A stretch of 64,000 nt of DNA, from contig OZ252018.1 of assembly GCA_965247535.1 (NCBI GenBank), forward strand, positions 885,046 through 949,045. The letters are read 5' to 3'. Origin of the DNA: Dehalococcoidia bacterium (GTDB lineage: Bacteria; Chloroflexota; Dehalococcoidia; Lucifugimonadales; UBA2985). Shown one piece after another: positions 1 through 64,000 of the stretch. The notes under the pieces were generated by a model. The model made no database searches and had not been told where the DNA came from. It was given only the letters and a program-made list of their open reading frames with translations. The position numbers and the translations under genes are program-made. Position 1 is the first letter of the stretch, and each line of letters starts with the position of its first letter.

Positions 1-308
1 GGAAGCTGGCTACAAAGGCCTTTCACCTAATCAAAGCCGTTTCCTCCCCTCATGTCAGTGGGTAGCTCCTGACAGGCTCCGGCCCGCTTGGGCTATTCGG
101 CCGTCGCGTGGCCCTATAGTGATTGAGCGCCTGCTGACGAGGGATTCAGGTCCACTACCAACATGCGCAGCATACGCCAGCGCCCATAGATGCAGGACTG
201 AGATCTCTAACACAGATGCGGGGAATCAGGCGATTGACAGGGCCTCTCTTTTCATAGATGAGCCTGTCGAAGGAAATGAGCGGAAGCAAGGTGCGGACGC
301 CCCAATCC

Positions 309-1589
309 TCATTCCGTCTCCGGCCACATGCCCTCCCACTCCCACGCAAGGTGCGGATAGCGTCCCGCCATCAGGTCCAGGTGCTGCGCCGACAGCAGCG
401 GCGCGGGCGGCAACCCTGACGCGTCCGGCGTGCCCTTCCGCATGTCGCCATCCGGCGAGAATCCCAGCAGCTCGAGGCCTCCCTCCAGACCTTTCGCCTG
501 CGCCATCACGCGGAAGTCACCCATACCGCCCGGCTTTGCAAGCTCCAGCATGCCCATGCGATTGGAGTCCCTCTCCCTCTGCGAGAGCCCCATGCCCGCG
601 AGCGATCCAACCAAGCCGCCCAGGCCAAGGTTCACCAGGAACTCACGCTGCGTGGTGAACCCTGCGACCGTCAGCCCGCGTTCCTCGCCCGCGCGAGCAA
701 GCGACGTAAAGTCCACGTGGGAGGTCATGTCCTGCATCCCCACGCGGCGATACGGATCGCCCTGCAGGGTGTGATCGTAGTAGCAGCGGAGCGTACCGCC
801 CGACCGCTCGGACGAGTAGAGGTCCTTCGCCTCGTGGCCGTAGTCGATCGTCAGGACGAGGCCGCGGGTCAGCGCCTGGGACGCCTCTTCCATCCAGTCG
901 TCCAGCGCAAGGTTGACCTCGCCGCGGAAGCCGTCCGGCAGCTCGAGACCAAGGCCGCTCAGCCTCTGTTCAATCCGCGGCGTGGACGGCTCGTCGAGCA
1001 CCTCGCCCAATCTTCCGTCCTCCAGCGTGACGTACACCTCCAGCACTCGCCCGTCGCGCATCGCGAATCGGTGCACGGGGAATGCGTCCGGAAGCTCATT
1101 GGAGAGCACGCAGCCCTCCACGCCCCTGAACGGCAGGCCGAAGCCTCTGACTGGCTGGAGTCGCACGTTCGCGGGACTGGCGATCGAGCAGTCCACCGCC
1201 GCGTACTCCAGCGCACGCGCGAACGCCGGCGACAGCGACGATGCGTAGTCCAGGAAGGCTTGCGCCAGTTGGCAGCCGCCCGCTCCAACCTCGACGACGT
1301 GGAACCGCGACGGCGAGCCCATGAGCTCCCAGAGCTGCCTGACCTGCACGGCCAAGAGAGCGCCGAATGCAGGATGGGCTACTGGGGCCGTGTAGTAGTC
1401 GCCAGTCTTGGAGCGGTCCTCGGAAACGTAGTAGCCGCCGGGCCCGTAGAGGGCCAGCTCCATGAAGCGGGCAAACGTGATGCGTCCGTGCTCCGCGATG
1501 AGCCGCTCAATGGTGACCAGCGGCTCCGAGCTGCTGTCGTCCTTTTCCGCCAACCCGTTACCGCGCATCGGCTGGGGACGGCTCGCCAC
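309..1589 (-). CDS. SAM-dependent methyltransferase, MidA/NDUFAF7-like (DUF185)
   Basis: 426-aa ORF. It has the glycine-rich SAM motif 'HVVEVGAGGCQLA' and a MidA-like N-terminus 'ITFARFMELALYGPGGYY'. It lies on the same strand directly downstream of gltA. Confidence 0.7.
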   Translation of the reverse strand: MASRPQPMRGNGLAEKDDSSSEPLVTIERLIAEHGRITFARFMELALYGPGGYYVSEDRSKTGDYYTAPVAHPAFGALLAVQVRQLWELMGSPSRFHVVEVGAGGCQLAQAFLDYASSLSPAFARALEYAAVDCSIASPANVRLQPVRGFGLPFRGVEGCVLSNELPDAFPVHRFAMRDGRVLEVYVTLEDGRLGEVLDEPSTPRIEQRLSGLGLELPDGFRGEVNLALDDWMEEASQALTRGLVLTIDYGHEAKDLYSSERSGGTLRCYYDHTLQGDPYRRVGMQDMTSHVDFTSLARAGEERGLTVAGFTTQREFLVNLGLGGLVGSLAGMGLSQRERDSNRMGMLELAKPGGMGDFRVMAQAKGLEGGLELLGFSPDGDMRKGTPDASGLPPAPLLSAQHLDLMAGRYPHLAWEWEGMWPETE

Positions 1590-1627
1590 CGGTCGATGAC
1601 CTGCGGGGCCGTACCGCGACGTGGGGA

Positions 1628-2764
1628 CTATCCCCGCTGATCGATGGGCGTGAACTCCAGGTCCATCGGGCCTTCGTAAAGGAGCAGAGGACGCAGGAGT
1701 ATGTTGTTTGAGTGCTGCTCCATCACTTGGACCGTCCAGCCCGGAATGCGGCCCATGGCGAATATGCAGATGAAGATGTCCTTGGGTATCTCCAGCAGGT
1801 GGTACATGGCGCCGGCCCAGAAGTCCACGTTGGGGCAGATCCCCCTGGCCCCGTACGGCTCCATGACCTCCGCCACCTTACTGAGGATGCTGAACCACTT
1901 GGGCTGGCCTCGCTCCATTCCCAAGGCCTCGCACTCCGACTTCAGGTGCCTGGCGCGCGGGTCCTCCACCTTGTACACCCTGTGGCCGAAGCCCATGACC
2001 CGGCCTCCGCTTTCCAGGATGCCGCGCGTGTACTCCTCCGCTCTGTCCTCCTCGCCGATGTCCAGGGCCATCTTCATGACCTCCTCGGCGGCGCCGCCGT
2101 GGGCCGGTCCCTTGAGCGTGCCGATGCCCGATACGACGGCCGAGTGCAGGTCGGAGATGGTGCTGGCAGCCACGCGTGCAGCAAAGGCGGAGGCGTTGAT
2201 GCCGTGCTCGGCGTGGAGCACGAAGTCCTTTTCCATTAAGCGGGCCTCGTCGGCGGTAGGCTCCTTCTCGAAGAGCATGTAAAGGAAGTTGGCGGCCTGC
2301 TTCAGATCGGGGTTCGGGGCGACCGGATCCTTGCCCTGGACGATGCGGGAGTGCGCGGTGACAATCGTGGGGGCCTGAGCGGTGAGCCGGATACCCTTGC
2401 GCAGCGTGGAGTCCGGGGAGTTGTCGGCGGTGTCCGGGTCAAACGATGCGAGCGCGGAGACGGCTGTGCGAAGAACGTCCATTGGATGGGCGTCCTTGGT
2501 GAGACGTATGATCTCCAACACCTCGGCGGGGATGGAGCGGTTGGCGCGAAGTTCCGAGTCAAAGGCGTCGAGCTCGTCCTGGTTGGGAAGCTTGCCGTAG
2601 AGCAGCAGGTAGACCGTCTCCTCGAAGGTGGCCATCTCGGCCAGGTCGTGAATGGAGTATCCGCGGTAGAGCAGCTTGCCTTCGGCGCCGTCGATGAAGC
2701 TGGACTGCGTCTTGTCGATGTAGACTCCCTGCAATCCTCTCTTGAGCTCTATTTCGGTTGCCAT
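1628..2764 (-). CDS. gltA: citrate synthase
   Basis: The citrate synthase signature 'GFGHRVYKVEDPRA' is present, plus 'HAEHGINAS'. I placed the start at the internal ATG (MATEIELK) because an AAGGGGGG SD precedes it; the 21 aa upstream in the track ORF look spurious. Confidence 0.9.
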   Translation of the reverse strand: MATEIELKRGLQGVYIDKTQSSFIDGAEGKLLYRGYSIHDLAEMATFEETVYLLLYGKLPNQDELDAFDSELRANRSIPAEVLEIIRLTKDAHPMDVLRTAVSALASFDPDTADNSPDSTLRKGIRLTAQAPTIVTAHSRIVQGKDPVAPNPDLKQAANFLYMLFEKEPTADEARLMEKDFVLHAEHGINASAFAARVAASTISDLHSAVVSGIGTLKGPAHGGAAEEVMKMALDIGEEDRAEEYTRGILESGGRVMGFGHRVYKVEDPRARHLKSECEALGMERGQPKWFSILSKVAEVMEPYGARGICPNVDFWAGAMYHLLEIPKDIFICIFAMGRIPGWTVQVMEQHSNNILLRPLLLYEGPMDLEFTPIDQRG

Positions 2765-2856
2765 TGCGCCCCCCTTGGAAGATTGTTTTTGATTAAGGTA
2801 TCGCCGCGCCGCCTCCCTCGCCTGCACGCCTCGTTGCGCACGTGGCAGTCACTGCA

Positions 2857-2884
2857 AGTATAAACCCTGCGAGATATAATTCAA
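2857..2884 (-). promoter_or_regulatory. candidate sigma70-type promoter for gltA
   Basis: On the minus strand: TTGAAT, a 16-nt spacer, then TATACT, about 90 nt upstream of the gltA ATG. Confidence 0.3.
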
Positions 2885-2981
2885 TAGCGGCATTGCCTAT
2901 ACCAGCGATATGCCCCGCCTATCATCGGAGGCAGCGGGAGAGGGGCGGGGGCGAGCGGTCCGGCTGCTTATCTAGCAACTT

Positions 2982-4010
2982 TCAAGGTGGGCCATTTGTG
3001 CCACTTACAACACGTTCTAGGGCATTCGATACGCAGGTCAACATCGCGGTCGACTCCGCCTGCAATAGATGCCTGTTGTCCCTAGCATATGCTGGATCAA
3101 AAAGATACCTGAGAGCAGTGAACGCGCTCTCTGTTCTTCTCAAGAAGAGGCGGAGATTTTGCGATGTCCGTTCTCTACCTATGCTTTCCAGCTCATTCTT
3201 GAATTCCCTATCGACCGCTTCTTGCAAGTCAAAGGCCAGGAAGTCAAACAACTTCAGAAGTTTGTGTGTCTTGTATTCGTCTTTAATCTCGCCAGCTTGT
3301 CTGTGCAGCAAGTACTTCATCTCATACTCTATGGCTAGTGGCAGGAAAATCTGCGCTGCAAATACTAATTCGCCTCTTTGTTCCAACAGTCCTGTCTCAA
3401 ATAACAAGCGGTATGCTGAACGGGCGCTGTTGGCCAAGAATAATACGAAGCTCGGGTCAGTTAAAGCTCGAACCTCTGAATCATCTTTCATCTTTAGAAA
3501 TGCTTCTCGTAGGGCTTTCTGCTCTTTGCTCTCTCCTACAAACGTTATCGTGACTTCTCCTTGCTCCCGCTCTACCACCCTACCCCCTACTGTGGTTTCT
3601 CTAGTTATTGTGGCACTTTGGGGAACACTGCGAGGCTTGGTTCCACGGTCCGACCGTTTCAGAGAACCCACGCCGGACAGAATCAACTCTTCGTCCCCAG
3701 CCTTCGTGAAGCGCCAGTTGACTCGGGCTTGCCCAGACCGCCATGGACCAAGTACCAACTGATCATTGGAGTCTCTAACTCTCAGCCGGAAACGCACTGG
3801 AACAGTCTTGTCCACAAGCGGTCGCATAACTGCAGATGTACTATCATTTGGTGGGAATTCAGTATGCAGGGTCCAACTTCCTCGCTTTTCTTCACAGGAT
3901 GCCCAACCTCCCACATATTGCGATATGTTTCTTCCATCTACTACCAGATCAAGGGCTCTCATATCGTTGTCTTGTCCAGACTCTTCGTCGTGTTTCTGCG
4001 CGTCCAGCAT
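2982..4010 (-). CDS. hypothetical 342-aa protein: beta-rich N-terminal half and alpha-helical C-terminal half, family unknown
   Basis: Uninterrupted ORF in a visibly AT-richer stretch. Its ATG overlaps the TGA of the upstream HicB-like gene (TGATG), and an AGGAGGAG SD sits 8 nt upstream. I recognise no family motif. Confidence 0.6.
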   Translation of the reverse strand: MLDAQKHDEESGQDNDMRALDLVVDGRNISQYVGGWASCEEKRGSWTLHTEFPPNDSTSAVMRPLVDKTVPVRFRLRVRDSNDQLVLGPWRSGQARVNWRFTKAGDEELILSGVGSLKRSDRGTKPRSVPQSATITRETTVGGRVVEREQGEVTITFVGESKEQKALREAFLKMKDDSEVRALTDPSFVLFLANSARSAYRLLFETGLLEQRGELVFAAQIFLPLAIEYEMKYLLHRQAGEIKDEYKTHKLLKLFDFLAFDLQEAVDREFKNELESIGRERTSQNLRLFLRRTESAFTALRYLFDPAYARDNRHLLQAESTAMLTCVSNALERVVSGTNGPP

Positions 4011-4246
4011 CAAAACTGCTCCTCCTGTCCTATCCGCCGTGCCGCGTCCGTGAAGGGCTGCACCTCATGCAGCCGACGCTGGACCTCGCCGGCAGAAGCC
4101 GTCTCGTAAAAGAGCTCAAGCGCTTCCTTAAGGTTGGCACGAGCCTCGGACACGCTCTCGCCTTGGCTTGCGATGTCCAGCTCAGGGCAGAGTGCGACGT
4201 AGAAGTCGCCTTCGCGCTCGATAATCGCAGTCATTTGTCTAATCAT
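4010..4246 (-). CDS. HicB-like (UPF0150-type) antitoxin-fold protein, short form without a DNA-binding domain
   Basis: 'AIIEREGDFYVALCPELDIASQGESVSEARANLKEALELFYETAS..RRLHEV' matches the short HicB-family pattern. A GGGAGG SD lies upstream of the ATG. Confidence 0.7.
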   Translation of the reverse strand: MIRQMTAIIEREGDFYVALCPELDIASQGESVSEARANLKEALELFYETASAGEVQRRLHEVQPFTDAARRIGQEEQF

Positions 4247-4436
4247 CTGTGACCTCCCGGTTATCCGTTTCGAATCTCAGGATCATCATTTCGTCGTGAG
4301 CAGCCCCTACCCCTCACCCACCAGCCCCCGGAGCCCCGCGATCCGTCGCGCGGTGTCTACGAAGTACTCCTCGACCGCCGTGGTCAGCTTGGTAGTGGTT
4401 GGTGGCATGGGCCGAAGTGAAACCTACTTGAATTCC

Positions 4437-4734
4437 CTACGCCGCGGGCTGCGGCCGGTATGGCTCTACCCGTATCCGGTCTTCACCCTTGCGCGCTTCT
4501 GCAAGGTCGTAGGAAGTCTGCCGGCGTAGCCAGAAATCCGCACTGGACCATCCAGCCTTCTCAAGGCGAATGGGCCATGTCGGGCGAGATCGCCGCGTGA
4601 CCATTCAATACCCGAGAAAGGGTGTGACGGGCAACTCCCAGAACCTCCGCAGCCTCGGTGACACTCAGGCCAAGGGGCTCTAGACAGTTCCCCCTGATGC
4701 TGCGACCAGGATGAGGTGGATTCTTCATAGCCAT
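4437..4734 (-). pseudogene. higA: higA (HTH/XRE antitoxin) carrying a +1 frameshift
   Basis: '[52 protein letters not shown]' ends prematurely. Skipping one C in the CCC run at 4572-4574 restores '[28 protein letters not shown]..', the typical HigA C-terminus, with a stop at 4437. Confidence 0.75.
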
Positions 4735-4750
4735 GGTCTCTTTCCTCTCG

Positions 4751-4989
4751 TTATTGATAGTCAACCAGATCTACGTCGCAAGAGTCGCCATTTTCAAGAG
4801 GGCATGGGCCTATTCTACGCCGCAGTCGCGTTAGGGGCAAAGCGCGCAACCGCGTACCGGAGTCCCGCAGGCGCCCGCGCGCCGACATTCGCCTCCCCAA
4901 GCCGCTCGCACGCCTCAGTCGACGCCTGCGGCGCACGCGACGCCGTTGGCGGCGTTACGTTTCGTGAAAGCAATCACGATTCCGCGCAT
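4751..4989 (-). pseudogene. higB: higB (RelE-fold toxin) remnant with multiple in-frame stops and frameshifts
   Basis: The C-terminal peptide '[15 protein letters not shown]' matches the HigB end 'FEDGDAYDVDYVDYH'. Upstream pieces ('MRGIVIAFTKRN', 'PAGLRY') lie in other frames and are interrupted by TGA/TAG. The remnant sits 16 nt upstream of higA. Confidence 0.55.
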
Positions 4990-5001
4990 CAAGATGCGTA
5001 G

Positions 5002-5031
5002 TTGACATCGCTCAGTCGTGAATGATATAGT
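5002..5031 (+). promoter_or_regulatory. strong sigma70-like promoter upstream of korAB
   Basis: TTGACA (5002-5007), an 18-nt spacer, then TGaTATAGT (extended -10; hexamer at 5026-5031). This implies a ~230-nt leader before korA. Confidence 0.45.
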
Positions 5032-5265
5032 AGGCCGCAATCTAAGGGGTCTCTCTGACGCGAATGACCTCCATTCGGCTCTGAGGCGGTCCTATTGCAG
5101 AAGATCGAAAACGAATCCCGGTGGGCGGAGGCAGGTGGAAGTGGGAGTCGCTCGCTCTGCCTCTCGATGGTTTCCCTTTTGACCACAGTCCGTGAGACGC
5201 GGCCCTCTTCCTCGCCACCTGACCTACCGTCCCAACCAATACACTAGCAGCACAGGAGACAGCAT

Positions 5266-6981
5266 ATGCGCAATGACGACTTTGTGGTCCGGTTCGCCGG
5301 TGAGGGTGGCGGTGGTCTCGTAACCTCTGCCGAGTTGCTTGCCCAGGTGACCGCCCAGGTGGGCTACCACGTCAAGACATACGTCACCTTCCCTTCGCAG
5401 ATCATGGGAGGGCCCACTTTTGCCCAGGCCCGCATCTCCACGTCACCCGTTCTGAGCTACGGCGATGAGCTTCACGTGCTTGTAGCCTTCGACCGGGAGG
5501 CCTACGACACCCACTACGAAGAGGTCAGGGATGGCGGCGTGATCATCTACAACTCCGAGGACTTCCAGCTGGAGGACGACGGCAAGAGCTTCGGTATGCG
5601 CATTGATGAGCTTGCCAAGTCCACCGGCAACCCCAGGGCCGCCAACATGGTCATCCTGGGAGCCATTGCCCATCTTGTGAATATGCCGGAGCATTACCTG
5701 CCGGAGTTCGTCACCAAGCGCTTCACACGCGGACGCCCCGGCGACGCGGAGATCATCCGAGGCAACATCATGGCCCTGGGACTGGGCGCCGAAGAGGCCA
5801 AGAAGAGCGGTTTCAGCCTGGGCGCCCTGGAGGACCCCACACCCCCGGAGGGTAACCAGATCATGATCAAGGGCAATGACGCCCTGGCCCTCGGAGCCAT
5901 CACGGCGGGTCTCGACTTCTTCGTGGGCTACCCCATATCGCCCGCGACCACCATACTGGTGTACATGGAGCGCAACCTGACGGGACCCGGCAAGTTCGTC
6001 TACCAGGCCAGCTCCGAGATCGAGTCCATCAACGCCATCGTCGGCGCCGGGTACGCCGGCAGGAAGGCCATGACCTCCACCGCAGGCCCCGGCGCAAGCC
6101 TCATGAGCGAGGGCCTCGGCATGGCATGGATGGCGGAGATCCCCTGCGTGGTCGTCAACGTACAGCGCGGCGGTCCCGCAACCGGTCTCCCCACCAAGGT
6201 TGAGCAGTCCGACCTGCTCTCCTCCATACATCCCGCACACGGGGACGTGAGCATCCCGGTAATGGCGGTGGGCAGCGTGGAGGAGTGCTTCTGGGCCGGC
6301 GCCCACGCCCTCAACTGGGCGGAGCGTTACCAGGGGCCGGTCATCCTGCTGAGCGACCATGCCCTGTCCGAACAGGCTCAGAACATCCAGACGCCGGACA
6401 TCACCAAGGTGGTGGACGAGCGCAGGCTCACCTACTCTGGCAACAACGGCTACGAGCGCTACGCAGGCACGGAGGTGTCCGCCATGCCCATTCCGGGCGG
6501 CACGGGATCGTACGTGGCCAACGCCAGCGAGCACGACGGCATGGGCGACACCACCCACCTGCCGCAGCGCCACGTCGAGATGACCGAGCGCCGATTCGGC
6601 AAGCTCAAGCTCCTGGAAGAGGACATCTACGAGCGCGAGAACACGGACGAGTCCGTCGCCGTCATGACCTGGGGCGGCTCCAAGGGTTCCACGCGTGAGG
6701 CGTACGACCAGATGATGGCCGAGGGACAGACCATCGGCTGGTACTACACCATGTTCCTCAACCCCCTGCCGCCCAAACTGCTGGAGGAGCTCAAGCAGAA
6801 GGAGCTGGTGCTGATACCGGAGCTGAACTACCTGGGTCAGCTAGCCAGCCTGCTGCGCGCCCAGGGCGTGAAGGCGGAGTCCATTACCCAGTACACAGGA
6901 ACGCCCTTCAAGGTCCGAGAGCTGAAGGCGAGGATCATCGACAGGATGCAAGCTCACAAGAAGGAGTTGGTGCAGGTATGA
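5266..6981 (+). CDS. korA: 2-oxoacid:ferredoxin oxidoreductase, alpha subunit with fused gamma-type N-terminal domain
   Basis: 571 aa. The N-terminus 'VVRFAGEGGGGLVTSAELLAQ' is a gamma-domain type, followed by an alpha-subunit core. The gene is ATGA-coupled to the beta subunit. Confidence 0.88.
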   Translation: MRNDDFVVRFAGEGGGGLVTSAELLAQVTAQVGYHVKTYVTFPSQIMGGPTFAQARISTSPVLSYGDELHVLVAFDREAYDTHYEEVRDGGVIIYNSEDFQLEDDGKSFGMRIDELAKSTGNPRAANMVILGAIAHLVNMPEHYLPEFVTKRFTRGRPGDAEIIRGNIMALGLGAEEAKKSGFSLGALEDPTPPEGNQIMIKGNDALALGAITAGLDFFVGYPISPATTILVYMERNLTGPGKFVYQASSEIESINAIVGAGYAGRKAMTSTAGPGASLMSEGLGMAWMAEIPCVVVNVQRGGPATGLPTKVEQSDLLSSIHPAHGDVSIPVMAVGSVEECFWAGAHALNWAERYQGPVILLSDHALSEQAQNIQTPDITKVVDERRLTYSGNNGYERYAGTEVSAMPIPGGTGSYVANASEHDGMGDTTHLPQRHVEMTERRFGKLKLLEEDIYERENTDESVAVMTWGGSKGSTREAYDQMMAEGQTIGWYYTMFLNPLPPKLLEELKQKELVLIPELNYLGQLASLLRAQGVKAESITQYTGTPFKVRELKARIIDRMQAHKKELVQV

Positions 6982-7844
6982 GCAAGAAGAACCCAGAATA
7001 CGATTTCAAGTGGTGCCCCGGCTGCGGAGACTTCGGCGTCAAGCGCGCCCTTGAGCTCGGCGTGGAGAAGCGCAACGTAGAGCTGGAAACGCCCATGGAG
7101 AGCACTGTGATTGTGGCCGGCATCGGCTGCTCCGGCAACCTTGTGCACCTCCTGGACGGCCCTCAGCCTTTCGGAATCCACGGCCTGCACGGCAGGTCGC
7201 TTCCCGTCGCTTTCGGCGTGAAGATGGCCAACCCGGAGCTGAACGTGGTGATTGTGTCCGGCGACGGTGACTTCCTAAGCATCGGCGGCGAGCACATCGC
7301 ACCTCAGTCGCAGCGAAACCTGAACGTCACCGCCATAATCATGGACAACGGCGTCTACGGCCTTACCAAGGGCCAGAGCTCGCCCACCACAGAGCTTGGC
7401 GTGATCACTCCCACAACACCCTTCGGAAAGCTGGAGAACGCTCTCAACCCGCTTCAGCTCTACCTCACCCTGGGCGCCAGTTTTGTGGCCTCCGGGTTCT
7501 CCAGCAAGCCGCGCGATCTGGCGAACCTGATAAACGAGGGAATGAAGCATCCCGGCTTCTCGATCGTCCACGTGCAGTCGCCCTGCACCACCTACAACGA
7601 CAACCACGACACGCTGAAGGGCAACGCCAAGAAGGGAATTGATCCGATCACGTGGGACATTCCCGAAGACCACGACTCGTGCGACAGGCAGGCCGCCTTC
7701 AACCTGCTCCAGGAGGGCGGCATTCCTCTGGGCGTCCTGTACCAGGACCCGGAGTCGGAGTCTCTAGACGAGCGGGCAGAGGGCATGCGACAGCGGGCCA
7801 ACCCCCGTAGCGTGGAGCAGCAGATGGGCGCGTTCCGCATCTAG
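6978..7844 (+). CDS. korB: 2-oxoacid:ferredoxin oxidoreductase, beta (TPP-binding) subunit
   Basis: Contains 'WCPGCGDFG' and the TPP-binding segment 'SGDGDFLSIGGEH'. Confidence 0.9.
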   Translation: MSKKNPEYDFKWCPGCGDFGVKRALELGVEKRNVELETPMESTVIVAGIGCSGNLVHLLDGPQPFGIHGLHGRSLPVAFGVKMANPELNVVIVSGDGDFLSIGGEHIAPQSQRNLNVTAIIMDNGVYGLTKGQSSPTTELGVITPTTPFGKLENALNPLQLYLTLGASFVASGFSSKPRDLANLINEGMKHPGFSIVHVQSPCTTYNDNHDTLKGNAKKGIDPITWDIPEDHDSCDRQAAFNLLQEGGIPLGVLYQDPESESLDERAEGMRQRANPRSVEQQMGAFRI

Positions 7845-7872
7845 ACACACCGCTGCAGTAGCTAGGAAACAA

Positions 7873-7903
7873 CGAGGGCCCCTCTCAAGTGGAGGGGCCC
7901 TCG
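7873..7903. terminator. bidirectional hairpin between the convergent korB and ECF sigma genes
   Basis: A 12-bp perfect stem (CGAGGGCCCCTC / GAGGGGCCCTCG) with a 7-nt loop. A T-rich tract follows only on the minus strand. Confidence 0.5.
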
Positions 7904-8011
7904 TCGCGTCCATACGCCTCTCGCGATCGATGTTCCTATCGGCCAACGTCCTCTCTGAGGACAGACAACGCGCTACTGGACCAACAAAACCGCCGGAATG
8001 GCGTCACGTGC

Positions 8012-8545
8012 CTACCTCGCGGACTTGGCGTACTCCTCCAGCCGCTTGCGGAGCAGCACCCTGCCCCGGTGGAGCTTCGCCTTCATGGACGGCAGACTCA
8101 CGCCCAGTATCGCCGCAGCCTCCGCGTTTGACATCCCCTGCACGTCTCGAAGGACCACAGCGGCGCGCAGGTCCGAAGGCAGCTCAGCAAGCGCCTTCAC
8201 CATCTCTTCGCGCAGCTCTGAGTTGATCGCGTGCTCCTCCGGCGTTCCGGACGGGTCCGGCGCCCAGTCCAGCACGTCAAAGTCGCCATAGCCCGGGTCC
8301 ACCCTTGATGCACGCGCGCGCTTCTCCTTCCGCAGGCGCATCAGACTGGAGTTGACGGCGATGCGGTACAGCCACGTCCCCACGGACGACCCGCCCCTGA
8401 ACGAGTCCCAGTGGCGAAATGCGGAGAGGAAGGTTTCCTGCGTCACGTCCTCCGCGTCCTGGGCGTTGCTCATCATGCGATACGCAACGCCATAGACGAG
8501 ATTCGTGTACTCCTCTACAATGGAACGAAAGTCACCCGGGCTCAT
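8012..8545 (-). CDS. ECF-type RNA polymerase sigma factor (sigma-70 family, group 4)
   Basis: Region 2 'DAEDVTQETFLSAFRHWDSFRG..WLYRIAVN' and region 4 'LRDVQGMSNAEAAAILGVSLPSMKAKLHRGR' are both present. Confidence 0.9.
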   Translation of the reverse strand: MSPGDFRSIVEEYTNLVYGVAYRMMSNAQDAEDVTQETFLSAFRHWDSFRGGSSVGTWLYRIAVNSSLMRLRKEKRARASRVDPGYGDFDVLDWAPDPSGTPEEHAINSELREEMVKALAELPSDLRAAVVLRDVQGMSNAEAAAILGVSLPSMKAKLHRGRVLLRKRLEEYAKSAR

Positions 8546-8713
8546 GCCGGACCCGGTTGCTCGATTTCAAGGCCAATTTTCGCATCTCCATGCCAGATTC
8601 TGCATCGAATTATAGTGGAATCCACAACCGCCGGATACGCTTGACCTTGCCATTACGCGACGCTATATTGTGCTTATGTTTGCCCCATTTCCACTTTGGA
8701 GCCGGTGAGCGGC

Positions 8714-9007
8714 ATGTTTGAGTGGCTCAGGAGTCTTCTTCCCTTCGCAAGCAGCGAGATGTCCTGCATCAAGCTGAGGCAGTTGGCTTCGGAGTACCTT
8801 GACGGCGACATGGACGCCCGCACGCTGTGGCGGTTCCGCTTTCACATGGAACGCTGTGGCGGGTGCGGTGCCTTTGTCTCCACGCTTAGAGCCACAATCC
8901 AGACGCTCAACAATCTCCCCCCACCGGTCCCCGTCTCCGTCGACCTCAAGGAGAGAATCTCAGCCCAACTGCCCGGGAGCCCCGACGACCGGTCTACGAG
9001 ACCCTAA
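8714..9007 (+). CDS. anti-sigma factor, zf-HC2 type, short and without a TM segment
   Basis: 'C..LRQLASEYLDGDMD......FHMERCGGCGAFV' is the H-x3-C-x2-C zinc motif. The gene is divergent from the ECF sigma gene. The start could be 8714 or 8758. Confidence 0.65.
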   Translation: MFEWLRSLLPFASSEMSCIKLRQLASEYLDGDMDARTLWRFRFHMERCGGCGAFVSTLRATIQTLNNLPPPVPVSVDLKERISAQLPGSPDDRSTRP

Positions 9008-9040
9008 GGCTGGAACCTGGAGCGCGATCCGGCGGGCAGT

Positions 9041-9505
9041 TCAGCCGCTTGCCTCAAGAGCCTGATACTTCGATGGACACTTGACCAGAATGGCCTGAGT
9101 GTCGAATAGTCCGTCGGAGCCGTACGTACCCTCCAGCACAATCTCCGAGTGCTCGTTGAAGAACAGGTCAGGCACCAGCCCATCGTACATCGCGTTCATG
9201 GTCTGACCGCCATCCTCGGCGTCAGCAAGCGAGAAGTGGACCAGTGTGCCGCTCTCGCCTCGAACAAACGACGACTCAACCAGCTTGCCGCTCACCCTAA
9301 GGTTCCGGTCGTAGACCAATTCACCCCGATCGTTCAGCTCCCCCACCGTGAGATAGAAGGCGCTGGCCCCCTGGAATGCGATGAACGCCAGATACACCAG
9401 CGCTAGCACGAACACGCCCGCGACCACGAAGAGCTTGCCGCGGTGCGCGATTACGGACCGCTCCTCTAGTTGCACGGGTGGGACGTAGGACTGCGCTGTG
9501 TTCAT
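9041..9505 (-). CDS. ccmE: cytochrome c maturation heme chaperone CcmE, Cys-type (CxxxY) variant
   Basis: An N-terminal TM anchor is followed by an OB-fold-like body 'LRVSGKLVESSF..'. The C-terminal 'VKCPSKY' sits where canonical CcmE has HxxxY. Confidence 0.7.
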   Translation of the reverse strand: MNTAQSYVPPVQLEERSVIAHRGKLFVVAGVFVLALVYLAFIAFQGASAFYLTVGELNDRGELVYDRNLRVSGKLVESSFVRGESGTLVHFSLADAEDGGQTMNAMYDGLVPDLFFNEHSEIVLEGTYGSDGLFDTQAILVKCPSKYQALEASG

Positions 9506-9795
9506 GGCCGGTCAGAATCTCTCGTATCGAATGTCCGCTCACCGATTGTGCTTTCGTTCACTCTCGCATCATAACCCACTGGCATGCACAATTCAATCTC
9601 AGCCACTGCCGTTTTCCCAATAGCAGTGCCCACTGCAAGAGCTGCACCACCGTCTACCCCGTGCTGCCAACCTCAGCGACGCTGGGCTAGGCCCCCATCG
9701 AGGAGCCGGCGCACGACCGCCATCTGCCTGGTGGGGTTCGGCGAGACTGCCCTGTGCTAAAATAGAGAACACTCAAACTGATAGGTGAATGCCGC

Positions 9796-11418
9796 ATGCA
9801 GCCAATTTCAGAAATCGCCCGCAGCATGGGACTGGATGACTCCTGGGTGTTTCCGTACGGCCGTTACAAGGCCAAGGTGAGCCTGGACGCGATTCACGAC
9901 GGAGACCGCCGCGGCAAGCTTGTCCTGGTCACCGGCATGACTCCCACACCCGCCGGGGAGGGCAAGACCACGGTTGCGATAGGCCTTACTCAGGCACTCG
10001 GCCGGTTGGGCCGCCGGGCCGCGGCGACGCTTCGAGAGCCTTCGCTCGGTCCCATATTCGGGATTAAGGGCGGCGGCACGGGGGGTGGAGCTGCACGCGT
10101 GGTGCCGGAGGACGAGATCAACGTGCACTTCACCGGCGACGCGCATGCCGTGGCCTCAGCTCACAACCTTCTGGCGGCTCTGGCGGACAACACTGCACAG
10201 CGAGGCCAGTTGCCAGGTTTCCGCGCGGCCAACATTACCTGGCGCCGCGTGGTCGACATGGAGGACCGCGCACTGCGATCTGTTGTCACCGGCCTCGGTG
10301 GGTCCGCCAACGCTCCGGTACGCGAGTCCGGCTTCGACATTGTGACCGCGTCGGAGATTATGGCGATTCTTGCGCTTTCCACCGGGCCTGACGATCTCAG
10401 ACGCAGGCTCTCTGCAACCGTCATCGGCTTCACTTCCGAGGGCCAACCCGTGACTGCCGGTGACCTGAACGCCGTTGGCTCAATGATGGCACTCCTCAGA
10501 GACGCCATTCGCCCCAACCTCGTCCAGACGCAGGAAGGTCAGCCTGTTCTGGTGCACACCGGCCCATTCGGAAACATCGCCCACGGCTGCAACTCCGTGG
10601 TCGCCGACCAGCTGGCCCTTTCGCACAGCGACTACGTGGTGACCGAGGCCGGTTTCGGAGCGGACCTGGGCTTCGAGAAGTTCATGCACATAAAGGCCCG
10701 ATTTAACAATCTGGCCCCGAGCGCCGTGGTAATGGTCGTGACGGTGCGGGCAATCAAGCACCACGGCGGTGTGCGTGTCCGCGGGATGAACAGCCCCAAC
10801 ACAAGGGCCGTCTCGGACGGGATGTCCAACGTGGAGCACCTGGTGAGCGTGGTCAGATCGTTCGGGCTTCCGGTGGTCGTGGCAATCAACCACTTCCCCA
10901 CCGATACGCCCGACGAGGTGTCCATAGTGAAGGCGCGAGCCGAGGCTGCAGGAGCCGTGGCCGCCGTCGAGTGCAGCGTGTTCCGCGACGGAGGCGATGG
11001 TGGTGTTGATCTGGCGCAGGCCGTCCTGGACGCGTGTGACAGCGGTCCCCACTCCGTGCGCTACCTCTACCCGTTGGAGGCACGCATTGAGGACAAGGTG
11101 CTTGCACTTGCCCGCGGGGTCTACGGCGCCGGTGACGTGGAGTGGAGTGCTGACGCCCGCCGTCGCCTGCGCGCCTACGAGGAGCTGGGATGGGGCGACC
11201 TGCCCGTGTGCATGGCGAAGACTAACCTTTCGATCTCCCACAACCCGCGGCTGATGGGAAGGCCCTCGGGCTACACGTTCCGCGTCACCGACGTACGAGC
11301 GTCGGTGGGCGCCGGCTTCATCTACCCCGTCTCCGGCGCAGTATCGACCATGCCTGGCCTACCCGGCACCCCCAGGACGCTGGACGTGAACGAGGAAGGG
11401 CGCATTACCGGCGTATAG
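9796..11418 (+). CDS. fhs: formate--tetrahydrofolate ligase
   Basis: 540 aa with 'TPTPAGEGKTTVAIGL' and 'EPSLGPIFGIKGGGTGGG', typical FTHFS motifs. Confidence 0.95.
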   Translation: MQPISEIARSMGLDDSWVFPYGRYKAKVSLDAIHDGDRRGKLVLVTGMTPTPAGEGKTTVAIGLTQALGRLGRRAAATLREPSLGPIFGIKGGGTGGGAARVVPEDEINVHFTGDAHAVASAHNLLAALADNTAQRGQLPGFRAANITWRRVVDMEDRALRSVVTGLGGSANAPVRESGFDIVTASEIMAILALSTGPDDLRRRLSATVIGFTSEGQPVTAGDLNAVGSMMALLRDAIRPNLVQTQEGQPVLVHTGPFGNIAHGCNSVVADQLALSHSDYVVTEAGFGADLGFEKFMHIKARFNNLAPSAVVMVVTVRAIKHHGGVRVRGMNSPNTRAVSDGMSNVEHLVSVVRSFGLPVVVAINHFPTDTPDEVSIVKARAEAAGAVAAVECSVFRDGGDGGVDLAQAVLDACDSGPHSVRYLYPLEARIEDKVLALARGVYGAGDVEWSADARRRLRAYEELGWGDLPVCMAKTNLSISHNPRLMGRPSGYTFRVTDVRASVGAGFIYPVSGAVSTMPGLPGTPRTLDVNEEGRITGV

Positions 11419-11455
11419 AGAGGAGCCGGGTCCCGTATCGCGTCAATAGAAGATG

Positions 11456-12060
11456 TTACCGGGCAGTAGGTTGGTGCTCCATAATTGATGTTATCGGGAG
11501 GTGGTGGTCTGGGTGCGGGTCTGCGGTGTCCCACAGGGCTTCCAGGGCCTTGTTCAACCGGGTTGCGTAGCGATGTGCGGGGTTGAGAGACCTATAGAGA
11601 CCCTGGAGGCTGACTTTGTGCTCTTCGGATAGCACATTGAGGGCCAGGAGTCTCTGGTAGGGCGTCTTGGCGGTGTCGTAGACCTTGCGTACGCGGGCGC
11701 CCTGGCGACTCTTGTACAGGAGCTTCATAACGGGGAGGAAGAAGTTGTGCAGGAGTCCTGCCAATCGGTGCAATTCCTGGAAGCGCTCGAAGGCCACCCG
11801 CGTAGAGTAGCGGTCATAGCCCACGTGACGCCTGACGGCCGCCCAGTTCTTCTGTTCCACGAGGGCGTTGTCGTTCTTCTTGTAGGGACGGGAGCGACTC
11901 AGCCGGATCCCCTGTTGCTGGCAGTAGGCGAACAAGTGGTGGTTGATGAACTCGCCGCCGTTGTCGGCGTGGAGGTCCAGGATGGGGAATGGCAGAGCGC
12001 GAGCCATCTCGTGCACGGCGGCTCCTACCCGCTCCTGGCCCTTGCCCCACACCGCGCGGC
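11456..12060 (-). mobile_element. 5'-truncated DDE (rve/integrase-core) transposase remnant
   Basis: 'DLHADNGGEFINHHL..SRSRPYKKNDNALVEQKNW' supplies the second D and the E of a DDE triad. The N-terminal half is missing. The first 27 codons of the track ORF are antisense read-through of the adjacent midA fragment. Confidence 0.7.
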
Positions 12061-12061
12061 G

Positions 12062-12528
12062 GCCCATCCTGCTTTCGGCGCTCTCCTGGCCGTGCAGGTC
12101 AGGCAGCTCTGGGAGCTCATGGGATCGCCGTCGCGGTTCCATGTCGTCGAGGTGGGCGCGGGCTGACGGTTGCGGGATTCACCACGCAGCGTGAGTTTCT
12201 GCTGAACCTTGGCCTGGGCGGCTTGGTCGAATCGCTGGCGGGCATGGGGCTCTCGCAGAGGGAGAGGGATTCCAATCGCATGGGCATGCTGGAGCTTGCA
12301 AAGCCGGGCGGTATGGGAGACTTCCGCGTGATGGCGCAGGCGAGGGGACTGGAGGGAGGCCTCGAGCTGCTGGGATTCTCGCCGGATAGCGTCATGCGGA
12401 AGGGCACGACTGCCGCGCCAGAGTTGCCACCCGCGCCGCTGCTGACGTCGCGGCACCTGGACCTGATGGCGGGCCGCTATCCGCACCTTGGGTGGGAGTG
12501 GGAGGGCATGTGGCCGGAGACGGAATGA
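12062..12528 (+). pseudogene. second, inverted midA copy: 5'-truncated, with an internal 604-bp deletion and a frameshift
   Basis: 12062-12163 encodes 'AHPAFGALLAVQVRQLWELMGSPSRFHVVEVGAG' and 12163-12528 encodes 'LTVAGFTTQREF...GMWPETE*'. Both match the intact MidA at 309-1589. The two blocks join at a GCGGGC microhomology and are in different frames. Confidence 0.85.
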
Positions 12529-12880
12529 GGATAGGGGCGGGCGCCCCTCATTTCCGCCGGGCCCTTGGTTTGGCAACAGCGAGCGGAAGAGCTGTCATTG
12601 CCTAATGGCTGCTCGGTTCTGGATCATCCAGCTCGCCTGGCACAGACTGGGATACTGGTTGGAACCCCCTGGGGTGGGGCAGCTTAGCCACCAGTGCTAA
12701 GGAGTCCATCTGAGCGCCGGTCAAGCGAGTGTGCATCGGAATCCACAACTAGTAGGGTTAAAGCACTGCCGGCGGCAGATCAACGGCCTATGATCGCGCG
12801 GGAACGAGTGAGGCCCAGACCGCACTTGACCGGAAGAGAATCGGCCAGAAGCTTGACGAGATTCTCGTCGTCTACCGGAG

Positions 12881-12909
12881 TCTAGAATAACCTTCTTGAG
12901 TGATATAAT
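12881..12909 (+). promoter_or_regulatory. candidate extended -10 promoter upstream of the ABC transporter genes
   Basis: TGaTATAAT (hexamer at 12904-12909) with a weak -35 TCTAGA 17 nt upstream. Confidence 0.3.
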
Positions 12910-13127
12910 CGCCGCGGTGAAAGCGACCCCATGAGAAGGCTGCTTCCAGAAGACTATCCCTCACAAGGATTCTTGCGAGCCGTCCTCGGAGGCCGCTCAG
13001 TTGGTTGCCCTGTTGCGAAGCTCACAGTCACGCGGGTGACTCACAACTCCCCGCTGGTGAGTACCGAACCATCGGGCCACGAGCCTCAATCCCTTTACAT
13101 GCAAAGTAGTTTGTCTGGAAGTGCCGA

Positions 13128-14303
13128 ATGACCATGCTTCGCAACCTGACGAGGCGGAAACTGCGCACCGCGCTGACCATCGGCGGAATTGCTGTTGGGA
13201 TGTGGGCACTTGTGGTAATGGCGGCAATGGCCAACAAGCTAAGCGCCCTAGTTGAAGGCGGCGCCACGTACTTTGAGGACAAGGTCTTGGTTAGCGACGA
13301 GTCGAACACCGCCTTCTCAGTAGGAAACACACCTCTGCCCATAACCATCGTCCAACAGATCGAACGGGTGCCGGGCGTGGCCGTCGCAGTGCCACGCGTA
13401 CAACTGCTCATGAACCCTGACGACCCGAGCTATACGTTCCAACGGCCAGCCACTGTCGTGGGGTACAACACAGGGGCTGATCAAGGGCATGAAACGTTCC
13501 CTTTGGAGATTGCACAGGGGCGGGCTCCGTCGGCGGAAGACGAGGGTCAGAGGGTGGCGTTCCTCGGCTCAGAACTAGCCGCAGAGTTCGACAAGGGAGT
13601 GGGGGACACCGTCCGAATACGCGGGAGTGAGTTCACGGTCATCGGCGTGGGACAGACAACGTTGACGTCCTTCGACAAATCTCTAGTAGTCCCTCTCACG
13701 GCCGGACAGGAGATACTGGCGAAAAAGACGCCAGTGCTGGCCGGGGGAGGCTTGGAGCCCGGTCAGTTGACATCCATCTTTGTGGTGTACCCTGAGGATG
13801 GGGTGAACACCGTCTCTCTAGCGGAACAGATAGAAGAGAACATTCCGGGTGTGCGGGCCGACACCAACATCGACTATGGCGATCAGTTCCGGTCGTCACT
13901 GGCGATTTTCAACGGAATTGTCCTGAGTGTGGCGCTGATCAGTGTGCTGGTCGGCGGTCTGACCGCCTTCAATACGATGACAATGAGCGTAACGGAACGT
14001 GTTCGAGAAATTGGTATCAAGCGCGCTATCGGGGCCTCACAAGGCCGGATCATGCGGGAGATGCTGTCAGAAGCAGCTGTCGTTGGCCTGGTAGGTGGCA
14101 TTCTCGGGGTGACGGGGGGAGCCGTTTTCGTTTACGGAGCCAACCAGATCGGTGAAGCTTCAGGGACAGTGATATTTCTGCTGACTCCAGGAATCGCCGT
14201 CTTCGCCGTAGGCTTTTCCACAATACTCGGGTCTGTAGCTGGAGTGGTGCCGGCATGGAAGGCCTCAGGCTTGGACCCAATTGAGGCGCTGAGGTATGGA
14301 TAA
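13128..14303 (+). CDS. ABC transporter permease, FtsX/MacB-type
   Basis: The N-terminus 'LRNLTRRKLRTALTIGGIAVG' forms TM1. A ~250-aa extracytoplasmic domain follows, then a C-terminal FtsX block 'ERVREIGIKRAIGASQGRIM' and three TM segments. Confidence 0.85.
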   Translation: MTMLRNLTRRKLRTALTIGGIAVGMWALVVMAAMANKLSALVEGGATYFEDKVLVSDESNTAFSVGNTPLPITIVQQIERVPGVAVAVPRVQLLMNPDDPSYTFQRPATVVGYNTGADQGHETFPLEIAQGRAPSAEDEGQRVAFLGSELAAEFDKGVGDTVRIRGSEFTVIGVGQTTLTSFDKSLVVPLTAGQEILAKKTPVLAGGGLEPGQLTSIFVVYPEDGVNTVSLAEQIEENIPGVRADTNIDYGDQFRSSLAIFNGIVLSVALISVLVGGLTAFNTMTMSVTERVREIGIKRAIGASQGRIMREMLSEAAVVGLVGGILGVTGGAVFVYGANQIGEASGTVIFLLTPGIAVFAVGFSTILGSVAGVVPAWKASGLDPIEALRYG

Positions 14304-14312
14304 AGGCGAGGC

Positions 14313-15005
14313 ATGGTTCTCCTCATAGCCCGAAACCTCCGCAAGACCTACCGCGTCAGTCGGCACAATGTGGTGCAGGCTTTACGGGGAGTGGATGTGA
14401 CAGTTGACGCTGGGGAAATGCTGGCGATCATGGGACCGTCAGGATCGGGCAAAAGCACCCTGATGCACATCCTGGGCCTTCTGCAATTGCCCGATGAAGA
14501 TACCGACTGTCCCCCGAGCCTGCTGCTCGACGTTATGGACGTGAGTAAGCTGCCGGACCGAGTGCGAACAAGGATACGAGCGGAACGGATAGGATTTGTT
14601 TTCCAGGCTTTCAATCTTGTTCCCTCACTAACGGCCGCGGAAAATGTTGCGCTACCAGCCGAGTATGCGGGTCAGCGGCGCTCAGCAGCTCGCTTAGCCG
14701 CCGCGGAGGCACTGAAAGCGGTGGGCATGGATAGCCGGGCGGGACATCGTCCCTCGGAGCTATCCGGCGGAGAACAGCAACGAGTCGCCATCGCCCGAGC
14801 GTTGGTGACCCGGCCGACGCTCCTGCTGGCAGACGAACCAACCGGCAACCTGGACACGGACAGTACAGAGGATCTTCTGGAAGTCCTGCGTGGCTACAAC
14901 CTTGAGAGGCAGCAGACTATGGTCTTAGTCACGCACGACCCCCGAGTGGGCGACGCCTGTCAGCGGGTGCTAACGATGCGGGATGGGGTCCTGGAGAAAG
15001 GGTAG
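14313..15005 (+). CDS. ABC transporter ATP-binding protein (MacB/LolD-like)
   Basis: Walker A 'GPSGSGKST', signature '[15 protein letters not shown]' and Walker B '[12 protein letters not shown]' are all present. Confidence 0.9.
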
Positions 15006-15143
15006 ATCCAGCAACTGGCGAGGCGCAGCTTGCCTTGCGAGACTGGACAGTCCGACTCTCGGTTTATCTTCGTCGGCTTTCCCCACGCAAGCGCTCTAGG
15101 CACGGCAACGCCTCTGCAGCTAACCCGAGCCTCCTGCTGTTCT

Positions 15144-15380
15144 ACCCCCTTTCTCTTCTTGACGACCCTGTTCCTGCCCCAGGAAGCAATGACGGACTGG
15201 CTGTCGACCGTGGCCGATTACAATCCGGTAACGTACCAGCTGGAAGCGATTCGGTCGCGAATAACCGTCGCCTGGGAGCCGGAGGTTCTGCTGATGGGTA
15301 TCGGGGTAGTGCTAATCGTCGGCGTGTCAGGCATGGGCCTGACGTTTGCAGCTCTAAAGGGACGCGCCACGAGTAGCTAG
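15144..15380 (+). pseudogene. C-terminal fragment of an ABC-2 type transporter permease
   Basis: 'FLPQEAMTDWLSTVADYNPVTYQLEAIR' plus a last TM segment matches the conserved ABC-2 C-terminus. No corresponding N-terminal ~200 aa is present. Confidence 0.5.
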
Positions 15381-16090
15381 CAGCCCAGCTTGCTCGCAAG
15401 TTCCTCGATGTCCGTGGCGTTAACATCGAAATCTGCTTCCGGAGCTACGTCCACATCAACGCTCGGCCCGAACTCGTGGGGCCTGGCAACGAATGCAGCC
15501 CTGAGGCCCACCGCCTGCGCCGACCTCAAATCACCCTTGTGGGCCGCCACCATCATGACCTCCTCCGGAAGCAGGCCCAAGAGTTCCGCTGCTCCCAGGT
15601 AGGTCTCCGGGTCCGGCTTGTAGCGCCTCATCAGCTCAGCGGAGAGGATGCAGTCCCAGAGCAGGCCCGCGTGCTTGGCCATGTTGGTGAGCAAGGCCAC
15701 GTTGCCATTGGAAAGGGTGGCTACAATGAAGCGTTGGCGCAAGCGGGTCAGGCCGGCCACGGAGTCCGGCCACGGCGCGAGCCTGTGCCACACCCGGTTC
15801 CAGTAGTCCTTCTCGTCTTCACTGAGCCCCGTGATGCCGAAGTCGTCAAGAAGGTCATCGAGGATCATGCGATGCAGCACGTCAATCTTGGTCCAAGGCA
15901 GCTCCCCGTTCCGCACCCGGGCCATTGCAGGCGCGTAGCCGGCCCGCCACCTGTCGGCGAACTCAGCCCAGTCGACGTCGATCCCCCTGGCCCTGCCCAA
16001 CTGCTCGCCCTCGCGGATGATGCTGCCGCGCCAGTCGACCACGGTCCCAAATACATCAAAGGTGAGGGCCTTGACACCCGATAGGTTCAC
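15377..16090 (-). CDS. haloacid dehalogenase, type II (HAD superfamily)
   Basis: 'ALTFDVFGTVVDW' is HAD motif I with the DVFGT pattern of L-2-haloacid dehalogenases. Also 'ATLSNGN' and 'YKPDPETY'. GTG start with a TAGGAGAC SD. Confidence 0.8.
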   Translation of the reverse strand: MNLSGVKALTFDVFGTVVDWRGSIIREGEQLGRARGIDVDWAEFADRWRAGYAPAMARVRNGELPWTKIDVLHRMILDDLLDDFGITGLSEDEKDYWNRVWHRLAPWPDSVAGLTRLRQRFIVATLSNGNVALLTNMAKHAGLLWDCILSAELMRRYKPDPETYLGAAELLGLLPEEVMMVAAHKGDLRSAQAVGLRAAFVARPHEFGPSVDVDVAPEADFDVNATDIEELASKLGC

Positions 16091-16142
16091 GGAAGTCTCC
16101 TAAGCCAGTGTCGCCTCAACGCTGAGCACCTCTACCGCCCCC

Positions 16143-16238
16143 TCACACGCCGGAAGCGCTCAGCTGCTCCTTGAGCAACTGTACCGCGGCTTCGATGCCG
16201 TCGGGGTGGTCGAAGACGGCCGTGCCTGCCACCACCAT
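16143..16238 (-). pseudogene. displaced relic of the rpe 3' end (direct repeat of 17197-17292)
   Basis: It encodes 'VVAGTAVFDHPDGIEAAVQLLKEQLSASGV*', against the rpe C-terminus 'VVAGSAVFDHPDGIEAAVRLLKERLGASGE*'. Ungapped identity is 85/96 nt, with a 40-nt perfect core (16183-16222 = 17237-17276). Confidence 0.85.
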
Positions 16239-16239
16239 G

Positions 16240-16440
16240 CTATTTGGCACGTTGGGCTATCAACGCCCGAACAGCTGGCACTAGTTCTCTGGGTACCTCC
16301 ATGACAACCTGCGTGGAGTCCTCGAAGGTGGCCTCGTCCTCTGCAACGGCTTCTTCCTCGGTCAGCGAATTGTAGTGCTGGAGGACCAGTTGAACGCGGT
16401 TCTCGTCCCACCCGGGCGGGAAGTTGGATTTGTTCTTCAT
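16240..16440 (-). CDS. putative antitoxin (small acidic protein, unassigned family)
   Basis: 66 aa: 'MKNKSNFPPGWDENRVQLVLQHYNSLTEEEAVAEDEATFED..EVPRELVPAVRALIAQ'. Its ATG overlaps the TGA of the upstream toxin-like ORF (ATGA). Confidence 0.5.
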   Translation of the reverse strand: MKNKSNFPPGWDENRVQLVLQHYNSLTEEEAVAEDEATFEDSTQVVMEVPRELVPAVRALIAQRAK

Positions 16441-16715
16441 CTTCCTCTCCTCCTCATTCGCCTTCGAAAGGCGGCGAGTGGTGTTCCTCTCAACTCGTAC
16501 GCTGTGATCACGAAGACCTGGTCGGGCACTGGATCTGGCACATAGATGACTCGGAGCAAGCACCCGTTGGAGGTCCGTCCCATGGCAACTCGTGATCCTT
16601 CTCGGCCGGGCCGGTCCTCGCTCGGAGACGCCATGACATCCTGAACTTCACCCTCCGTTATCCCGTGGGTCAGAATGTGAGCTAGGCCCGTTTCCTGGTC
16701 AATGTAGAACCTAAC
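16437..16715 (-). CDS. BrnT-like (DUF497-like) toxin candidate lacking a canonical start codon
   Basis: '(V)RFYIDQETGLAHILTHGITEGEVQDV...GRTSNGCLLRVIYVPD..VFVITAYEL' has the BrnT-type layout. A GAGAGGGTGAG SD lies 7-8 nt upstream of a GTT codon at the expected start, and an in-frame TGA lies 12 nt further up. Confidence 0.45.
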   Translation of the reverse strand, partial: VRFYIDQETGLAHILTHGITEGEVQDVMASPSEDRPGREGSRVAMGRTSNGCLLRVIYVPDPVPDQVFVITAYELRGTPLAAFRRRMRRRGR

Positions 16716-17196
16716 GTTTACGGCTCACCCTCTCTGCGCTCATCGAGGTGAAAGACTCCCCGGAATTAGCTTACGCTCTTAACCGTTCAACTTCCAGAAT
16801 TGGAGCCCGTGCTCAGAATGACGTTCTTTAGACTATCCTTGGCATACTTGTACAGTGCTTCCGGGATACGTGCACCCTACAGGGACGGAAGTGTCCCCAC
16901 AGTCTCCCTGCCCCGCACTACGTTTCCCGGGTTGATCAGATGTCCTATGGCCCCTCGGGTCGTCCTTGCCGCTCGGTGGTCCCACCCTGTCACTCTTGTC
17001 TCAGTATACCACCTGGCCTGAACATCGGCGCTGCTAGTGGGGCTACATGTCCGGGGTCTTGCGATGGGACCCGCAATCGTAGTAACTGATGAAGGCTGCG
17101 ATGGTACTACGCGCTTTAGAGTTACCCAGTAGACGGCGTAGCTAAACCACTAGAAGAGCGGTGCAAGGAGCGTGAACGCAGTCCTCTCCCGCTGGC

Positions 17197-17871
17197 TCAC
17201 TCGCCGGAAGCGCCCAGCCGCTCCTTGAGCAGCCGGACCGCGGCTTCGATGCCGTCGGGGTGGTCGAAGACGGCCGAGCCGGCAACCACTACCTGCGCGC
17301 CCGCATTCGCAACCAGCGGCGCCGTGTCGGCGTTGACGCCGCCGTCAACCTCCACGACGGCTTCTGAGCCCCGCTCGCGCAGCAGGTCGCGCATTCGCTC
17401 GATCTTCTGCGGGCTGGACGGGATGAACTTCTGGGCGGGCAGGCCGGGGTTCACCGACATCACCAGCACCTGGTCCAGCCACGGCAACGCCTCCTCGATG
17501 GCCATCACGGACGTGGCAGGGCTGATGGCCACGCCTGCGCGGGCTCCCCGCGAGCGAATGCGGTCGACGGTCCAGTGGAGTTGGATGCAGGCCTCGAAGT
17601 GGACCGTGATGATGTCCGCGCCCGCGTCCACGAACGAGTCCACGTGACGCTCCGGCTGCTCCACCATCATGTGGACGTCAAGCGGTAGGTGCGTCCACCG
17701 CCGGATGGCCTCGACTGTGCGAGGCCCCCAAGTAAGGGCCGGCACGAAGTGCCCGTCCATGATGTCAACGTGTATGAGATCAGCGCCTGCGCGCGTGATT
17801 TCCGCCACGTGCTCGCCCAGCCGGGCGAAGTCCGCAGACAGGATGGATGGCGCCAGCTTGACGTCAGCCAC
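17197..17871 (-). CDS. rpe: ribulose-phosphate 3-epimerase
   Basis: 'KLAPSILSADFARLGEHV', 'IHVDIMDGHFVP' and 'VMSVNPG' are classic RPE motifs. A GTG start at 17871 is preferred over the longer track ORF (17913). Confidence 0.9.
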   Translation of the reverse strand: MADVKLAPSILSADFARLGEHVAEITRAGADLIHVDIMDGHFVPALTWGPRTVEAIRRWTHLPLDVHMMVEQPERHVDSFVDAGADIITVHFEACIQLHWTVDRIRSRGARAGVAISPATSVMAIEEALPWLDQVLVMSVNPGLPAQKFIPSSPQKIERMRDLLRERGSEAVVEVDGGVNADTAPLVANAGAQVVVAGSAVFDHPDGIEAAVRLLKERLGASGE

Positions 17872-18238
17872 CGCGCGCCTCGATGTCGGTGACCCAGCGC
17901 CGGAAGCCCACAAGCTTGTCGAACGACTCCGCCGACGCCCCGGCAGTCTCCACGGTCTCCGGTCCGAAGCCCCACTCAGACCCCCATCTCATCACGTAGT
18001 CCTCCAAGGTCAAAAGGCCAAGATACTGCTTCACAGCCTCCTCCATCGCAGAAACAGCGCGGGAGCTCGCAATAAGCTCCTGGCAAACGGCCAGCAGTTC
18101 CGGGTGGGAGCCGCCAAGCGTCGCCCGCTTGAACCCAAGGGAGGGATAACCCAGGCCGGTGTTGTTCTCAATCACGCTCCGCACCGCGTTCTGCAGGCTC
18201 CCGGGGTTGGCAATGGTCATCTGAGCTCGCACGATCAC
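17864..18238 (-). CDS. hypothetical protein (124 aa), coupled to both argH and rpe
   Basis: The ORF start overlaps the argH stop (ATGA), and its stop overlaps the rpe GTG start. I recognise no motif. Confidence 0.45.
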   Translation of the reverse strand: MIVRAQMTIANPGSLQNAVRSVIENNTGLGYPSLGFKRATLGGSHPELLAVCQELIASSRAVSAMEEAVKQYLGLLTLEDYVMRWGSEWGFGPETVETAGASAESFDKLVGFRRWVTDIEARGG

Positions 18239-19584
18239 AGACCTGGCTCCAGCAGGCGGCTTGCTTCACTGAGCGCCTCCTCAACCCGCCGAGGCGCCGT
18301 GCCCCCGGGCACATCCCGGCCGGCAACGGAGCTCTCCGCGCTGATCTCGTACACGTCCTCTTCGAAGCGGGGAGAGAAGCTGCGGTAGTCTTCCAGCTCC
18401 AGCTCCGAGAGGCTAACGCCTTGGGACTCCGCGTGGCGCACCAGGTCCGCGACGATTCCGTGGGCCGAGCGGAACGGCTCGCTCTTCCTCACCAGGTAGT
18501 CAGCCAGGTCCGTGGCCAGCATCGAGGCGTCTCCCGCCGCCTCACGCATCCGCTCGGAGCGGACCTCCATCGTGGCGACCATTCCGGCGAAAACCGATAG
18601 CGTGCCGAGAAGCGTGTCCACGGTGTCGAAGAAGCCCTGCTTGTCCTCCTGCAGGTCGCGGTTGTAGGCAAGGGGCAGTCCCTTGAGCATGGTGAGCGCA
18701 CCCATCAGATTGCCGTAGACGCGGCCCGTCTTGCCGCGGGCCAGCTCGGCCACGTCCGGGTTGCGCTTCTGCGGCATTATGCTGCTGCCGGAGGTGTAGT
18801 CGTCGCCCAGCCGCACGAAGCCGAACTCCTGCGAGGACCACACCACAAGCTCCTCGGCCAGGCGGGAGAGATGGGCCATGCACAGGGCGGCGTTGGAGTG
18901 GTACTCCACCAGAAAGTCACGGTCGGAGACGGCGTCGATGCTGTTCGCGCTGAGGCGGCTGAAGCCGAGCTCCCTAGCCACGAGGTCGCGGTCGATGGAG
19001 TAGGGGACGCCGGCGAGCGCGCCGCTACCCAACGGGAGCACGTCGGTCCTCCGCAGGCAATCGGCGAAGCGTTCGCGGTCGCGCTGCAGCATGTGGAAGT
19101 AGGCCAGCATGTGGTGCGCAAAGAGCACCGGCTGGGCGCGCTGCAGATGGGTGTAGCCGGGCATGATGACGCCTTGGTGGGCCCGCGCAACCGATAGCAG
19201 GGTCTCCTGGAGCGCCCTGAGCTTGCCGATGGTCTCCTGGGTGACCTCTTTGCAGTACAGGCGAATGTCAGTGGCCACCTGGTCGTTGCGGGAGCGGGCC
19301 GTGTGCAGCCGCCCCGCGGCGTCGCCGATCTTCTCGAAGAGGCGCGCCTCCACGTTCATGTGGATGTCCTCCAGCTCCTCTTTCCAGGGGAAATCGCCGT
19401 TCTCGATCTCCTGCAGAATGCTCTGGAGGCCAGAGCAGATTAGTTGCGAGTCATCTTCCGAGATGATGCCCTGGGCGGACAGCATCCGCGCATGGGCCAC
19501 CGAAGCCGCCACGTCCTGCCGGTACAGGCGGCGATCGTAGCTCATGGAGGCGATGTAGGGCGGTATTGCGTCCCTGTCTTGCAT
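18235..19584 (-). CDS. argH: argininosuccinate lyase
   Basis: The fumarate-lyase signature 'GSSIMPQKRNPD' is present, with the ArgH-like 'SYDRRLYRQDVAASVAHARML'. Confidence 0.9.
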   Translation of the reverse strand: MQDRDAIPPYIASMSYDRRLYRQDVAASVAHARMLSAQGIISEDDSQLICSGLQSILQEIENGDFPWKEELEDIHMNVEARLFEKIGDAAGRLHTARSRNDQVATDIRLYCKEVTQETIGKLRALQETLLSVARAHQGVIMPGYTHLQRAQPVLFAHHMLAYFHMLQRDRERFADCLRRTDVLPLGSGALAGVPYSIDRDLVARELGFSRLSANSIDAVSDRDFLVEYHSNAALCMAHLSRLAEELVVWSSQEFGFVRLGDDYTSGSSIMPQKRNPDVAELARGKTGRVYGNLMGALTMLKGLPLAYNRDLQEDKQGFFDTVDTLLGTLSVFAGMVATMEVRSERMREAAGDASMLATDLADYLVRKSEPFRSAHGIVADLVRHAESQGVSLSELELEDYRSFSPRFEEDVYEISAESSVAGRDVPGGTAPRRVEEALSEASRLLEPGL

Positions 19585-19630
19585 TGCTCTTCAAGTGAGG
19601 CGAGCGGCGCGGGGCTCAGTTTAGGGCGGG

Positions 19631-20851
19631 CTAGCTGCCCCCGCCAAGCTCCGGCAGCTCCAGCGACTGCACCCTCGCCTGCGTGCGGCCGGCAAGCCCG
19701 AAGATGTGGATGAAGCCCTCCGAGGCGCGATGGTCGAACCGGTCTCCCGTGTCGTACGTGGCCAGATCGTGCTGGTAGAGGGAGTACTGCGAGCTGCGTC
19801 CCACCACCACGCAACGGCCCTTGAACAGCTTGAGCCTGATCGAGCCGGACACGTACCTCTGCGTGCTGGTTACGAAGGCTTCTAGGTCCTGGTGAAGGGC
19901 GGTGAACCACAGGCCGTTGTACACGTGCTCGGCGTACTCCTGTGCGATCCGCTCCTTGAGCCTGAGCTGGTCCTTGCTGAGCGTTACGCCCTCCAAGGCC
20001 CTGTGCGCGGCGTGCAGGGAAGTGGCGGCCGGGGCCTCGTACACCTCGCGGGACTTAATGCCGACAAGCCGATCTTCCACGTGATCCACGCGGCCTACGC
20101 CATGCTCGCCGGCGAGGCGGCTCAGGTGGGCTATCAGGTCCACGCCGTTCATCTCCTCGCCGTCCAGCGCCACAGGAATTCCCTCGCTGAAGGTCACTTC
20201 AACGTATAGCGGTGTGTCAGGCGCGTTCTCCGGCGAGACGGTCCAGGCATACGCCTCTTCGGGAGGCTCCATCCAGGGGTCCTCCAGGTCGCCGGCCTCG
20301 ATGCTACGGCCCCACAGGTTCTCGTCCACGGAGTACGGGCTGCGCGGCCCCAGGTCGAGGGGCGTATTCCTGCTGCGACCGTACTCAATCTCCTCTTCAC
20401 GGCTCATGCCCCACTCCCGGGCGGGTGCGATTATCCTGAGCGAAGGGTCCATCCCGGCGATACTCAGGTCGAAGCGCACCTGGTCGTTGCCCTTGCCCGT
20501 GCAGCCGTGCGCAACAACCCCCGCGCCCTCGCGGTGGGCGACGTCCAGCAGGTAGCGGGCGATTAGCGGGCGACCCAGCGCGGTTGCGAGCGAGTACTGG
20601 CCCTGGTAGATGGCGCCGGCTTGGAGCGCGGGGAAGACGAACTGGCGCACGAAGTCCTGCCTGCCATCCACTACGAAGGCCCTGGACGCGCCGCCGGCCA
20701 TGGCGCGCTCCTGCACGTCGGAGCGGCCTGAACCGCCGCCCATGTCGGCGGTGAGTGTGATGACCTCAGCGTCGTAGTTCTCCTTCAGCCAGGGGATGGC
20801 CACGGAGGTGTCGAGGCCTCCGCTGTAAGCCAGGACAACTTTGGTCGCCAT
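19631..20851 (-). CDS. argG: argininosuccinate synthase
   Basis: 'VVLAYSGGLDTSV' is the ATP pyrophosphatase motif, with 'GCTGKGNDQVRF'. Confidence 0.95.
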   Translation of the reverse strand: MATKVVLAYSGGLDTSVAIPWLKENYDAEVITLTADMGGGSGRSDVQERAMAGGASRAFVVDGRQDFVRQFVFPALQAGAIYQGQYSLATALGRPLIARYLLDVAHREGAGVVAHGCTGKGNDQVRFDLSIAGMDPSLRIIAPAREWGMSREEEIEYGRSRNTPLDLGPRSPYSVDENLWGRSIEAGDLEDPWMEPPEEAYAWTVSPENAPDTPLYVEVTFSEGIPVALDGEEMNGVDLIAHLSRLAGEHGVGRVDHVEDRLVGIKSREVYEAPAATSLHAAHRALEGVTLSKDQLRLKERIAQEYAEHVYNGLWFTALHQDLEAFVTSTQRYVSGSIRLKLFKGRCVVVGRSSQYSLYQHDLATYDTGDRFDHRASEGFIHIFGLAGRTQARVQSLELPELGGGS

Positions 20852-20912
20852 TTCAACTCCTTATGTGATTGGTGCGCCGGGTGTGAAGTCTCGCGTCGTC
20901 TGTCACTCCGCC

Positions 20913-22103
20913 CTAGTCGGCGGTCGCCCTGGTTATTGCGCGGTCCAGTTTGGCGATACCCTCGTCGACCTCGTCCTCGCTGAGTGTCAGCGGCGGCATG
21001 ATCCGGATGGCGTTGGGGCGAACGGGGTTGAGCAGCAGCCCTTCGTCGTTGCTCATGGATACCACCTGGCCTGAGATGTCTCCGGTGAACTGGACAGCGA
21101 CAAGCAGGCCCATGCCCCTCACCTGGTCGATGGCGGCGTGGCGTGACATCAGCCCCTTCAGGCCATCCATCAGCCTGCGGCCCATCGCGGCGGCGTTGGC
21201 CGGCACGTTGTTCTGTATCACGAAGTCAACGACGCCGAAAGCGCCTGCGGTCGTCAGCACGTTGCCGCCGTAGGTGGAGCCGTGGTCGCCGGGGGCCAGG
21301 ACGCAGAACTTCTCCTTGGCCAGGAACGCTCCGATGGGAACGCCGCCTCCGAGTCCCTTTGCCAGCGTGATGGCGTCCGGCTCCACGCCGAACTGCTCGT
21401 ACCCGAATAGCGTGCCAAGCCGGCCGATGCCCGTTTGCACCTCGTCGAGGATCATAACTAGGTTGTGCCGGTCGCACCACTCACGCACCTGCGCCAGGTA
21501 GTCCGGCGACGGCACGATGACGCCACCCTCACCCTGAATCGGCTCCACCATGACGGCACACGTCTCGTCGGTGGTGGCCTCGCGTATGGCGTCGATGGCG
21601 TCGTACGGCACGTTGACGAAGCCGGGTGCCAGGGGTTGCCACTGCTCCTGGTAGTGCGGCTGTCCCGTGGCCGCTGCCATCGTGAGAGTGCGGCCGTGGA
21701 AGGAGTTGAGGGCTGTGATCACCTCGTAGGCCCCGTTGCGGTTCAACTTGCCGTACTTGCGGGCCAGCTTTACCGCACCCTCGTTGGCCTCGGCGCCGCT
21801 GTTGCTGAAGAACACGCGGTCCAGGCAGCTGTTCTCCACCAGCAGCTGCGCCAGCTTGACCTGCGGCACGGTGAAGAACTGGTTGGAGGTCTGTATCAGC
21901 GTGCGGGCCTGCTCCTCCACCGCCTGCACGAGTGCGGGGTGGCAGTGGCCCAGCGTGTTCACGGCCCAGCCTGCGGTGAAGTCCAGGTACTCCTTGTCGT
22001 CTTCGTCCCAGACGCGTGAGCCGCTGCCTCTCACCAGCACCAGCGGCTGCCGCCGGGCAACCTGCATGTAGTATCTGCTCTCTAATTCCCTCCAGGTACT
22101 CAT
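20913..22103 (-). CDS. argD: acetylornithine aminotransferase (class III PLP aminotransferase)
   Basis: Contains 'FSNSGAEANEGAVKLARKY', 'ILDEVQTGIGRLG' and 'TLAKGLGGG' (PLP lysine). Confidence 0.9.
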   Translation of the reverse strand: MSTWRELESRYYMQVARRQPLVLVRGSGSRVWDEDDKEYLDFTAGWAVNTLGHCHPALVQAVEEQARTLIQTSNQFFTVPQVKLAQLLVENSCLDRVFFSNSGAEANEGAVKLARKYGKLNRNGAYEVITALNSFHGRTLTMAAATGQPHYQEQWQPLAPGFVNVPYDAIDAIREATTDETCAVMVEPIQGEGGVIVPSPDYLAQVREWCDRHNLVMILDEVQTGIGRLGTLFGYEQFGVEPDAITLAKGLGGGVPIGAFLAKEKFCVLAPGDHGSTYGGNVLTTAGAFGVVDFVIQNNVPANAAAMGRRLMDGLKGLMSRHAAIDQVRGMGLLVAVQFTGDISGQVVSMSNDEGLLLNPVRPNAIRIMPPLTLSEDEVDEGIAKLDRAITRATAD

Positions 22104-24916
22104 TGTCCTCCTTCCTGTGTGGGGCCCAGCAACCGGTCCAGGGCCTGCTCGAGTCTGTCCAGGCTCTGTTTCAGCTGCGCGATGGCCTGTCGTATCTCAT
22201 CCGCGTTCATGTCCTCTGTCGGCTCCGCTGTCGGGTCGGTGGGCGTGACCGACTCCGGCTCGCCTCCTGCTAGCAGCGCTTCCAGCGCGCTGTTCAGGTC
22301 GTCGGCCATGACCACGCTCTTGGCGTCTGCCAGTATAACCTGCTTCAGCTCCGGGAAGGTAATGTTTTCCGCCTGGATGTAGAGCGGCTCCACGTACATC
22401 AGGAAGCGATCGCCTTCGTGCTCAATGGGCGTGACCAGCAGATTGCCCCTGATGCACCTGGCTCCGCGCTGGCACAGCAGGGTGAACTGCTGCTTGATTG
22501 TGAAGTCTTGGTCTATTCTGGCCTCGATCTGCTCCGGGCCGTCGACCTGAATGCCCTTCGGGAAGAGGAAGGCCTTCAGGCTGCCGTACTGGCCTCGGTC
22601 ATTGTCCATGCGGGCAGCCAGCCACGCCACCTGATTGGGCTTGTTGAGCGGGGTGAAGGGGAGCATGAGCACGAACTCCTCCTTCACCTCACCGGGCAGC
22701 TTCATGATCACGTGATAGGGCTGTATGGGCTGGACGGTCTCGAAGAAGAGCTCCTGGGGTATGCTCCAGGGGTCTTCCTTGCGATAGAAGTCTGTGATGT
22801 CCCGCATGTGGTAGAGCAGGTACTTCTCGGCCTGCACGGAGAAGAAGTCGCGCGGGTAGCGAACGTGAGTCTGGAGCGACACGGGCAGCTCGTCGCGGGG
22901 TTGGAACAGGCCAGGGAATGCCCCGGAGTAGGACTGGATGATGGGGTCTTCATCGTCGAAGATGTAGAACTGGACCTCGCCGGTGTGCGCGTCTACGACT
23001 GCCTTCACGCTGTTGCGCATGTAGTTGAACTCATCCCGGTAGGGATCGGAGTAGGGGTAGTGGTTGGTGACGGTGTAGGCGTCCTGGAACCACCACAGCT
23101 TGCCATCGGCCACCACCATGTAGGGGTCGGAATCCAGGCGTAGGAACGGCGCGATCTGCTTGACCCTGTCCTGGATGAGGCGCCTGTACTGAATCTTGCT
23201 CTCCGGCGCAATTGCGCCGCTGATTAGTATGTTGATGTCGGCGAACTCCCACGCGTACGCGAATCGCCTCAGCAGCGAGCTGAGGTGCACGCCTCCTCCC
23301 CCGTCGTACACGTAGTCGGTGGCCACGGCAGTCTCGGAGTCGATGGCGGGGAAGTCGAACTCGGGCTCTTTCGAATTGACGATGACGTAGCTGGCGCTGT
23401 TCTCGCCATAGTAGATCTGAGGCACGTCGACGTGCGGAACGAAGCCCTCCAGGGACTCGCGGCCGGCCTTGGGCGGGATGTCCTTGACGAAGAATTCGGG
23501 CTTGCCGTCGTCGGTGAACTCGGTGGTGGGGCTCATGGCCACTCCGAAACCGTGCGTGAACTGGAGCCGGCGGTTTACCCAGGACTGCGACTCCTCGGGC
23601 AGGTCTTCAGGGAACAGCTCGCGGGCGCCCAGCACGATCTGCCGGATCTCGCCGTCCACCTCATAGCGGTCTATGTCCACCCCAACAAAGCGGTAGTAAG
23701 CGCGGAAAAACTGAATCTGATTGTATATACTTCGTAGAGGCCTCCGGTCCCAAAGGCGGACGTTTTCGATGGTGCCCGGGTTGGCAGCCACCGTCTCGGC
23801 GTTGATGGGGGCGAGCTCCCCGGCGGACTCGCCGCCTTCAATGACGGCTAGCTGGTAGTCCTCCTCTTCGATGCGGTCAAGTGCAAACCCCTGCCTCGTG
23901 AACTCGATGTTGCGCGGGATGTACTCGCGCTCCCTGTCCAGCTCGTTGGGCGCCACCTGAAAGCGCTGCACCAGTGCGGGATACAGGGCGCCCACCACGA
24001 CGGCAACCGCTATCCACAGGCCAATACCGCCCACGATGATGCGCGGCGAGCGGAAGTACGCGTTTGCCAGCAGCAGGATTCCGATGACGGCGCCCACGCC
24101 GATGAGGATGTACAGCGCCGGCAGCCGTGCATTGAGGTCGGTGAAGGCTGCGCCGAAGATGGCGCCCTCAGCGGAGAAGAGCAGCTCGTACCTGTCCAGC
24201 CAGTAGCTCCACGTAATCACCAGCAGTAGAACGCCCAGCAGGATGGTGGCGTGGCTGACGGCCCGCGGGGTAATGGCTTGGCCAAGGCTGATGTCCCGCA
24301 AGCTCACGTTGATGAGGAATATCGAGCCGGCCACGAGCATGGTGGTTATGATGGCACCGAGCAGCCAGCCTTGCATCAGTGTGAGTACCGGCAGGTCGAA
24401 CACAAAGAACGACACGTCCCGGTTAAAGACCGGGTCCTGTACGTCGAAGGGAGTGGTATTGAGGAATCTCAGCACGGTCTCCCACTGCCCGCTGAGTATG
24501 GAGCCGAAGAGAACGGAAATGAGGAACACGGTTGCCCACGTTCCCCAGACCAGCAGCCGCTTGAGCAGGGCGTAGAGGTCTACTGAGAGGAGCGGCGCGG
24601 GCTCGCCCACGGAGCTGCGATATGCCATCACGGCGTTGGGAGTGACGATCGCTGCGAAGACCGCCGCGCCCACCAGGAAGAGCCACACCCTGGTGAACAG
24701 GATTGTAGTGAAAACGCTGCGATAGCTGAGAGCGTCGAACCAGAGCCAGTTGGTGTATATCTGCCGGAGGACGTTCAGCAGGACCAGCAAGACGACGAGG
24801 CCGAAAGCCACTGCGCCCCACTTCAGCAGGGGCGTGGCGTCGAAGGGCATGCTTATCCTTCCGCCTTCTCCATCCTGAAACGGCGACCAGTCCTGATCGC
24901 CCCGGAAGCTAAACAT
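22100..24916 (-). CDS. UPF0182 family polytopic membrane protein (function unknown)
   Basis: 938 aa. 'WLWFDALSYRSVFTTILFTRVWLF' and ~7 N-terminal TM segments are followed by a large soluble region, as in UPF0182/COG1615. An alternative start is at 24850 (MPFDAT). Confidence 0.8.
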   Translation of the reverse strand: MFSFRGDQDWSPFQDGEGGRISMPFDATPLLKWGAVAFGLVVLLVLLNVLRQIYTNWLWFDALSYRSVFTTILFTRVWLFLVGAAVFAAIVTPNAVMAYRSSVGEPAPLLSVDLYALLKRLLVWGTWATVFLISVLFGSILSGQWETVLRFLNTTPFDVQDPVFNRDVSFFVFDLPVLTLMQGWLLGAIITTMLVAGSIFLINVSLRDISLGQAITPRAVSHATILLGVLLLVITWSYWLDRYELLFSAEGAIFGAAFTDLNARLPALYILIGVGAVIGILLLANAYFRSPRIIVGGIGLWIAVAVVVGALYPALVQRFQVAPNELDREREYIPRNIEFTRQGFALDRIEEEDYQLAVIEGGESAGELAPINAETVAANPGTIENVRLWDRRPLRSIYNQIQFFRAYYRFVGVDIDRYEVDGEIRQIVLGARELFPEDLPEESQSWVNRRLQFTHGFGVAMSPTTEFTDDGKPEFFVKDIPPKAGRESLEGFVPHVDVPQIYYGENSASYVIVNSKEPEFDFPAIDSETAVATDYVYDGGGGVHLSSLLRRFAYAWEFADINILISGAIAPESKIQYRRLIQDRVKQIAPFLRLDSDPYMVVADGKLWWFQDAYTVTNHYPYSDPYRDEFNYMRNSVKAVVDAHTGEVQFYIFDDEDPIIQSYSGAFPGLFQPRDELPVSLQTHVRYPRDFFSVQAEKYLLYHMRDITDFYRKEDPWSIPQELFFETVQPIQPYHVIMKLPGEVKEEFVLMLPFTPLNKPNQVAWLAARMDNDRGQYGSLKAFLFPKGIQVDGPEQIEARIDQDFTIKQQFTLLCQRGARCIRGNLLVTPIEHEGDRFLMYVEPLYIQAENITFPELKQVILADAKSVVMADDLNSALEALLAGGEPESVTPTDPTAEPTEDMNADEIRQAIAQLKQSLDRLEQALDRLLGPTQEGGQ

Positions 24917-25733
24917 CGCCTTTGTCTATGCGAGTGCCCGACGCCTGGCCCTCCACGAGATCCAGGAGGGCCCTGCTCCTTCTCCCGTCAACAATCCGGG
25001 CCGACGCAACGCCATCGAGCGAGCGGAGGCAGGCCTCGACCTTGGGCACCATGCCTCCGGAGACTGCGCCGTTGCCCATAAGCTCCTGGACTTCTGCGGC
25101 GGTCAGCCGTTCCAGGACGCGGCCGTTGGAGTCCATCACGCCTTCCACGTCCGTGAGGAACACCAGCGACTCGGCCTGCAGGGCACGAGCGATCTCGCCG
25201 GCGGCTGTGTCGCCGTTGATGTTCAGCAGCGCCGCGCTCCGCTCGGAGCCGTCGACGGCGTGGATGGCCACGGGCGCTATCAAGGGAATGTACCCGGCTG
25301 CCAGCACGCTGCGGATGGGCGCGGGGTCAACGCGCGTGATGCGTCCGACCAGTCCAAGCTCGGGGTCGAGTATCTCGGCCTCCAGCATGGCGCCGTCCAC
25401 GCCGCTGATGCCCAGGGCCTTGCCGCCGAGCCGGTGCACGGTGGACACCAGCTCCTTGTTCACCAAGCCGCCCAGCGTGGCCGCCACAATCTCCATGCTG
25501 GGCGCGTCGGTGACGCGGAGGCCGCGCACGAAGTTCGGCGTCAGGCTCTGTCGCTCCATCCAGCGGGAGATCACGGGGCCTCCGCCGTGCACAACAACGG
25601 GGGTTTGGCCACGGCGCTGCAGCTCAACCAGGTCCTCAAGCGTCGTGTCCTGGCTGCCGAGGACGCTGCCACCGATTTTCACCACCAGTGCCGGATGGGC
25701 TGTCGAGTCGCTGGGAGCGTGTGTCATATCCAT
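24909..25733 (-). CDS. argB: acetylglutamate kinase
   Basis: Contains 'LVVKIGGS', 'VVVHGGGP' and 'NINGDTAAGEIA'. An internal ATG was chosen as start because the upstream 38 codons overlap the argJ 3' end. Confidence 0.9.
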   Translation of the reverse strand: MDMTHAPSDSTAHPALVVKIGGSVLGSQDTTLEDLVELQRRGQTPVVVHGGGPVISRWMERQSLTPNFVRGLRVTDAPSMEIVAATLGGLVNKELVSTVHRLGGKALGISGVDGAMLEAEILDPELGLVGRITRVDPAPIRSVLAAGYIPLIAPVAIHAVDGSERSAALLNINGDTAAGEIARALQAESLVFLTDVEGVMDSNGRVLERLTAAEVQELMGNGAVSGGMVPKVEACLRSLDGVASARIVDGRRSRALLDLVEGQASGTRIDKGDV

Positions 25734-25767
25734 TCGGGGTCTCCGGGCGGCGCGAGTGGCCCCGGCG

Positions 25768-26985
25768 CTAGGTGGTGTAGGCGCTGTTGAACGTGACGTA
25801 CTCTTCGCTGAGGTCGCATCCCCATGCGGTGGCGCGGGCGTCGCCAAGGCCCAGGTCCAGGCGCAGGCTCACGTCGGTTCCGCTCATGGAAAGCGATACG
25901 GCATCCTTGAAGTAGGGGATTGGGCGTCCTCCCTCCATGATGCAGACGTTGTTGATGTGGAGGGTGACGAGCTCTTCCGTGACCTGCGCGCCGCTGTAGC
26001 CCAGGGCTACAATGATGCGCCCCCAGTTGGGATCGGCGCCGTGTATGGCGGACTTGACCAGCATCGAGGACGCCACGGAGAGGGCGGCGGCCCGCGCGTC
26101 GCTCTCGCTCAACGCGTTCTCCACCACCACCTCGATTAGCTTGGAGGCGCCTTCGCCGTCCCGGGCGATGGCCTTGGCAAGCTCCATGCAGACCGCGTCG
26201 AGGGCCGCCTGGAACGCGTCCGCGCCCGGCGCAGATGCGTCGATCGCACTGCCGCCGGCAACGCCGTTGGCCAGAAGCAGTACAGTGTCGTTGGTGCTGG
26301 AGTCGCCATCCACGCTGATCATGTTGAAGGAGGTGTCCACAGCGCGGGAGAGGCTTTCCTGCAGGAATGCGCCATCCACTGGAGCGTCCGTAGCGAGGAA
26401 TGCGAGCATGGTTGCCATATTGGGGTGAATCATGCCTGAGCCCTTGGCAATGCCTCCCAACGCGTACGTTGCCCCGTCGACTTCAAAGCTGACGGCCGCC
26501 TCTTTTGACACGGTGTCGGTGGTGCAAATGGCGCGCGCCAGTTCGTGGCCTCCGTCCAGGCTCATCTCGATGTTCTTGACCCCGATGCGTATGAGGCCCA
26601 TGGGCAGCTCAACGCCTATCAGGCCGGTGCTGCACGCCAGCGCGAGCTCAGGCTCAAGTCCGAGCCGTGCCGCCGCAAGCGCGGCCATCTCGATCGCGTC
26701 CGTCATGCCCTGCTCGCCGACGCACGCGTTGGCGATTCCACTGTTGATCACCACCGCCTGCGCACGACCCGTGGCCACCCTCTTTTGGTCGAGCACCACG
26801 GAGGGGGACTTCACCATGTTCTTTGTGAATGTGCCCGCGACGGTACAGACTGACTCCGAGCATAGTATGCCCAGGTCCAGCTTGTCCTCGGTGTACGTGC
26901 GGATGCCGGCGTAGGTGGCGCCGGCCGTGAATCCCATTGGAGACGTTACAGTCCCCCCCTCCAACCAGTTGATCTCTGAGGTCAT
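25768..26985 (-). CDS. argJ: bifunctional glutamate N-acetyltransferase / amino-acid acetyltransferase
   Basis: 405 aa starting at MTSEINW, with 'GFTAGATYAGI' and the autoprocessing site 'ATMLAFLATDA'. The 237-aa N-terminal extension in the track ORF is an antisense shadow. Confidence 0.9.
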   Translation of the reverse strand: MTSEINWLEGGTVTSPMGFTAGATYAGIRTYTEDKLDLGILCSESVCTVAGTFTKNMVKSPSVVLDQKRVATGRAQAVVINSGIANACVGEQGMTDAIEMAALAAARLGLEPELALACSTGLIGVELPMGLIRIGVKNIEMSLDGGHELARAICTTDTVSKEAAVSFEVDGATYALGGIAKGSGMIHPNMATMLAFLATDAPVDGAFLQESLSRAVDTSFNMISVDGDSSTNDTVLLLANGVAGGSAIDASAPGADAFQAALDAVCMELAKAIARDGEGASKLIEVVVENALSESDARAAALSVASSMLVKSAIHGADPNWGRIIVALGYSGAQVTEELVTLHINNVCIMEGGRPIPYFKDAVSLSMSGTDVSLRLDLGLGDARATAWGCDLSEEYVTFNSAYTT

Positions 26986-27135
26986 CTTCGCTCCAAGCAG
27001 TGTAGTGTAGTGAGGTGTGCGACGGCTGCAAGTATAACACTCATGCGGCGCGCGCAAAAGGGGAGCGGCGGGATGATGGATTGGCCCGTTTCCGGCTATA
27101 ATGTCAACCAGTCGGGGAGAGGAGGGCGTGCTGCT

Positions 27136-27654
27136 ATGGTCGTTTCTTTGGTTCGTCCCGTTGACGTGGAGATCGATTTTGAGGAGCGTTCCTACGGGCT
27201 TGGCGAGAGCATCGGCGTAAAGATAAGCCTCAGCGCCCGGCGAGAGGTGGAGGTCAGGGAGGCCAGGCTGGACCTGGTGTGCGAGGAGCAGTTCGCGGAG
27301 AGCTACACGGTAAGCGTATCCAGCGGGCCGCCCACGGACTACGGATCGCCGTGGGGCCAGTTCGGAGTGTACAGGGCGCCCAAGGTGCCCAAGAAGGTGG
27401 CCCGTGACGTGAAGGAGTCCTACGTACACAGCTCGGCTCTGTTCCTGGATGGCGCCAGATTGAACGGCGGCTCCGAGCAGCAGTTCAGTTTTGACCTGCA
27501 CGTCGGGGCTGAGCTGCCGACTCGCTCGTCCGTAGGCGACCGGCGATGGTGGCTGGAAGTGGTGCTGGACCTGGCGAAGGCGCGAGACGTCAGGAGCCGG
27601 CACGAGGTGGACGTGGTGGTCCCCACGGTTCGCCGGCAGCAGCGGCCCGGTTGA
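27136..27654 (+). CDS. hypothetical beta-sandwich protein (arrestin-/Spo0M-like pattern)
   Basis: 172 aa starting at MVVSLVRPVDVEIDF. A GGAGAGGAGGG SD lies upstream. The alternating beta-strand pattern 'GESIGVKISLSARREVEVREARLDLVCEE' is present. The gene is divergent from argJ. Confidence 0.45.
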   Translation: MVVSLVRPVDVEIDFEERSYGLGESIGVKISLSARREVEVREARLDLVCEEQFAESYTVSVSSGPPTDYGSPWGQFGVYRAPKVPKKVARDVKESYVHSSALFLDGARLNGGSEQQFSFDLHVGAELPTRSSVGDRRWWLEVVLDLAKARDVRSRHEVDVVVPTVRRQQRPG

Positions 27655-27992
27655 AGTCATGAAATCGTAATATTTTCGTGCCCGCGACGCTTGCATACCA
27701 TCGCATGCAGGGGTACAATAGTAGTGAAGCTAGCGGAAGGAGGTTGAAATGGTTCCAAAGTACGTATTGAACCATAGATGGCACTTCCCTTCTGATCGCC
27801 TCACCGGCCCGGGCGGTGGAGGATAGAAGAGTCTAGCCGTGAAGATGGAAGGGTCGGTGAGGCAACCAACGGGGTAGTTGGCCACGCACTGGGAGGGCAC
27901 GGACGATCAGCAGTGACCTGAGCCCCTCCGGTCGGGTAGACCGGGCAAGCCGGGGTCAATGGCCCTGAAGTAGCAACCCCAGGTGGGAAACG

Positions 27993-28026
27993 GGAGGCCC
28001 GTCGATCACGAAATCGGCGGGCCTCC
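27993..28026. terminator. strong hairpin in the convergent intergenic region
   Basis: GGAGGCCCGTCGAT-cacgaa-ATCGGCGGGCCTCC: a 14-bp stem with one G-U pair and no clear U-tract. Confidence 0.35.
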
Positions 28027-28201
28027 TCGCGCGATCGGGTTCGAGTGGGTCCGTTCACCGACCATTCGGAGATGCTTGGCCGCCAGTCCCGCGAGAGCGT
28101 AGGCGCGCTGCAGCAAGCATGTACAGTGCATTGGAGCGCGTACAAGCGCATACGCGATTGGTGCGCAGGGAAGGGCCCTATCGGTCGCTCTCGTGCTGTG
28201 T

Positions 28202-29551
28202 CTAGAGATCGTGCCGGAGGCGTTGGAGCCGCCGGCTCAGCCGTACGGGGTAGCGAACGGGCCGGCTCAGGCGCTTGTAGCGGTCGTCCAGGGCCGCAAA
28301 CTCGTCGCGGAAGCGCCCGCGCACCTCGGAAAGCGGCGGTGATTCGGACGTTGGCTCGCCGTGCTCCATGACGGTCTGCAGCAGCGGTTCCGCGTCCCGT
28401 TCCGTTGGCGGTTCGTCCGAGAGGGCCAGTACGTCGCCGCGGAGCTGTCCGCCGGCGTCGCGCAGGCGGAACACCTGCTTCTCTCCGGGCAGGGACTCCT
28501 TACCCTCGCTCAGCTTGCGCACGGCGCGGCCGCCGTACCGGACCAGCTTGTAGGCCGCGTCGAGCCACGGAGCGTCTCCGGAAACGGCCATGCGAGTGCC
28601 CACGCCAAAGGCGTCGATCGGCGCGCCGCCTCGCACCAGCGAGTCTACGGAGTACTCGTCCAGGCCGCCGCTGGCCAGGATGCGCACAGAGGGCAAGCCC
28701 GCGTCGTCCAGGATACGACGTACCTCGAGGCTGAGCTGAAGAAGGTCGCCGCTGTCCAGCCGCACGGCCCGAAGGCTTTGGCCCCGAGCCTCCATCTCGC
28801 GACCCACCGTCGCAGCCTTGTGCGCAGCCGCGATGGTGTCGTAAGTGTCGATGAGGAGCACGGTGTCGTCTGGGAAGCTCGCGGCGTAGGCGCGGAAGGC
28901 ATCGATCTCACGCTCAAAGCTGGTGACGTAGGAGTGGGCCATGGTGCCGGCGATAGGTAGGCCGTAGGCACGGCCGGCGAGGACGTTGCTGGTGGAGGCG
29001 AAACCGGCGATGTGGCTGCTGCGGGCGGCCTTCATCCCCGCGTCGGTGCCGTGCGCCCGCCGGAGCGAAAAGTCGACGAGAGTGCGGCCGCGGGCGGCCC
29101 AGGTGCATCGAGCGGCCTTTGTGGCGATGAGGCTCTGGAGGTTGACCTGGTTGATCACCAGGGTCTCGATGATCTGCGCCTCGATGATGGGGGCGGTGAC
29201 CTCCAGAACCGGCTCGTGGTGGAAGTAGAGGCGGCCCTCCGGCACGGCTCGCACGCGGCCGGTGAATCGCAGGTCGCCCAGAAAGTCCAGGAAGTCGGAT
29301 GCGAACAGGCCCGTCGATTGCAGGTAGTCGATAGCGGGGGAGCCGAACCGGAATTCGTGAAGGTAGCGCAGCACGTCCTCCAGCCCGGCGGAAACCAGGT
29401 ACGAACGCCTGACCCGCGACGGCCTCACGAACAGGCTGAAAGAGGCCTCAGCTGACATGCCCTGCCGGAAGTAGCTCTCGGCCATGGTCAGTTCGTACAG
29501 GTCTGTGAAGAGTGCCGCTTCGTCTGCGGTCAGAGAGCCGGGCGATTGCAT
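28202..29551 (-). CDS. pncB: nicotinate phosphoribosyltransferase
   Basis: 449 aa with 'LFTDLYELTMAESYF' and 'GTMAHSYV', typical of the NAPRTase family. Confidence 0.88.
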   Translation of the reverse strand: MQSPGSLTADEAALFTDLYELTMAESYFRQGMSAEASFSLFVRPSRVRRSYLVSAGLEDVLRYLHEFRFGSPAIDYLQSTGLFASDFLDFLGDLRFTGRVRAVPEGRLYFHHEPVLEVTAPIIEAQIIETLVINQVNLQSLIATKAARCTWAARGRTLVDFSLRRAHGTDAGMKAARSSHIAGFASTSNVLAGRAYGLPIAGTMAHSYVTSFEREIDAFRAYAASFPDDTVLLIDTYDTIAAAHKAATVGREMEARGQSLRAVRLDSGDLLQLSLEVRRILDDAGLPSVRILASGGLDEYSVDSLVRGGAPIDAFGVGTRMAVSGDAPWLDAAYKLVRYGGRAVRKLSEGKESLPGEKQVFRLRDAGGQLRGDVLALSDEPPTERDAEPLLQTVMEHGEPTSESPPLSEVRGRFRDEFAALDDRYKRLSRPVRYPVRLSRRLQRLRHDL

Positions 29552-29749
29552 AAGCTGCGTGTCCTCCCAGTGGCTTGGTCGTGGGCCCTGCTTCCGGGCA
29601 GAGCGGGGAAGCCCTTAAGTCGAGTTTAGGCTCCACGCAGGCGTTCGTCAAAGGTGGCTTGCCCGGCTATTGCAATTGACGGCGGATGTGTGCTCATAAT
29701 TCGGCTTGAGCCGCCTGAGGATTCACGCGGCGGCGGAGTCTGTGACGAA

Positions 29750-32518
29750 TTGATACCCGTACGTCTCTCGGTAAGAAACTTTCTTTCGTATCGTGACGAC
29801 GCCCCCACGCTGGACCTTGAGGGCGTCCACGTGGCCTGCCTGTGCGGCGACAACGGCCACGGCAAGTCCGCGCTTCTGGATGCCATCACGTGGGCGCTTT
29901 GGGGCAAGTCCCGCGCCGGCGTGCAGGAGGACCTCATCTACCAGGGCGAAAGCGAGATGCAGGTCGAGCTCGAATTTCTGGCCGGCGACGGCCTGTACCG
30001 CGTGTCCAGGCGGCATGGGCGCGCAGGACGCGGGCGCCAGGGTACGACGTTCCTGGAGCTGTATCTCCTAAATGGCGACACGGTGCAGCCCATTTCCGGG
30101 AGCGGCGTTCGTGAAACGGAGCAACGCATTACTTCGCTGCTGCGCATGACCTACGATACCTTTGTGAACAGCGCTTTCATTCTCCAGGGCCGGTCCAACC
30201 TGTTCACCGCGAAGAGGCCGAACGAGCGCAAGGAGGTCCTGGGAGAGGTGCTGGACCTGTCAAGGTACGAGTGGATCGCCGAGCGTGCACGGCGGGAGGC
30301 CAGGGACCAGGGCGGCGAGTCGCTGCGACTGGATGCGCAGGTCTCACAGATCGACCGGGAGGTTTCGCAGAAGGATGAGCACACGCAACGCCTGTCCGGC
30401 ATCGAGGCGCGGTTGGAGGTTCTGAGTCGAGAGGAGGCCGAGCGTGCGTCTCTGACGGAGTCGCTGCAGGGCCGGCTGCGAAAGCTCCAGAGTGCGCGTG
30501 CGGACCTCGAGAGGTTGGAAGCGGACGCAGAGCGCGTGGAGAACGAGGTCACGACACGCGAGCAGCGGGAGCAGGAGACCAGATGGCAGCTGGAGGAGGC
30601 GCAGAGCAGGGCCGCAAGACGGCCCGTCTTGCAGGCCGAGTCGTTGCACGCGGCGGCCCTGGTCGAGCAGCTGACCCAGCCATCGCCGGCAATGGACGAG
30701 CAGGCTGAGCGCATACGGCACATTCGAACCGCGGTGCAGGAGAAGCGCGACGCAGCGGCTTCGATGGTGAAGGAGATTCTCGAGCTTGAGGCCTCGCAGC
30801 GGGAACTCGGTCTCCTTGAGCGCGAGGTCAGCCGCATCCAGGCCGACATCGACAGGCAGGAGGAGCAGGCCGCGGAGCGCGAGCGCCGTGTGATGGAGCT
30901 GCGCGCCCGGTCCGATAGGCTCCAGGAGCTGGAGTCCGAGGCCGCGGAGGTGAGAAGTCTAGTGGAGCAGCTTGCCGCGCCATCGGCGGAGATGGACGAT
31001 CTCAGGGCGCGGTCGCAGGAGCTTCAGGCCCGCGTGCACTTCCTTAGGGAGGAGAACGGCTCGCTGAGGCGCGAGATGGAGGACCTCCGGGCCAAGAAGG
31101 ATATGCTGGAGGCCTCCGCAACGCCTGAGGGCGGGGGCGCCAGCTGCCCTCTCTGCGGCACCGCTCTCGCCGAGGATGGCTGCCGCCACCTGGCCGCGAG
31201 CTATGAGTCGCAGGGTAGGTCGCTTGCGGAGAAGTTCCGCGGGAATGAGGCGGAAGCGCACGCTGCGGAGTTGCAGCGTGCCGCCATTGAGCGGGACCTG
31301 GAGTCTCTGGAGAGCGGTCGTCACGCAGACCTGCGCAGCTCGCAGGCGAGCCTCGAAGGCCTGACGCAAAGCGCAGCGGATGCGAGGAGCGCGGCCGAAG
31401 AAGCCGACCGGCTGGCCTCCGCTCGCGATGCCGAAGACGCCGCGCTCGGGTCGAACCGGCTACGACTGGCAGAGACGCAGGCGGAGATGCCGCGCCTCAT
31501 ACAGGAACTGGCCGCTCTGGACGACGCACGCGCCCGGCACGAGCAGAACGAGGACGCCGTTCTCGAGGCGGAATCGGAGCGCGCGCGGCTGGAGAGCGTC
31601 CTTGACACCATGGCGCAGGAGCGCCGCGAGGAGCTGGCCGCCGCACAGAGGCGCCGCGACGAGGTCACGCAAGAGCTGGCGGACGCGACGGCCGCCGCCG
31701 GCACGCTCGACAGGCTGTCCGAGTCGCTGGAGTACGAGGCGGCGCTCACGGAGGAGGCACGCTCGCGCCTGAAGGAGCGATTGGAAGCTATGCCGGCGCT
31801 CAGGGAGGCGTCCGAGGGGCTGCCCGCCGCAATCGAGGAGCACGAGGCGGCGCGTTCCGCGCTGGCCGAGACCTTCAGCCTGCGTGATGAGCTGCGTACG
31901 CATCGAACGGAGGAGCAGGCGTGGCTGAGGCGATGCAGTGAACTGGAGGAGGAACGCCAAGGGCTGCTCGCCGCTCGAAACGAGGCCTCTCACCGGCAGG
32001 GCGCGTACGACCAACTGGCCGCCGCGTTCGGCAAGGGCGGCTTGCAGGCACTGCTGATCGAGCAGGCGATCCCGGAGCTTGAGACCTACGCCAACGACAT
32101 CCTCGGCCGCGTGACCGAGCACCGAATGAGCCTGAAGCTGGAGACGCAGAGGGAGCGACGCGGCGGCGGTGACCCTCGAGAGACCCTGGACATCAGGATA
32201 TCGGACGAGCTTGGCACTCGCAGCTACGAGACGTACAGCGGCGGCGAGTCGTTCCGAATCGACTTTGCGCTGCGAATCGCGCTGTCGCGCTTGCTGGCGC
32301 ACCGGTCGGGGGCGCCGTTGCCCACGCTGTTCATCGACGAGGGGTTTGGGAGCCAGGATGCCGCGGGGCTTGAGAGGCTGGTGGAGGCGATACAGGCCAT
32401 CCAGCACGACTTCCAGAAGATACTGGTCATCACGCACATCGAGGAGCTTAAGGACAGGTTTCCGGTGCGCATCGAGGTGACCAAGACCGCCCGCGGCTCC
32501 ACGTTTGCGTTGAGTTGA
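29750..32518 (+). CDS. sbcC: SbcC/Rad50-family DNA repair ATPase with zinc hook
   Basis: Walker A 'GDNGHGKSALLDAITWALWG' is present. Long coiled coils carry a central 'CPLCG' hook. The C-terminus has 'YSGGESFRIDFALRIALS' and 'LFIDEGFGSQD'. A TTG start at 29750 gives the family-typical 'IPVRLSVRNFLSY' N-terminus. Confidence 0.85.
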   Translation: MIPVRLSVRNFLSYRDDAPTLDLEGVHVACLCGDNGHGKSALLDAITWALWGKSRAGVQEDLIYQGESEMQVELEFLAGDGLYRVSRRHGRAGRGRQGTTFLELYLLNGDTVQPISGSGVRETEQRITSLLRMTYDTFVNSAFILQGRSNLFTAKRPNERKEVLGEVLDLSRYEWIAERARREARDQGGESLRLDAQVSQIDREVSQKDEHTQRLSGIEARLEVLSREEAERASLTESLQGRLRKLQSARADLERLEADAERVENEVTTREQREQETRWQLEEAQSRAARRPVLQAESLHAAALVEQLTQPSPAMDEQAERIRHIRTAVQEKRDAAASMVKEILELEASQRELGLLEREVSRIQADIDRQEEQAAERERRVMELRARSDRLQELESEAAEVRSLVEQLAAPSAEMDDLRARSQELQARVHFLREENGSLRREMEDLRAKKDMLEASATPEGGGASCPLCGTALAEDGCRHLAASYESQGRSLAEKFRGNEAEAHAAELQRAAIERDLESLESGRHADLRSSQASLEGLTQSAADARSAAEEADRLASARDAEDAALGSNRLRLAETQAEMPRLIQELAALDDARARHEQNEDAVLEAESERARLESVLDTMAQERREELAAAQRRRDEVTQELADATAAAGTLDRLSESLEYEAALTEEARSRLKERLEAMPALREASEGLPAAIEEHEAARSALAETFSLRDELRTHRTEEQAWLRRCSELEEERQGLLAARNEASHRQGAYDQLAAAFGKGGLQALLIEQAIPELETYANDILGRVTEHRMSLKLETQRERRGGGDPRETLDIRISDELGTRSYETYSGGESFRIDFALRIALSRLLAHRSGAPLPTLFIDEGFGSQDAAGLERLVEAIQAIQHDFQKILVITHIEELKDRFPVRIEVTKTARGSTFALS

Positions 32519-32595
32519 ACCATCGGCATGCGGCCGGCGCACCACACCTTCATTGACAGCCGCGAGGCGCCTTGATATATTCGCGTGGAGTCGAG

Positions 32596-33138
32596 ATGAG
32601 CTTTGGCGAGAGACTGGAACTGCACGTTTCCAGGCGCCGCATAGCCAGCGCGGTCAAGCGGCTTGCCAGGCAGGTCGAGGCGGACTACCTCGAAGAGCTG
32701 CCCGTAATGGTGGGCGTCCTGACCGGCTCCTTCGTGTTCATGGCAGACCTCGTCCGGGAGTTGCGACGAGAAGTGGAGATGGAGTTCATTCGCATCTCCA
32801 GCTACGGCGGCGGCGTAGTCTCCTCGGGGCAGGCGAAGCTCCGTCTGGGAGTCTCCGGCCGGGTGCGAGGACGGCACGTGCTCATCGTCGAAGATATCGT
32901 GGACACGGGCCTGACCACGTCTTACGCGGCGCGCTACTTGCGCCGGAGGGGCGCCGCATCGGTGAAGGTCTGCACACTGCTGGACAAGCCGTCACGCAGG
33001 GAACTGCCGGTTGTCCCGGACTACGTGGGCTTCAGCGTGCCGGACAGGTTTCTCGTGGGCTACGGCCTGGACCACGACGGGCGGTTTCGCTCTCTGCCCG
33101 ACATCTACGAGCTCTCAGGAGGACCCGATGGACCTTAG
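32596..33138 (+). CDS. hpt: hypoxanthine phosphoribosyltransferase
   Basis: The PRPP-binding motif 'VLIVEDIVDTGLT' is present, with 'VGYGLDHDGRFRSLPDIYEL'. Confidence 0.9.
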   Translation: MSFGERLELHVSRRRIASAVKRLARQVEADYLEELPVMVGVLTGSFVFMADLVRELRREVEMEFIRISSYGGGVVSSGQAKLRLGVSGRVRGRHVLIVEDIVDTGLTTSYAARYLRRRGAASVKVCTLLDKPSRRELPVVPDYVGFSVPDRFLVGYGLDHDGRFRSLPDIYELSGGPDGP

Positions 33139-34837
33139 CAGACTCATACGAGTGGCAAGGGGAGACGCCGAGGCGGACGTGGTGTTCACCAACGCACGGA
33201 TCGTCAACACGTTCACCGGCGAGATAGAGGAAGGCAACGTGGCCGTGGCCGAGGGCCGAGTGGCCGGCATCGGCGACTACACTGAGGCGGCCGAGACCGT
33301 GGACGTGAGCGGCAGGTACCTGGCGCCCGGCCTAATCGACGGCCACTTCCACCTGGAGAGCACGTACCTGCACGTCGACCAGTTCGCACGGGCCGTGGTG
33401 CCCCGGGGCACGCTGGCCGCCGTCACCGACCTGCACGAGGTCACCAACGTGGCGGGACTGGACGGCATGAAGTACATCATGGAGTGCGGTCGCCGCATAC
33501 CCATGGACCTGTTCTTCATGGCGCCTTCCTGTGTGCCCGCAACCGACATGGAGACCTCCGGCGCTACGCTGGGCGCGGATGACATACGCAGGGCGCTGCG
33601 ATGGAAGGGCGTGCTCGGCCTGGGCGAACTGATGAACTTTCCGGGCGTGATCGGCGGCGACGAACACGTGTTGGATAAGGTGCGCGCCGCTCACGGCCGG
33701 CCACGCGACGGACACGCGCCACGCGTGCGCGGCAAGGCACTCAACGCATACCTGTCGCCCATCATCGGCTCCGACCACGAGTCCACGGAGTACGAGGAAG
33801 GGCTGGAGAAGCTGCGCCGGGGGATGCGGTTGATGATCCGCGAGGGCTCCAGCGAGAAGAACTTGGAGGAACTGCTGCCGCTGGTCAACGAGGGCAACTA
33901 TCACAGGTGCATGCTGGTTGTGGACGACCGCAATGCTCTGGACGTGCTCCGCGAGGGCGACGTGGACGCCGTGGTTCGCAAGGCGATCCGGCTGGGCCTC
34001 GACCCCATACGCGCCATCCAGATGGCCACGCTCAACGTCGCCGAGTACTTCCGGCTGGAGGGCCTCGGCGGCATCGCACCGGGGTACTTCGCCAACATGC
34101 TGGTGCTGCGCGATCTGGAAACCCTGGACATCGCTGAGGTGTACTACAGGGGAGAGCGGGTTGCGCGGGACGGTAAGGCGCACTTCTCTACGCCTCTGCC
34201 TTCCAACGAGTGGATCAAGCACACGGTGAACGTGCGCCCCTTTGAGGTCGGGCAATTGGCGCTGCCGTCCGGCGCTTCGGAGACGTTCCCGGTCATCGAG
34301 ATAGTCCCCGGCCAGATTGTCACGCGACGCCGGGACGAGAGGCCGAGCCGCAGCAACGGCAGCATCGTGGCAGACACCGAGCGAGATCTGCTAAAGCTGG
34401 TAGTGGTTGAGCGACACAAGGCAAACGGCAACATCGGCGTAGGGCTTGTGGGCGGCTTCGGGCTCAAGCGTGGAGCGCTTGCCACGTCGGTTGCGCACGA
34501 CTCGCACAACATCGTCGTCGTGGGCGTCGACGATGCCGATATCTTCGCGGCGGTCAAGGAGGTGGAGCGGAACCAGGGCGGGCTGTGCGTGGTGGCCGGC
34601 GGCGAGGTGCTGGCGTCGCTCCCGCTGCCCATCGCAGGGCTGCTTTCGACGGAACCCCTGGAGGCGGTGGCCGGAAAGCTGGAGGAACTCGAACGCATTG
34701 CGGGGGAGCTGGGGTGCTCCGTCAACTCGCCGTTCTCGGTGCTGTCCTTCCTTGCACTGCCGGTTATACCGGAGCTGAAGCTGACGGACATGGGACTGGT
34801 GGACGTGATGGCCGGCAGGCTGTTGGAGAGGGAGTAG
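33128..34837 (+). CDS. ade: adenine deaminase
   Basis: 569 aa starting at MDLSRLI with an AGGAGG SD. 'APGLIDGHFHLES' is the amidohydrolase metal site. Length and C-terminal domain fit Ade. Confidence 0.88.
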   Translation: MDLSRLIRVARGDAEADVVFTNARIVNTFTGEIEEGNVAVAEGRVAGIGDYTEAAETVDVSGRYLAPGLIDGHFHLESTYLHVDQFARAVVPRGTLAAVTDLHEVTNVAGLDGMKYIMECGRRIPMDLFFMAPSCVPATDMETSGATLGADDIRRALRWKGVLGLGELMNFPGVIGGDEHVLDKVRAAHGRPRDGHAPRVRGKALNAYLSPIIGSDHESTEYEEGLEKLRRGMRLMIREGSSEKNLEELLPLVNEGNYHRCMLVVDDRNALDVLREGDVDAVVRKAIRLGLDPIRAIQMATLNVAEYFRLEGLGGIAPGYFANMLVLRDLETLDIAEVYYRGERVARDGKAHFSTPLPSNEWIKHTVNVRPFEVGQLALPSGASETFPVIEIVPGQIVTRRRDERPSRSNGSIVADTERDLLKLVVVERHKANGNIGVGLVGGFGLKRGALATSVAHDSHNIVVVGVDDADIFAAVKEVERNQGGLCVVAGGEVLASLPLPIAGLLSTEPLEAVAGKLEELERIAGELGCSVNSPFSVLSFLALPVIPELKLTDMGLVDVMAGRLLERE

Positions 34838-34843
34838 CCCGTC

Positions 34844-35596
34844 GTGCCTGCACTGGACACAATCACGTTCGACCTGTGGCAGACGCTGATCATCGACGAC
34901 CGCGAGCGTGGCCGTGCGAGGACGCAGCGCCGCCTGGACGAGGCAAAGGAGGCCCTTGCAGAAGAGGGCCTCGACTTCTCGATCGACGATCTTCGTGAGG
35001 CGTACCGCAGCTGCTTCCGGGCGTGCCGCGCGATCCACAAGGACGAGCGTGACGTGTCTTTCGACGAGCAGGTGCGAATGTTCATCGACCTGATCGACGA
35101 TGGACTGTTGAACCGCCTGTCCCCCGAGACCGTCGAGCGCATCACCTACTGGTATGCGGAGGCGTTCTTCGACTACCCGCCGCGCGTGGACCCCGCGTCC
35201 CGCGATGTGCTGCAGGAGATGTCGAGGCGCGGCTACAGGTTGGGGATGATCTCGAACACGGGCATGACGCCAGGCAGCGTGTTTCGCCGGTTCCTGGCGC
35301 AGCACGACCTGCTCGATTTCTTCCATGCGTTCACCTTCTCGGACGAGGTGCTGCTGTGCAAGCCGTCGTCGGAGATGTTCCACATGACGCTGGAGGAGCT
35401 GGGGACGTCACCGGAGAGGGCGCTGCACTTGGGCGACCACATTGCGAACGACATCGAGGGCGGCAACCGGGCCGGGATGTGGACGGCGCTGCTCGGCGAC
35501 GCGGACGGACAGGAGCGGATTGCGTCGCCTCACGTGCACGTTCAGTCGCTCGCGGAGTGGCCGTCGACGCTGGACGCCTGGCTGCGGGAGGGGTGA
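34844..35596 (+). CDS. HAD-superfamily hydrolase (subfamily IA-like)
   Basis: 'ITFDLWQTL' (motif I DxW variant), 'ISNTG', 'KPSSEMF' and 'LGDHIANDIEG' are present. Confidence 0.7.
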   Translation: MPALDTITFDLWQTLIIDDRERGRARTQRRLDEAKEALAEEGLDFSIDDLREAYRSCFRACRAIHKDERDVSFDEQVRMFIDLIDDGLLNRLSPETVERITYWYAEAFFDYPPRVDPASRDVLQEMSRRGYRLGMISNTGMTPGSVFRRFLAQHDLLDFFHAFTFSDEVLLCKPSSEMFHMTLEELGTSPERALHLGDHIANDIEGGNRAGMWTALLGDADGQERIASPHVHVQSLAEWPSTLDAWLREG

Positions 35597-35792
35597 TGGA
35601 GGGTGCGGTAAGGGGCGGGCCACGGGGCAGTCTGCGAGTTTTCCCTGCCTGTTGGAATGCGTCCAGTAGCTGTCAGACGTATCAGCTCTTGGTGGGAAGG
35701 AAGTTGAGTGATGGCCGTCGCGGACCAAGATCGTGCTAGGCGGGCAACCCCACTAGCTCAGTGATTTCTGTAGGCTAAGGATTGGAGGATTC

Positions 35793-36383
35793 ATGCCTTC
35801 CGGCTTCTACTATGTCTATGCCTTGAAGGACCCCAGGCCAGGGTCGGCCTTACCATTCTATATTGGTAAGGGCACTGGCAGCAGGGCCTTCGATCATCTT
35901 GTAAGCCCAGATGGTACTCGGAAGTATGCGCGTATAAGGGAAATAACGAGTGCTGGGCACGAACCTTTAGTGGAAATTCTGGTTGATAACCTTTCAGAGT
36001 CCGATGCGCTCAGAATCGAGGCGAAACTAATCTCAGCGTTCGGGACTGAGCAAACAGGTGGTTTGCTCACGAACTCGGTGATTCCGTCAGACCTGGTCTC
36101 GGCGAAGCGCTCACACGTCGTTGTCCCTCAGGGTGCAGTTGAGCAAGCACAGCTTGGTCTGGGCATGCTCAAGGATGCGCTCAACAAGCTGACTGATGCA
36201 AATGTTGAAGGAATAACGAATTCCGAGGCGGCTAGTCTCCTGGGTCTCCGTAGCGACTACAACGGTCGACAGAAAGACTATTTGTCATACAGCGTTCTAG
36301 GTTTGCTCCTCAGGGAGGGCCGAGTTATTCGCCGCGAGGGCCGTCCACCGAAGCACGTTTCCGCTCGCCACTTTCGAGGCTAA
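35793..36383 (+). CDS. GIY-YIG nuclease-domain protein with a C-terminal winged-helix-like region
   Basis: 'FYYVYAL..PFYIGKGTGSRAFDH...RIEAKLI...LTNS' supplies GIY, YIG, R, H/E and N in the right order. The gene is AT-richer than its flanks and has a GGAGG SD. Confidence 0.7.
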   Translation: MPSGFYYVYALKDPRPGSALPFYIGKGTGSRAFDHLVSPDGTRKYARIREITSAGHEPLVEILVDNLSESDALRIEAKLISAFGTEQTGGLLTNSVIPSDLVSAKRSHVVVPQGAVEQAQLGLGMLKDALNKLTDANVEGITNSEAASLLGLRSDYNGRQKDYLSYSVLGLLLREGRVIRREGRPPKHVSARHFRG

Positions 36384-36466
36384 GCCTACACCGCTCTGCC
36401 ATCTGGCAGTCGGTGAGCAGGCGCAGGCAGGCCACTGGTTCCTTATGCCCCCCACCTCCCCCCGCC

Positions 36467-37366
36467 TCACGGACGAGCGGCCGTGCCACGGTCTCGCCCC
36501 TCACGCAGGCGGCCGTACTCGGAGCTGAGCTCCGCGCCCAGGATCAGTATCAGGCTGCTCACGTAGAGCCACAGCATCAGCACAAGTGCGTCCGCCATCG
36601 ACCCGTAGACGTCCTGGAAGTTTGCAAAGCGGTCCACGTACGTGAGAAAGACGCCCTTCGCCGCCTCGAACAGCAAAGCGGCCACCACGGCGCCCGGCCA
36701 CACATAGCCCCATCGCGTGTGCGTATTCGGCATCAGCTTGTATATCATGAGAAACGTGGCAAGCGTCAGCGCGAACGAAGTGCCCAGCAGGAACAGCCGC
36801 GACGCCTCGCTCACCAGGAAGTCGGACGCCGGCAGGTCGGCCCGCGCATATTCGCCGGCTGTGCGGACGAAGGCTGCCGCCGCCAGCGACGTCAGGAACA
36901 TCGCTCCAACTACCAGCGCCATGGTCATCTGCTGCGGCTTCCGGACGAACAGAGGCGGGTCCTTCTGCACATCCCAGGCCCTGTTGACGACCCGGGCCAC
37001 GGCCCCGAACATCGCGCTGCCGGACCAGAGCAACCCGATGATCGAGATCAGGCCCAGCGTCCCGCTAACGCGGACGTCGCTGGCGAGAAGCCCATCCGAG
37101 CCCGGCAGGTATCCCGCGATAAACCCGATGAACTGCGCCTCCCGGTCCTCGGACGTGGACAGCAGGTTGAAGATTGCGATGAGCCCGATCATTAGCGGGA
37201 ACAGCGAGAATGCGGCGTAGTAGGCCACCCCGGCCGCCATGTGTGTGGCGTCGTCGTCCGACATCTCCTGCACGGTGCGCACCAGCAGCCGTACTATGAA
37301 CAGGCCCTTGAAGGGCGCCCACGCTACCGCTGCCGCGCCCATCAGGATGTCAAGTAATGTCCTCAA
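36467..37366 (-). CDS. YihY/BrkB family membrane protein
   Basis: 'AAGVAYYAAFSLFPLMI' plus six TM segments and 'YGSMADALVLMLWLYVSSLILILGAE' are family-typical. Confidence 0.85.
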   Translation of the reverse strand: MRTLLDILMGAAAVAWAPFKGLFIVRLLVRTVQEMSDDDATHMAAGVAYYAAFSLFPLMIGLIAIFNLLSTSEDREAQFIGFIAGYLPGSDGLLASDVRVSGTLGLISIIGLLWSGSAMFGAVARVVNRAWDVQKDPPLFVRKPQQMTMALVVGAMFLTSLAAAAFVRTAGEYARADLPASDFLVSEASRLFLLGTSFALTLATFLMIYKLMPNTHTRWGYVWPGAVVAALLFEAAKGVFLTYVDRFANFQDVYGSMADALVLMLWLYVSSLILILGAELSSEYGRLREGRDRGTAARP

Positions 37367-37442
37367 ATCAACGCTCGACGCGGGCCGGGCGGACGTTGCC
37401 CCGCTTTGTCACCGCCCACGCTTCTAGTATAATGAGGCCGCT

Positions 37443-38501
37443 TTGACCAATCCAGTGCAGACCAAGACAGCGTCCGCTTATGGTGACGTGACGCCAATCG
37501 AGTGGCAGGGCGGGCGACTGTGCCTCTTGGACCAAAGCCGCCTGCCGCACGAGGTGTCGTACGTACACCTTTCGACCCCCGAGGAGGTGGCGAGCGCCAT
37601 ACGGGAGATGCGGGTCAGGGGCGCGCCGGCCATCGGGGTGACCGCGGCCTACGGCATGGCCTTGGCAGCCGCCCAGAGCCGGACGATGGACTCCCTCCGC
37701 GACGCCGCCCGCCTGCTCGCAGCTTCGCGGCCCACGGCCGTCAACCTGCGGTGGGCGGTCGAGCGGATGATGCGCGTGGCGGAACAGGCGCCGCACGATG
37801 CTGACCTCGCCACCTGCCTTCTCGCGGAGGCCTCCGAGCTTCACCGCGAGACCCTGGAGTCCGACCGGCGCTTGAGCGCGCTGGGCGCAGCCCTCATCGA
37901 GCCCGGCTCCTCCGTGCTCACGCACTGCAACACAGGCGCGCTGGCCACCGGCGGCTACGGCACAGCACTCGGCGTGGTCCGCTGGGCGTGGGAGGAGGGC
38001 AGGGTGCAGCACGTTTTGGCCACGGAGACGCGTCCGTGGTTGCAGGGGGCGAGACTCACCACGTGGGAGTTGGCACGGCTGGGCATACCGGCGACGCTCG
38101 TGGTTGACTCCGCGGCCGCGGCGCTTATGGCAGGCGGCCGCGTCCAGTGCGTGATAACCGGCGCCGACCGCATCGCCGCCAACGGCGATACCGCCAACAA
38201 GATCGGAACGCTTTCGCTGGCGGTGCTCGCTAACCACTACGGCGTCCCCTTCTACGTTGCCGCTCCCGTCTCCACTATAGATATGAGCGCGGCGTCCGGC
38301 GACGACATCCCCATCGAGGAGCGGCCCGCCGCCGAGGTGACGCAGGCTGGAGGCGCGCCCACCGCGCCGGAAGGTACGGCAGCGTGGAACCCGGCCTTCG
38401 ACGTGACCCCGGGCGGGCTGATCGCGGCGATCATCACGGATTGCGGTGTCGCCCGGCCGCCCTACGAGCGGACGCTTGCTGAGGTGACGAATCGTGGCTG
38501 A
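37443..38501 (+). CDS. mtnA: S-methyl-5-thioribose-1-phosphate isomerase
   Basis: 'LLDQSRLPHEVSYV', 'MRVRGAPAIGVTAAYG' and 'GADRIAANGDTANKIGT' match the eIF-2B/MtnA family. Confidence 0.9.
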   Translation: MTNPVQTKTASAYGDVTPIEWQGGRLCLLDQSRLPHEVSYVHLSTPEEVASAIREMRVRGAPAIGVTAAYGMALAAAQSRTMDSLRDAARLLAASRPTAVNLRWAVERMMRVAEQAPHDADLATCLLAEASELHRETLESDRRLSALGAALIEPGSSVLTHCNTGALATGGYGTALGVVRWAWEEGRVQHVLATETRPWLQGARLTTWELARLGIPATLVVDSAAAALMAGGRVQCVITGADRIAANGDTANKIGTLSLAVLANHYGVPFYVAAPVSTIDMSAASGDDIPIEERPAAEVTQAGGAPTAPEGTAAWNPAFDVTPGGLIAAIITDCGVARPPYERTLAEVTNRG

Positions 38502-39357
38502 GGCGCTCATTGGCGTGATTGGCGGGACTGGGTTGTACCGCATGGACGGCCTGGAGGGCGCCGAGGAAGTCGTCGTCGACACGCCGTTCGGCGCGCCCAG
38601 CGACGTCATAGTCACCGGCACGCTCAACGGCGTGGGCGTTGCTTTCCTGCCCAGGCACGGCAGGGGGCATCGGCTCTCGCCGACTGAGCTTCCGGCAAGG
38701 GCCAACATCTACGCCCTCAAGTCGCTGGGCGTGCGGAGAGTAATTTCCGTTAGCGCCGTTGGAAGTCTGCGGGAGGAGATTCGCCCGCTGGACATGGTGG
38801 TGCCTGACCAGCTCATCGATCGGACGCTGGGACGGCCGCGCACGTTCTTCGGCGAGGGCATTGTGGCCCACGTGGGAATGGCCGATCCGTTCTGTCCCGA
38901 TCTGCGAAGCGCTTTGCGAGTGAGCGGCGGACGCGCCGGCGCGACGGTGCACGACGGGGGTACGCTCGTCGTCATCGAGGGGCCGCAGTTTTCCACGAGA
39001 GCGGAGTCGCACATGTACCGCTCTTGGGGCGCGGACATCATCGGCATGACGGCGCTGCCGGAGGCCCGGCTCGCCAGAGAAGCCGAGTTGTGCTACGCTG
39101 TGCTCGCCTGCTCCACCGACTACGATTGCTGGCACGAGAGCGAGGAACCCGTTACCGTCGAGATGGTGGTGGAGAACCTGATGAAGAACACCGCCGTCTC
39201 CAGGGCAATCCTCGCCGACGTCATCACCGCAGACCTTGCGGAGCGAGACTGCGGGTGCGGCTCCGCTCTCGCAAACGCCATCGTTACGGACAGGGGAGTC
39301 ATTCCGGCGGAGGTGCGGGAGCGGCTGTCCCTATTAATCGGCAAGTACAATCTGTAA
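38494..39357 (+). CDS. mtnP: S-methyl-5'-thioadenosine phosphorylase
   Basis: Contains 'IGVIGGTGLY', 'FLPRHGRGH' and 'GPQFSTRAESHMYRSWGADIIGMT'. Confidence 0.9.
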   Translation: MAEALIGVIGGTGLYRMDGLEGAEEVVVDTPFGAPSDVIVTGTLNGVGVAFLPRHGRGHRLSPTELPARANIYALKSLGVRRVISVSAVGSLREEIRPLDMVVPDQLIDRTLGRPRTFFGEGIVAHVGMADPFCPDLRSALRVSGGRAGATVHDGGTLVVIEGPQFSTRAESHMYRSWGADIIGMTALPEARLAREAELCYAVLACSTDYDCWHESEEPVTVEMVVENLMKNTAVSRAILADVITADLAERDCGCGSALANAIVTDRGVIPAEVRERLSLLIGKYNL

Positions 39358-39383
39358 GACTGCTCTTCCGGAGGTGTTTTGAA

Positions 39384-39728
39384 ATGGCAAGACAAGATCC
39401 TGGCGAACCCTACTTCCGCGTTAGCGTCGAGGAAGCCAAGTCGATGGTTGACGGCGGGAACGCCGTGGTGATCGACGTGCGCCGCCCCGACGAATGGGTC
39501 ACGGGCCGCGTGGAGGGTGCGATGCACATTCCGGTCGACGACGTGGCCGCCCGCATCGACGAGCTGCCAACGGAAGGAGACCTGCTGTTCATCTGCGCGG
39601 CGGGCGTTCGCAGCGGCCTGGCCTGCGAGATGGCCGCGGCAATGGAGGTCGATTCCAGCCGTCTGTACAACATCGAGGAGGGCACTGCTGCCTGGATCGA
39701 GAAGGGGTTGCCCTACGAGAGCGGATAG
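39384..39728 (+). CDS. rhodanese-domain sulfurtransferase (single domain)
   Basis: 114 aa with 'VIDVRRPDEW' and the active-site loop 'CAAGVRS'. A GGAGGTG SD lies upstream. Confidence 0.8.
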   Translation: MARQDPGEPYFRVSVEEAKSMVDGGNAVVIDVRRPDEWVTGRVEGAMHIPVDDVAARIDELPTEGDLLFICAAGVRSGLACEMAAAMEVDSSRLYNIEEGTAAWIEKGLPYESG

Positions 39729-39791
39729 GCCGTATGGGCCGCACTGGCGAGTGAGTGAGCCTGTGAGCGGGGTAATGCGAGGGCCGGCGGC

Positions 39792-40781
39792 ATGAGCAGC
39801 GCAATGAAGGACGTGCTTGGTATAGGCAATGCGATGGTGGACGTGCTGACCCACGCCGACGATGCCTTTCTGTTCAAGCACAGCCTCGTTCGGGGCGCCA
39901 TGACTCTCGTCGACGCCGAGCAGGGCGCCTCCATCCTGGAGGCGATGGGCTCGACGGTTGAGGTGTCCGGGGGCTCCGTGGCGAACACGATGGCCGGGAT
40001 TGCCTCGCTGGGCGGCACCGGCTCGTACATCGGCAGAGTGCACGACGACCGGCTGGGCGAAATCTTCAGCCGCGGAATGCGCTCGCTCGGAATCGGCTAC
40101 TCGTCAGTGCCCGCGACCGAAGGCTCGCCAACGGCGCGATGCCTGGTGATCGTCACGCCGGACGGCCAGCGTACGATGGCCACGTACCTGGGCGCCTGCA
40201 CGGAGCTTGGGCCGGAAGACGTGGACGCGGAGGAGGTGTACGGACACTCCGTGACCTACCTTGAGGGCTACCTGTGGGACGCGCCGCGTGCGCAGGAAGC
40301 AATGGCCCTAGCGGCCCGTCTTGCCCACGACGCCGGCAACAGGGTGGCGCTGACTCTCTCCGACCCCTTTTGCGTGGAGCGGCACCGGGACGAGTTCCGC
40401 GACTTCATCCTGGAACACGTGGACGTGCTGTTCGCCAACCAGGAAGAGGCCATGTCGCTGTACGAGGAGACCCACTTGGAGAATGCTGTGGAACGAGCGC
40501 GAGGTGACTGCCGGCTGGCCGTGGTTACTCGCAGCGAGAAGGGCTCGATAGTGGTATCCGGCGAAGAGACGCACGTGGTGGACATAGTTCCGGTCGAGCG
40601 CGTGGTGGACACCACGGGCGCCGGCGACCTGTTCGCCGCCGGGTTCCTGTACGGGATCACGCACGGCCACGACCTGCCGACGTGCGGGCGGATTGGCGCG
40701 CTGGCGGCGGCGGAGGTGATAGGCCACCTGGGCGCACGACCGGAGGCGCGGCTGAGTGAGCTGCTGGCGCGCGTGGTGTAG
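39792..40781 (+). CDS. adenosine kinase / PfkB-family carbohydrate kinase
   Basis: The N-terminus is 'VLGIGNAMVDVL'. The C-terminal PfkB signature is 'DTTGAGDLFAAGFLYG'. Confidence 0.8.
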   Translation: MSSAMKDVLGIGNAMVDVLTHADDAFLFKHSLVRGAMTLVDAEQGASILEAMGSTVEVSGGSVANTMAGIASLGGTGSYIGRVHDDRLGEIFSRGMRSLGIGYSSVPATEGSPTARCLVIVTPDGQRTMATYLGACTELGPEDVDAEEVYGHSVTYLEGYLWDAPRAQEAMALAARLAHDAGNRVALTLSDPFCVERHRDEFRDFILEHVDVLFANQEEAMSLYEETHLENAVERARGDCRLAVVTRSEKGSIVVSGEETHVVDIVPVERVVDTTGAGDLFAAGFLYGITHGHDLPTCGRIGALAAAEVIGHLGARPEARLSELLARVV

Positions 40782-40924
40782 GGCGAGCAGCAGAACGTGC
40801 TTGACGCGAAGTATATGACCCAGATACCCAAGGGCTACAGTCTTCGCGTTGACGAGCTTCTCAGGCTTGCCCTGTAGAGGCTCTTCTTCAGATGTGGTAT
40901 AGCGGCCTCTGCCCACCCCCGCGG

Positions 40925-40953
40925 TGGACATGCCCGGCGAAATCCGTTATCAT
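40925..40953 (+). promoter_or_regulatory. candidate promoter for ahcY-metK
   Basis: TGGACA, a 17-nt spacer, then TATCAT. This implies a ~150-nt leader before the ahcY ATG. Confidence 0.3.
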
Positions 40954-41108
40954 ACTCGCGCCCGAACCTGGGCCATGGCTGTTTCACACCATGAACCACT
41001 TCAGGGGCGATGTACCTTCACGCCCTTCACCACGGGAGGATCGCACCATATGACTTCACAGACACTCCACGCCTGCCTGTCTTCCGGGCCCATCGGGGGC
41101 CGGTAGAC

Positions 41109-42377
41109 ATGGTTGCGCAGACAAAGGGAGACGTCAAGGATATCGCACTAGCGGGCCAGGGAGTGCTCCGCATCGAGTGGGCTGCGAGGGAGATGCAGGT
41201 CCTTCGCCAGATTCGGGAGCGGTTCGCTCGCGAGAGGCCACTCGAGGGACTGAAGCTTTCGGCCTGCCTGCACGTCACCACGGAGACCGCCAACCTCGTC
41301 CTCGCCCTTCGTGACGGCGGCGCCAGCGTGGCCCTCTGCGCCAGCAATCCTCTCAGCACCCAGGACGACGTGGCTGCGGCACTGGTCTCGGAGTTTGGCG
41401 TGCCCACCTTCGCCATTCACGGCGAGGACCACGATTCCTACTACCGCCACATCCACTCCGCGCTCGACCACGGCCCGCACTACACCATGGACGATGGCGC
41501 GGACCTCGTGACCGTTCTGCACAAGGAGCGCCGCGAGCTCCTGGAGGGCGTGGTAGGCGGAACAGAGGAGACCACCACGGGCGTCGTTCGCCTGCGCAGC
41601 CAGGCGCGCGAGGGCATGCTGGAGTACCCCATCGTCGCCGTCAACGAGGCGGACACCAAGCACCTGTTCGACAACCGCTACGGCACGGGGCAGAGCACCG
41701 TCGATGGCGTCACGCGCGCCACCAACGTTCTGTGGGCCGGCAAGCAGGTTGTGGTCTGCGGCTACGGCTGGTGCGGCCGGGGAATCGCCATGCGGGTGAG
41801 CGGGCTTGGGGGCCACGTTATTGTTACGGAGGTGGACCCCGTTCGCGCGCTGGAGGCGGTGATGGACGGCTACCGCGTGGCTCCTGTGCTGGATGCCGCG
41901 TCGGAGGGCGACGTGTTCATCACGGCAACGGGCGACATGAAGGTGATCGACGGCGAGGCGCTGGAGCGGATGAAGGACGGAGCTATCCTCGCCAACAGCG
42001 GCCACTTCAACGTTGAGATCGACATACCGGCGCTGGAGGCCATGTCCGAAGGGAAGAGGCACATGCGCTCGTCGGTGGAGGAGTACCAACTGAAGGACGG
42101 GCGCAGGCTCTACCTGCTGGCCGAGGGCAGGCTGATCAACCTGGCAGCCGCGGAAGGGCACCCGTCCAGCGTTATGGACATGAGCTTCGCCAACCAGGCG
42201 CTCTGCATCGAGTATCTGGCCGGCTTGCCGGAGAGGCTGGCGCGGGACGTGCATCCCGTGCCGGTGGAGATAGACCGGAGAATTGCGGAGCTGAAGCTCG
42301 GCTCCCTGGGCGTGCGCATAGACATGCTCACCGACGAGCAGAAGCGTTACCTGGAGAGCTGGGAAGAGGGGACGTGA
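41109..42377 (+). CDS. ahcY: adenosylhomocysteinase
   Basis: 422 aa starting at [12 protein letters not shown], with '[15 protein letters not shown]'-type and 'GYGWCGRG' NAD-binding motifs. Confidence 0.95.
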
Positions 42378-42420
42378 GCAGCCACGGTCGAGGCCTCCAC
42401 AATCGCAAAGGAGAGATAGA

Positions 42421-43668
42421 GTGAGCTTCACATTCACAGATTCGCCATCATACTTGTACACATCCGAGTCGGTGACCGAGGGTCATCCCGACAAGCTGTG
42501 CGACCAGATTTCGGATGCCATCCTGGACGCCATCATTTCCAGGGACCCTGATGCAAGGGTAGCATGCGAGACCTGCGCGACCAACGGACTTGTGGCGGTA
42601 ATGGGCGAGATTACGACCGACACGTATGTTGACGTATCGCGCATCATCCGCGATACCATCAGCGGCGTCGGCTACAACAACCCGGACTACGGATTCGACT
42701 ACAAGAGCTGCGGCGTTGTTCTTTCGCTGCAGGAGCAGTCCAAGGACATCGCGCTGGGCGTGGACGCCTCGCAGGAGGCCAAGGAGCGGGGCGCCGTGGA
42801 CGGCGAGGACCCGGACGAGACCGGCGCCGGCGACCAGGGCATGATGGTGGGCTTCGCGTGCAACGAGACGCCTGAACTGATGCCTCTTACCGTGACCCTT
42901 TCGCACAGGCTGGTGCAGCGTCTCGCCGCGGTGCGCAAGGAGGGGCTGCTGCCATACCTGCGGCCGGACGGAAAGTCGCAGGTGACGGTGGAGTACTCCT
43001 ACGGCGTGCCCAAGCGCATAGACACTGTGGTCATTAGCGCGCAGCACAACCCGGAGGTGTCGAAGGACGTCATCAAGCGCGACATCACTGAGATGGTCAT
43101 AAACGAGGTGGTGCCCGCCAGTCTACGGGACGCCGAAACCAAGATTCTGGTCAACCCCACGGGCAGGTTCGTGATAGGCGGCCCCGTGGCGGACACGGGC
43201 CTCACCGGGCGCAAGATTCTGGTGGACACCTACGGCGGAGTGGCCCGGCACGGCGGAGGCGCATTCTCCGGCAAGGACCCCACAAAGGTCGACCGGTCCG
43301 GCGCCTACTACGCCCGCTACGCGGCCAAGAACATCGTCGCAGCCGGTCTCGCCGACCGCGCCGAGATTCAGATCTCGTACGCCATCGGCGTTGCCAAGCC
43401 GCTGTCCGTCTCGGTCGAGACGTTCGGCACCGGCCACGTGGACGACGCAACCATACAGCTACTGGTCGACAAGCACTTCGACTTTCGCCCCGCACCCATC
43501 ATCCGGAACCTGGATCTGCGGCGCCCCATATACAGGGCGACCGCAAGCTACGGTCACTTCGGGCGGGATGATCTGGATCTGCCGTGGGAGCGCGTCGACA
43601 AGGCCGACTTGCTGCGTGCAGAGGCCGGCCTGCGCACGATAATGGGTCAGGGTGAAGCGACAGCCTGA
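42421..43668 (+). CDS. metK: S-adenosylmethionine synthase
   Basis: '[23 protein letters not shown]', 'GAGDQGMM' and '[16 protein letters not shown]' are present. GTG start. Confidence 0.95.
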
Positions 43669-43684
43669 AGGCGAGGACCTCTGA

Positions 43685-44767
43685 ATGAAGGCGGTTATCC
43701 TGGCCGGGGGAGAGGGGACGCGTCTGCGTCCGCTGACGTGCAACGTCCCCAAGCCAATGGTGCCCATACTCAACCGGCCCTTCCTGGAGCACATGCTCAG
43801 CCATCTGAGCGGCCACGGCGTGGAGCACGCCATCCTGACCATGTGGTACCTTCCGGACGTCATCCGCTCCCACTTTGGGAACGGCGAGGGGTTGGGACTG
43901 CGGCTCAGCTACACCCTTGAGGAGACGCCGCTGGGCACCGCGGGCGCCGTCAAGAACGTGGAAGACGAGTTGGACGGCGCATTCCTGGTCCTGAACGGGG
44001 ACATTTTCACCGACCTTGACCTGAGTGCGATGGCAAGGTTCCATCGCGACTCCGGCGCAATGGTCACCATCGCCCTGACGCAGGTGGAGGATCCGTCAGC
44101 GTTCGGGGTGGTGGACATGGACGAGAGTGGCCGAGTGTCTCGCTTCGTTGAGAAGCCGGCGCCCGGCGAAGCTCCAAGCAACTGGGTCAACGCCGGGACC
44201 TACCTTGTGGAGCCGGAGGCGCTGGCTCACGCGCCCGGCGGCGAGCACTACATGTTCGAGCGAGGCCTGTTCCCCAAGCTGCTGAAGATGGGCGCGCCCG
44301 TCTACGGATACCGATCGAACGCGTACTGGGCGGATCTGGGAACCCCGGCAAGCTACACCCGCGTGCACTGGGACATGCTGCCAACGGCCGGCGCGACCTC
44401 CAGGCACGACGCAACCGGAATCCACTCATCCGCCAAGATCAGCGGCCCGGTGCTGCTGGGCAGGGGATGCGCCATAGGCCCCGACGCTATCGTTCAAGGG
44501 CCCGTCGTGATGGGCGCGGGCTGCCGCGTGGGAGAGGGAGCGGTGATACGCGACGCAATTCTGTGGAGGGACGTCGAGGTGGGGCGCGGCGCGGAGCTGG
44601 ACGCATGTATCTTGGGCGACGGCGTGAGGGTTGGTGACGGAGCAATGGTGGGCGCCGGGTGCATCATCGGCGACGGCGCCAGCATAGGCAGTGGCAATCG
44701 CATGGAACGCGGCATGGTGCTGTGGCCCGGCGTCTCCATCCAGCCTGAGGCCGTGTCCTTTCGCTGA
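43685..44767 (+). CDS. NDP-sugar pyrophosphorylase (mannose-1-phosphate guanylyltransferase-like) with a C-terminal left-handed beta-helix
   Basis: 'MKAVILAGGEGTRLRPLT..PKPMVPI' is present. The C-terminus carries hexapeptide repeats. Confidence 0.85.
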   Translation: MKAVILAGGEGTRLRPLTCNVPKPMVPILNRPFLEHMLSHLSGHGVEHAILTMWYLPDVIRSHFGNGEGLGLRLSYTLEETPLGTAGAVKNVEDELDGAFLVLNGDIFTDLDLSAMARFHRDSGAMVTIALTQVEDPSAFGVVDMDESGRVSRFVEKPAPGEAPSNWVNAGTYLVEPEALAHAPGGEHYMFERGLFPKLLKMGAPVYGYRSNAYWADLGTPASYTRVHWDMLPTAGATSRHDATGIHSSAKISGPVLLGRGCAIGPDAIVQGPVVMGAGCRVGEGAVIRDAILWRDVEVGRGAELDACILGDGVRVGDGAMVGAGCIIGDGASIGSGNRMERGMVLWPGVSIQPEAVSFR

Positions 44768-44796
44768 GGGAGTGATCCGGTGTGGAAGGTCGGCAA

Positions 44797-46218
44797 ATGG
44801 CTATAAGGTTCGGAACTGACGGCTGGCGAGCAATCATCGCCGAGGACTTCACGTTTGAGAACGTGAGGCTTTGCACGCAGGGCGTGGTAAGATACCTGCG
44901 GCAGCAGGGTCTCGCTGAAAGAGGCCTCGTGGTCGGGTACGACACGCGCTTCGCCTCGGAGGACTTCGCGCTTGCGGTCGCGGAGACGGCGGCGGGCAGT
45001 GGGGTGAAGACGTTTCTCAGCGATCGCGCCGCTCCAACTCCCGTTGTCACCTACAACGTCATCGATCGAAACGCGGGGGGCGCCGTCATCATCACGGCCA
45101 GCCACAACCCTGCTCGCTGGAACGGCTTCAAGTTCAAGCCGGAGTACGCGGGCAGCGCTTCGCCGGAGATCACGGACGCCATCGAGAGGCTGATCGAGGA
45201 CGCATCGCGAGAGGCGAGCGCAGACGCCGTCCCGTGGGAGCAGGCGCGCTCTAGCGGTACGGGCGTGGACATCGATCCTTCGCCTGCGTACGTGAAGCAC
45301 GTCGGAAGCCTGGTCGACCTGGGGAGGCTGCGCAGCGCGGGTCTCAAGCTGGTGGTGGACCCGATGTTTGGCGCGGGCGCGGGCTACCTTCCATCCATCC
45401 TGGGCGGCGGCGCAACCACACTGCAGGAGATGCATGGCGACCGCAATCCGCTCTTTCCGGGTATTCGTCAGCCGGAGCCTGTGGCCGACAATCTCACGCG
45501 GCTGTGCGAGATGGTCACGGAGACGGGTGCCGACGCCGGCCTGGCCCTGGATGGTGACGCCGACAGGTTCGGGCTGGTGGACGAGCGGGGCCGCGTGATC
45601 AACCCGTTGCAGGTGTTCGCCATGCTGGCCCTCTACATGCTGGAAACGAGGGGCGACCGCGGCCCGATCGTCAAGTCGGCCACCACCAGCCGCATGCTCT
45701 ACCGCCTCGGCGAATTATTCGAGGTGCCCGTGCACGAGACGCCGGTTGGATTCAAGTTCGTGGGGCCCTTGATGGAGCGTGAAGGCGCGCTCATCGGCGG
45801 CGAGGAGAGCGGCGGCTATGGCTTCCGCGGCCACATTCCCGAGCGGGACGGCATCCTGAGCGCGCTGTTCATCCTGGACATGATGGTCAGGACCGGCAAA
45901 CGGCCGTCGGAGCTGCTCGACCACCTGTACGATCTTGTCGGACCCCACTTCTACGACCGCAACGACATACCCCTCTCGCCCGGGCAGCGCGAGGTTGTGG
46001 CAGTCCAGATCGGTTCAATCAGCCCCGACGCCGTGGCCGGCGTGAGGGTGGCGTCCAGCGACACCACGGACGGACGTCGCTTCGTTCTGGAGGACGGGTC
46101 GTGGGTGACCGTTCGATTGTCCGGCACGGAGCCGCTTGTCCGCATCTACGCTGAAGGGCCGAGCCCGGAGCGCGTGGAGGCGCTGCTTGCGGAGGCGCGC
46201 GGCCTGGTGGGCCTCTGA
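44797..46218 (+). CDS. phosphomannomutase/phosphoglucomutase
   Basis: 'FGTDGWRA', the active-site segment 'TASHNPARWNGFK' and 'DGDADR' are present. Confidence 0.9.
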   Translation: MAIRFGTDGWRAIIAEDFTFENVRLCTQGVVRYLRQQGLAERGLVVGYDTRFASEDFALAVAETAAGSGVKTFLSDRAAPTPVVTYNVIDRNAGGAVIITASHNPARWNGFKFKPEYAGSASPEITDAIERLIEDASREASADAVPWEQARSSGTGVDIDPSPAYVKHVGSLVDLGRLRSAGLKLVVDPMFGAGAGYLPSILGGGATTLQEMHGDRNPLFPGIRQPEPVADNLTRLCEMVTETGADAGLALDGDADRFGLVDERGRVINPLQVFAMLALYMLETRGDRGPIVKSATTSRMLYRLGELFEVPVHETPVGFKFVGPLMEREGALIGGEESGGYGFRGHIPERDGILSALFILDMMVRTGKRPSELLDHLYDLVGPHFYDRNDIPLSPGQREVVAVQIGSISPDAVAGVRVASSDTTDGRRFVLEDGSWVTVRLSGTEPLVRIYAEGPSPERVEALLAEARGLVGL

Positions 46219-47372
46219 TGGCTGGCGACGTCAACGCCGCGCTCGACGAACCGGGCCTCTACGAGAGGCTGGATCCCTCACGCCTGAGGGACCGGATCGG
46301 GGGACTGCCGCGCCAGTGCCTCCAGGCCTGGGAGAAGGGCCTCCGGTTCAGCCTGCCTCCGGACTATCGAAATGCGCGAAACGTCATAGTTGCCGGCGTG
46401 GGCGGCTCGGCCATTGGCGGCGAGCTGATGGCAGACCTCATGTCCAAGGAGGGCTCACCTCTGGTGACGGTGTGCCGCGACTACCACCTGCCTCCATATC
46501 TCAGTCCGGACTCGCTGGTCATCGCATCCAGCAACAGCGGCAACACGGAAGAGACCGTGGCAGCGTTTGAGGAGGCCCTGGAGAGGGGCGCAAAGGTGGT
46601 TGCGATCACGACCGGCGGTCGCCTGCTGCACCTGGCGGAGCGAGCGGGCGTGCCGGTGTTCCGCGTGGAGTACGAGGGCGAGCCCAGGACCGCCCTGGGC
46701 TACAGCTTCCTCGTACCGCTGGCCATGCTCCAGAACCTCGGCCTCAGCCCCAGTAGCGACGACGCTGTGCTGGAGGCGACCGAGGAGCTGTTCTCGCTGG
46801 GCCAAAGCCTGAGCCCTGAGACGCCCACGCACGACAATCCGGCTAAGGAACTGGCCGTGACCCTCCACGGCAAGATGATAGTCGTCTACGGCGGTGGCAT
46901 GCTTTGCGGAGTCGCACGGCGCTGGAAGACCCAGTTCAACGAGAACGCCAAGGCCTGGGCGTTCGTGGAGCTTCTTCCGGAGGCGGGGCACAACGCCATT
47001 GCCGGTCTCTGGTGGCCGCGTCCAATGGGGCGAAAGGTATGCGGAGTGCTGCTCAACTCGCTCAGTCTCCATCCTCGAATCAAGCTGCGCTACCAGGTGA
47101 TCCAGGACCTGCTCGCCAGGGCGGGGGTGCAGTGTCGCACCGTGGATGGCGTGGGCCAGAGCCACCTGTCGCAGATTCTCAGTTCGGTCATGTTCGGCGA
47201 CTTTACGAGTTACTACCTGGCGATGCTCAACGGCGAGGACCCGTCCCCGGTTCCGCCGCTGGACTACCTCAAGAACGTGCTGCGACGGTCAGCTGTTGAC
47301 GACGACGAGGCGTGGTCGACGCATGGGCCAGAGGCCGCGCCACCGGCTCGGAAGGAGAAGAGCGATGTTTGA
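46218..47372 (+). CDS. bifunctional phosphoglucose/phosphomannose isomerase (SIS domain)
   Basis: The SIS motif 'IVAGVGGSAIGGEL' and 'ASSNSGNTEET' are present. The arrangement with manC/PMM fits the PGI/PMI family. Confidence 0.75.
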   Translation: MAGDVNAALDEPGLYERLDPSRLRDRIGGLPRQCLQAWEKGLRFSLPPDYRNARNVIVAGVGGSAIGGELMADLMSKEGSPLVTVCRDYHLPPYLSPDSLVIASSNSGNTEETVAAFEEALERGAKVVAITTGGRLLHLAERAGVPVFRVEYEGEPRTALGYSFLVPLAMLQNLGLSPSSDDAVLEATEELFSLGQSLSPETPTHDNPAKELAVTLHGKMIVVYGGGMLCGVARRWKTQFNENAKAWAFVELLPEAGHNAIAGLWWPRPMGRKVCGVLLNSLSLHPRIKLRYQVIQDLLARAGVQCRTVDGVGQSHLSQILSSVMFGDFTSYYLAMLNGEDPSPVPPLDYLKNVLRRSAVDDDEAWSTHGPEAAPPARKEKSDV

Positions 47373-48693
47373 CGCCTTGTCCGAGAAGCTGAATGCCGTC
47401 TTTGGCCGTCTCACCGGGAAGGGCCGCCTGACAGAGCGGGACGTGGACGAAGGCCTCCGAGAGGTGCGCCTGGCCATGCTTGAAGCCGACGTGAACTTTC
47501 GAGTGGCGCGCGACTTCGTGCAGAAGGTCAGGGAGCGGGCTGTGGGCAGCGAGGTGCTTGAGCACCTGAGCCCGGGCCAGCAGATAGTCAAGATAGTCAA
47601 CGAGGAGCTTGTCGGTATTCTGGGCGGCGAGTCCTCACGCCTGAACGGCTCCGACCGGCCGCCGGCAGTCCTGATGCTGGTCGGCCTGCAGGGGTCCGGC
47701 AAGACGACAACCGCGGCCAAGCTGGCCCTCCACCTCAAGCGCGGAGGTCACAAAGTGCTGCTGGTGGCGGGCGACATGCGCCGGCCGGCCGCCGTGGAAC
47801 AGCTGGAGACGCTCGGCAAACAGCTGGACGTTGCGGTGCACAGCGTAGCCGGAGCCACTGCTCTACAGGCGTGCCGCAGCGGCCTGCAGAAGGCAGCCGA
47901 CACGGGCGCCACGTGGGTGATCCTTGACACCGGCGGCCGCCTCCACGTCGACGACGAGATGATGGAGGAGCTGGAGGAGATCAAGGAGGTCGTTTCCCCC
48001 CACGAAACGCTGATGGTAGTGGACGCCATGACGGGGCAGGATGCGGTGAACTCCGCGCAGTCGTTTCACGCTCGCATTCAGCTAACCGGGCTGATAATGA
48101 CCAAGCTGGACGGCGACGCAAGGGGAGGAGCGGCGCTGTCCATCACTCAGGTGACGGGGCTGCCAATCAAATTCATCGGCACCGGCGAGAGGACGGGTGC
48201 GCTGGAGGCGTTCCACCCTGACCGGATGGCGTCGCGCATCCTCGGCATGGGCGACGTGTTGACTCTGGTGGAGCGAGCTCAGGAGTCCATCGACGTGGAG
48301 CGGGCCAAGGAGCTGGAGCGCAAGCTGAGGCGGGCAACCTTCAACCTGGACGACTTTCTCGAGCAGCTGCAGCAGGTAAACCGCATGGGGCCAATCAGCC
48401 AGGTGCTGGAGATGATCCCGGGCTTCTCGTCCCTTTCGAAACGGATGTCACCGGAGGAGCTGGACGGCAAGCACTTGAAGACCTTGGAAGCGATCGTTTA
48501 CTCCATGACGCCCAGGGAGCGGCGCAGTCCTGAGATACTCAACGGCAGTCGTCGCAGGCGGATTGCGAAGGGCAGCGGTACATCGCCTCAGCAGGTGAAC
48601 CAGCTGCTGAACCAGTTCCGGCAGATGCAGAAGGTGATGAAGCAGGTGTCGTCGGGCAGGGTGCCCCGGAACATGAGGGGCCTGCTCGGCTAG
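47365..48693 (+). CDS. ffh: signal recognition particle protein Ffh
   Basis: 442 aa starting at MFDALSEKL, with 'GLQGSGKTTT', 'DTGGRL' and 'TKLDGDARGGAALS', plus a Met-rich M domain. Confidence 0.95.
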   Translation: MFDALSEKLNAVFGRLTGKGRLTERDVDEGLREVRLAMLEADVNFRVARDFVQKVRERAVGSEVLEHLSPGQQIVKIVNEELVGILGGESSRLNGSDRPPAVLMLVGLQGSGKTTTAAKLALHLKRGGHKVLLVAGDMRRPAAVEQLETLGKQLDVAVHSVAGATALQACRSGLQKAADTGATWVILDTGGRLHVDDEMMEELEEIKEVVSPHETLMVVDAMTGQDAVNSAQSFHARIQLTGLIMTKLDGDARGGAALSITQVTGLPIKFIGTGERTGALEAFHPDRMASRILGMGDVLTLVERAQESIDVERAKELERKLRRATFNLDDFLEQLQQVNRMGPISQVLEMIPGFSSLSKRMSPEELDGKHLKTLEAIVYSMTPRERRSPEILNGSRRRRIAKGSGTSPQQVNQLLNQFRQMQKVMKQVSSGRVPRNMRGLLG

Positions 48694-48705
48694 GCTGCGC
48701 GTCGA

Positions 48706-49533
48706 TCAGTTGCGCAGCAGCAGGCCCGGCTGGCACCTGCGGCAGAAGTTGGTGAGCCTGCGGTTGGCGCCTATGGTGGTGACAGGGCCGCCGCATCGAG
48801 GGCAGGCGCCACCGCTCCGTCCGTGCACCGCAAGGAAGTCCCTTACTTTCATGTGTGTCTCGTCGCCTATGCGCTCGCGCAGCATGGCTATGGCGTGGTT
48901 CAGCACGGCGGGGATGGCCTCGTGCAGGTGCGCCGTATCGCTGTCCGACAGGGCGGAACGCTTCTTGAACGGGAAGATGCCTGCGGAGAACAGCGTTTCG
49001 TCGGCGTAGGCGTTGCCGATGCCAGCGAGGAACCGACCCCGCGTGAGCACCCCCTTGATCTCGCCCTGGAAGCGGCGCAGGCGCTCACGGAACTCCGTCA
49101 GGTCCGGGTACTCGTAGAGCACGTCCGGGCCCTGCTCGGCGAGGCGTGGGACCTCCTCAATGCGCGACGCGTTCACATAGTAGGCCATGCCCATTTGCGT
49201 GTCGTCCAGATAGCGCAGCTGGCTGCCGTCCGCGAGGTCAAGCAGGAAGGAGGTGCGCTTCGCGACGCGGGTTGATGGCGCGCACAGCTGAAATGCGCCG
49301 GTGAGCATGGGGTTGATCACCAGGGCCCGGTCGCCGGACAGGTCGGCGATGAGAAACTTGCCCCTGCGCGTGAAGCACTCGACGGAACGCGACGTCACGT
49401 CGCTCACGAAGTCTTCAGTGGCAAGGACTCGAAGCTCCAGGGGCTTGAGGACGCGGGCGTTTGTGACCGCCAGGCCGCGGACGCGGCGGTTGAGCACGTC
49501 CTTGATGACCTCCAGGTCCGGGGCTTCAGGCAT
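48706..49533 (-). CDS. mutM: Fpg/Nei family DNA glycosylase (formamidopyrimidine-DNA glycosylase-like)
   Basis: The N-terminus is 'MPEAPDLEV'. H2TH 'GIGNAYADETLF' is present. The C-terminal zinc finger is 'CPRCGG....FCRRCQ'. Confidence 0.85.
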   Translation of the reverse strand: MPEAPDLEVIKDVLNRRVRGLAVTNARVLKPLELRVLATEDFVSDVTSRSVECFTRRGKFLIADLSGDRALVINPMLTGAFQLCAPSTRVAKRTSFLLDLADGSQLRYLDDTQMGMAYYVNASRIEEVPRLAEQGPDVLYEYPDLTEFRERLRRFQGEIKGVLTRGRFLAGIGNAYADETLFSAGIFPFKKRSALSDSDTAHLHEAIPAVLNHAIAMLRERIGDETHMKVRDFLAVHGRSGGACPRCGGPVTTIGANRRLTNFCRRCQPGLLLRN

Positions 49534-49629
49534 AGGTCAAATCACGATGAGAAGGGCTTGCGCTTCGCTTTGATGCCGGCCGTCCGGCGCGGGAATGCCT
49601 GCGGGAAATCGGTAGTGGACTCGGACGCG

Positions 49630-50529
49630 TCAGTTCTGGCTGAACTGATCTCCGAGCTGCTCCAGGAAGTCCTGGACTTCCGGCGAAAGCTCTGACATCT
49701 GTTCCGTGCGGCCCTCACGCAGCTGACTGACACGCTCATCGTACTGACGCTCCAGCTGCTGCACCAGGCTGCGGACCTCCGGGTTGCGTTCCATGGCTGA
49801 CTTGAGCTCCTCCTGCTGCTGACCAGCCCGCAGTTTCACCCGGTCCAGGTCCATGTCAAGGTCGTAGAGGTCGCAGAGCAGCTCCAAGATTCGCAGCCGG
49901 CCTACGTGGTCGACGTCCATCTGTGCGTACTGGGGCAGGTGCGCGATCAGCCCCATGGTCTCCGCTCCTATATTCAGGACCTCCTGCGACACCAGGGAGG
50001 CGATGCTGGTTGGCCCTTCGTAGCTGCTGGAGTGGACTCCAAGGCTCCGGACTCGGCTAAGCGTGTCCTCGCCGGAGGCTGCGCCGGTGACCATGATGGG
50101 CTTGGTGTGCGGCACAAGGTCGTACATCGAGCCCACCAGGCAGTAACGCCTGACGTCGAGCTGCTTGAGCAGGTTGGCAACGGAGTGAACGAACCCCTCG
50201 CCGTTGAGGTGCGGCTCCAGAAGGTGGAGGAAGATGAAATCGTGGTCTCCGTCGCCGCGTGCGTATCGAACGTTGACCGTGGGCACCGTGACCTGCCGCT
50301 GGCCGTCGACGGTATGAATCGTTGGGCGGTATCGGGTGAAGTCGAAGAAGACGCCGGGTCTCGCGAGCTTGGCAAGGTCTCTGGCCTGGAAGTGGCGCTC
50401 CAGGCTGCGAAAGGTGAGGCGGCCCACGCTTCCTACGTCGACCCAGGGACGGAGAGTGGCTAGCGCGTGGGGCTCTCTCAGCTCCGGTAGGGGTCCTTCC
50501 AGCTCGAATGCACCGAGTCTCATGGCCAT
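49630..50529 (-). CDS. PAC2 (proteasome assembly chaperone 2-like) family protein
   Basis: 'PWVDVGSVGRLT..', 'DFIFLHLLEPH' and 'LVGSMYDLVPHTKP' have the PAC2/COG2047-type layout. Confidence 0.7.
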   Translation of the reverse strand: MAMRLGAFELEGPLPELREPHALATLRPWVDVGSVGRLTFRSLERHFQARDLAKLARPGVFFDFTRYRPTIHTVDGQRQVTVPTVNVRYARGDGDHDFIFLHLLEPHLNGEGFVHSVANLLKQLDVRRYCLVGSMYDLVPHTKPIMVTGAASGEDTLSRVRSLGVHSSSYEGPTSIASLVSQEVLNIGAETMGLIAHLPQYAQMDVDHVGRLRILELLCDLYDLDMDLDRVKLRAGQQQEELKSAMERNPEVRSLVQQLERQYDERVSQLREGRTEQMSELSPEVQDFLEQLGDQFSQN

Positions 50530-50564
50530 ATGTTACCACACAAGAGGATGGGGGCGGGTTGAAG

Positions 50565-50595
50565 CCGCCCTCCTCCAGAAACCGGAGGAGGGCGG
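50565..50595. terminator. hairpin downstream of sodN
   Basis: CCGCCCTCCTCC-agaaacc-GGAGGAGGGCGG: a 12-bp perfect stem, 20 nt after the sodN stop. Confidence 0.4.
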
Positions 50596-50614
50596 GCGCA
50601 CGTGTCAGTGGGGC

Positions 50615-51109
50615 CTAGGTGCCGTAGCGGGCGGCGGCGTTAGGGTCGCTGTACTCGACGCCCTTGGTGGCCCAGAAGGCGGTGGCGATATTGTCCACCG
50701 CGGCCACCAGCTCTTCGCAGGCGGCCATATCCACCGTCTGGCGGCAGCGACCGGCCAGCTTCAGCGCAGAGTTGAAAGAGCCGTGCAGATCAAACCCTTC
50801 CGGCAGGTTGGGCCAGCCGTAGTCGGCCCAGAGGATACGAAGCTCGTGCTTGCAGAGCTCGGCGTGATCATCCTTGACCTTTATGTAGCGGGCCATGGAG
50901 TTGGCGAAGGCTGCGTGGTCGTCGCCCTCCTGCAGCGCCTGCATCCGCAAGACCATCTTCTGGACGGTCTGAGCCGCTATCTTGGCCGCGATGGGATCGT
51001 AGATGCCGCAGGGGATGTCGCAGTGGGCGTAGGCCTTCTCGGATGGCAACGCTCTCACCATTGCGCTCACGGCTCGTCTGAACACAGACATGGAAGTACC
51101 TCCTGACAA
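50615..51109 (-). CDS. sodN: nickel-containing superoxide dismutase precursor
   Basis: The Ni-hook 'HCDIPCGIYDP' is preceded by a cleavable N-terminal propeptide ('...SEKAYA'). Confidence 0.9.
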   Translation of the reverse strand: MSGGTSMSVFRRAVSAMVRALPSEKAYAHCDIPCGIYDPIAAKIAAQTVQKMVLRMQALQEGDDHAAFANSMARYIKVKDDHAELCKHELRILWADYGWPNLPEGFDLHGSFNSALKLAGRCRQTVDMAACEELVAAVDNIATAFWATKGVEYSDPNAAARYGT

Positions 51110-51242
51110 GTGTGGTGGTTCGCCGCTATAGTCTAAAGCAATTGGGACGCGCTGCCAAGGGGTGCGGGACTCTCTGCAGAATCGGCTCGCAGGGTGTAGA
51201 ATGGCACCGGGCGGCTACCACGCCCTACGTGGAGGTTCAAGA

Positions 51243-52037
51243 ATGGGAACAGCGCGACGATTCCTGCTGGGGCTGCCTCTCGCAGTCCTGCTGGTGCTGG
51301 CGGTCGCCTGCGACACGGGCGACGCCGACACAACCAACGCGGAGGCGCTCGCGCAGCTCGGAGGAGGACCGCAGGGCATCCAGGTCACCGGCAACGGCAC
51401 GGTTGCGATCGTACCGGACGTGGCTCTGCTGACGCTGGGAGTGGAGACAATGGCGGACAGCGTCGCCGAGGCTAGGGGAGAGGCGGCCGCCGCTCTGACC
51501 GCCATCGTCGATGCGCTTCGGGCCAAGGGCATAGAGGAACGCGACATTCAGACCAGCTATCTCAACATTTCTCCGGAATACAGCTACCAGGAGATAGTTC
51601 GGGAGGGCGCCCGCTTCAGTGAGCGGGTCCTGTTGGGCTATCGCGTGAACAACAACCTGGTGGTGAAGGTGCGAGATCTGGACGCCGTGGGCGAAATTGT
51701 AGATGAGGCGGCGCAAGCGGGGGGCGATGCCACCCGCGTGGACCACTTGCGGTTCAGCGCGGAGGATACCTCGGAGGCACGGCGCGAGGCGAGAGAAATG
51801 GCCGTCATGGACGCGATCGAGAAGGCAGACCAGATTGCCTCCCACGCCGGCGAGACCAGGGGCCAACTGCTCAACGCTTCCGAGAACTTCGACAGTGGGC
51901 CGGAACCCTTTGGCCTGGCCAGGGTCTACGCCTACGACTCGTTTGCGATGATGGAGGAAGCTTCCACCCCGGTGAGCACCGGAGAACTGGAGATCAGGGT
52001 CAGCGTATACGCGGTCTTCGCGATCGAGGGCCGGTAG
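51243..52037 (+). CDS. SIMPL/DUF541 domain lipoprotein
   Basis: A lipobox 'LVLAVAC' follows a short signal peptide. 'GNGTVAIVPDVALLTLGVE' and 'TGELEIRVSVYAVFAI' are typical of SIMPL. A GGAGG SD lies upstream. Confidence 0.8.
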   Translation: MGTARRFLLGLPLAVLLVLAVACDTGDADTTNAEALAQLGGGPQGIQVTGNGTVAIVPDVALLTLGVETMADSVAEARGEAAAALTAIVDALRAKGIEERDIQTSYLNISPEYSYQEIVREGARFSERVLLGYRVNNNLVVKVRDLDAVGEIVDEAAQAGGDATRVDHLRFSAEDTSEARREAREMAVMDAIEKADQIASHAGETRGQLLNASENFDSGPEPFGLARVYAYDSFAMMEEASTPVSTGELEIRVSVYAVFAIEGR

Positions 52038-52055
52038 GTACGGAGCGAGGTCGAC

Positions 52056-52538
52056 TTGCTGGCGGCGATGCGCATCCTGCACAAGGCGGCGGCTGTGTTG
52101 GCCTCGCGGAGGGTGGAAGTTGTCGGCATGAGCATGTATCCCACGCTCGCGCCTGGAGAGTACGTGCTCTGTGATCGCTTCGCCTACCGGAGTGGCCCGC
52201 CGCGGCGGGGTGACGTGGTGCTGGCTCGCGGCCTCACCGATGTAGGCAACACGGTGGTCAAGCGCGTTGTGGCGGTGCCGGGAGACAGGGTTGAGGTCGA
52301 TAATGGGGCGCTACTGGTGAACGGCATGACCGCGCGTGAGTCCGCCTTTTCGGAGGCGTGCGGCTCGTGGGCATTGGGTGAAGACGAGTGGTTCCTCCTT
52401 GGCGATGCCATGGACGTAAGCACGGACAGCCGCGCCTTCGGCCCTGTACCGAGGCGCGCGATCGAGGCGCGGGCGTGGCTGGTGTGCTGGCCCGTGGCGC
52501 GGTGGCGCAGGATATGCGGCGAGGTTTGCGATGAGTAG
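52056..52538 (+). CDS. sodX: S26 signal-peptidase-like NiSOD maturation protease
   Basis: 'GMSMYPTL' (catalytic Ser), 'VVKRVVAVPGD' (Lys) and 'LGDAMDVSTDSRAFGPV' are present, close to sodN. Confidence 0.8.
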   Translation: MLAAMRILHKAAAVLASRRVEVVGMSMYPTLAPGEYVLCDRFAYRSGPPRRGDVVLARGLTDVGNTVVKRVVAVPGDRVEVDNGALLVNGMTARESAFSEACGSWALGEDEWFLLGDAMDVSTDSRAFGPVPRRAIEARAWLVCWPVARWRRICGEVCDE

Positions 52539-52914
52539 TCGGGCGACGCGCTGGGTGGTCTACTACGACGGCGAGTGCGCCATGTGCGAGACCGCGAGGC
52601 GCTGGCTGTCCAAGCTGGACTTGACGCGCAGCGTAGATTGGACTGCGTACCAGTCTCTGCGGCAACCCCCTAGAGGCCTTTCGTGGCCGGACCTGGAGAG
52701 CGCGGTGTGGCTGGACACCGGCAGCGAACAACCTGTCCGCGGCTTCTATGCGTTCCGCATGCTGGCCCTCAGGCTGCCGCCGCTCACGGCCCTTGCGCCG
52801 GCGCTGTGGCTGCCAGGCATGGGTCGCGTGGGCGAGTGGGCGTATGGCTGGGTGGCGCGAAACCACTGCCGTCTTTCGAGCTGTCTCGTTCGGAATGGGG
52901 GACGGCGCGCATGA
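52531..52914 (+). CDS. thiol-disulfide oxidoreductase DCC family protein (DUF393)
   Basis: 'VVYYDGECAMCE' is the DCC CxxC motif. The gene overlaps the sodX stop by 8 nt. Confidence 0.75.
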   Translation: MSSRATRWVVYYDGECAMCETARRWLSKLDLTRSVDWTAYQSLRQPPRGLSWPDLESAVWLDTGSEQPVRGFYAFRMLALRLPPLTALAPALWLPGMGRVGEWAYGWVARNHCRLSSCLVRNGGRRA

Positions 52915-53627
52915 CTACCGGCGGGCGGGACGTTTCGATTGTGGTTCCCACCTACAACGAGCGGGACAACGTGGAGGCCCTGTGCCGCGGCCTCAGGGAG
53001 GCGCTGGAGCCGTCGTGGAACTACGAGATCATATTCGTGGACGACAACAGCCCGGACGGCACCTACGACGTGGTGCTCCGTCTTGGGGAGGAGGACCCGC
53101 GGGTGCGACTGATTCGACGGCCAGGCAAGCTGGGGCTGGGCAGCGCGGTGTCGGATGGGTTCGCGCAGGCCGTCGGTGACTACTGGGTGATGATGGACGC
53201 CGACCTTTCGCACAGACCGGAGGACCTGCCGGGCCTGCTGGCACACCTCGCGGACGCGGACATTGTGGTGGGATCGAGGTATATTCCGGGCGGTGGCGTT
53301 GTCAACTGGCCTCTGTGGCGCAGGGTGGTCAGCCGAGGCGCTTCGGCGATGGGACGGCTGATAGTGGGGCTGCACGTGCGTGACCTGACCTCGGGCTTCG
53401 GCGCATTCCGTCGTGACCACATGGAGCAGCTGCTGCCCACGCTCAGCCCAAAGGGTTTCAAGCTGCTTCTGGAGATCATCGCCAAGAGCCGCGGGGCGAG
53501 GGTCAAGGAGACGCCGATCACGTTTGTGGACCGGCGGTACGGTAGGTCCAAGGCGTCGGCAGGTGAGGCGCTGCTGTTTCTGCGCCTGTGCTTCCAGCTG
53601 CGGGGCGGAAAGCAGGGCGGAGCGTAG
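52911..53627 (+). CDS. polyprenol-phosphate mannosyltransferase (GT2, DPM1-like)
   Basis: 'VSIVVPTYNERDN', 'IIFVDDNSPDGT' and 'MDADLSHRPED' are present. The gene is ATGA-coupled to the DCC gene. Confidence 0.85.
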   Translation: MTTGGRDVSIVVPTYNERDNVEALCRGLREALEPSWNYEIIFVDDNSPDGTYDVVLRLGEEDPRVRLIRRPGKLGLGSAVSDGFAQAVGDYWVMMDADLSHRPEDLPGLLAHLADADIVVGSRYIPGGGVVNWPLWRRVVSRGASAMGRLIVGLHVRDLTSGFGAFRRDHMEQLLPTLSPKGFKLLLEIIAKSRGARVKETPITFVDRRYGRSKASAGEALLFLRLCFQLRGGKQGGA

Positions 53628-53702
53628 GCGGACGCCGCTTCGTGTCCCCCGGACCGCCGTGGTCCAGTGCTTTGGTTCTTGGGCCGAGGCCAGCCCGCGA
53701 AA

Positions 53703-53748
53703 ACGCATCAGTCCCTTCACCCGGCCGCGAGTGAAGGGACTGATGCGT
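53703..53748. terminator. 18-bp perfect hairpin between the convergent GT2 and glnK genes
   Basis: ACGCATCAGTCCCTTCAC-ccggccgcga-GTGAAGGGACTGATGCGT. Confidence 0.55.
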
Positions 53749-53789
53749 GTGGAGGGCGTTGTCCCTGGTGGCGGGAGGACATTGCCCAG

Positions 53790-54143
53790 CTAGATTGCGA
53801 CTTCGCCCCGCTCTCCGGTCCTGACGCGAATCACGTCGGAAATCGCAGTCACGAAGATCTTGCCGTCGCCGATGGCGCCCTCGCCGGGGCTCCTGGAATT
53901 GTTGATGATGGCCTCGATGACCGCTTCCAAGAGCTCGTCCGGGATGACGGTAGTGATCAGCGTCTTGGGTACGGCCGCTCTTGTGACCATCTGGCCGCCG
54001 CGTCCCGTGAACACCTCCACGCCTCCCTGCCTGCCCTGGCCGGTGATGTTGGTGTAGTGATAGCCGGTGCAGCCCGCCGCGTCCAGAGCCGGGGTTACCT
54101 GGCTTATCCGCTCCGGTCTGATGATGGCTTCAACCTTCAGCAT
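53790..54143 (-). CDS. glnK: P-II nitrogen regulatory protein (GlnK-type, atypical T-loop)
   Basis: 'KVEAIIRP', 'GQGRQGG' and 'GDGKIFV..VIRVRTGE' are present. The gene lies directly downstream of amt. Confidence 0.9.
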   Translation of the reverse strand: MLKVEAIIRPERISQVTPALDAAGCTGYHYTNITGQGRQGGVEVFTGRGGQMVTRAAVPKTLITTVIPDELLEAVIEAIINNSRSPGEGAIGDGKIFVTAISDVIRVRTGERGEVAI

Positions 54144-54199
54144 GAGATCCTCCTTGGATTGGACCGCGTAACTTTGCGATCAGAGTTATGTGTTCCTGG

Positions 54200-55420
54200 C
54201 TAGTCTGCGCCGTCCCTCACGTATGCCCGCTCGCCGTGGGCTACGATGTCCAGGCCCTCGTCCTCGTCACGCTCGGAGATGCGAAGCCCAAGGCCGGGAA
54301 TGACGTCGAGCACCTTCAGGATGACCAGCGAGACCACAAGGCTGTAGATGAGCGTCGCCCCAACCGCTATCACCTGCGTTACCATCTGCTCGCCGTTGCC
54401 GTTCAGCAGGCCGTCCGTACCGCCCACCGCGGCGATTGCGAAGATGCCGGTTGCGAGGGCGCCCCACATGCCACCGACGCCGTGTACGGCGAACACGTCG
54501 AGAGCGTCGTCCAGCATGGTCTTGTTGCGCAGGACAACGGCGAAGTAGCAGAGCACTCCTGCGCCAACGCCTATGCCCAGGGCGCCCATGACGCCCACGA
54601 AGCCGGCTGCGGGGGTGATGGCGACGAGGCCGGCCACGGCGCCCGTCGCGACGCCCACTGCGCCCATGCGCCCGGTCTGAAACTGCGAGAGCAGGCCCCA
54701 CGTCAGGGCGGAGGCCGCGGCTGCGGTGTTGGTTACCAGGAAGGCGTTGGCCGCGAGGCCGTCGGCGGCCAGGCCGGAGCCGGCATTGAAGCCGAACCAG
54801 CCGAACCAGAGGAGCGCAGCGCCCAGCACCACGTAGGGTGCGTTGTGAGGCTCAAGGCCAGGGTTGCGCCTGCGGCCCACCAGCATTGCGGCCGCCACGG
54901 CGGCGATGCCGGCGTTGATGTGGACCACGGTACCGCCCGCGAAGTCGAGAGCGCCAAGGTCGAAGAGCCAGCCGTTGCCGGCCCATACCCAGTGACATAT
55001 CGGCGCGTAGACCAGAGTCACCCAGAACACCAGGAAGATGAGGTAGGTGGTGAACTTGAACCGCTCCACGAACGCGCCGGTTATCAGAGCGGGGGTGATG
55101 ACGGCAAACATCATCTGGAACACGACGAAGAGTAGGTCCGGTATGGTCTCCCCGTCGTTGATGTCGATGCCCGAGAGGCCGACGAGCGACAGGTCACCGA
55201 TGAACTCGTTGCCTTCGCCGAACGCCAGGCTGTAGCCCCAGAGCACCCAGACGATGCTCACCACCGCCACGGAGATGAAGCTGTACATGATCGTGCTGAC
55301 GACGTTCTTCGCGCGGACAAGTCCGCCGTAGAAGAATGCTAGCCCCGGCGTCATCAGCATCACCAGGGCCGATGCCACGATAATCCACGCAGTGCTTCCC
55401 GTATCCATATGTACCTCCAA
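54200..55420 (-). CDS. amt: ammonium transporter
   Basis: 'AFFYGGLVR', 'DFAGGTVVHINAG' and 'VHGVGGMWGALATG' are Amt signatures. Confidence 0.95.
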   Translation of the reverse strand: MEVHMDTGSTAWIIVASALVMLMTPGLAFFYGGLVRAKNVVSTIMYSFISVAVVSIVWVLWGYSLAFGEGNEFIGDLSLVGLSGIDINDGETIPDLLFVVFQMMFAVITPALITGAFVERFKFTTYLIFLVFWVTLVYAPICHWVWAGNGWLFDLGALDFAGGTVVHINAGIAAVAAAMLVGRRRNPGLEPHNAPYVVLGAALLWFGWFGFNAGSGLAADGLAANAFLVTNTAAAASALTWGLLSQFQTGRMGAVGVATGAVAGLVAITPAAGFVGVMGALGIGVGAGVLCYFAVVLRNKTMLDDALDVFAVHGVGGMWGALATGIFAIAAVGGTDGLLNGNGEQMVTQVIAVGATLIYSLVVSLVILKVLDVIPGLGLRISERDEDEGLDIVAHGERAYVRDGAD

Positions 55421-55446
55421 ACGTGAGAATCTGTAAGCATATTGAG

Positions 55447-55492
55447 ACCGGCGCGTTCCAACGGAGTTACGCGCCGGTTACATTTGCGTTAC
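55447..55492 (-). promoter_or_regulatory. amt leader elements: a 9-bp GC hairpin and a GTAAC-n6-GTAAC direct repeat
   Basis: The hairpin ACCGGCGCG-14 nt-CGCGCCGGT spans 55447-55478. The minus-strand motif GTAACgcaaatGTAAC spans 55477-55492, 57-72 nt upstream of the amt ATG. Confidence 0.25.
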
Positions 55493-55833
55493 AGTGGGAC
55501 GGAGCGCAGGGGGTTGGGGGAAGTAAGGTCGTGAATTCCAGCTTTCGCACGAATGCTCTGCGAATGCCGGATTGTAGCTCTTCCGGCGCGGGCTGAGTTG
55601 AAGCGGGCCTTGTCGTTGGAGGACGCCGAGGAGAGAATAGAGGGCGGTACCCGAGCGACGACCAGATCCACTGTTCCTCGAGAGTTCCTGCCCAGCAAGG
55701 CCTTTGCGCCCCCGGCGTTCAACGACCCGAAAGCCCAACACTAAGGCTGGGTACAATTGAGGGGGCACGTCAACTTGCTTGCCGGTGCAATAGGACGGGT
55801 TGCACACTCATCAGACTCAAGTGAGATTAGCGA

Positions 55834-58800
55834 ATGAACCTCACGCTTCCCAATCGCCGAGTTAGGACGTCAGGGATACTGGTCTGTTTATTGCTGGCCG
55901 CGATCGCGATCTGGGCACTCTACCGAGGGGCTGACGTGAGTCAGGTCGCGGAAGCTCAAGAGCAGAGGCCTCAGGTACTCTCTGTGGAACCTCAGCCTCC
56001 ATTCTGCGTCATCTTGGATTCTGAGTTCGCCAGCGAGAGGACGCTGACCATCAACGGAGAAAACCTGGATCGAAGCTCTGAGACCAGACTGCAATTTCGC
56101 CGATTGGGCACTAGAGAACGTACCATTCCATTTGCCAACGGACTCAACTGGGAGAGCTCGGAACGAGTCTCGCTGGATATGGGGCTGATCGAGGAACACA
56201 TAGAGTACTTCTCGATACTGCGATTTCAGGTACGCATTTCCGATGCCGAGGGAAGGGGCCTATCCAACTGGTCGGACGACTTCAACGTTGCAAGAAGTGC
56301 TAGGTTTTGCGGGGCAGTCATGCCGACGCCAACTCCGGCTCCCACTCCAGGTCCCTTTCCTCCCACATCGCCTGTCAGAGGTGTTGCAGGGGACCTGTGG
56401 GCGGATGTAATCATCGGCAAACCGGACTTTTCGCAGATAGCTCCAAAGAGCGTAGTGCCCTTTAAGGTCAATAATCCCACCGGGGTCATTGTGGATCGAT
56501 CCGTCGAACCTGGAAGAGCATATGTCTGGGACTCCGGCAACAGCCGCATCCTGGGCATTGACCTCGCAAAGTGCTACGAGGGTAGCGGCCCCTGTTCCGC
56601 GGACATCGTTATCGGCCAGCCATCTGGTTACGATCATGCAGCATGCAATGGAGACAATGGCTTACAGAGATTTCCGGTGCGGGCGCGACCCACGGCTGCA
56701 ACCCTGTGTGGCATCCCCGACCATTCCCTCAGTCCGTGGGAGGCGTATTCGATCGTGTCGATGGCAGTGGACGGTGACGGCAACCTCTACGTCCCCGACT
56801 TCTTCAACCATAGAATACTAAAGTACGATAGTCCGTTCGAAAGCAACACTGTCGCGGATCAGGTCTGGGGACAGGCCGATTTTTCGGGCAGGGTGTGCAA
56901 CCAGGGTACAATTCAGAGCCCCACTGCGGACTCCCTATGCTTCCAGTCGGACTCAGTTCGGACCGTTTTAAACCACTACGGGGCCGGAGTGGAGATCGAT
57001 GCTGACGGCAATATGTGGGTGGCAGACGTAGGCAACAATCGCGTTCTGCGGCTTCCGGTCGATGCAGCTACGGGCACAATTGGCAAGAGTGCCGACTTGG
57101 TACTGGGACAAAGCGACTTCCAAAGTGCTCAACCCGGCAGTTCGCTGACAAAGCTGCATGCCCCTTCTGCGGTCAGGTTTGACTCGAAAGGCTGGCTGTA
57201 CGTAGCCGACGCTGCGAACGACAGAGTATTGGTCTTCAAGCCGCCCTTCGCGTCGGGCATGAATGCCGACGGCGGATTTGGCTCCCAACTTCATCATCCC
57301 ACATCCATTGAGATTGATCCCTTAGACCGGGGGGTGTGGATCGTGGACTCTGGTAACCATATGGTGGAGTTGTGGGACAACATGGGGACTTCAGTGCTCC
57401 ATGTGTTGGGGAAGGACTCATATCAGCCTGATCGAAACTGCGGTCCTTCGTTGGCTGGGGTACCCGGCCGCGCGCACCTGTGCTTTATTGGTGGGAGTAT
57501 TGGCATTGACAGCGGCGGAAGGGTCCTCGTACCAGTCTATCACGACGCAGCTGACGTCTTTCGTTTTCCGTCTATAAGAGAACAGACCAACCACCACGAG
57601 ACTAGCAACCCGGACAGGAGAATGTTCTTCCCACCATTCGAGGACAATTTCAGGGACAGTAAGGGGATCCATTCCGCGAGGGGTATAGCAACTTGGCAGG
57701 ACCAGCTAATAGTGTCCGACATGAAGAGGCTGATGTTCTGGAACGGGCTGGACTCGCTGTCCAACGGTCAGCCGGCGGACGGAGTGATTGGAGACGAGTT
57801 CGCCGTAGGGGAGTGGCAATTCTGCTGCGGTAGGATCAAGGTTGACGCGGCGGGCAGACTGTGGGTTTTGGCTTTGGAGGGTCGTCACTTCCTTGATGTG
57901 TATGAGCTGCCACTTAACGAGTTTTCGGTTCCCCTGCATACTATATGGAATCATGACGTTGCCTTTCCGGTGCTAGGAACAACGGAGAAGATCACTTTGG
58001 GGAACGGCATTCTAGGTGTCGCGCCGGTGAACCGTGGGGAATTCCTATGGCTGAGCGATACCGACAACCATCGAGTTATCCGCATTCGCGACCCACTCAA
58101 CGATCCTATGGTGGATGTAATCCTTGGACAGGATGATGCCTCAGGTAGCGAATGCAATCAAGGGCGGCCCTCGGGGGCTGCATTGGACGAACTGTGCTAT
58201 CCCGGTGCGCTGGCCATCGACCGTTTTGGAAATCTGTTTGTGTCCGACCACGCGCTTGAGGTCAACGGCAACTTTCGCCTGTTGGTATTTTCCCCAGAGT
58301 CAACGCCTGTAACCAATACCGGAACAATCTTTGCGCCGCCCGCGGCTAAGGTCTTCAAACGATCGGCTGTAGGTGTCACCGACCTGTGGGCAGACCCATG
58401 GGAATTCGGCGCAGTCATGCGAAAACACGAAAGGACTTTCTGGGCGGCAGCAACCTGGGAGCCCGCCTTCGACAGCACCAATAGAATGGTGGTCGGATAC
58501 AACGCCTATGTGAGTCCCAGGTTCGTCGGCGTATACGACGAACCGCTAGGGCCGGACGAGCTTCCCAGCTCCTTCCTCTATGACTTCGGCTCAATGCCCT
58601 ACACGGCAACCTTCGACGACAACGATAACCTGTACGTGGGCGACATCAATCGCGGAAGGGTGCTCGTGTACTTCAACCCTTTCAACAACCCTCCCGCGCC
58701 TCCAACCGAAGTTCCCCCGCATGATCCAGCGCCAAGGCCGGTATATCCCGTTACGATCGAGGCCGTCAGCCCAAGTCCACCCTTCTGCTTGTCACGTAGC

Positions 58801-59526
58801 TCGGCAAGGGAATACGAGACCACGCTGCAACTCGCGGTCGATGGTCTGCCGAGGCTGCATAACCTCACTTTTGAGTTTCGCAAGATGAACTCGCTGCATA
58901 GAGCGCACTTGGACATTGGTCAGGCCCGCATCGAAGAAGGCGGATCGCGCATCACTTTAGACCAGCAATGGTTCTGGCAGCGCCTGTGGCCGCACATAGA
59001 CAAGGTGACGCTAACCGTTAGAATCCTTGAAGGTGGGAACAATGGCACTCCCATCTCCAATTGGTCACCGGCCTTCCTGTTGGCCAACGACGCGGTTGCT
59101 TGCGGCATAGCTCTCCCGACGCCCACGCCGACGCCAACGCCCATTCCGACATCAACCCCTACGCCGATACCGACCCCCACAGCGACACTAACTCCCACAC
59201 CGTCGGCCACTCCTACTGCGGCGCCATCCCCCACGCCAACAGCCATCCCTACTACGGTGCCATCGCCAACACCAGTAGCCACACTTGCCGCGGAACCGTT
59301 GCCAACACCAGCGTTTGCTCCTACTCCAGAGTCGTCACCGACACCACCGGCCACTCCGACTCCAACGCCGATACCTGCGCCCATTCCCACACCGACGTCC
59401 ACTGCCACGCCCACGCCTGAGCCTCCAGCCGAAGAAGGGCTTCCACCTATGATTTGGGCTCTCTTGGCCTTTGCCGTCCTCGCTGTGGGGCTATTGGGCG
59501 TCGGAATCCTGATACGCCGAAGCTAA
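55834..59526 (+). CDS. large surface protein: signal anchor, IPT-like domain, NHL-repeat beta-propeller(s), second IPT-like domain, Pro/Thr linker, C-terminal TM anchor
   Basis: 1230 aa. NHL-type repeats recur ('NHRILKYD', 'NNRVLRLP', 'ANDRVLVF', 'GNHMVELW', 'DNHRVIRI', 'RGRVLVYF'). An N-terminal hydrophobic segment is present. The tail is 'WALLAFAVLAVGLLGVGILIRRS'. Confidence 0.85.
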   Translation: MNLTLPNRRVRTSGILVCLLLAAIAIWALYRGADVSQVAEAQEQRPQVLSVEPQPPFCVILDSEFASERTLTINGENLDRSSETRLQFRRLGTRERTIPFANGLNWESSERVSLDMGLIEEHIEYFSILRFQVRISDAEGRGLSNWSDDFNVARSARFCGAVMPTPTPAPTPGPFPPTSPVRGVAGDLWADVIIGKPDFSQIAPKSVVPFKVNNPTGVIVDRSVEPGRAYVWDSGNSRILGIDLAKCYEGSGPCSADIVIGQPSGYDHAACNGDNGLQRFPVRARPTAATLCGIPDHSLSPWEAYSIVSMAVDGDGNLYVPDFFNHRILKYDSPFESNTVADQVWGQADFSGRVCNQGTIQSPTADSLCFQSDSVRTVLNHYGAGVEIDADGNMWVADVGNNRVLRLPVDAATGTIGKSADLVLGQSDFQSAQPGSSLTKLHAPSAVRFDSKGWLYVADAANDRVLVFKPPFASGMNADGGFGSQLHHPTSIEIDPLDRGVWIVDSGNHMVELWDNMGTSVLHVLGKDSYQPDRNCGPSLAGVPGRAHLCFIGGSIGIDSGGRVLVPVYHDAADVFRFPSIREQTNHHETSNPDRRMFFPPFEDNFRDSKGIHSARGIATWQDQLIVSDMKRLMFWNGLDSLSNGQPADGVIGDEFAVGEWQFCCGRIKVDAAGRLWVLALEGRHFLDVYELPLNEFSVPLHTIWNHDVAFPVLGTTEKITLGNGILGVAPVNRGEFLWLSDTDNHRVIRIRDPLNDPMVDVILGQDDASGSECNQGRPSGAALDELCYPGALAIDRFGNLFVSDHALEVNGNFRLLVFSPESTPVTNTGTIFAPPAAKVFKRSAVGVTDLWADPWEFGAVMRKHERTFWAAATWEPAFDSTNRMVVGYNAYVSPRFVGVYDEPLGPDELPSSFLYDFGSMPYTATFDDNDNLYVGDINRGRVLVYFNPFNNPPAPPTEVPPHDPAPRPVYPVTIEAVSPSPPFCLSRSSAREYETTLQLAVDGLPRLHNLTFEFRKMNSLHRAHLDIGQARIEEGGSRITLDQQWFWQRLWPHIDKVTLTVRILEGGNNGTPISNWSPAFLLANDAVACGIALPTPTPTPTPIPTSTPTPIPTPTATLTPTPSATPTAAPSPTPTAIPTTVPSPTPVATLAAEPLPTPAFAPTPESSPTPPATPTPTPIPAPIPTPTSTATPTPEPPAEEGLPPMIWALLAFAVLAVGLLGVGILIRRS
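59116..59430 (+). repeat. Pro/Thr-rich low-complexity coding repeat (linker)
   Basis: ~105 codons of PTPTPTPIPTSTPTP... built from degenerate CCN-ACN units inside the NHL protein ORF. Confidence 0.85.
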
Positions 59527-59701
59527 GCTGCTCATGTGAAGTAATGCTACTCCCCTGGAGAGTTTGCAGTTCAGCACGCTTCGCCCCCATTGTGAAGCAT
59601 TGCACATTCCGACGGACTGTGATAGAGTTCACGTTTGGACAAGGACGGCGGCCTCTATTGACGAGACGCCCAGATCAGGTCCATGTTCCGGAGGAGGCAA
59701 C

Positions 59702-60211
59702 GTGAGGCAGGCTTGGGTTCTGACAATTGTAGTGCTGCTTGTCGCAGCAATCGGATTGGCGTGCGGCGGCGGGGGCGCAGAGCCCACCAACACCAGTGCG
59801 CCCACTGCAACCACTGCTCCTACTGCCACAATGGCGCCTGCTGAGCAGCCAACGGCCACTCCGGATGCGATGCCCGACCCCACCGAGCCCGCGTCAAACG
59901 GCGACACGACTCCCAGCGGTGAGGGCGACCCGGAGGTCGGCAAGGAGATTGCCACCAACCAGGGATGCGTTGCCTGCCACAGCTGGGACGGCACCGAAAT
60001 CGTCGGCCCCACCTGGATGGGATTATGGGGCACAAACAGACTGTTCGAGGACGGCGGCAGTGCGCTTGTGGACGAGGCTTTTGTGAAGGAGTCCATCCGG
60101 GAGCCCAACCTGAGGATCGAGGTCGGCTTTCCTCCTGACACCATGCCCATCCTGCCTCTGACCGACCAGGAGATAGTGCACATCATCGCACTGATCAAGT
60201 CGCTCCAGTAG
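59702..60211 (+). CDS. mono-heme cytochrome c lipoprotein
   Basis: GTG start with a GGAGGAGG SD. A lipobox 'AIGLAC' is followed by a Thr/Ala/Pro linker, the heme site 'CVACH', and distal 'PPDTMP'. Confidence 0.8.
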   Translation: MRQAWVLTIVVLLVAAIGLACGGGGAEPTNTSAPTATTAPTATMAPAEQPTATPDAMPDPTEPASNGDTTPSGEGDPEVGKEIATNQGCVACHSWDGTEIVGPTWMGLWGTNRLFEDGGSALVDEAFVKESIREPNLRIEVGFPPDTMPILPLTDQEIVHIIALIKSLQ

Positions 60212-60253
60212 GCTCAGCGCCCGCCTTCAGTGAGCTCGGAGCCTGGAGGCCTG

Positions 60254-61000
60254 CTACCTCGGACCATTCACCTCGCCGCTCACCCCGTGGGCGGCGAGGT
60301 TTATTGTGGCGGCCATGTAGCCGGCCCCAAAGCCGTTGTCTATGTTTACGACCGCGATTCCTGGGCTGCAGGCGTTTAGCATCGCCAGCAGAGCGGCCAG
60401 CCCCTGGAAGTTCGCCCCGTACCCGACGCTCGTGGGCACAGCGATGACCGGCGCCGATACCAGCCCGCCCACGAGGCTGGGCAGAGCGCCCTCCATGCCG
60501 GCCACTGCCACGATGACCCTCGCCTCGTGGAGCAGTGGCAGGCGCGCCAGCAGTCTGTGAACGCCGGCAACGCCCACGTCCCATAGCCGCTCGACTCTGT
60601 TGCCCATTACCTCCGCGGTGACCGCCGCCTCCTCGGCCACAGGCAGGTCTGACGTGCCTGCCGCTACCACCAGCACGCCGGGGCGCGGCGGCTTCGCCGA
60701 CTCCGGCCCGGCTATGATCACGCGTGCAGTCTCGTTGTAACGGGCTTCCGGCACGGCCACGCGGACCGACTCAAACGCCTCGGGCGATGCGCGCGTGATT
60801 AGCACGCGGGACGATGCCCCGGCCAGCCTCCGTGCGATCTCGGCGAGCTGGTCGTGCGTCTTGCCGGGGGCGTATACCACCTCCGGGAACCCCGTACGCA
60901 GCTCGCGGTGGTGGTCCACCTTGGCGAACTCCAAGTCCTCGAAGGGGAGCGTGCGGAGCGTGCCCATCGCATCCCGAACGCTCAGGCTGCCCTGCTGCAC
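60254..61000 (-). CDS. larB: nickel-pincer cofactor biosynthesis protein LarB (PurE-like)
   Basis: '[24 protein letters not shown]' and '[27 protein letters not shown]'-type C-terminus are present. The homologous sequence continues upstream of the GTG with no canonical start. Confidence 0.8.
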   Translation of the reverse strand: [248 protein letters not shown]

Positions 61001-61190
61001 CTGCTGCAGGATGTGCTCCAGACGCTGCGTGTCTATGACCGCCTCCCATGTCCGGCGCAGGCAAGCGGCAGTTGGAGGCCGCTCTGCCGGTCGGTGTTCG
61101 TCACACGCATTGTACTACGGTTCGCTACCGCCGTACCCACGTGGTTTGCACTAGCAGGATGGTGCGCTTATCATTGTGCCGGGAGGAGCC

Positions 61191-61670
61191 GTGAAGAGCT
61201 GCAGGTTCATTGTCGATGCCAACGTGGGACGTCTCGCAAGGTGGCTCAGGATCATGGGCTACGATGCACTCTTCCTGCCTGGTGTCGAGGATAGCGAACT
61301 GCTGAGGCTGGCCTCGGCGGAAGGCCGGGCGATTCTGACGCGTGACAGGCTCGTCATGCGGCGGCGCGCAATTGCCTCCGGTCGGCTGAGCGCACTGCTC
61401 ATAAGCGGCGACAGGCTGGGCGAGCAGTTGAGGCAAGTGATTGATGCATTCGGGCTGGACGCTTCAGGTGGGTTTTCCCGCTGCGTGGAGTGCAACGAGC
61501 CCCTGAGGGCCGTGGAACGGGAGGCGGCGCGGAGCAGAGTGCCGACCTACGTGTTCGAGACGCAGGACGCGTTCGTCGAGTGCCCTGCCTGTACTCGGAT
61601 GTACTGGCGCGGCACGCACTGGCGCAACATGGTCAGGGAGCTAGCGACGGTGGGAGGCGACCGGAGTTGA
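61191..61670 (+). CDS. Mut7-C (PIN-like) RNase domain protein with a C-terminal zinc ribbon
   Basis: 'RFIVDANVGRLARWLRIMGYDA' and 'ILTRD' are present, then 'CVECNEPL....ECPACTRMYWRGTHW'. GTG start with a GGGAGGAG SD. Confidence 0.8.
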   Translation: MKSCRFIVDANVGRLARWLRIMGYDALFLPGVEDSELLRLASAEGRAILTRDRLVMRRRAIASGRLSALLISGDRLGEQLRQVIDAFGLDASGGFSRCVECNEPLRAVEREAARSRVPTYVFETQDAFVECPACTRMYWRGTHWRNMVRELATVGGDRS

Positions 61671-62791
61671 GCAGAAACGCAGCCTTCATCTACCATGATC
61701 GCCTGTCCCGCCACGTGCTCCGCGAGGACCACGTGATGGTGCCCACACGCCTGCGCTACACGTATGAGCTGCTGGAGTCGTACGGCGCATTCGAGTTGGC
61801 CAACGCCATGCTTGTGGAGCCGCGTCAGGCCACCGTGGAGGAGCTTCTCACCTTCCACACCCGTGAGTACGTGGAGGCCGTGTGGGGTCTGAGTGGTGGC
61901 GAGGTGAGGCAAGACGCCGCCGCCTACGGCTTCAGCGACCACGGAGACAATCCTGTTTATCCGGACATGAACGAGGCGGCTCTCTGGTCTACGGGCGCAT
62001 CGCTGACGGCCGCCGAGATGCTGGCTGACGGCAGGGCGGACGTGGCGTTCAACTGCTCCGGTGGTCTCCACCACGCCATGTCGGGCCGGGCGTCCGGCTT
62101 CTGCATCTTCAACGACCCGGTTATCGCCATCAATGTCCTGCTGGAGCGAGGGTTGCGCGTGGCCTACGTGGACATCGACGCGCACCACGGCGACGGTGTG
62201 CAGAGCGCCTTCTACGACTCGGACCGCGTGCTCACCGTTTCGATGCACGAGTCAGGCGCATACCTCTTCCCGGGCACAGGCTTCGTGGAGGAGGTGGGGG
62301 AGGGCAGGGGCCGCGGCTTCTCAGTGAACGTTCCACTCTTTCCCTACACGGGCGATGAGACGTACCTCTGGGCTCTGCGTGCGGCGGTCATTCCGCTGGT
62401 GGAGGCGTTCAAGCCTGACGTCCTGGCGACGCAGCTTGGCATGGACCCCTACTTCTCCGATCCCATCACTCATCTGGGCTTGACTGTGCAGGGCCATGCG
62501 CGGATGGTCGAGGAGCTTGGCCGGCTCTGCCCGCGCTGGCTGGCCTTCGGCGGCGGCGGCTACGACCTGTCCGCGGTGGCGCGGGGCTGGACGCTGGACT
62601 TTGGCGTGATGCTGGAGACTGAGTGGCCGGACGAGATACCGGAAACCTACCGCGAGCGATACGGCCTTACGGCGCTGCGAGACGCGCAGGGGCCGTCCGT
62701 GGACGCAGCAATGCTGGAGAATGGACGACGTTTCGCTGAGAGAACGGTAGGGGAGATCGAGAGGCTCATCTTCCCGGCTCACGGGCTGTAG
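61667..62791 (+). CDS. histone deacetylase-family amidohydrolase (AcuC-like)
   Basis: 'GGLHHAMSGRASGFCIFND' and 'YVDIDAHHGDGVQSAFY' are present. The TTG start overlaps the Mut7-C TGA (TTGA) and preserves the conserved 'AFIYHD' N-terminus. Confidence 0.85.
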   Translation: MSRNAAFIYHDRLSRHVLREDHVMVPTRLRYTYELLESYGAFELANAMLVEPRQATVEELLTFHTREYVEAVWGLSGGEVRQDAAAYGFSDHGDNPVYPDMNEAALWSTGASLTAAEMLADGRADVAFNCSGGLHHAMSGRASGFCIFNDPVIAINVLLERGLRVAYVDIDAHHGDGVQSAFYDSDRVLTVSMHESGAYLFPGTGFVEEVGEGRGRGFSVNVPLFPYTGDETYLWALRAAVIPLVEAFKPDVLATQLGMDPYFSDPITHLGLTVQGHARMVEELGRLCPRWLAFGGGGYDLSAVARGWTLDFGVMLETEWPDEIPETYRERYGLTALRDAQGPSVDAAMLENGRRFAERTVGEIERLIFPAHGL

Positions 62792-62840
62792 CCCCGCCTG
62801 CTACCTCAGCACGCGTAGCTTAGCGAACGGCGTCGCCTGG

Positions 62841-64000
62841 CTAGGGGCTGGCTTCGGAGTCCGGCAGTACTCTGCCGTAGCCCTCCAGGTAGCGGAACAG
62901 GTCGCTGTCTGCGGAGAGCACCAACGTGGTCTGTTCATTCAGGAAGTTGGCGTAGGCTTCCAGGCTGCGCCGGAATGCGAAGAACTCCAGCGCCTCTGCC
63001 AGCGCTTCGATGTCCAGGGGCTCGAGTGCGCCTTCACCTGCGGCTCTCAGGCCGCGCAGCGCATCGGCACGCTCGAAGCCAAGTGCCTCCTCGAGCGTTG
63101 AGAAGTCCGCGTCGGACATGTTCTGCATGGCTTCAATGACTTCCGGGAGCGCGCCGGCTCCGAGGATGTTTCCGGCCCTCAGCTGCGCCTCAGTGCTGCC
63201 GGACAGGAGGTCGTCGTTGAGTTCGTTGAGCTGGTCAAGCACGGACGGCTCCAGCGACTCCAGCGCGCCCAGCGCGTCTAGCGCGGCGGGCGAGAGGGCG
63301 GAAGTGCCCAGCACTCTGGAGAAGATCTGGACGGCCTGAGCTTCACCTTCGCCGGAGAGGATATTGGCATCCCGTTCGGCTTCAACCCGGATGACGCGCA
63401 CCCTGCGGTTGACGTCGGCGGTGATGGTTAGGTACTGCTCTTCACCCTCGGCCCGGAGGCGCTGCGCCTGAACGGACCGCTCGGAGCGCATCCTGTCATA
63501 CACGCTGGCCTCCGCCGCGGCGGGGAAGTCGGCGCGCTTGATACGAATGTCCACGACCTCGACACCCCACTGCTGTCCCTGGGTGTCCTCCTTTACGCTG
63601 TTCAGCGCAAGCTGCATCATGGCTTCGCGGCTGGGGACGCCGGCGTCGGTCTGCCTGGGCCTTACGAGGATTGTGCCGTCGTCCTGGGTGATGGGGTCTC
63701 CGCCTATGATGTCACGCCGATCGCGTACGCCGACCTCGTCTCGTATGGCGGAGACGGCCAGGTCGCCTATGCGTCGGTTGGCGTTGGTCTCATCTCTCAG
63801 GCTCTCGAGGAACAGTCTGGGGTCTGTGATCTTGTATCGAACGTAGGCGTCGATGTCAAGGAACTGGCTGTCCCTGTCGGGCATGGATGCCACGGGTACG
63901 TCGATGCGGAGCAGCCTCCTGTCGAATCGCACCACCGTCTCAATCGGTGACTTGAACTTCAGACCTGGGTTGAGGACCGCTTGCTGTACCTGTCCGAAGC
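62841..64000 (-). CDS. hflC: SPFH/band-7 protein, HflC-like (5' end beyond the window)
   Basis: 'NPGLKFKSPIETVVRFDRRL', 'GVEVVDIRIKRADFP' and 'FFAFRRSLEAY...LVLSADSDLFRYL' are present. The reading frame is open to the window edge. Confidence 0.8.
   Translation of the reverse strand, partial: FGQVQQAVLNPGLKFKSPIETVVRFDRRLLRIDVPVASMPDRDSQFLDIDAYVRYKITDPRLFLESLRDETNANRRIGDLAVSAIRDEVGVRDRRDIIGGDPITQDDGTILVRPRQTDAGVPSREAMMQLALNSVKEDTQGQQWGVEVVDIRIKRADFPAAAEASVYDRMRSERSVQAQRLRAEGEEQYLTITADVNRRVRVIRVEAERDANILSGEGEAQAVQIFSRVLGTSALSPAALDALGALESLEPSVLDQLNELNDDLLSGSTEAQLRAGNILGAGALPEVIEAMQNMSDADFSTLEEALGFERADALRGLRAAGEGALEPLDIEALAEALEFFAFRRSLEAYANFLNEQTTLVLSADSDLFRYLEGYGRVLPDSEASP

What the first reader, a model, noticed from the sequence alone, without database searches (positions are those of the whole stretch)
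2982..4246. HicB-like antitoxin gene translationally coupled to an unclassifiable 342-aa protein instead of HicA
**Observed in the sequence**
- The 78-aa ORF has the short HicB/UPF0150 pattern (AIIEREGDFYVALCPELDIASQGESVSEARANLKEALELFYE) and no DNA-binding C-domain.
- Its TGA shares a base with the ATG of the next ORF (TGATG at 4008-4012).
- An AGGAGGAG SD lies inside its 3' end, so the two genes are almost certainly co-translated.
- The 342-aa partner has a beta-rich N-terminal half (~170 aa) and an alpha-helical C-terminal half (..THKLLKLFDFLAFDLQEAVDREF..), with no motif I can assign.
- The partner gene is visibly AT-richer than the flanking gltA and korAB.
- The pair sits next to a decayed higBA pair.

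**Established knowledge**
- HicB normally neutralises the ~60-80-aa HicA RNase.

**Inference**
- This may be a hybrid toxin-antitoxin or small defence module with a new effector recruited to a HicB-type neutraliser.
- It is the most likely undescribed system in the window.
Basis: partly seen in the sequence, partly recalled or inferred. Interest (0 to 1): 0.72.

Follow-up and report, generated by a model that had tools for sequence, protein, structure and literature searches.

The report
Orphan hicB beside swapped-in HEPN gene
The overlapping gene pair is real, but it is probably an accident of gene-cassette swapping in a variable spot of a Dehalococcoidia genome: a leftover antitoxin gene (hicB without hicA) now abuts a mobile single gene for an uncharacterised two-domain protein with an RNase-type (HEPN) domain, a likely stand-alone phage-defence candidate rather than a new toxin-antitoxin pair.

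Summary
Every sequence observation checks out: the 78-aa and 342-aa ORFs, the TGATG overlap, the Shine-Dalgarno (SD) site, the AT-rich partner gene and the decayed higBA.

- **The hicB gene is an orphan.** It matches the canonical 73-aa HicB, which is normally followed by an overlapping hicA, only up to residue about 60. No hicA lies in the window.
- **The 342-aa gene sits in a swapped cassette.** Sister genomes with the same flanks (korAB-higBA-hicB* … gltA) carry a DUF4238 gene in exactly this slot. DUF4238 is a validated single-gene anti-phage system. The junctions lie about 23 nt upstream and 30-56 nt downstream of the 342-aa gene, so the overlap comes from hicB* reading into the cassette leader.
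- **The 342-aa gene is autonomous elsewhere.** Across about 20 distinct loci of this small, Dehalococcoidia-only family, only one other has a HicB-like gene nearby, and no partner recurs. The gene is AT-rich, flanked by repeats or ISs, sometimes disrupted, and often near restriction-modification (RM) genes.
- **The C-terminal half is a HEPN domain.** It is PF05168-class, with R…D plus an upstream invariant His. The N-terminal half is a β-barrel with marginal Hcp/tail-tube resemblance.

One caveat remains: hicB* is under purifying selection.

Verdict: a new HEPN architecture and a likely stand-alone defence gene, not a HicB-neutralised toxin.

The parts
4010..4246 (-). hicB*: an orphan, 3'-remodelled HicB-family antitoxin gene (78 aa). 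Residues 1-61 (4064-4246) are canonical. The tail from about residue 60 (EVQPFTDAARRIGQEEQF) replaces the canonical DEVYVTHVEVAVG.
   Evidence: Searches give 85-97% identity to 73-aa HicB proteins over residues 1-61 only. One search shows the canonical copy followed by an overlapping PF07927 HicA. One search finds no HicA in the window. Searches give omega 0.087 against the L030 orthologue (p = 1e-6).
4032..4041 (.). Left junction of the variable cassette. Similarity to the syntenic DUF4238-carrying locus L030 ends here, and similarity to the cassette leader in L020 starts at about 4033.
   Evidence: DNA alignments.
4011..4033 (-). Cassette leader of about 23 nt. It carries the SD site AGGAGGAG (4019-4026) and supplies the TGA that ends hicB* (4010-4012). 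There is no room for a promoter.
   Evidence: sequence. One search shows the same leader, ATAGGxxxGAGGAGCAGTyTTGATG, directly after an IS3 end in L020.
2982..4010 (-). Gene for the 342-aa two-domain protein. It belongs to a family restricted to Dehalococcoidia/Chloroflexota MAGs. This copy is intact and keeps all family-invariant residues.
   Evidence: One search finds only 13 representatives below 1e-30 among 1.84 billion proteins.
3543..3959 (-). N-terminal beta-barrel domain (residues ~18-156). It bears a marginal resemblance to Hcp, phage tail-tube and baseplate-hub folds.
   Evidence: AF2 models (pLDDT 81-84). Foldseek: Hcp3 3he1 prob 0.96, TM 0.41-0.45, E > 0.1; BFVD baseplate and tail proteins prob ~1, TMt 0.16-0.5.
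2994..3452 (-). C-terminal HEPN domain (residues ~187-339) of the PF05168 / HEPN-T class. Invariant residues are E228, K232, H249, R301, Y302 and H314. D305 is nearly invariant.
   Evidence: 15 of 26 members give weak PF05168 hits; 28 of 42 remote relatives hit PF05168 (best 1.7e-7); hhalign 99.6%, E 1.6e-24; best BFVD hit is a HEPN protein (E 3.9e-4, TMt 0.62). PDB 4nqf, prob 0.94.
2926..2952 (.). Right junction of the variable cassette. From here on, the window again aligns with L030 through the gltA promoter and CDS.
   Evidence: DNA alignment.
4440..4734 (-). Frameshifted higA (HTH_3) pseudogene. higB is missing.
   Evidence: HTH_3 hit; two tblastn pieces in different frames against the intact HigA of L030, and no HigB hit.
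4812..4840 (-). Promoter-like site (TTGCCC-17-TAGAAT) upstream of higA'. It is the only candidate promoter upstream of hicB* and the cassette on this strand.
   Evidence: This is a consensus scan only; function is inferred.

Best explanation
The interval between korAB and gltA is a small variable hot spot in a Dehalococcoidia genome.

**Origin of the pair (shown by comparison)**
- The spot once held higBA and hicBA modules. In the window, higB is gone, higA is frameshifted, and hicB has lost its partner hicA and its canonical last ~13 codons.
- Directly after this remnant sits a gene-sized cassette of about 1.1 kb, with a ~23-nt leader and a 30-56-nt trailer. It encodes the 342-aa protein.
- Sister genomes with the same flanks carry a DUF4238 gene in this position.
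- The TGATG overlap exists because the hicB* reading frame runs across the junction and ends at the first stop in the cassette leader.

**Transcription (inferred)**
- The cassette has no promoter space. It is probably transcribed, and perhaps translationally coupled, from the hig/hic promoter.

**What the 342-aa protein is**
- Shown: it is an autonomous, horizontally mobile single-gene unit that stands alone in almost all other genomes.
- Inferred: it is a stand-alone defence or abortive-infection-type effector. Its C-terminal HEPN domain probably cleaves RNA through the alternative R...D plus upstream-His site described for HEPN-T and AbiV. Its N-terminal beta-barrel probably keeps it inactive or senses a trigger in cis, taking the role an antitoxin would play.

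**What hicB* does (inferred)**
- It is retained for a reason unrelated to this cargo, such as neutralising a HicA encoded elsewhere.
For: **Orphan hicB**
- Canonical 73-aa HicB proteins end ...RRLHDEVYVTHVEVAVG. The window copy diverges after RRLH.
- The canonical copy is followed by an overlapping PF07927 HicA gene.
- No HicA lies in the 64-kb window.

**Cassette swap**
- L030 and L031 have sigmaECF-korB-korA-HigB-HigA-hicB*(77 aa, same EVQPFTDAA tail)-DUF4238-gltA-Methyltransf_28.
- DNA identity to the window is high through hicB* up to about 4035-4041, and again from about 2926-2952.
- L020 has the same cassette (83-89% aa identity) with the same ~23-nt leader, but it follows an IS3 end and is itself split by an IS.

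**Autonomy**
- No HicB-like sequence is found in 18 of about 20 distinct loci.
- No recurrent neighbour is found among 102 larger ORFs.
- No conserved small flanking ORF is found.

**Mobility and accessory nature**
- Every family gene is 6-20 GC points below its flanks.
- Some copies lie between MITE-like or direct repeats 1.56-1.72 kb apart.
- Copies in L020 and L073 are disrupted by ISs, and the L014 copy is frameshifted.
- Neighbours include type IIG RM, TIR_2, DUF5677, KAP NTPase, DUF3644, PD-Lambda-4_A, REases and transposases.

**Positional allele**
- DUF4238 is a validated single-gene anti-T7 system (bioRxiv 10.1101/2021.01.21.427644).

**HEPN domain**
- The residue pattern (R301, D305, invariant H249 upstream) matches the HEPN-T / AbiV 'alternative active site' description in PMC3710099.
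Against: **Points favouring a functional pair**
- hicB* is not decaying. Omega is 0.087 against the L030 orthologue at dS 0.44, similar to gltA at 0.063. It therefore has some function, and I cannot exclude that the function involves the downstream cargo.
- A HicB-like gene occurs within 1 kb upstream in a second, unrelated locus (L021). That is more than a random genomic background would give.

**Weaknesses in the functional inference**
- Defence function is inferred only from context and domain content. PADLOC has no match, and about half of the neighbourhoods are mostly housekeeping.
- The canonical Rx4-6H motif is absent, so RNase activity is uncertain.
- The Hcp-like reading of the N-domain rests on TM scores of 0.41-0.45 with E > 0.1.
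- The direction of the swap (which cargo is ancestral) is not resolved, because only two lineages carry hicB*.
Confidence: 0.62

Rival explanations
1. hicB* and the 342-aa protein form a true hybrid toxin-antitoxin or defence pair. The short HicB-type protein binds and neutralises the HEPN protein, and the two are co-translated.
For: - The genes overlap by 4 nt, with a strong SD site inside the upstream ORF.
- The cassette has no promoter space of its own.
- hicB* is under purifying selection.
- A second locus, L021, has a HicB-like gene 740 bp upstream of a family member.
- HEPN proteins are often toxins that need a neutraliser (PMC3710099).
Against: - The pair is absent from 18 of about 20 loci, including the closest relatives: L020 at 83%, L073 at 62%, L074 at 56%.
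- The identical hicB* variant precedes DUF4238 in the syntenic locus, with a 72-nt gap.
- The stop codon, SD site and overlap all belong to the cassette leader. The same leader is seen after an IS3 end in L020.
- The natural partner of this HicB family is HicA.
- hicB* has lost the canonical C-terminal segment.
- In L021 an opposite-strand ORF separates the two genes.
Confidence: 0.1
2. The 342-aa protein is not a nuclease effector. Its HEPN domain is a catalytically inactive binding or regulatory module of the PF05168 'substrate-binding' type, and the gene is accessory cargo with a function unrelated to defence or toxicity.
For: - The canonical Rx4-6H motif is absent. The conserved ExxxK, H and RY residues are the generic PF05168 signature.
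- PMC3710099 notes that many PF05168-type domains act with nucleotidyltransferases as substrate-binding modules.
- There is no PADLOC hit.
- Several loci lie among housekeeping genes.
Against: - Ten polar residues are invariant across the family (E228, K232, H249, D256, Q263, R287, R301, H314, E332 among them). This argues for an active site rather than a passive scaffold.
- No MNT or nucleotidyltransferase partner is nearby.
- The AT-rich mobile cassette behaviour, the repeated inactivation by ISs, and the shared slot with DUF4238 all fit conflict genes.
Confidence: 0.18
3. The apparent selection on hicB* and its association with the cassette are by-products of recombination. hicB sequences are abundant and highly conserved in these genomes, and they serve as homology patches for cassette exchange and gene conversion. 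hicB* would then be a landing pad rather than a functional gene.
For: - More than 7,900 homologues exist, many at 85-97% identity across different MAGs.
- Several have altered 3' ends at different break points: P0061, P0063, P0071, P0047 and P0048.
- hicB-like genes lie next to family members in two unrelated loci.
- hicA is missing after otherwise canonical hicB in several loci.
Against: - Between the window and L030, dS for hicB* (0.44) is as high as for gltA (0.36). Recent conversion from a common donor is therefore unlikely.
- Break points differ between loci, so there is no single recombination site.
- No repeats flank the cassette in the window.
Confidence: 0.1

Closest known systems
HicAB type II toxin-antitoxin system (short HicB of ~73 aa without a DNA-binding domain, hicB-hicA gene order)
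   Same: Residues 1-61 of the 78-aa protein are 85-97% identical to canonical 73-aa HicB proteins. One of these (P0105) has an overlapping PF07927 HicA gene downstream.
   Different: There is no HicA here or anywhere in the 64-kb window. The canonical C-terminal ~13 residues are replaced. The downstream gene is unrelated to HicA.
HEPN-T / PF05168 class of HEPN domains, including AF0298-type and AbiV-type proteins with an alternative active site (Anantharaman et al. 2013, PMC3710099)
   Same: The domain shows the ExxxK helix, invariant His, and R followed by D instead of His. The profile-profile link is 99.6%. Best structural matches are HEPN proteins. PMC3710099 also notes clustering with RM operons for this class.
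   Different: Individual sequences stay below the Pfam gathering score. The domain is fused to a ~140-aa N-terminal beta-barrel plus a long linker helix. I did not find this architecture among the remote relatives, which are mostly 120-200-aa stand-alone HEPN proteins.
HEPN-MNT type VII toxin-antitoxin systems
   Same: The toxin-type domain belongs to the same superfamily.
   Different: No MNT or nucleotidyltransferase gene is adjacent in any locus, apart from an AbiEii-like fragment on the opposite strand in L021. There is no RX4HXY motif.
Single-protein HEPN abortive-infection and defence effectors with cis or trans regulation (AbiV, AbiD/F, AbiJ, RnlA/LsoA, RloC)
   Same: These are multi-domain proteins with a C-terminal HEPN domain, carried as accessory and mobile genes in variable regions. 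The proposed cis-regulation by an N-terminal domain parallels RloC, as described in PMC3710099.
   Different: There is no detectable sequence similarity to any of them: PADLOC, Pfam and PHROG are all negative. The N-terminal domain is different. No phenotype is known.
DUF4238 single-gene anti-phage system, and defence hot spots between conserved core genes
   Same: It occupies exactly the same slot between hicB* and gltA in sister genomes. It is a single gene of similar size.
   Different: The protein is unrelated. DUF4238 has experimental anti-T7 activity, whereas the 342-aa family has none on record.

Membership tests
HicAB type II TA | The antitoxin belongs to the HicB family (N-terminal HicB/UPF0150-like domain). 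| tested here: met
   Pfam is below threshold. Residues 1-61 are 85-97% identical to proteins named HicB family antitoxin. One of them (P0105) is paired with PF07927 HicA. PHROG HicB-like hits at 1.5e-4.
HicAB type II TA | An adjacent HicA toxin gene (PF07927). | tested here: not met
   tblastn with the cognate-type HicA finds nothing in the 64-kb window. The downstream gene is the 342-aa HEPN protein.
HicAB type II TA | A complete HicB domain, including the C-terminal segment ...DEVYVTHVEVAVG. | tested here: not met
   The sequence diverges after residue ~60 at both protein and DNA level. Whether the new tail can substitute structurally was not tested.
Two-gene TA / defence module (hicB* + 342-aa gene) | The gene pair is conserved across genomes. 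| tested here: not met
   The overlapping pair occurs only in the window. A HicB-like gene lies within 1 kb in 2 of about 20 distinct loci. The same hicB* is paired with DUF4238 in L030 and L031.
HEPN superfamily (PF05168 / HEPN-T class) | Sequence-profile membership. | tested here: met
   The link is indirect. The window protein gives E 0.14, and 15 of 26 family members give weak hits (best 1.6e-3), all below the gathering score. A family profile finds small proteins, of which 28 of 42 hit PF05168 (best 1.7e-7). hhalign between the two sets gives 99.6%, E 1.6e-24.
HEPN superfamily (PF05168 / HEPN-T class) | A helical-bundle HEPN fold. | tested here: met
   In the AF2 model, residues 186-338 are all-helical with pLDDT mostly above 85. 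The best BFVD match is a HEPN domain protein (E 3.9e-4, prob 1.00, TMt 0.62). PDB 4nqf, a HEPN domain protein, matches at prob 0.94, TMt 0.53. Support is moderate.
HEPN superfamily (catalytically active RNases) | The canonical Rx4-6H motif. | tested here: not met
   R301 is invariant, but no His lies at +5 to +7. D305 is at +4 and H314 at +13. The pattern fits the 'D replaces H, conserved H elsewhere' variant of HEPN-T and AbiV in PMC3710099. Activity cannot be tested here.
HEPN-MNT type VII TA | An adjacent minimal nucleotidyltransferase antitoxin. | tested here: not met
   No NTase appears among the neighbours. The only exception is an AbiEii-like fragment on the opposite strand in L021.
Hcp / phage tail-tube fold (N-terminal domain) | Structural similarity of the beta-barrel. 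| tested here: inconclusive
   The domain model has pLDDT 81. Hcp3 3he1 matches at prob 0.96 but TM 0.41-0.45 and E 0.14. Lambda gpV, VgrG and a monocin cap are weaker. BFVD baseplate and tail proteins match at prob ~1 with TMt 0.16-0.5.
Known anti-phage defence systems (PADLOC-DB v2) | A match to a defence protein model. | tested here: not met
   Neither protein has a PADLOC hit at E <= 1.

The most novel reading that the evidence does not exclude
The N-terminal Hcp/tail-tube-like beta-barrel is a molecular mimic. It engages assembling phage tail-tube or baseplate proteins, or is displaced by them. That event releases the fused HEPN domain to cleave RNA. This would be a single-protein 'assembly-sensing' abortive-infection system with a sensor-effector combination not yet described.

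A second, less likely novel reading: the conserved hicB* is a generic gatekeeper of a cassette slot. It would control whichever effector (HEPN protein or DUF4238) is inserted behind it.
Probability: 0.1. Interest if true: 0.75.

Novelty: new variant of a known kind. Interest (0 to 1): 0.36.

Why it matters
- **A caution for genome scans.** A tight overlap with a strong SD site can arise purely from cassette replacement behind a truncated gene. Synteny comparison can tell such an accident from a real module.
- **A defence hot spot in an understudied group.** Dehalococcoidia are uncultivated and their defence repertoire is poorly known. This hot spot exchanges single-gene cargo between conserved core genes, and one allele is the validated DUF4238 system.
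- **A testable new candidate.** The other allele is a new two-domain HEPN family. If active, it would extend the HEPN-T / AbiV 'alternative active site' group to a new sensor-effector architecture.
- **An open question about orphan antitoxins.** The hicB remnant is under purifying selection without its toxin. This bears on what toxin-less antitoxins do.

Tried and rejected
**Direct family scans**
- Scans of the 342-aa protein against Pfam, NCBIfam, PADLOC and PHROGs gave nothing except a sub-threshold HEPN hit.
- Sequence and profile searches against PDB sequences gave nothing meaningful.
- Foldseek on the full-length model against the PDB gave no hit with E < 0.001.

**Searches for a conserved partner**
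- tblastn with HicB against all loci, Pfam and PADLOC census of 102 neighbouring ORFs, and clustering of 395 small flanking ORFs found no recurrent partner.

**Searches of other collections**
- The family does not occur in IMG/VR viral contigs.
- I looked for more lineages carrying the hicB* tail. A strict pattern in JGI metagenomes gave 0 hits. A looser pattern gave 39 hits, all due to chance, with no HicB by tblastn.
- The look-up of encoding contigs found no record of the window's own protein P0001.

**Other checks**
- The C-terminal extensions of the fused relatives P0169 and P0170 have no Pfam or PDB match.
- No repeats flank the cassette in the window.
- No intrinsic terminator follows the gene. 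The only terminator-like site lies inside the CDS.

**Ideas I dropped**
- That hicB* is a decaying pseudogene: dN/dS contradicts it.
- That the upstream 34-codon ORF (around 4300-4405) is a hicA remnant: it has no similarity to HicA.
Full report
**1. Observation**

The two ORFs are as described: a 78-aa ORF at 4010-4246 (-) and a 342-aa ORF at 2982-4010 (-). The TGA of the first (4012-4010) shares a base with the ATG of the second (4010-4008). AGGAGGAG lies at 4019-4026. The partner gene has GC 0.49, against 0.63 for the window. Upstream, higA is split by a frameshift and higB is missing.

**2. The small gene is a HicB-family gene that has lost its end and its toxin**

Pfam hits are sub-threshold. 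Even so, more than 7,900 homologues exist. The closest are 73-aa proteins, 85-97% identical over residues 1-61, and some are named 'type II toxin-antitoxin system HicB family antitoxin'.

Those proteins end ...RRLHDEVYVTHVEVAVG. The window protein diverges after RRLH into EVQPFTDAARRIGQEEQF.

The canonical gene (P0105, 24 contigs read) is followed in L022 and L024 by an overlapping 72-aa PF07927 HicA gene. It sits next to a type ISP RM enzyme and a GmrSD-type gene. The natural partner of this HicB is therefore HicA, encoded downstream. tblastn with that HicA finds nothing in the 64-kb window.

**3. The 342-aa gene is a swapped-in cassette**

One other cluster (P0048, 77 aa) shares the abnormal EVQPFTDAA tail. 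Its loci L030-L033 are syntenic with the window: sigma-ECF, korB, korA, HigB, HigA, hicB*, then a 284-aa DUF4238 gene, then gltA and Methyltransf_28.

DNA alignment shows high identity between the window and L030 through hicB* up to window position ~4035-4041. No similarity follows until ~2926-2952, where identity resumes and continues into the gltA promoter and CDS.

The exchanged segment in the window is about 1.1 kb. It holds only the 342-aa gene, a ~23-nt leader and 30-56 nt of trailer.

A third relative, L020, carries the same cassette (83-89% aa identity) on the korAB side. There the same leader (ATAGGxxxGAGGAGCAGTyTTGATG) follows the end of an IS3 element, and the gene itself is split by a second IS.

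The SD site, the TGA and the overlap therefore belong to the cassette leader. hicB* simply reads across the junction until that stop. In L030 the same hicB* stops 72 nt before DUF4238, with no overlap.

**4. The pair is not conserved and the 342-aa gene is autonomous and mobile**

The family is small. There are 46 clusters at 90% identity, all unnamed, and the eleven loci recovered from the genome collection are all titled Dehalococcoidia MAGs. A profile search of 1.84 billion representatives finds only 13 below 1e-30.

In about 20 distinct loci I found a HicB-like gene only in the window and in L021. In L021 it lies 740 bp upstream, also 3'-altered, with an opposite-strand AbiEii-like fragment in between. 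The closest relatives, L073 and L074, have none.

No neighbour recurs among 102 larger ORFs or among 395 small flanking ORFs. Most copies have 200-700 bp of non-coding DNA upstream.

Signs of mobility and accessory status:
- Every copy is 6-20 GC points below its flanks.
- In L002 the gene lies between two direct copies of a ~180-nt MITE-like element with 22-nt terminal inverted repeats, 1,721 nt apart.
- L018 has 43-nt direct repeats 1,558 nt apart, and L015 has 25-nt direct repeats 1,661 nt apart.
- ISs disrupt the copies in L020 and L073, and the L014 copy is frameshifted.
- Neighbours include type IIG RM, TIR_2, DUF5677, KAP NTPase, DUF3644, an ORC/CDC6-like ATPase, Eco29kI-type and other REases, PD-Lambda-4_A and many transposases. 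Several loci are mostly housekeeping.
- No copy is found in IMG/VR.

**5. What the 342-aa protein is**

AF2 (pLDDT 83.8) gives three parts: a beta domain (20-155), a long linker helix (162-183) and a helical domain (186-338). Conservation is concentrated in the helical half. Invariant residues include E228, Y229, K232, H249, D256, Q263, R287, R301, Y302, H314 and E332.

Evidence that the helical half is a HEPN domain:
- 15 of 26 members give weak PF05168 hits.
- The family profile retrieves 120-200-aa proteins over profile positions ~200-300.
- 28 of 42 of those hit PF05168 (best 1.7e-7).
- They share the LAxELxLKxLL...HxLxxLFxxLPxxxQ...WRY signature.
- hhalign between the two alignments gives 99.6%, E 1.6e-24 over residues 187-339.
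- The best BFVD structural match is a HEPN domain protein (E 3.9e-4, TMt 0.62). PDB 4nqf, a HEPN domain protein, scores prob 0.94.

The canonical Rx4-6H motif is absent: R301 is followed by D305, with no His at +5 to +7. This matches what Anantharaman et al. describe for HEPN-T (PF05168) and AbiV. There D replaces H, and a second conserved His N-terminal to the motif may form an alternative active site (PMC3710099). A 2024 preprint is titled 'HEPN-AbiV is an RNase in the antiphage system AbiV' (10.1101/2024.05.05.592566, listed; I read only the title and the start of the abstract).

The N-terminal domain, modelled alone (pLDDT 81), resembles Hcp and tail-tube proteins only marginally. Hcp3 scores prob 0.96, TM 0.41-0.45, E > 0.1. 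BFVD baseplate and tail proteins also appear. I treat this as a lead, not a finding.

**6. Mechanism**

Shown by comparison:
- Cassette replacement behind an orphan hicB*.
- Autonomy and mobility of the 342-aa gene.
- A HEPN domain in its C-terminal half.

Inferred:
- In the window the cassette depends on upstream transcription. The only promoter-like site on this strand is at 4840-4812, before higA'.
- The protein is a stand-alone defence or abortive-infection-type effector. This rests on its sharing a slot with DUF4238, which protects E. coli against T7 as a single gene. It also rests on its context and its HEPN domain.
- The N-domain regulates the HEPN domain in cis, by analogy with RloC.

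**7. The main point against a purely accidental pairing**

hicB* is under purifying selection. Between the window and L030, over codons 1-69, dS is 0.44, dN is 0.039 and omega is 0.087, against 0.063 for gltA. With 6 non-synonymous changes out of 22, the binomial p is 1.1e-6. So hicB* does something.

Candidate explanations:
- It neutralises a HicA encoded elsewhere. This is not testable in 64 kb.
- It has a role for the downstream cargo. This is unlikely because the cargo differs between lineages.
- Conversion from paralogues maintains it. This is unlikely because its dS equals that of gltA.

**8. Comparison and novelty**

The pair is not a member of the HicAB systems: it has no HicA and the HicB is incomplete. 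It is not a HEPN-MNT system either, as there is no MNT.

The 342-aa family belongs to the HEPN superfamily (HEPN-T class) by indirect profile and fold evidence. Its architecture (beta-barrel + linker + HEPN) did not appear among the relatives retrieved. I rate it a new variant of a known kind, namely single-protein HEPN conflict effectors carried as cargo in a variable hot spot.

**9. Verdict**

Interest is moderate (0.36). The locus holds an uncharacterised, testable defence candidate and a clean example of cassette exchange, but not the new hybrid TA system that was proposed.

Noticed in passing
L002:5701-5881 and L002:7423-7600 (also L001): The family gene lies between two direct copies of a ~180-nt MITE-like element with 22-23-nt terminal inverted repeats (CTAGAAGTCTGGCCGGGAACCC...), 1,721 nt apart. 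The layout resembles a composite transposon. L018 has 43-nt direct repeats 1,558 nt apart, and L015 has 25-nt direct repeats 1,661 nt apart.
   Followed up: partly
L022-L029:1-3433: The canonical hicB(-hicA) module recurs at 100% protein identity in at least 24 contigs. In each of the eight loci shown it sits directly downstream of a type ISP RM enzyme (N6_Mtase/Type_ISP_C), a GmrSD_N protein and a 394-aa unknown protein. Several copies have no hicA called. This may be one conserved defence island.
   Followed up: no
window:4010-4246: The toxin-less, 3'-remodelled hicB* is under purifying selection as strong as that on gltA (omega 0.087 vs 0.063). What the orphan antitoxin does is unexplained.
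   Followed up: partly
L020:6001-8544; L073:651-2508; L014:8001-8943: Three family copies are inactivated. L020 and L073 are split by DDE_Tnp_1-type ISs, and L014 is frameshifted. Several database members are C-terminal-only ORFs of 191-202 aa.
   Followed up: partly
P0169 (628 aa), P0170 (494 aa), L013:2799-4724: Some family members carry a 160-300-aa C-terminal extension. It has no Pfam or PDB sequence match.
   Followed up: partly
L021:4973-5676: A second 3'-altered HicB-like gene (P0061, 95 aa) and an opposite-strand 133-aa AbiEii-like (nucleotidyltransferase) fragment lie just upstream of a family member.
   Followed up: partly
L074:1-4203: A 1,871-aa DEAD/YjiV_N/Helicase_C/MZB protein lies immediately upstream of the family gene of P0003. 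This may be a helicase-type defence gene.
   Followed up: no
L003:5236-5976: In one genome the family gene is preceded, 25 nt upstream and on the same strand, by a 160-aa retropepsin-like protein (Asp_protease_2) and an 84-aa ORF.
   Followed up: no
window:4440-4734: higA is frameshifted and higB is deleted in the window. The syntenic L030 keeps an intact HigB (92 aa) and HigA (98 aa).
   Followed up: yes

Follow-up and report, generated by a model that had tools for sequence, protein, structure and literature searches.

The closest described counterpart of the locus reported here is insertion with long target duplication (Nobusato et al. 2000, Gene 259:99; Furuta, Abe & Kobayashi 2010, NAR 38:2428, PMC2853133), for which a life cycle of insertion, recombination between the repeats and release has been proposed (PMC2853133). 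In both cases selfish or addictive genes form a small unit that lacks any mobility gene and is bracketed by long direct repeats that vary in length and are unique in the genome (46-423 bp reported, 107 nt at rpe), and the repeats align to a single copy in a relative with an empty site, often overlapping the 3' end of a gene. On the points used by Furuta et al. (2010; PMC2853133), the rpe locus has repeats longer than 30 bp, a single-copy empty site in a relative, an insert shorter than 20 kb with no integrase or transposase in it or beside it, and a repeat that is not multi-copy. The differences are that the arrangement was described for restriction-modification genes, and the reviews consulted mention only these and not type II toxin-antitoxin modules; that the rpe event is old, with repeats of 88% identity which have apparently been homogenised with the host copy; and that the repeats of another cassette, c1393, are chimeras of host and donor and not a duplicate of the target.

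Campbell-type insertion-duplication, i.e., a single crossover between the chromosome and a DNA circle that contains part of one of its genes, gives the same order of gene, arm, cargo and arm, with both arms at full length. An arm that contains the end of the gene leaves the gene intact; the two arms are chimeras reciprocal to each other, and recombination between them can reverse the event. This process is known mainly as a laboratory method and from integrative plasmids, whereas a toxin-antitoxin circle at rpe is a proposal. Integrase-bearing islands at gene 3' ends (tRNA, tmRNA and protein genes; e.g., the ssrA-specific islands of Dehalococcoides) likewise leave a surrogate 3' end, a displaced original and direct repeats, but such islands encode a tyrosine or serine integrase themselves and insert at a single fixed target; the rpe locus has no integrase, and its cassette family uses many targets. 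As to the cargo, BrnT/BrnA and other RelE-superfamily type II modules are similar in that BrnT is the best structural match of the toxin model and in that the antitoxin gene follows the toxin gene with an overlap. By sequence, however, the toxin probably belongs to DUF4258 (PF14076), with no match to BrnT or BrnA in Pfam or NCBIfam.

The repeat pair at rpe and its cargo

The window, i.e., the whole analysed stretch of 64,000 nt, originates from a marine SAR202 bacterium (genome G000). The features of the locus are the following:

15377-16090, minus strand: HAD-family hydrolase gene, originally the next gene downstream of rpe (Pfam PF00702, E 1.6e-16)
16129-16238, minus strand: orphan repeat copy, consisting of the last 32 rpe codons, TGA (16143-16145) and 14 nt downstream
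16183-16222, no strand assigned: 40-nt exact core in the orphan copy, with its partner at 17237-17276
16240-16440, minus strand: antitoxin gene, 66 aa (MKNKSNFPPGWDE...), its ATG overlapping the toxin stop codon (ATGA)
16437-16724, minus strand: toxin frame, 95 codons, putative DUF4258 family, RelE/BrnT fold
16725-17182, no strand assigned: non-coding spacer of the cassette, unique in the genome
17183-17292, minus strand: attached repeat copy, the functional rpe 3' end with its stop codon at 17197-17199, and 14 nt
17197-17913, minus strand: intact rpe, ribulose-phosphate 3-epimerase (Pfam PF00834, E 7e-73, full-length model match)

Direct counting gave 85 identical nucleotides out of 96 between 16143-16238 and 17197-17292, with the 40-nt core as the longest exact run, precisely as the earlier note had it. 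The repeat search returned a single direct-repeat family, 16129-16235 and 17183-17289, of 107 nt and 88% identity at a spacing of 1054, so that 13 of the 107 positions differ between the copies; the full repeat length is 107-110 nt, and the homology extends 14 nt beyond the stop codon in both. Only two copies of the 110-nt segment occur in the whole 1.98-Mb genome, and the repeat is therefore neither a dispersed one nor a product of chance. In each copy the C-terminus of rpe reads in frame on the minus strand to a TGA (...VVVAGSAVFDHPDGIEAAVRLLKERLGASGE and stop in the attached copy, MVVAGTAVFDHPDGIEAAVQLLKEQLSASGV and stop in the orphan), and the orphan begins 1 nt beyond the stop codon of the antitoxin gene (16240-16242). 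The same note's description of two rpe ends with stop codons, of an rpe kept intact and of a displaced relic end abutting the antitoxin thus held in full. In annotation, the orphan tail should be labelled as a relic and not as a gene. Its stop-codon end (GTG TGA GG.GGCGGTAGAGG) matches the functional rpe end of the sister species G002, four transitions are private to it, and the attached copy departs from the sister's rpe end exactly beside the cargo. The 40-nt core encodes the conserved FDHPDGIEAAV stretch, which is near-invariant across all members of the genus; the core simply represents those rpe codons that are most conserved (VFDHPDGIEAAV), a tract of gene conversion, or both. Around the neighbouring ABC-transporter block no repeats were found, and that block is a substitution rather than a repeat-bracketed insertion.

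The cargo between the repeats measures 947 nt (~0.95 kb) and comprises the toxin frame, the antitoxin gene and the ~460-nt spacer, and nothing else. Pfam DUF4258 (PF14076) matched the toxin at 23.3 bits (E 8e-5), below the gathering cut-off of 25, and it matched 14 of 15 aligned toxin homologues, with a best E of 3e-7. The AF2 model of the toxin had a pLDDT of 93, and its best Foldseek match was BrnT 3u97 (prob 1.0, TM 0.58/0.69, E 5e-3), followed by HigB2, RelE and YoeB; the BrnT-like toxin suspected earlier is thus seen in the predicted fold, and the toxin is presumably an RNase. The antitoxin-like partner, also pointed out earlier, showed neither a family in Pfam or NCBIfam nor a recognisable ribbon-helix-helix match. 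NCBIfam gave no match for toxin, antitoxin or ORF124, and the PDB sequence profile search gave no match. The antitoxin gene lies directly downstream of the toxin gene in all order-level loci checked and in every metagenome locus listed. Conserved pairing, gene overlap and dN/dS of 0.11-0.17 make the pair a putative type II toxin-antitoxin module. At the position of the homologues' start codon the toxin frame has a non-canonical GTA (16719-16721), which was also found in G004, a second species with the cassette, and this counts against taking addiction as proven.

As for the spacer, only 142 nt of it align with the corresponding segment of G004, at 71%, and it was not found at other loci of the toxin-antitoxin family. 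Scans of the window with Rfam at gathering scores and for tRNA and tmRNA returned nothing, and the scan of 15900-17400 for promoters and terminators gave nothing above shuffles. The spacer as a hidden gene or RNA was rejected, since it is unique in the genome, hardly conserved in G004 and missing from other loci of the family; we read it as decayed DNA. No recombinase gene was present in the insert of G000 or G004, and none near the rpe insert; the earlier note had likewise described the insert as having no integrase. The nearest one is 27 kb away and broken, and the whole genome has two tyrosine and two serine recombinase genes, one of the two serine genes being intact.

Occupied, empty and decayed sites in the genus

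The comparison of relatives, suggested in the earlier note as a search for empty sites, did return them: in the sister species G002 and G005 there is only one rpe end, which corresponds to both flanks and is directly adjoined by the HAD gene. In G004 the same insert was found with the same junction of antitoxin stop codon and orphan copy (TAGCATGGTGGT), and its repeat is 104 nt long at 93% identity. In G001 only the antitoxin is present and the toxin is absent. The species tree is ((G000,G002),(G004,G005)),G003,G001. An assembly artefact, i.e., a mis-join or collapsed haplotypes, has to be thought of for a metagenome-derived genome, but the two copies differ at 13/107 positions, the same arrangement occurs 12-20% diverged in the independent assembly of another species, G004, and a derived state is seen in G001. 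We give such an artefact a negligible probability.

Between G000 and G004 the cargo and the host gene have diverged as follows:

Toxin: nt identity 88%, dS 0.37, dN/dS 0.17
Antitoxin: nt identity 87%, dS 0.53, dN/dS 0.11
rpe: nt identity 87.7%, dS 0.44, dN/dS 0.12

The antitoxin of G001 is farther off (dS 0.72), like its host. These ratios show purifying selection on both toxin and antitoxin. Since the divergence of toxin, antitoxin and rpe is equal, the cargo has co-diverged with the host, and the insertion is old, as old as the split of the host species. This in turn makes the empty sites of G002 and G005 likelier to be secondary deletions than virgin attB sites. They are probably precise deletions between the repeats, i.e., we infer loss and not gain, while a single copy at these sites is predicted alike by loss and by a history in which they were never occupied, if the sequence alone is considered.

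The alternative is that the empty sites are ancestral and that G000 and G004 each acquired the cassette by recombination with DNA of occupied congeners, which would be the same class of mechanism. Derived characters are indeed shared between an orphan copy and the functional end of the sister, namely GTG TGA in the G000 orphan and G002, and GTATTC and GGTTC in the G004 orphan and G005, and the toxin family is horizontally mobile across phyla (58-82% aa identity). However, the divergence of toxin and antitoxin equals that of the hosts and follows the host tree, G001 included; the cassette would have to have been gained at least twice with an identical junction, and the state of G001 would come on top; and deletion between 107-nt repeats is the easy direction. 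Separate gains therefore appear unlikely to us.

The repeat copies group by lineage and not by position. The attached and orphan copies of G000 group with G002 at 87-91%, and those of G004 with G005 at 90%, whilst the two orphan copies are 77% identical to each other; lineage-specific substitutions are common to the repeat copies of one lineage. This grouping by host lineage points to gene conversion, which would have acted between the repeats.

Other loci of the family and the route of entry

The arrangement is not confined to rpe. In the toxin-antitoxin family about 20% of loci lie between repeats of 45-190 nt that derive from other local genes (~6/33 order-level loci, ~12/52 metagenome loci and 14/63 species genomes), as against 2.5% of random segments (10/400). 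The bracketing genes include the 3' end of an SDR gene (G380), the 3' end of an enolase-superfamily gene (G311), a HEAT-repeat gene, an sdhA-like gene and others; further bracketed loci of the family are L172, L120, L250 and L248. G035 and G255 were not counted as clean examples, since the repeats there take in a neighbouring restriction-modification gene instead of forming simple brackets. As regards empty sites of the G311 and G380 cassettes, the relatives proved either too distant or non-syntenic for a comparison. The family is pan-phylum, with roughly 1,150 loci detected, and with toxin identities of 58-82% (aa) across phyla it is clearly horizontally mobile between them. In addition, the source genome has at least ten other repeat-bracketed cassettes, among them HicAB, PaREP1, a methyltransferase-like gene and a two-cassette array at rsmI, and for three of these others the corresponding site in G002 is empty, contiguous and single-copy. 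The length of the repeats varies from case to case between 45 and 400 nt. Across 14 cassettes of the genome no common terminal motifs or inverted repeats were seen at the cargo ends, which argues against a mechanism of the transposase type.

In cassette c1393 the repeats form a reciprocal chimera of host and donor sequence (permutation p = 0.003), with arms ~80% identical, and this is the pattern expected for a single crossover with an incoming homologous arm. The same test on the rpe repeats gave a weak and non-significant trend, with site labels 112112222122112 in G000 (p = 0.21) and 1122211212 in G004 (p = 0.48), and both rpe copies are host-lineage-like yet mosaic. The recombination route at rpe is consequently extrapolated from c1393.

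The earlier note had interpreted the repeats as attL and attR of a site-specific integration with a shared core, and the insert as the remnant of an integrative element. In such a history a tyrosine or serine integrase would have joined an element-borne mimic of the rpe 3' end (attP) to rpe (attB) within the 40-nt core, with the integrase and the remainder lost later, or with the cassette mobilised in trans. It would account for a gene that is intact but has a surrogate end, for the displaced original and for direct repeats that share an identical core. Also in line with it are the existence of empty sites, the host-like distal end of the orphan where that of the attached copy is not host-like, and the attL/attR-like reciprocal chimeras of c1393, whose arms at ~80% identity are easier for a site-specific enzyme than for RecA. 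Nevertheless, neither G000 nor G004 has an integrase there, and the 947-nt cargo has no room for one; at least ten cassettes sit at different genes of a genome with two tyrosine and one intact serine recombinase genes. The family is bracketed elsewhere by repeats of unrelated genes (45-190 nt), so there is no fixed att site, and the core coincides with the most conserved rpe codons. The larger integrase-bearing element with the same core, which the earlier note proposed to look for, did not turn up either: the core was found only at rpe ends within the genus, and the metagenome scan with a degenerate 32-nt pattern gave 0 matches. Together with the non-significant chimera test at rpe, these observations leave a stripped site-specific element as quite improbable.

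A true duplication of the target would have arisen if illegitimate joining had linked the cassette DNA to the host's own rpe end at two positions ~110 nt from each other, so that the repeats were at first identical host sequence; such joining might result from the fill-in of widely staggered breaks, from microhomology-mediated end joining or from template switching during replication. It is the reading implied by the name used in the literature (PMC2853133). Variable repeat lengths (45-400 nt) and cargo ends without a common motif are as for accidents of repair or replication, and both rpe copies are host-lineage-like over their full length. Against this, the repeat halves of c1393 are clearly not host-derived, the identical junction of cargo and repeat in G000 and G004 needs a single origin anyway, and the difference between the attached copy and the sister's rpe end lies right beside the cargo. 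We regard a true duplication as rather improbable.

We read the locus as one example of a known and poorly understood route of entry for integrase-less cassettes, and not as a relic of an rpe-specific element. We hold it to be somewhat more probable than the contrary that a recombinase-less toxin-antitoxin cassette sits in the rpe 3' end as an insertion with long target duplication, most likely brought about by host homologous recombination. The cassette would use no integrase of its own and would bring along another copy of the end of its target gene as it enters, so that rpe stays intact and the displaced end becomes the relic. Entry would predate the split of the G000 and G004 lineages, and gene conversion would have kept the repeats alike afterwards. 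Crossing-over between the repeats would then have deleted the cassette precisely in G002 and G005, and G001 would have lost the toxin together with both extras and kept a solo antitoxin. Entry and spread may have taken place by a Campbell-type single crossover of a circular cassette carrying a homology arm, or by allelic transfer from an occupied relative, and addiction to the toxin-antitoxin pair would disfavour loss. The recombination route, gene conversion, loss rather than gain, and addiction are the parts of this account that we infer. Homologous recombination is inefficient between arms only 75-90% identical, which counts against the proposed route, and Campbell-type spread does not account for the making of the first unit of repeat plus cassette.

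Beyond the single locus, the pan-phylum DUF4258-type family might be a self-sufficient mobile unit without a recombinase of its own, a proposal which we put forward tentatively and consider possible though doubtful. Recombination between the flanking repeats would excise a small circle whose homology arm is a single hybrid copy of the end of a conserved host gene; a single homologous crossover into a related genome would rebuild the gene end, and addiction would then retain the cassette. The other repeat-bracketed cassettes of SAR202 (HicAB, PaREP1, the methyltransferase-like gene and metabolic genes) would share this route.

The movement of chromosomal toxin-antitoxin pairs and other small defence or addiction modules in the absence of a transposase or integrase is still poorly understood, and the sole described route, long target duplication, is without a known mechanism and has been documented for restriction-modification genes. 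The rpe locus is a clean toxin-antitoxin example of it, with occupied, empty and decayed states in one genus. The family is very widespread and highly conserved, and with bracketing repeats at about one in five loci it offers hundreds of natural events for work on the mechanism. Cassette c1393 shows that the incoming DNA carried a target copy of its own, which points to homology-guided entry and not to a staggered cut. If the proposed cycle of excision, single-crossover re-entry and addiction is true, it would provide a mechanism for the 25-year-old puzzle of insertion with long target duplication, and a general answer to how chromosomal toxin-antitoxin pairs move.

The rpe locus and its repeat pair

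On the minus strand the order is argH, an unclassified ORF, rpe, a 0.95-kb insert with a toxin and an antitoxin gene, and a gene for a HAD-family hydrolase:

18235-19584, minus, argH
17864-18238, minus, unclassified ORF between argH and rpe
17197-17913, minus, rpe (PF00834, E 7e-73)
16437-16724, minus, toxin frame, 95 codons, Pfam DUF4258
16240-16440, minus, antitoxin gene, 66 codons, overlapping the toxin frame
15377-16090, minus, HAD-family hydrolase gene

The repeat search returned a sole direct-repeat pair, 16129-16235 and 17183-17289 (107 nt, 88% identical), and the 1.98-Mb genome, a single contig, contains this segment exactly twice. Each copy encodes the Rpe C-terminus in frame, with identically placed stop codons; the homology runs on for 14 nt beyond the rpe stop. 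One copy is attached to rpe as its functional 3' end; the other, the orphan, starts 1 nt past the antitoxin stop. The earlier note had described both copies as rpe C-termini with stop codons, the orphan abutting the antitoxin stop, and this was confirmed in the reading frames. Direct counts agreed with its figures of 85 identical positions out of 96 and of a 40-nt longest exact run (16183-16222 and 17237-17276). Its structural reading is right: an insertion in the rpe 3' end which left the gene intact by means of a second copy of the end and displaced the original. The 40-nt core codes for VFDHPDGIEAAV, which in all genomes is conserved better than the rest of the rpe tail; the core need not have served specially for crossover. 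The unclassified ORF (124 codons) overlaps the longest rpe reading frame and had no match in Pfam or NCBIfam.

The site in related genomes and the age of the insertion

The genus was represented by nine species genomes. The adjacent 6.6 kb gave the tree ((G000,G002),(G004,G005)),G003,G001, where G000 is the genome of the window, with identities of 94.9% and 92.8% within the two pairs and approximately 87% between them. The rpe site is occupied in G000 and in G004, which has the same insert, a repeat pair of its own (104 nt, 93%) and an identical junction of antitoxin stop and orphan (TAGCATGGTGGT). That G004 is an independent assembly speaks against an artefact of assembly. Empty sites with one rpe 3' end, which the earlier note suggested looking for in relatives, were found in G002 and G005, where the single rpe end is followed directly by the HAD gene. 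In G003 the site is rearranged, and in G001 rpe is followed by a solo antitoxin gene (locus L008, G001:C1:1005321-1006052) and HAD, without toxin, spacer or orphan. The solo antitoxin is a leftover after toxin loss, and the upstream deletion endpoints are compatible with AGAGGA microhomology.

Between G000 and G004 the nucleotide identity is 88% for the toxin (dS 0.37, dN/dS 0.17), 87% for the antitoxin (dS 0.53, dN/dS 0.11) and 87.7% for rpe (dS 0.44, dN/dS 0.12), and purifying selection acts on both cargo genes. In G001 the antitoxin, like its host, is further removed (dS 0.72). Since toxin and antitoxin dS are close to that of rpe, and the G001 antitoxin and host are both more distant, divergence of the cargo has kept pace with that of the host and follows its tree. 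A single insertion predating the split of these lineages, with precise loss from G002 and G005 and partial loss from G001, is the most economical history. Alternatively, G000 and G004 may have gained the cassette separately from occupied relatives; a single copy is predicted equally by a never-occupied site and by deletion between the repeats.

The repeat copies group by host lineage rather than by position. Both G000 copies and the single G002 copy are 87-91% identical, and both G004 copies and G005 90%, while between lineages the rpe-end copies share 76-85% and the orphans 77%. Lineage-specific substitutions occur in both copies of a genome (for example CCCCGAC in G000; GGCCTC, GAAGCG and CAG in G004). 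The two orphans have no indels, although the adjoining spacer has decayed almost past alignment. In so old a duplication, this clustering and the indel-free orphans point to gene conversion, in which the functional copy would have served repeatedly as the template for correcting the orphan; alternatively, the cassette may have cycled out of and back into the rpe site. The recombination between repeats that gene conversion involves would, if resolved as a crossover, delete the cassette.

A separate difference lies at 12548-15346, a block with genes for an FtsX-type ABC permease (13128-14303) and an ABC ATPase (14313-15005). In G002 an unrelated 520-nt segment takes its place, and in G004, G005 and G001 it is absent from this position. 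A search found no repeats flanking the block, which is therefore regarded as a substitution-type polymorphism.

The toxin-antitoxin cargo and its relatives

The window toxin scored 23.3 bits against DUF4258, slightly below the cut-off, and 14 of 15 aligned homologues matched this family (best E 3e-7). An AlphaFold model from the homologue alignment was confident (pLDDT 93). In agreement with the BrnT-like pair proposed from the sequence, its top PDB match was the RNase toxin BrnT (3u97, probability 1.0, TM 0.58/0.69), followed by HigB2, RelE and YoeB. The antitoxin had no family in Pfam or NCBIfam. Toxicity of the toxin and its neutralisation by the antitoxin are predicted. Where homologues start with ATG, GTG or TTG, the G000 and G004 toxins have GTA (window 16719-16721); despite this the frame is uninterrupted and evolves under purifying selection (dN/dS 0.17), which suggests a very weak initiation taming the toxin, or an unusual start. 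The spacer of approximately 460 nt occurs once in the genome, can barely be aligned even with the nearest occupied relative, and was not present at other loci of the family; searches of it for Rfam families, tRNAs, promoters and terminators found nothing.

Distribution of the toxin is patchy: it was found in 35 of 401 genomes and 17 of 146 genera of the order and, within the window's own family, in G000 and G004 only. The metagenome and species-genome scans each gave more than 560 relatives with 58-82% amino-acid identity, from Dehalococcoidia, Binatia, Nitrospirota, Acidobacteriota, Gamma- and Deltaproteobacteria, Cyanobacteria and the archaeal Methanoperedens. The genomes with the nearest homologues are labelled Dehalococcoidia. 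This module has strong horizontal mobility. Such identity (loci L185-L264) is unusually high conservation across many bacterial phyla and Methanoperedens, which implies frequent recent transfer.

At many other family loci, too, direct repeats of local sequence bracket the pair.

Repeats bracketing the toxin-antitoxin pair at other loci (G, genomes; L, loci)
G380: 70 nt, 91%; 3' end of SDR gene
G311: 127 nt, 95%; 3' end of convergent enolase-superfamily gene
L172: 143 nt; 3' end of upstream gene
L120: 90 nt; 3' end of upstream gene
L250: 116 nt; 3' end of HEAT-repeat gene
L248: 79-84 nt; end of sdhA-like gene
L185: 102 nt; 5' region of hsdR

With both copies required within 1.5 kb, bracketing was found at approximately 6 of 33 order-level and 12 of 52 metagenome loci and at 14 of 63 species-genome loci; in the control, the same pipeline bracketed 10 of 400 random 480-nt segments, all taken from one genome, G000. 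Two metagenome contigs of 1.8 and 2.1 kb with the pair, L151 (Ga0114931_10162799) and L171 (Ga0105099_10056326), have an identical repeat of 123 or 109 nt at both ends around the cassette, and may be either true small circles or loops that assembly made from repeat-bracketed cassettes. In another genus (L070 in G035, 5839-9735; L062 in G255) the pair lies directly upstream of a gene of approximately 1045 aa which, by its sequence alone, looks like a type IIG restriction-modification gene, and in G035 an orphan copy of the 3' end of this gene lies upstream of the toxin. These loci tie together the toxin-antitoxin pair, a restriction-modification-like gene and long repeats.

Sister cassettes and the route of insertion

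Self-comparison of G000 revealed at least 10 more cassettes of 0.4-3 kb between 54-408-nt repeats of adjacent gene ends. Nine intervals on G000:C1 are 1897694-1898964, 1442624-1445472, 418785-422165 (c418), 653939-655279 (c653), 513311-513816 (c513), 751172-753775, 356547-357435, 1139516-1141430 and 1393386-1395028 (c1393); 751172-753775 is an array of two successive cassettes on three copies of the rsmI end. Cargo G+C is below that of the genome, and comparison of cargo ends gave no common terminal motif. The cargo includes a HicA-like/HicB pair (PF05534), a PaREP1/HEPN-like protein with a small partner, a methyltransferase-like protein (947 aa, NPPF motif), DUF418, CrtC-like and DUF3267-like proteins, and, behind a 323-nt copy of the carB end, a DUF35-like and thiolase-like pair named by reading the sequences alone. 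The repeat of the HicAB cassette (G000:C1:1897694-1897904, 211 nt) contains short REP-like elements that recur dozens of times in all members of the genus, so some brackets may consist of dispersed repeats instead of gene ends. When the genus was searched with reconstructed empty-site sequences, contiguous single copies were found in G002 for c653 (repeat 164 nt, 99%), c418 (183 nt, 96%) and c1393 (181 nt, 81%), and in four other species for c513.

As the earlier note had stated, the insert has no integrase, nor any other recombinase gene. In the whole genome, two tyrosine recombinase genes lie at 686 and 1,328 kb; of the two serine recombinase genes, the one at 1,820 kb is intact and the other, 27 kb from the rpe locus, has an internal stop codon. 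The integrative element proposed as agent is unsupported because no integrase is found here or in G004, the cassette family has many targets, repeats differ widely in length, and cassettes in the genome far outnumber its recombinases.

Each site differing between repeat copies was scored by which copy matches the empty site. In c1393, the DUF418 cassette (repeats G000:C1:1393386-1393566 and 1394849-1395028), scored against G002, the labels run 111111211111111111111111212121222221 (permutation p = 0.003): the left copy is host-like leftward, the right copy rightward, and the cargo-facing parts of both are foreign. This is a reciprocal chimera of the kind that one crossover between host sequence and a diverged homologous copy arriving with the cargo gives; the incoming DNA therefore brought a target copy of its own, approximately 80% identical. 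Fill-in duplication of the target would not give such a chimera. Labels in c418 (12222) have the same order, with too few sites. At rpe there is a trend only, both for G000 against G002 (112112222122112, p = 0.21) and for G004 against G005 (p = 0.48), its clearest sign being a stop-codon end that is host-like in the orphan and not in the attached copy; age, orphan drift and gene conversion would blur the pattern.

Insertions with long target duplication, described for restriction-modification systems, have repeats over 30 bp that are unique in the genome and align to a single copy at the empty site, and no mobility genes; the authors left their mechanism open, proposing a cycle in which insertion leads on to amplification through the repeats and to release (Furuta et al., 2010, PMC2853133). 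The rpe arrangement has all these features and fits this class. In the toxin-antitoxin reviews consulted the class is cited only in connection with restriction-modification systems, whereas the rpe cassette carries a toxin-antitoxin pair. Entry at rpe was most likely by host homologous recombination, either through Campbell-type entry of a circle with a homology arm or through allelic transfer from an occupied relative. This route is less than certain because the evidence comes from a sister cassette, c1393, because RecA works poorly on arms of 75-90% identity, and because it does not explain the birth of the first arm-plus-cassette unit. At rpe there is thus a genuine and well-preserved scar left by a known kind of insertion. 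The unsolved mechanism of such insertions can be approached from this locus, which is ordinary in itself and carries an unusually widespread toxin-antitoxin pair.
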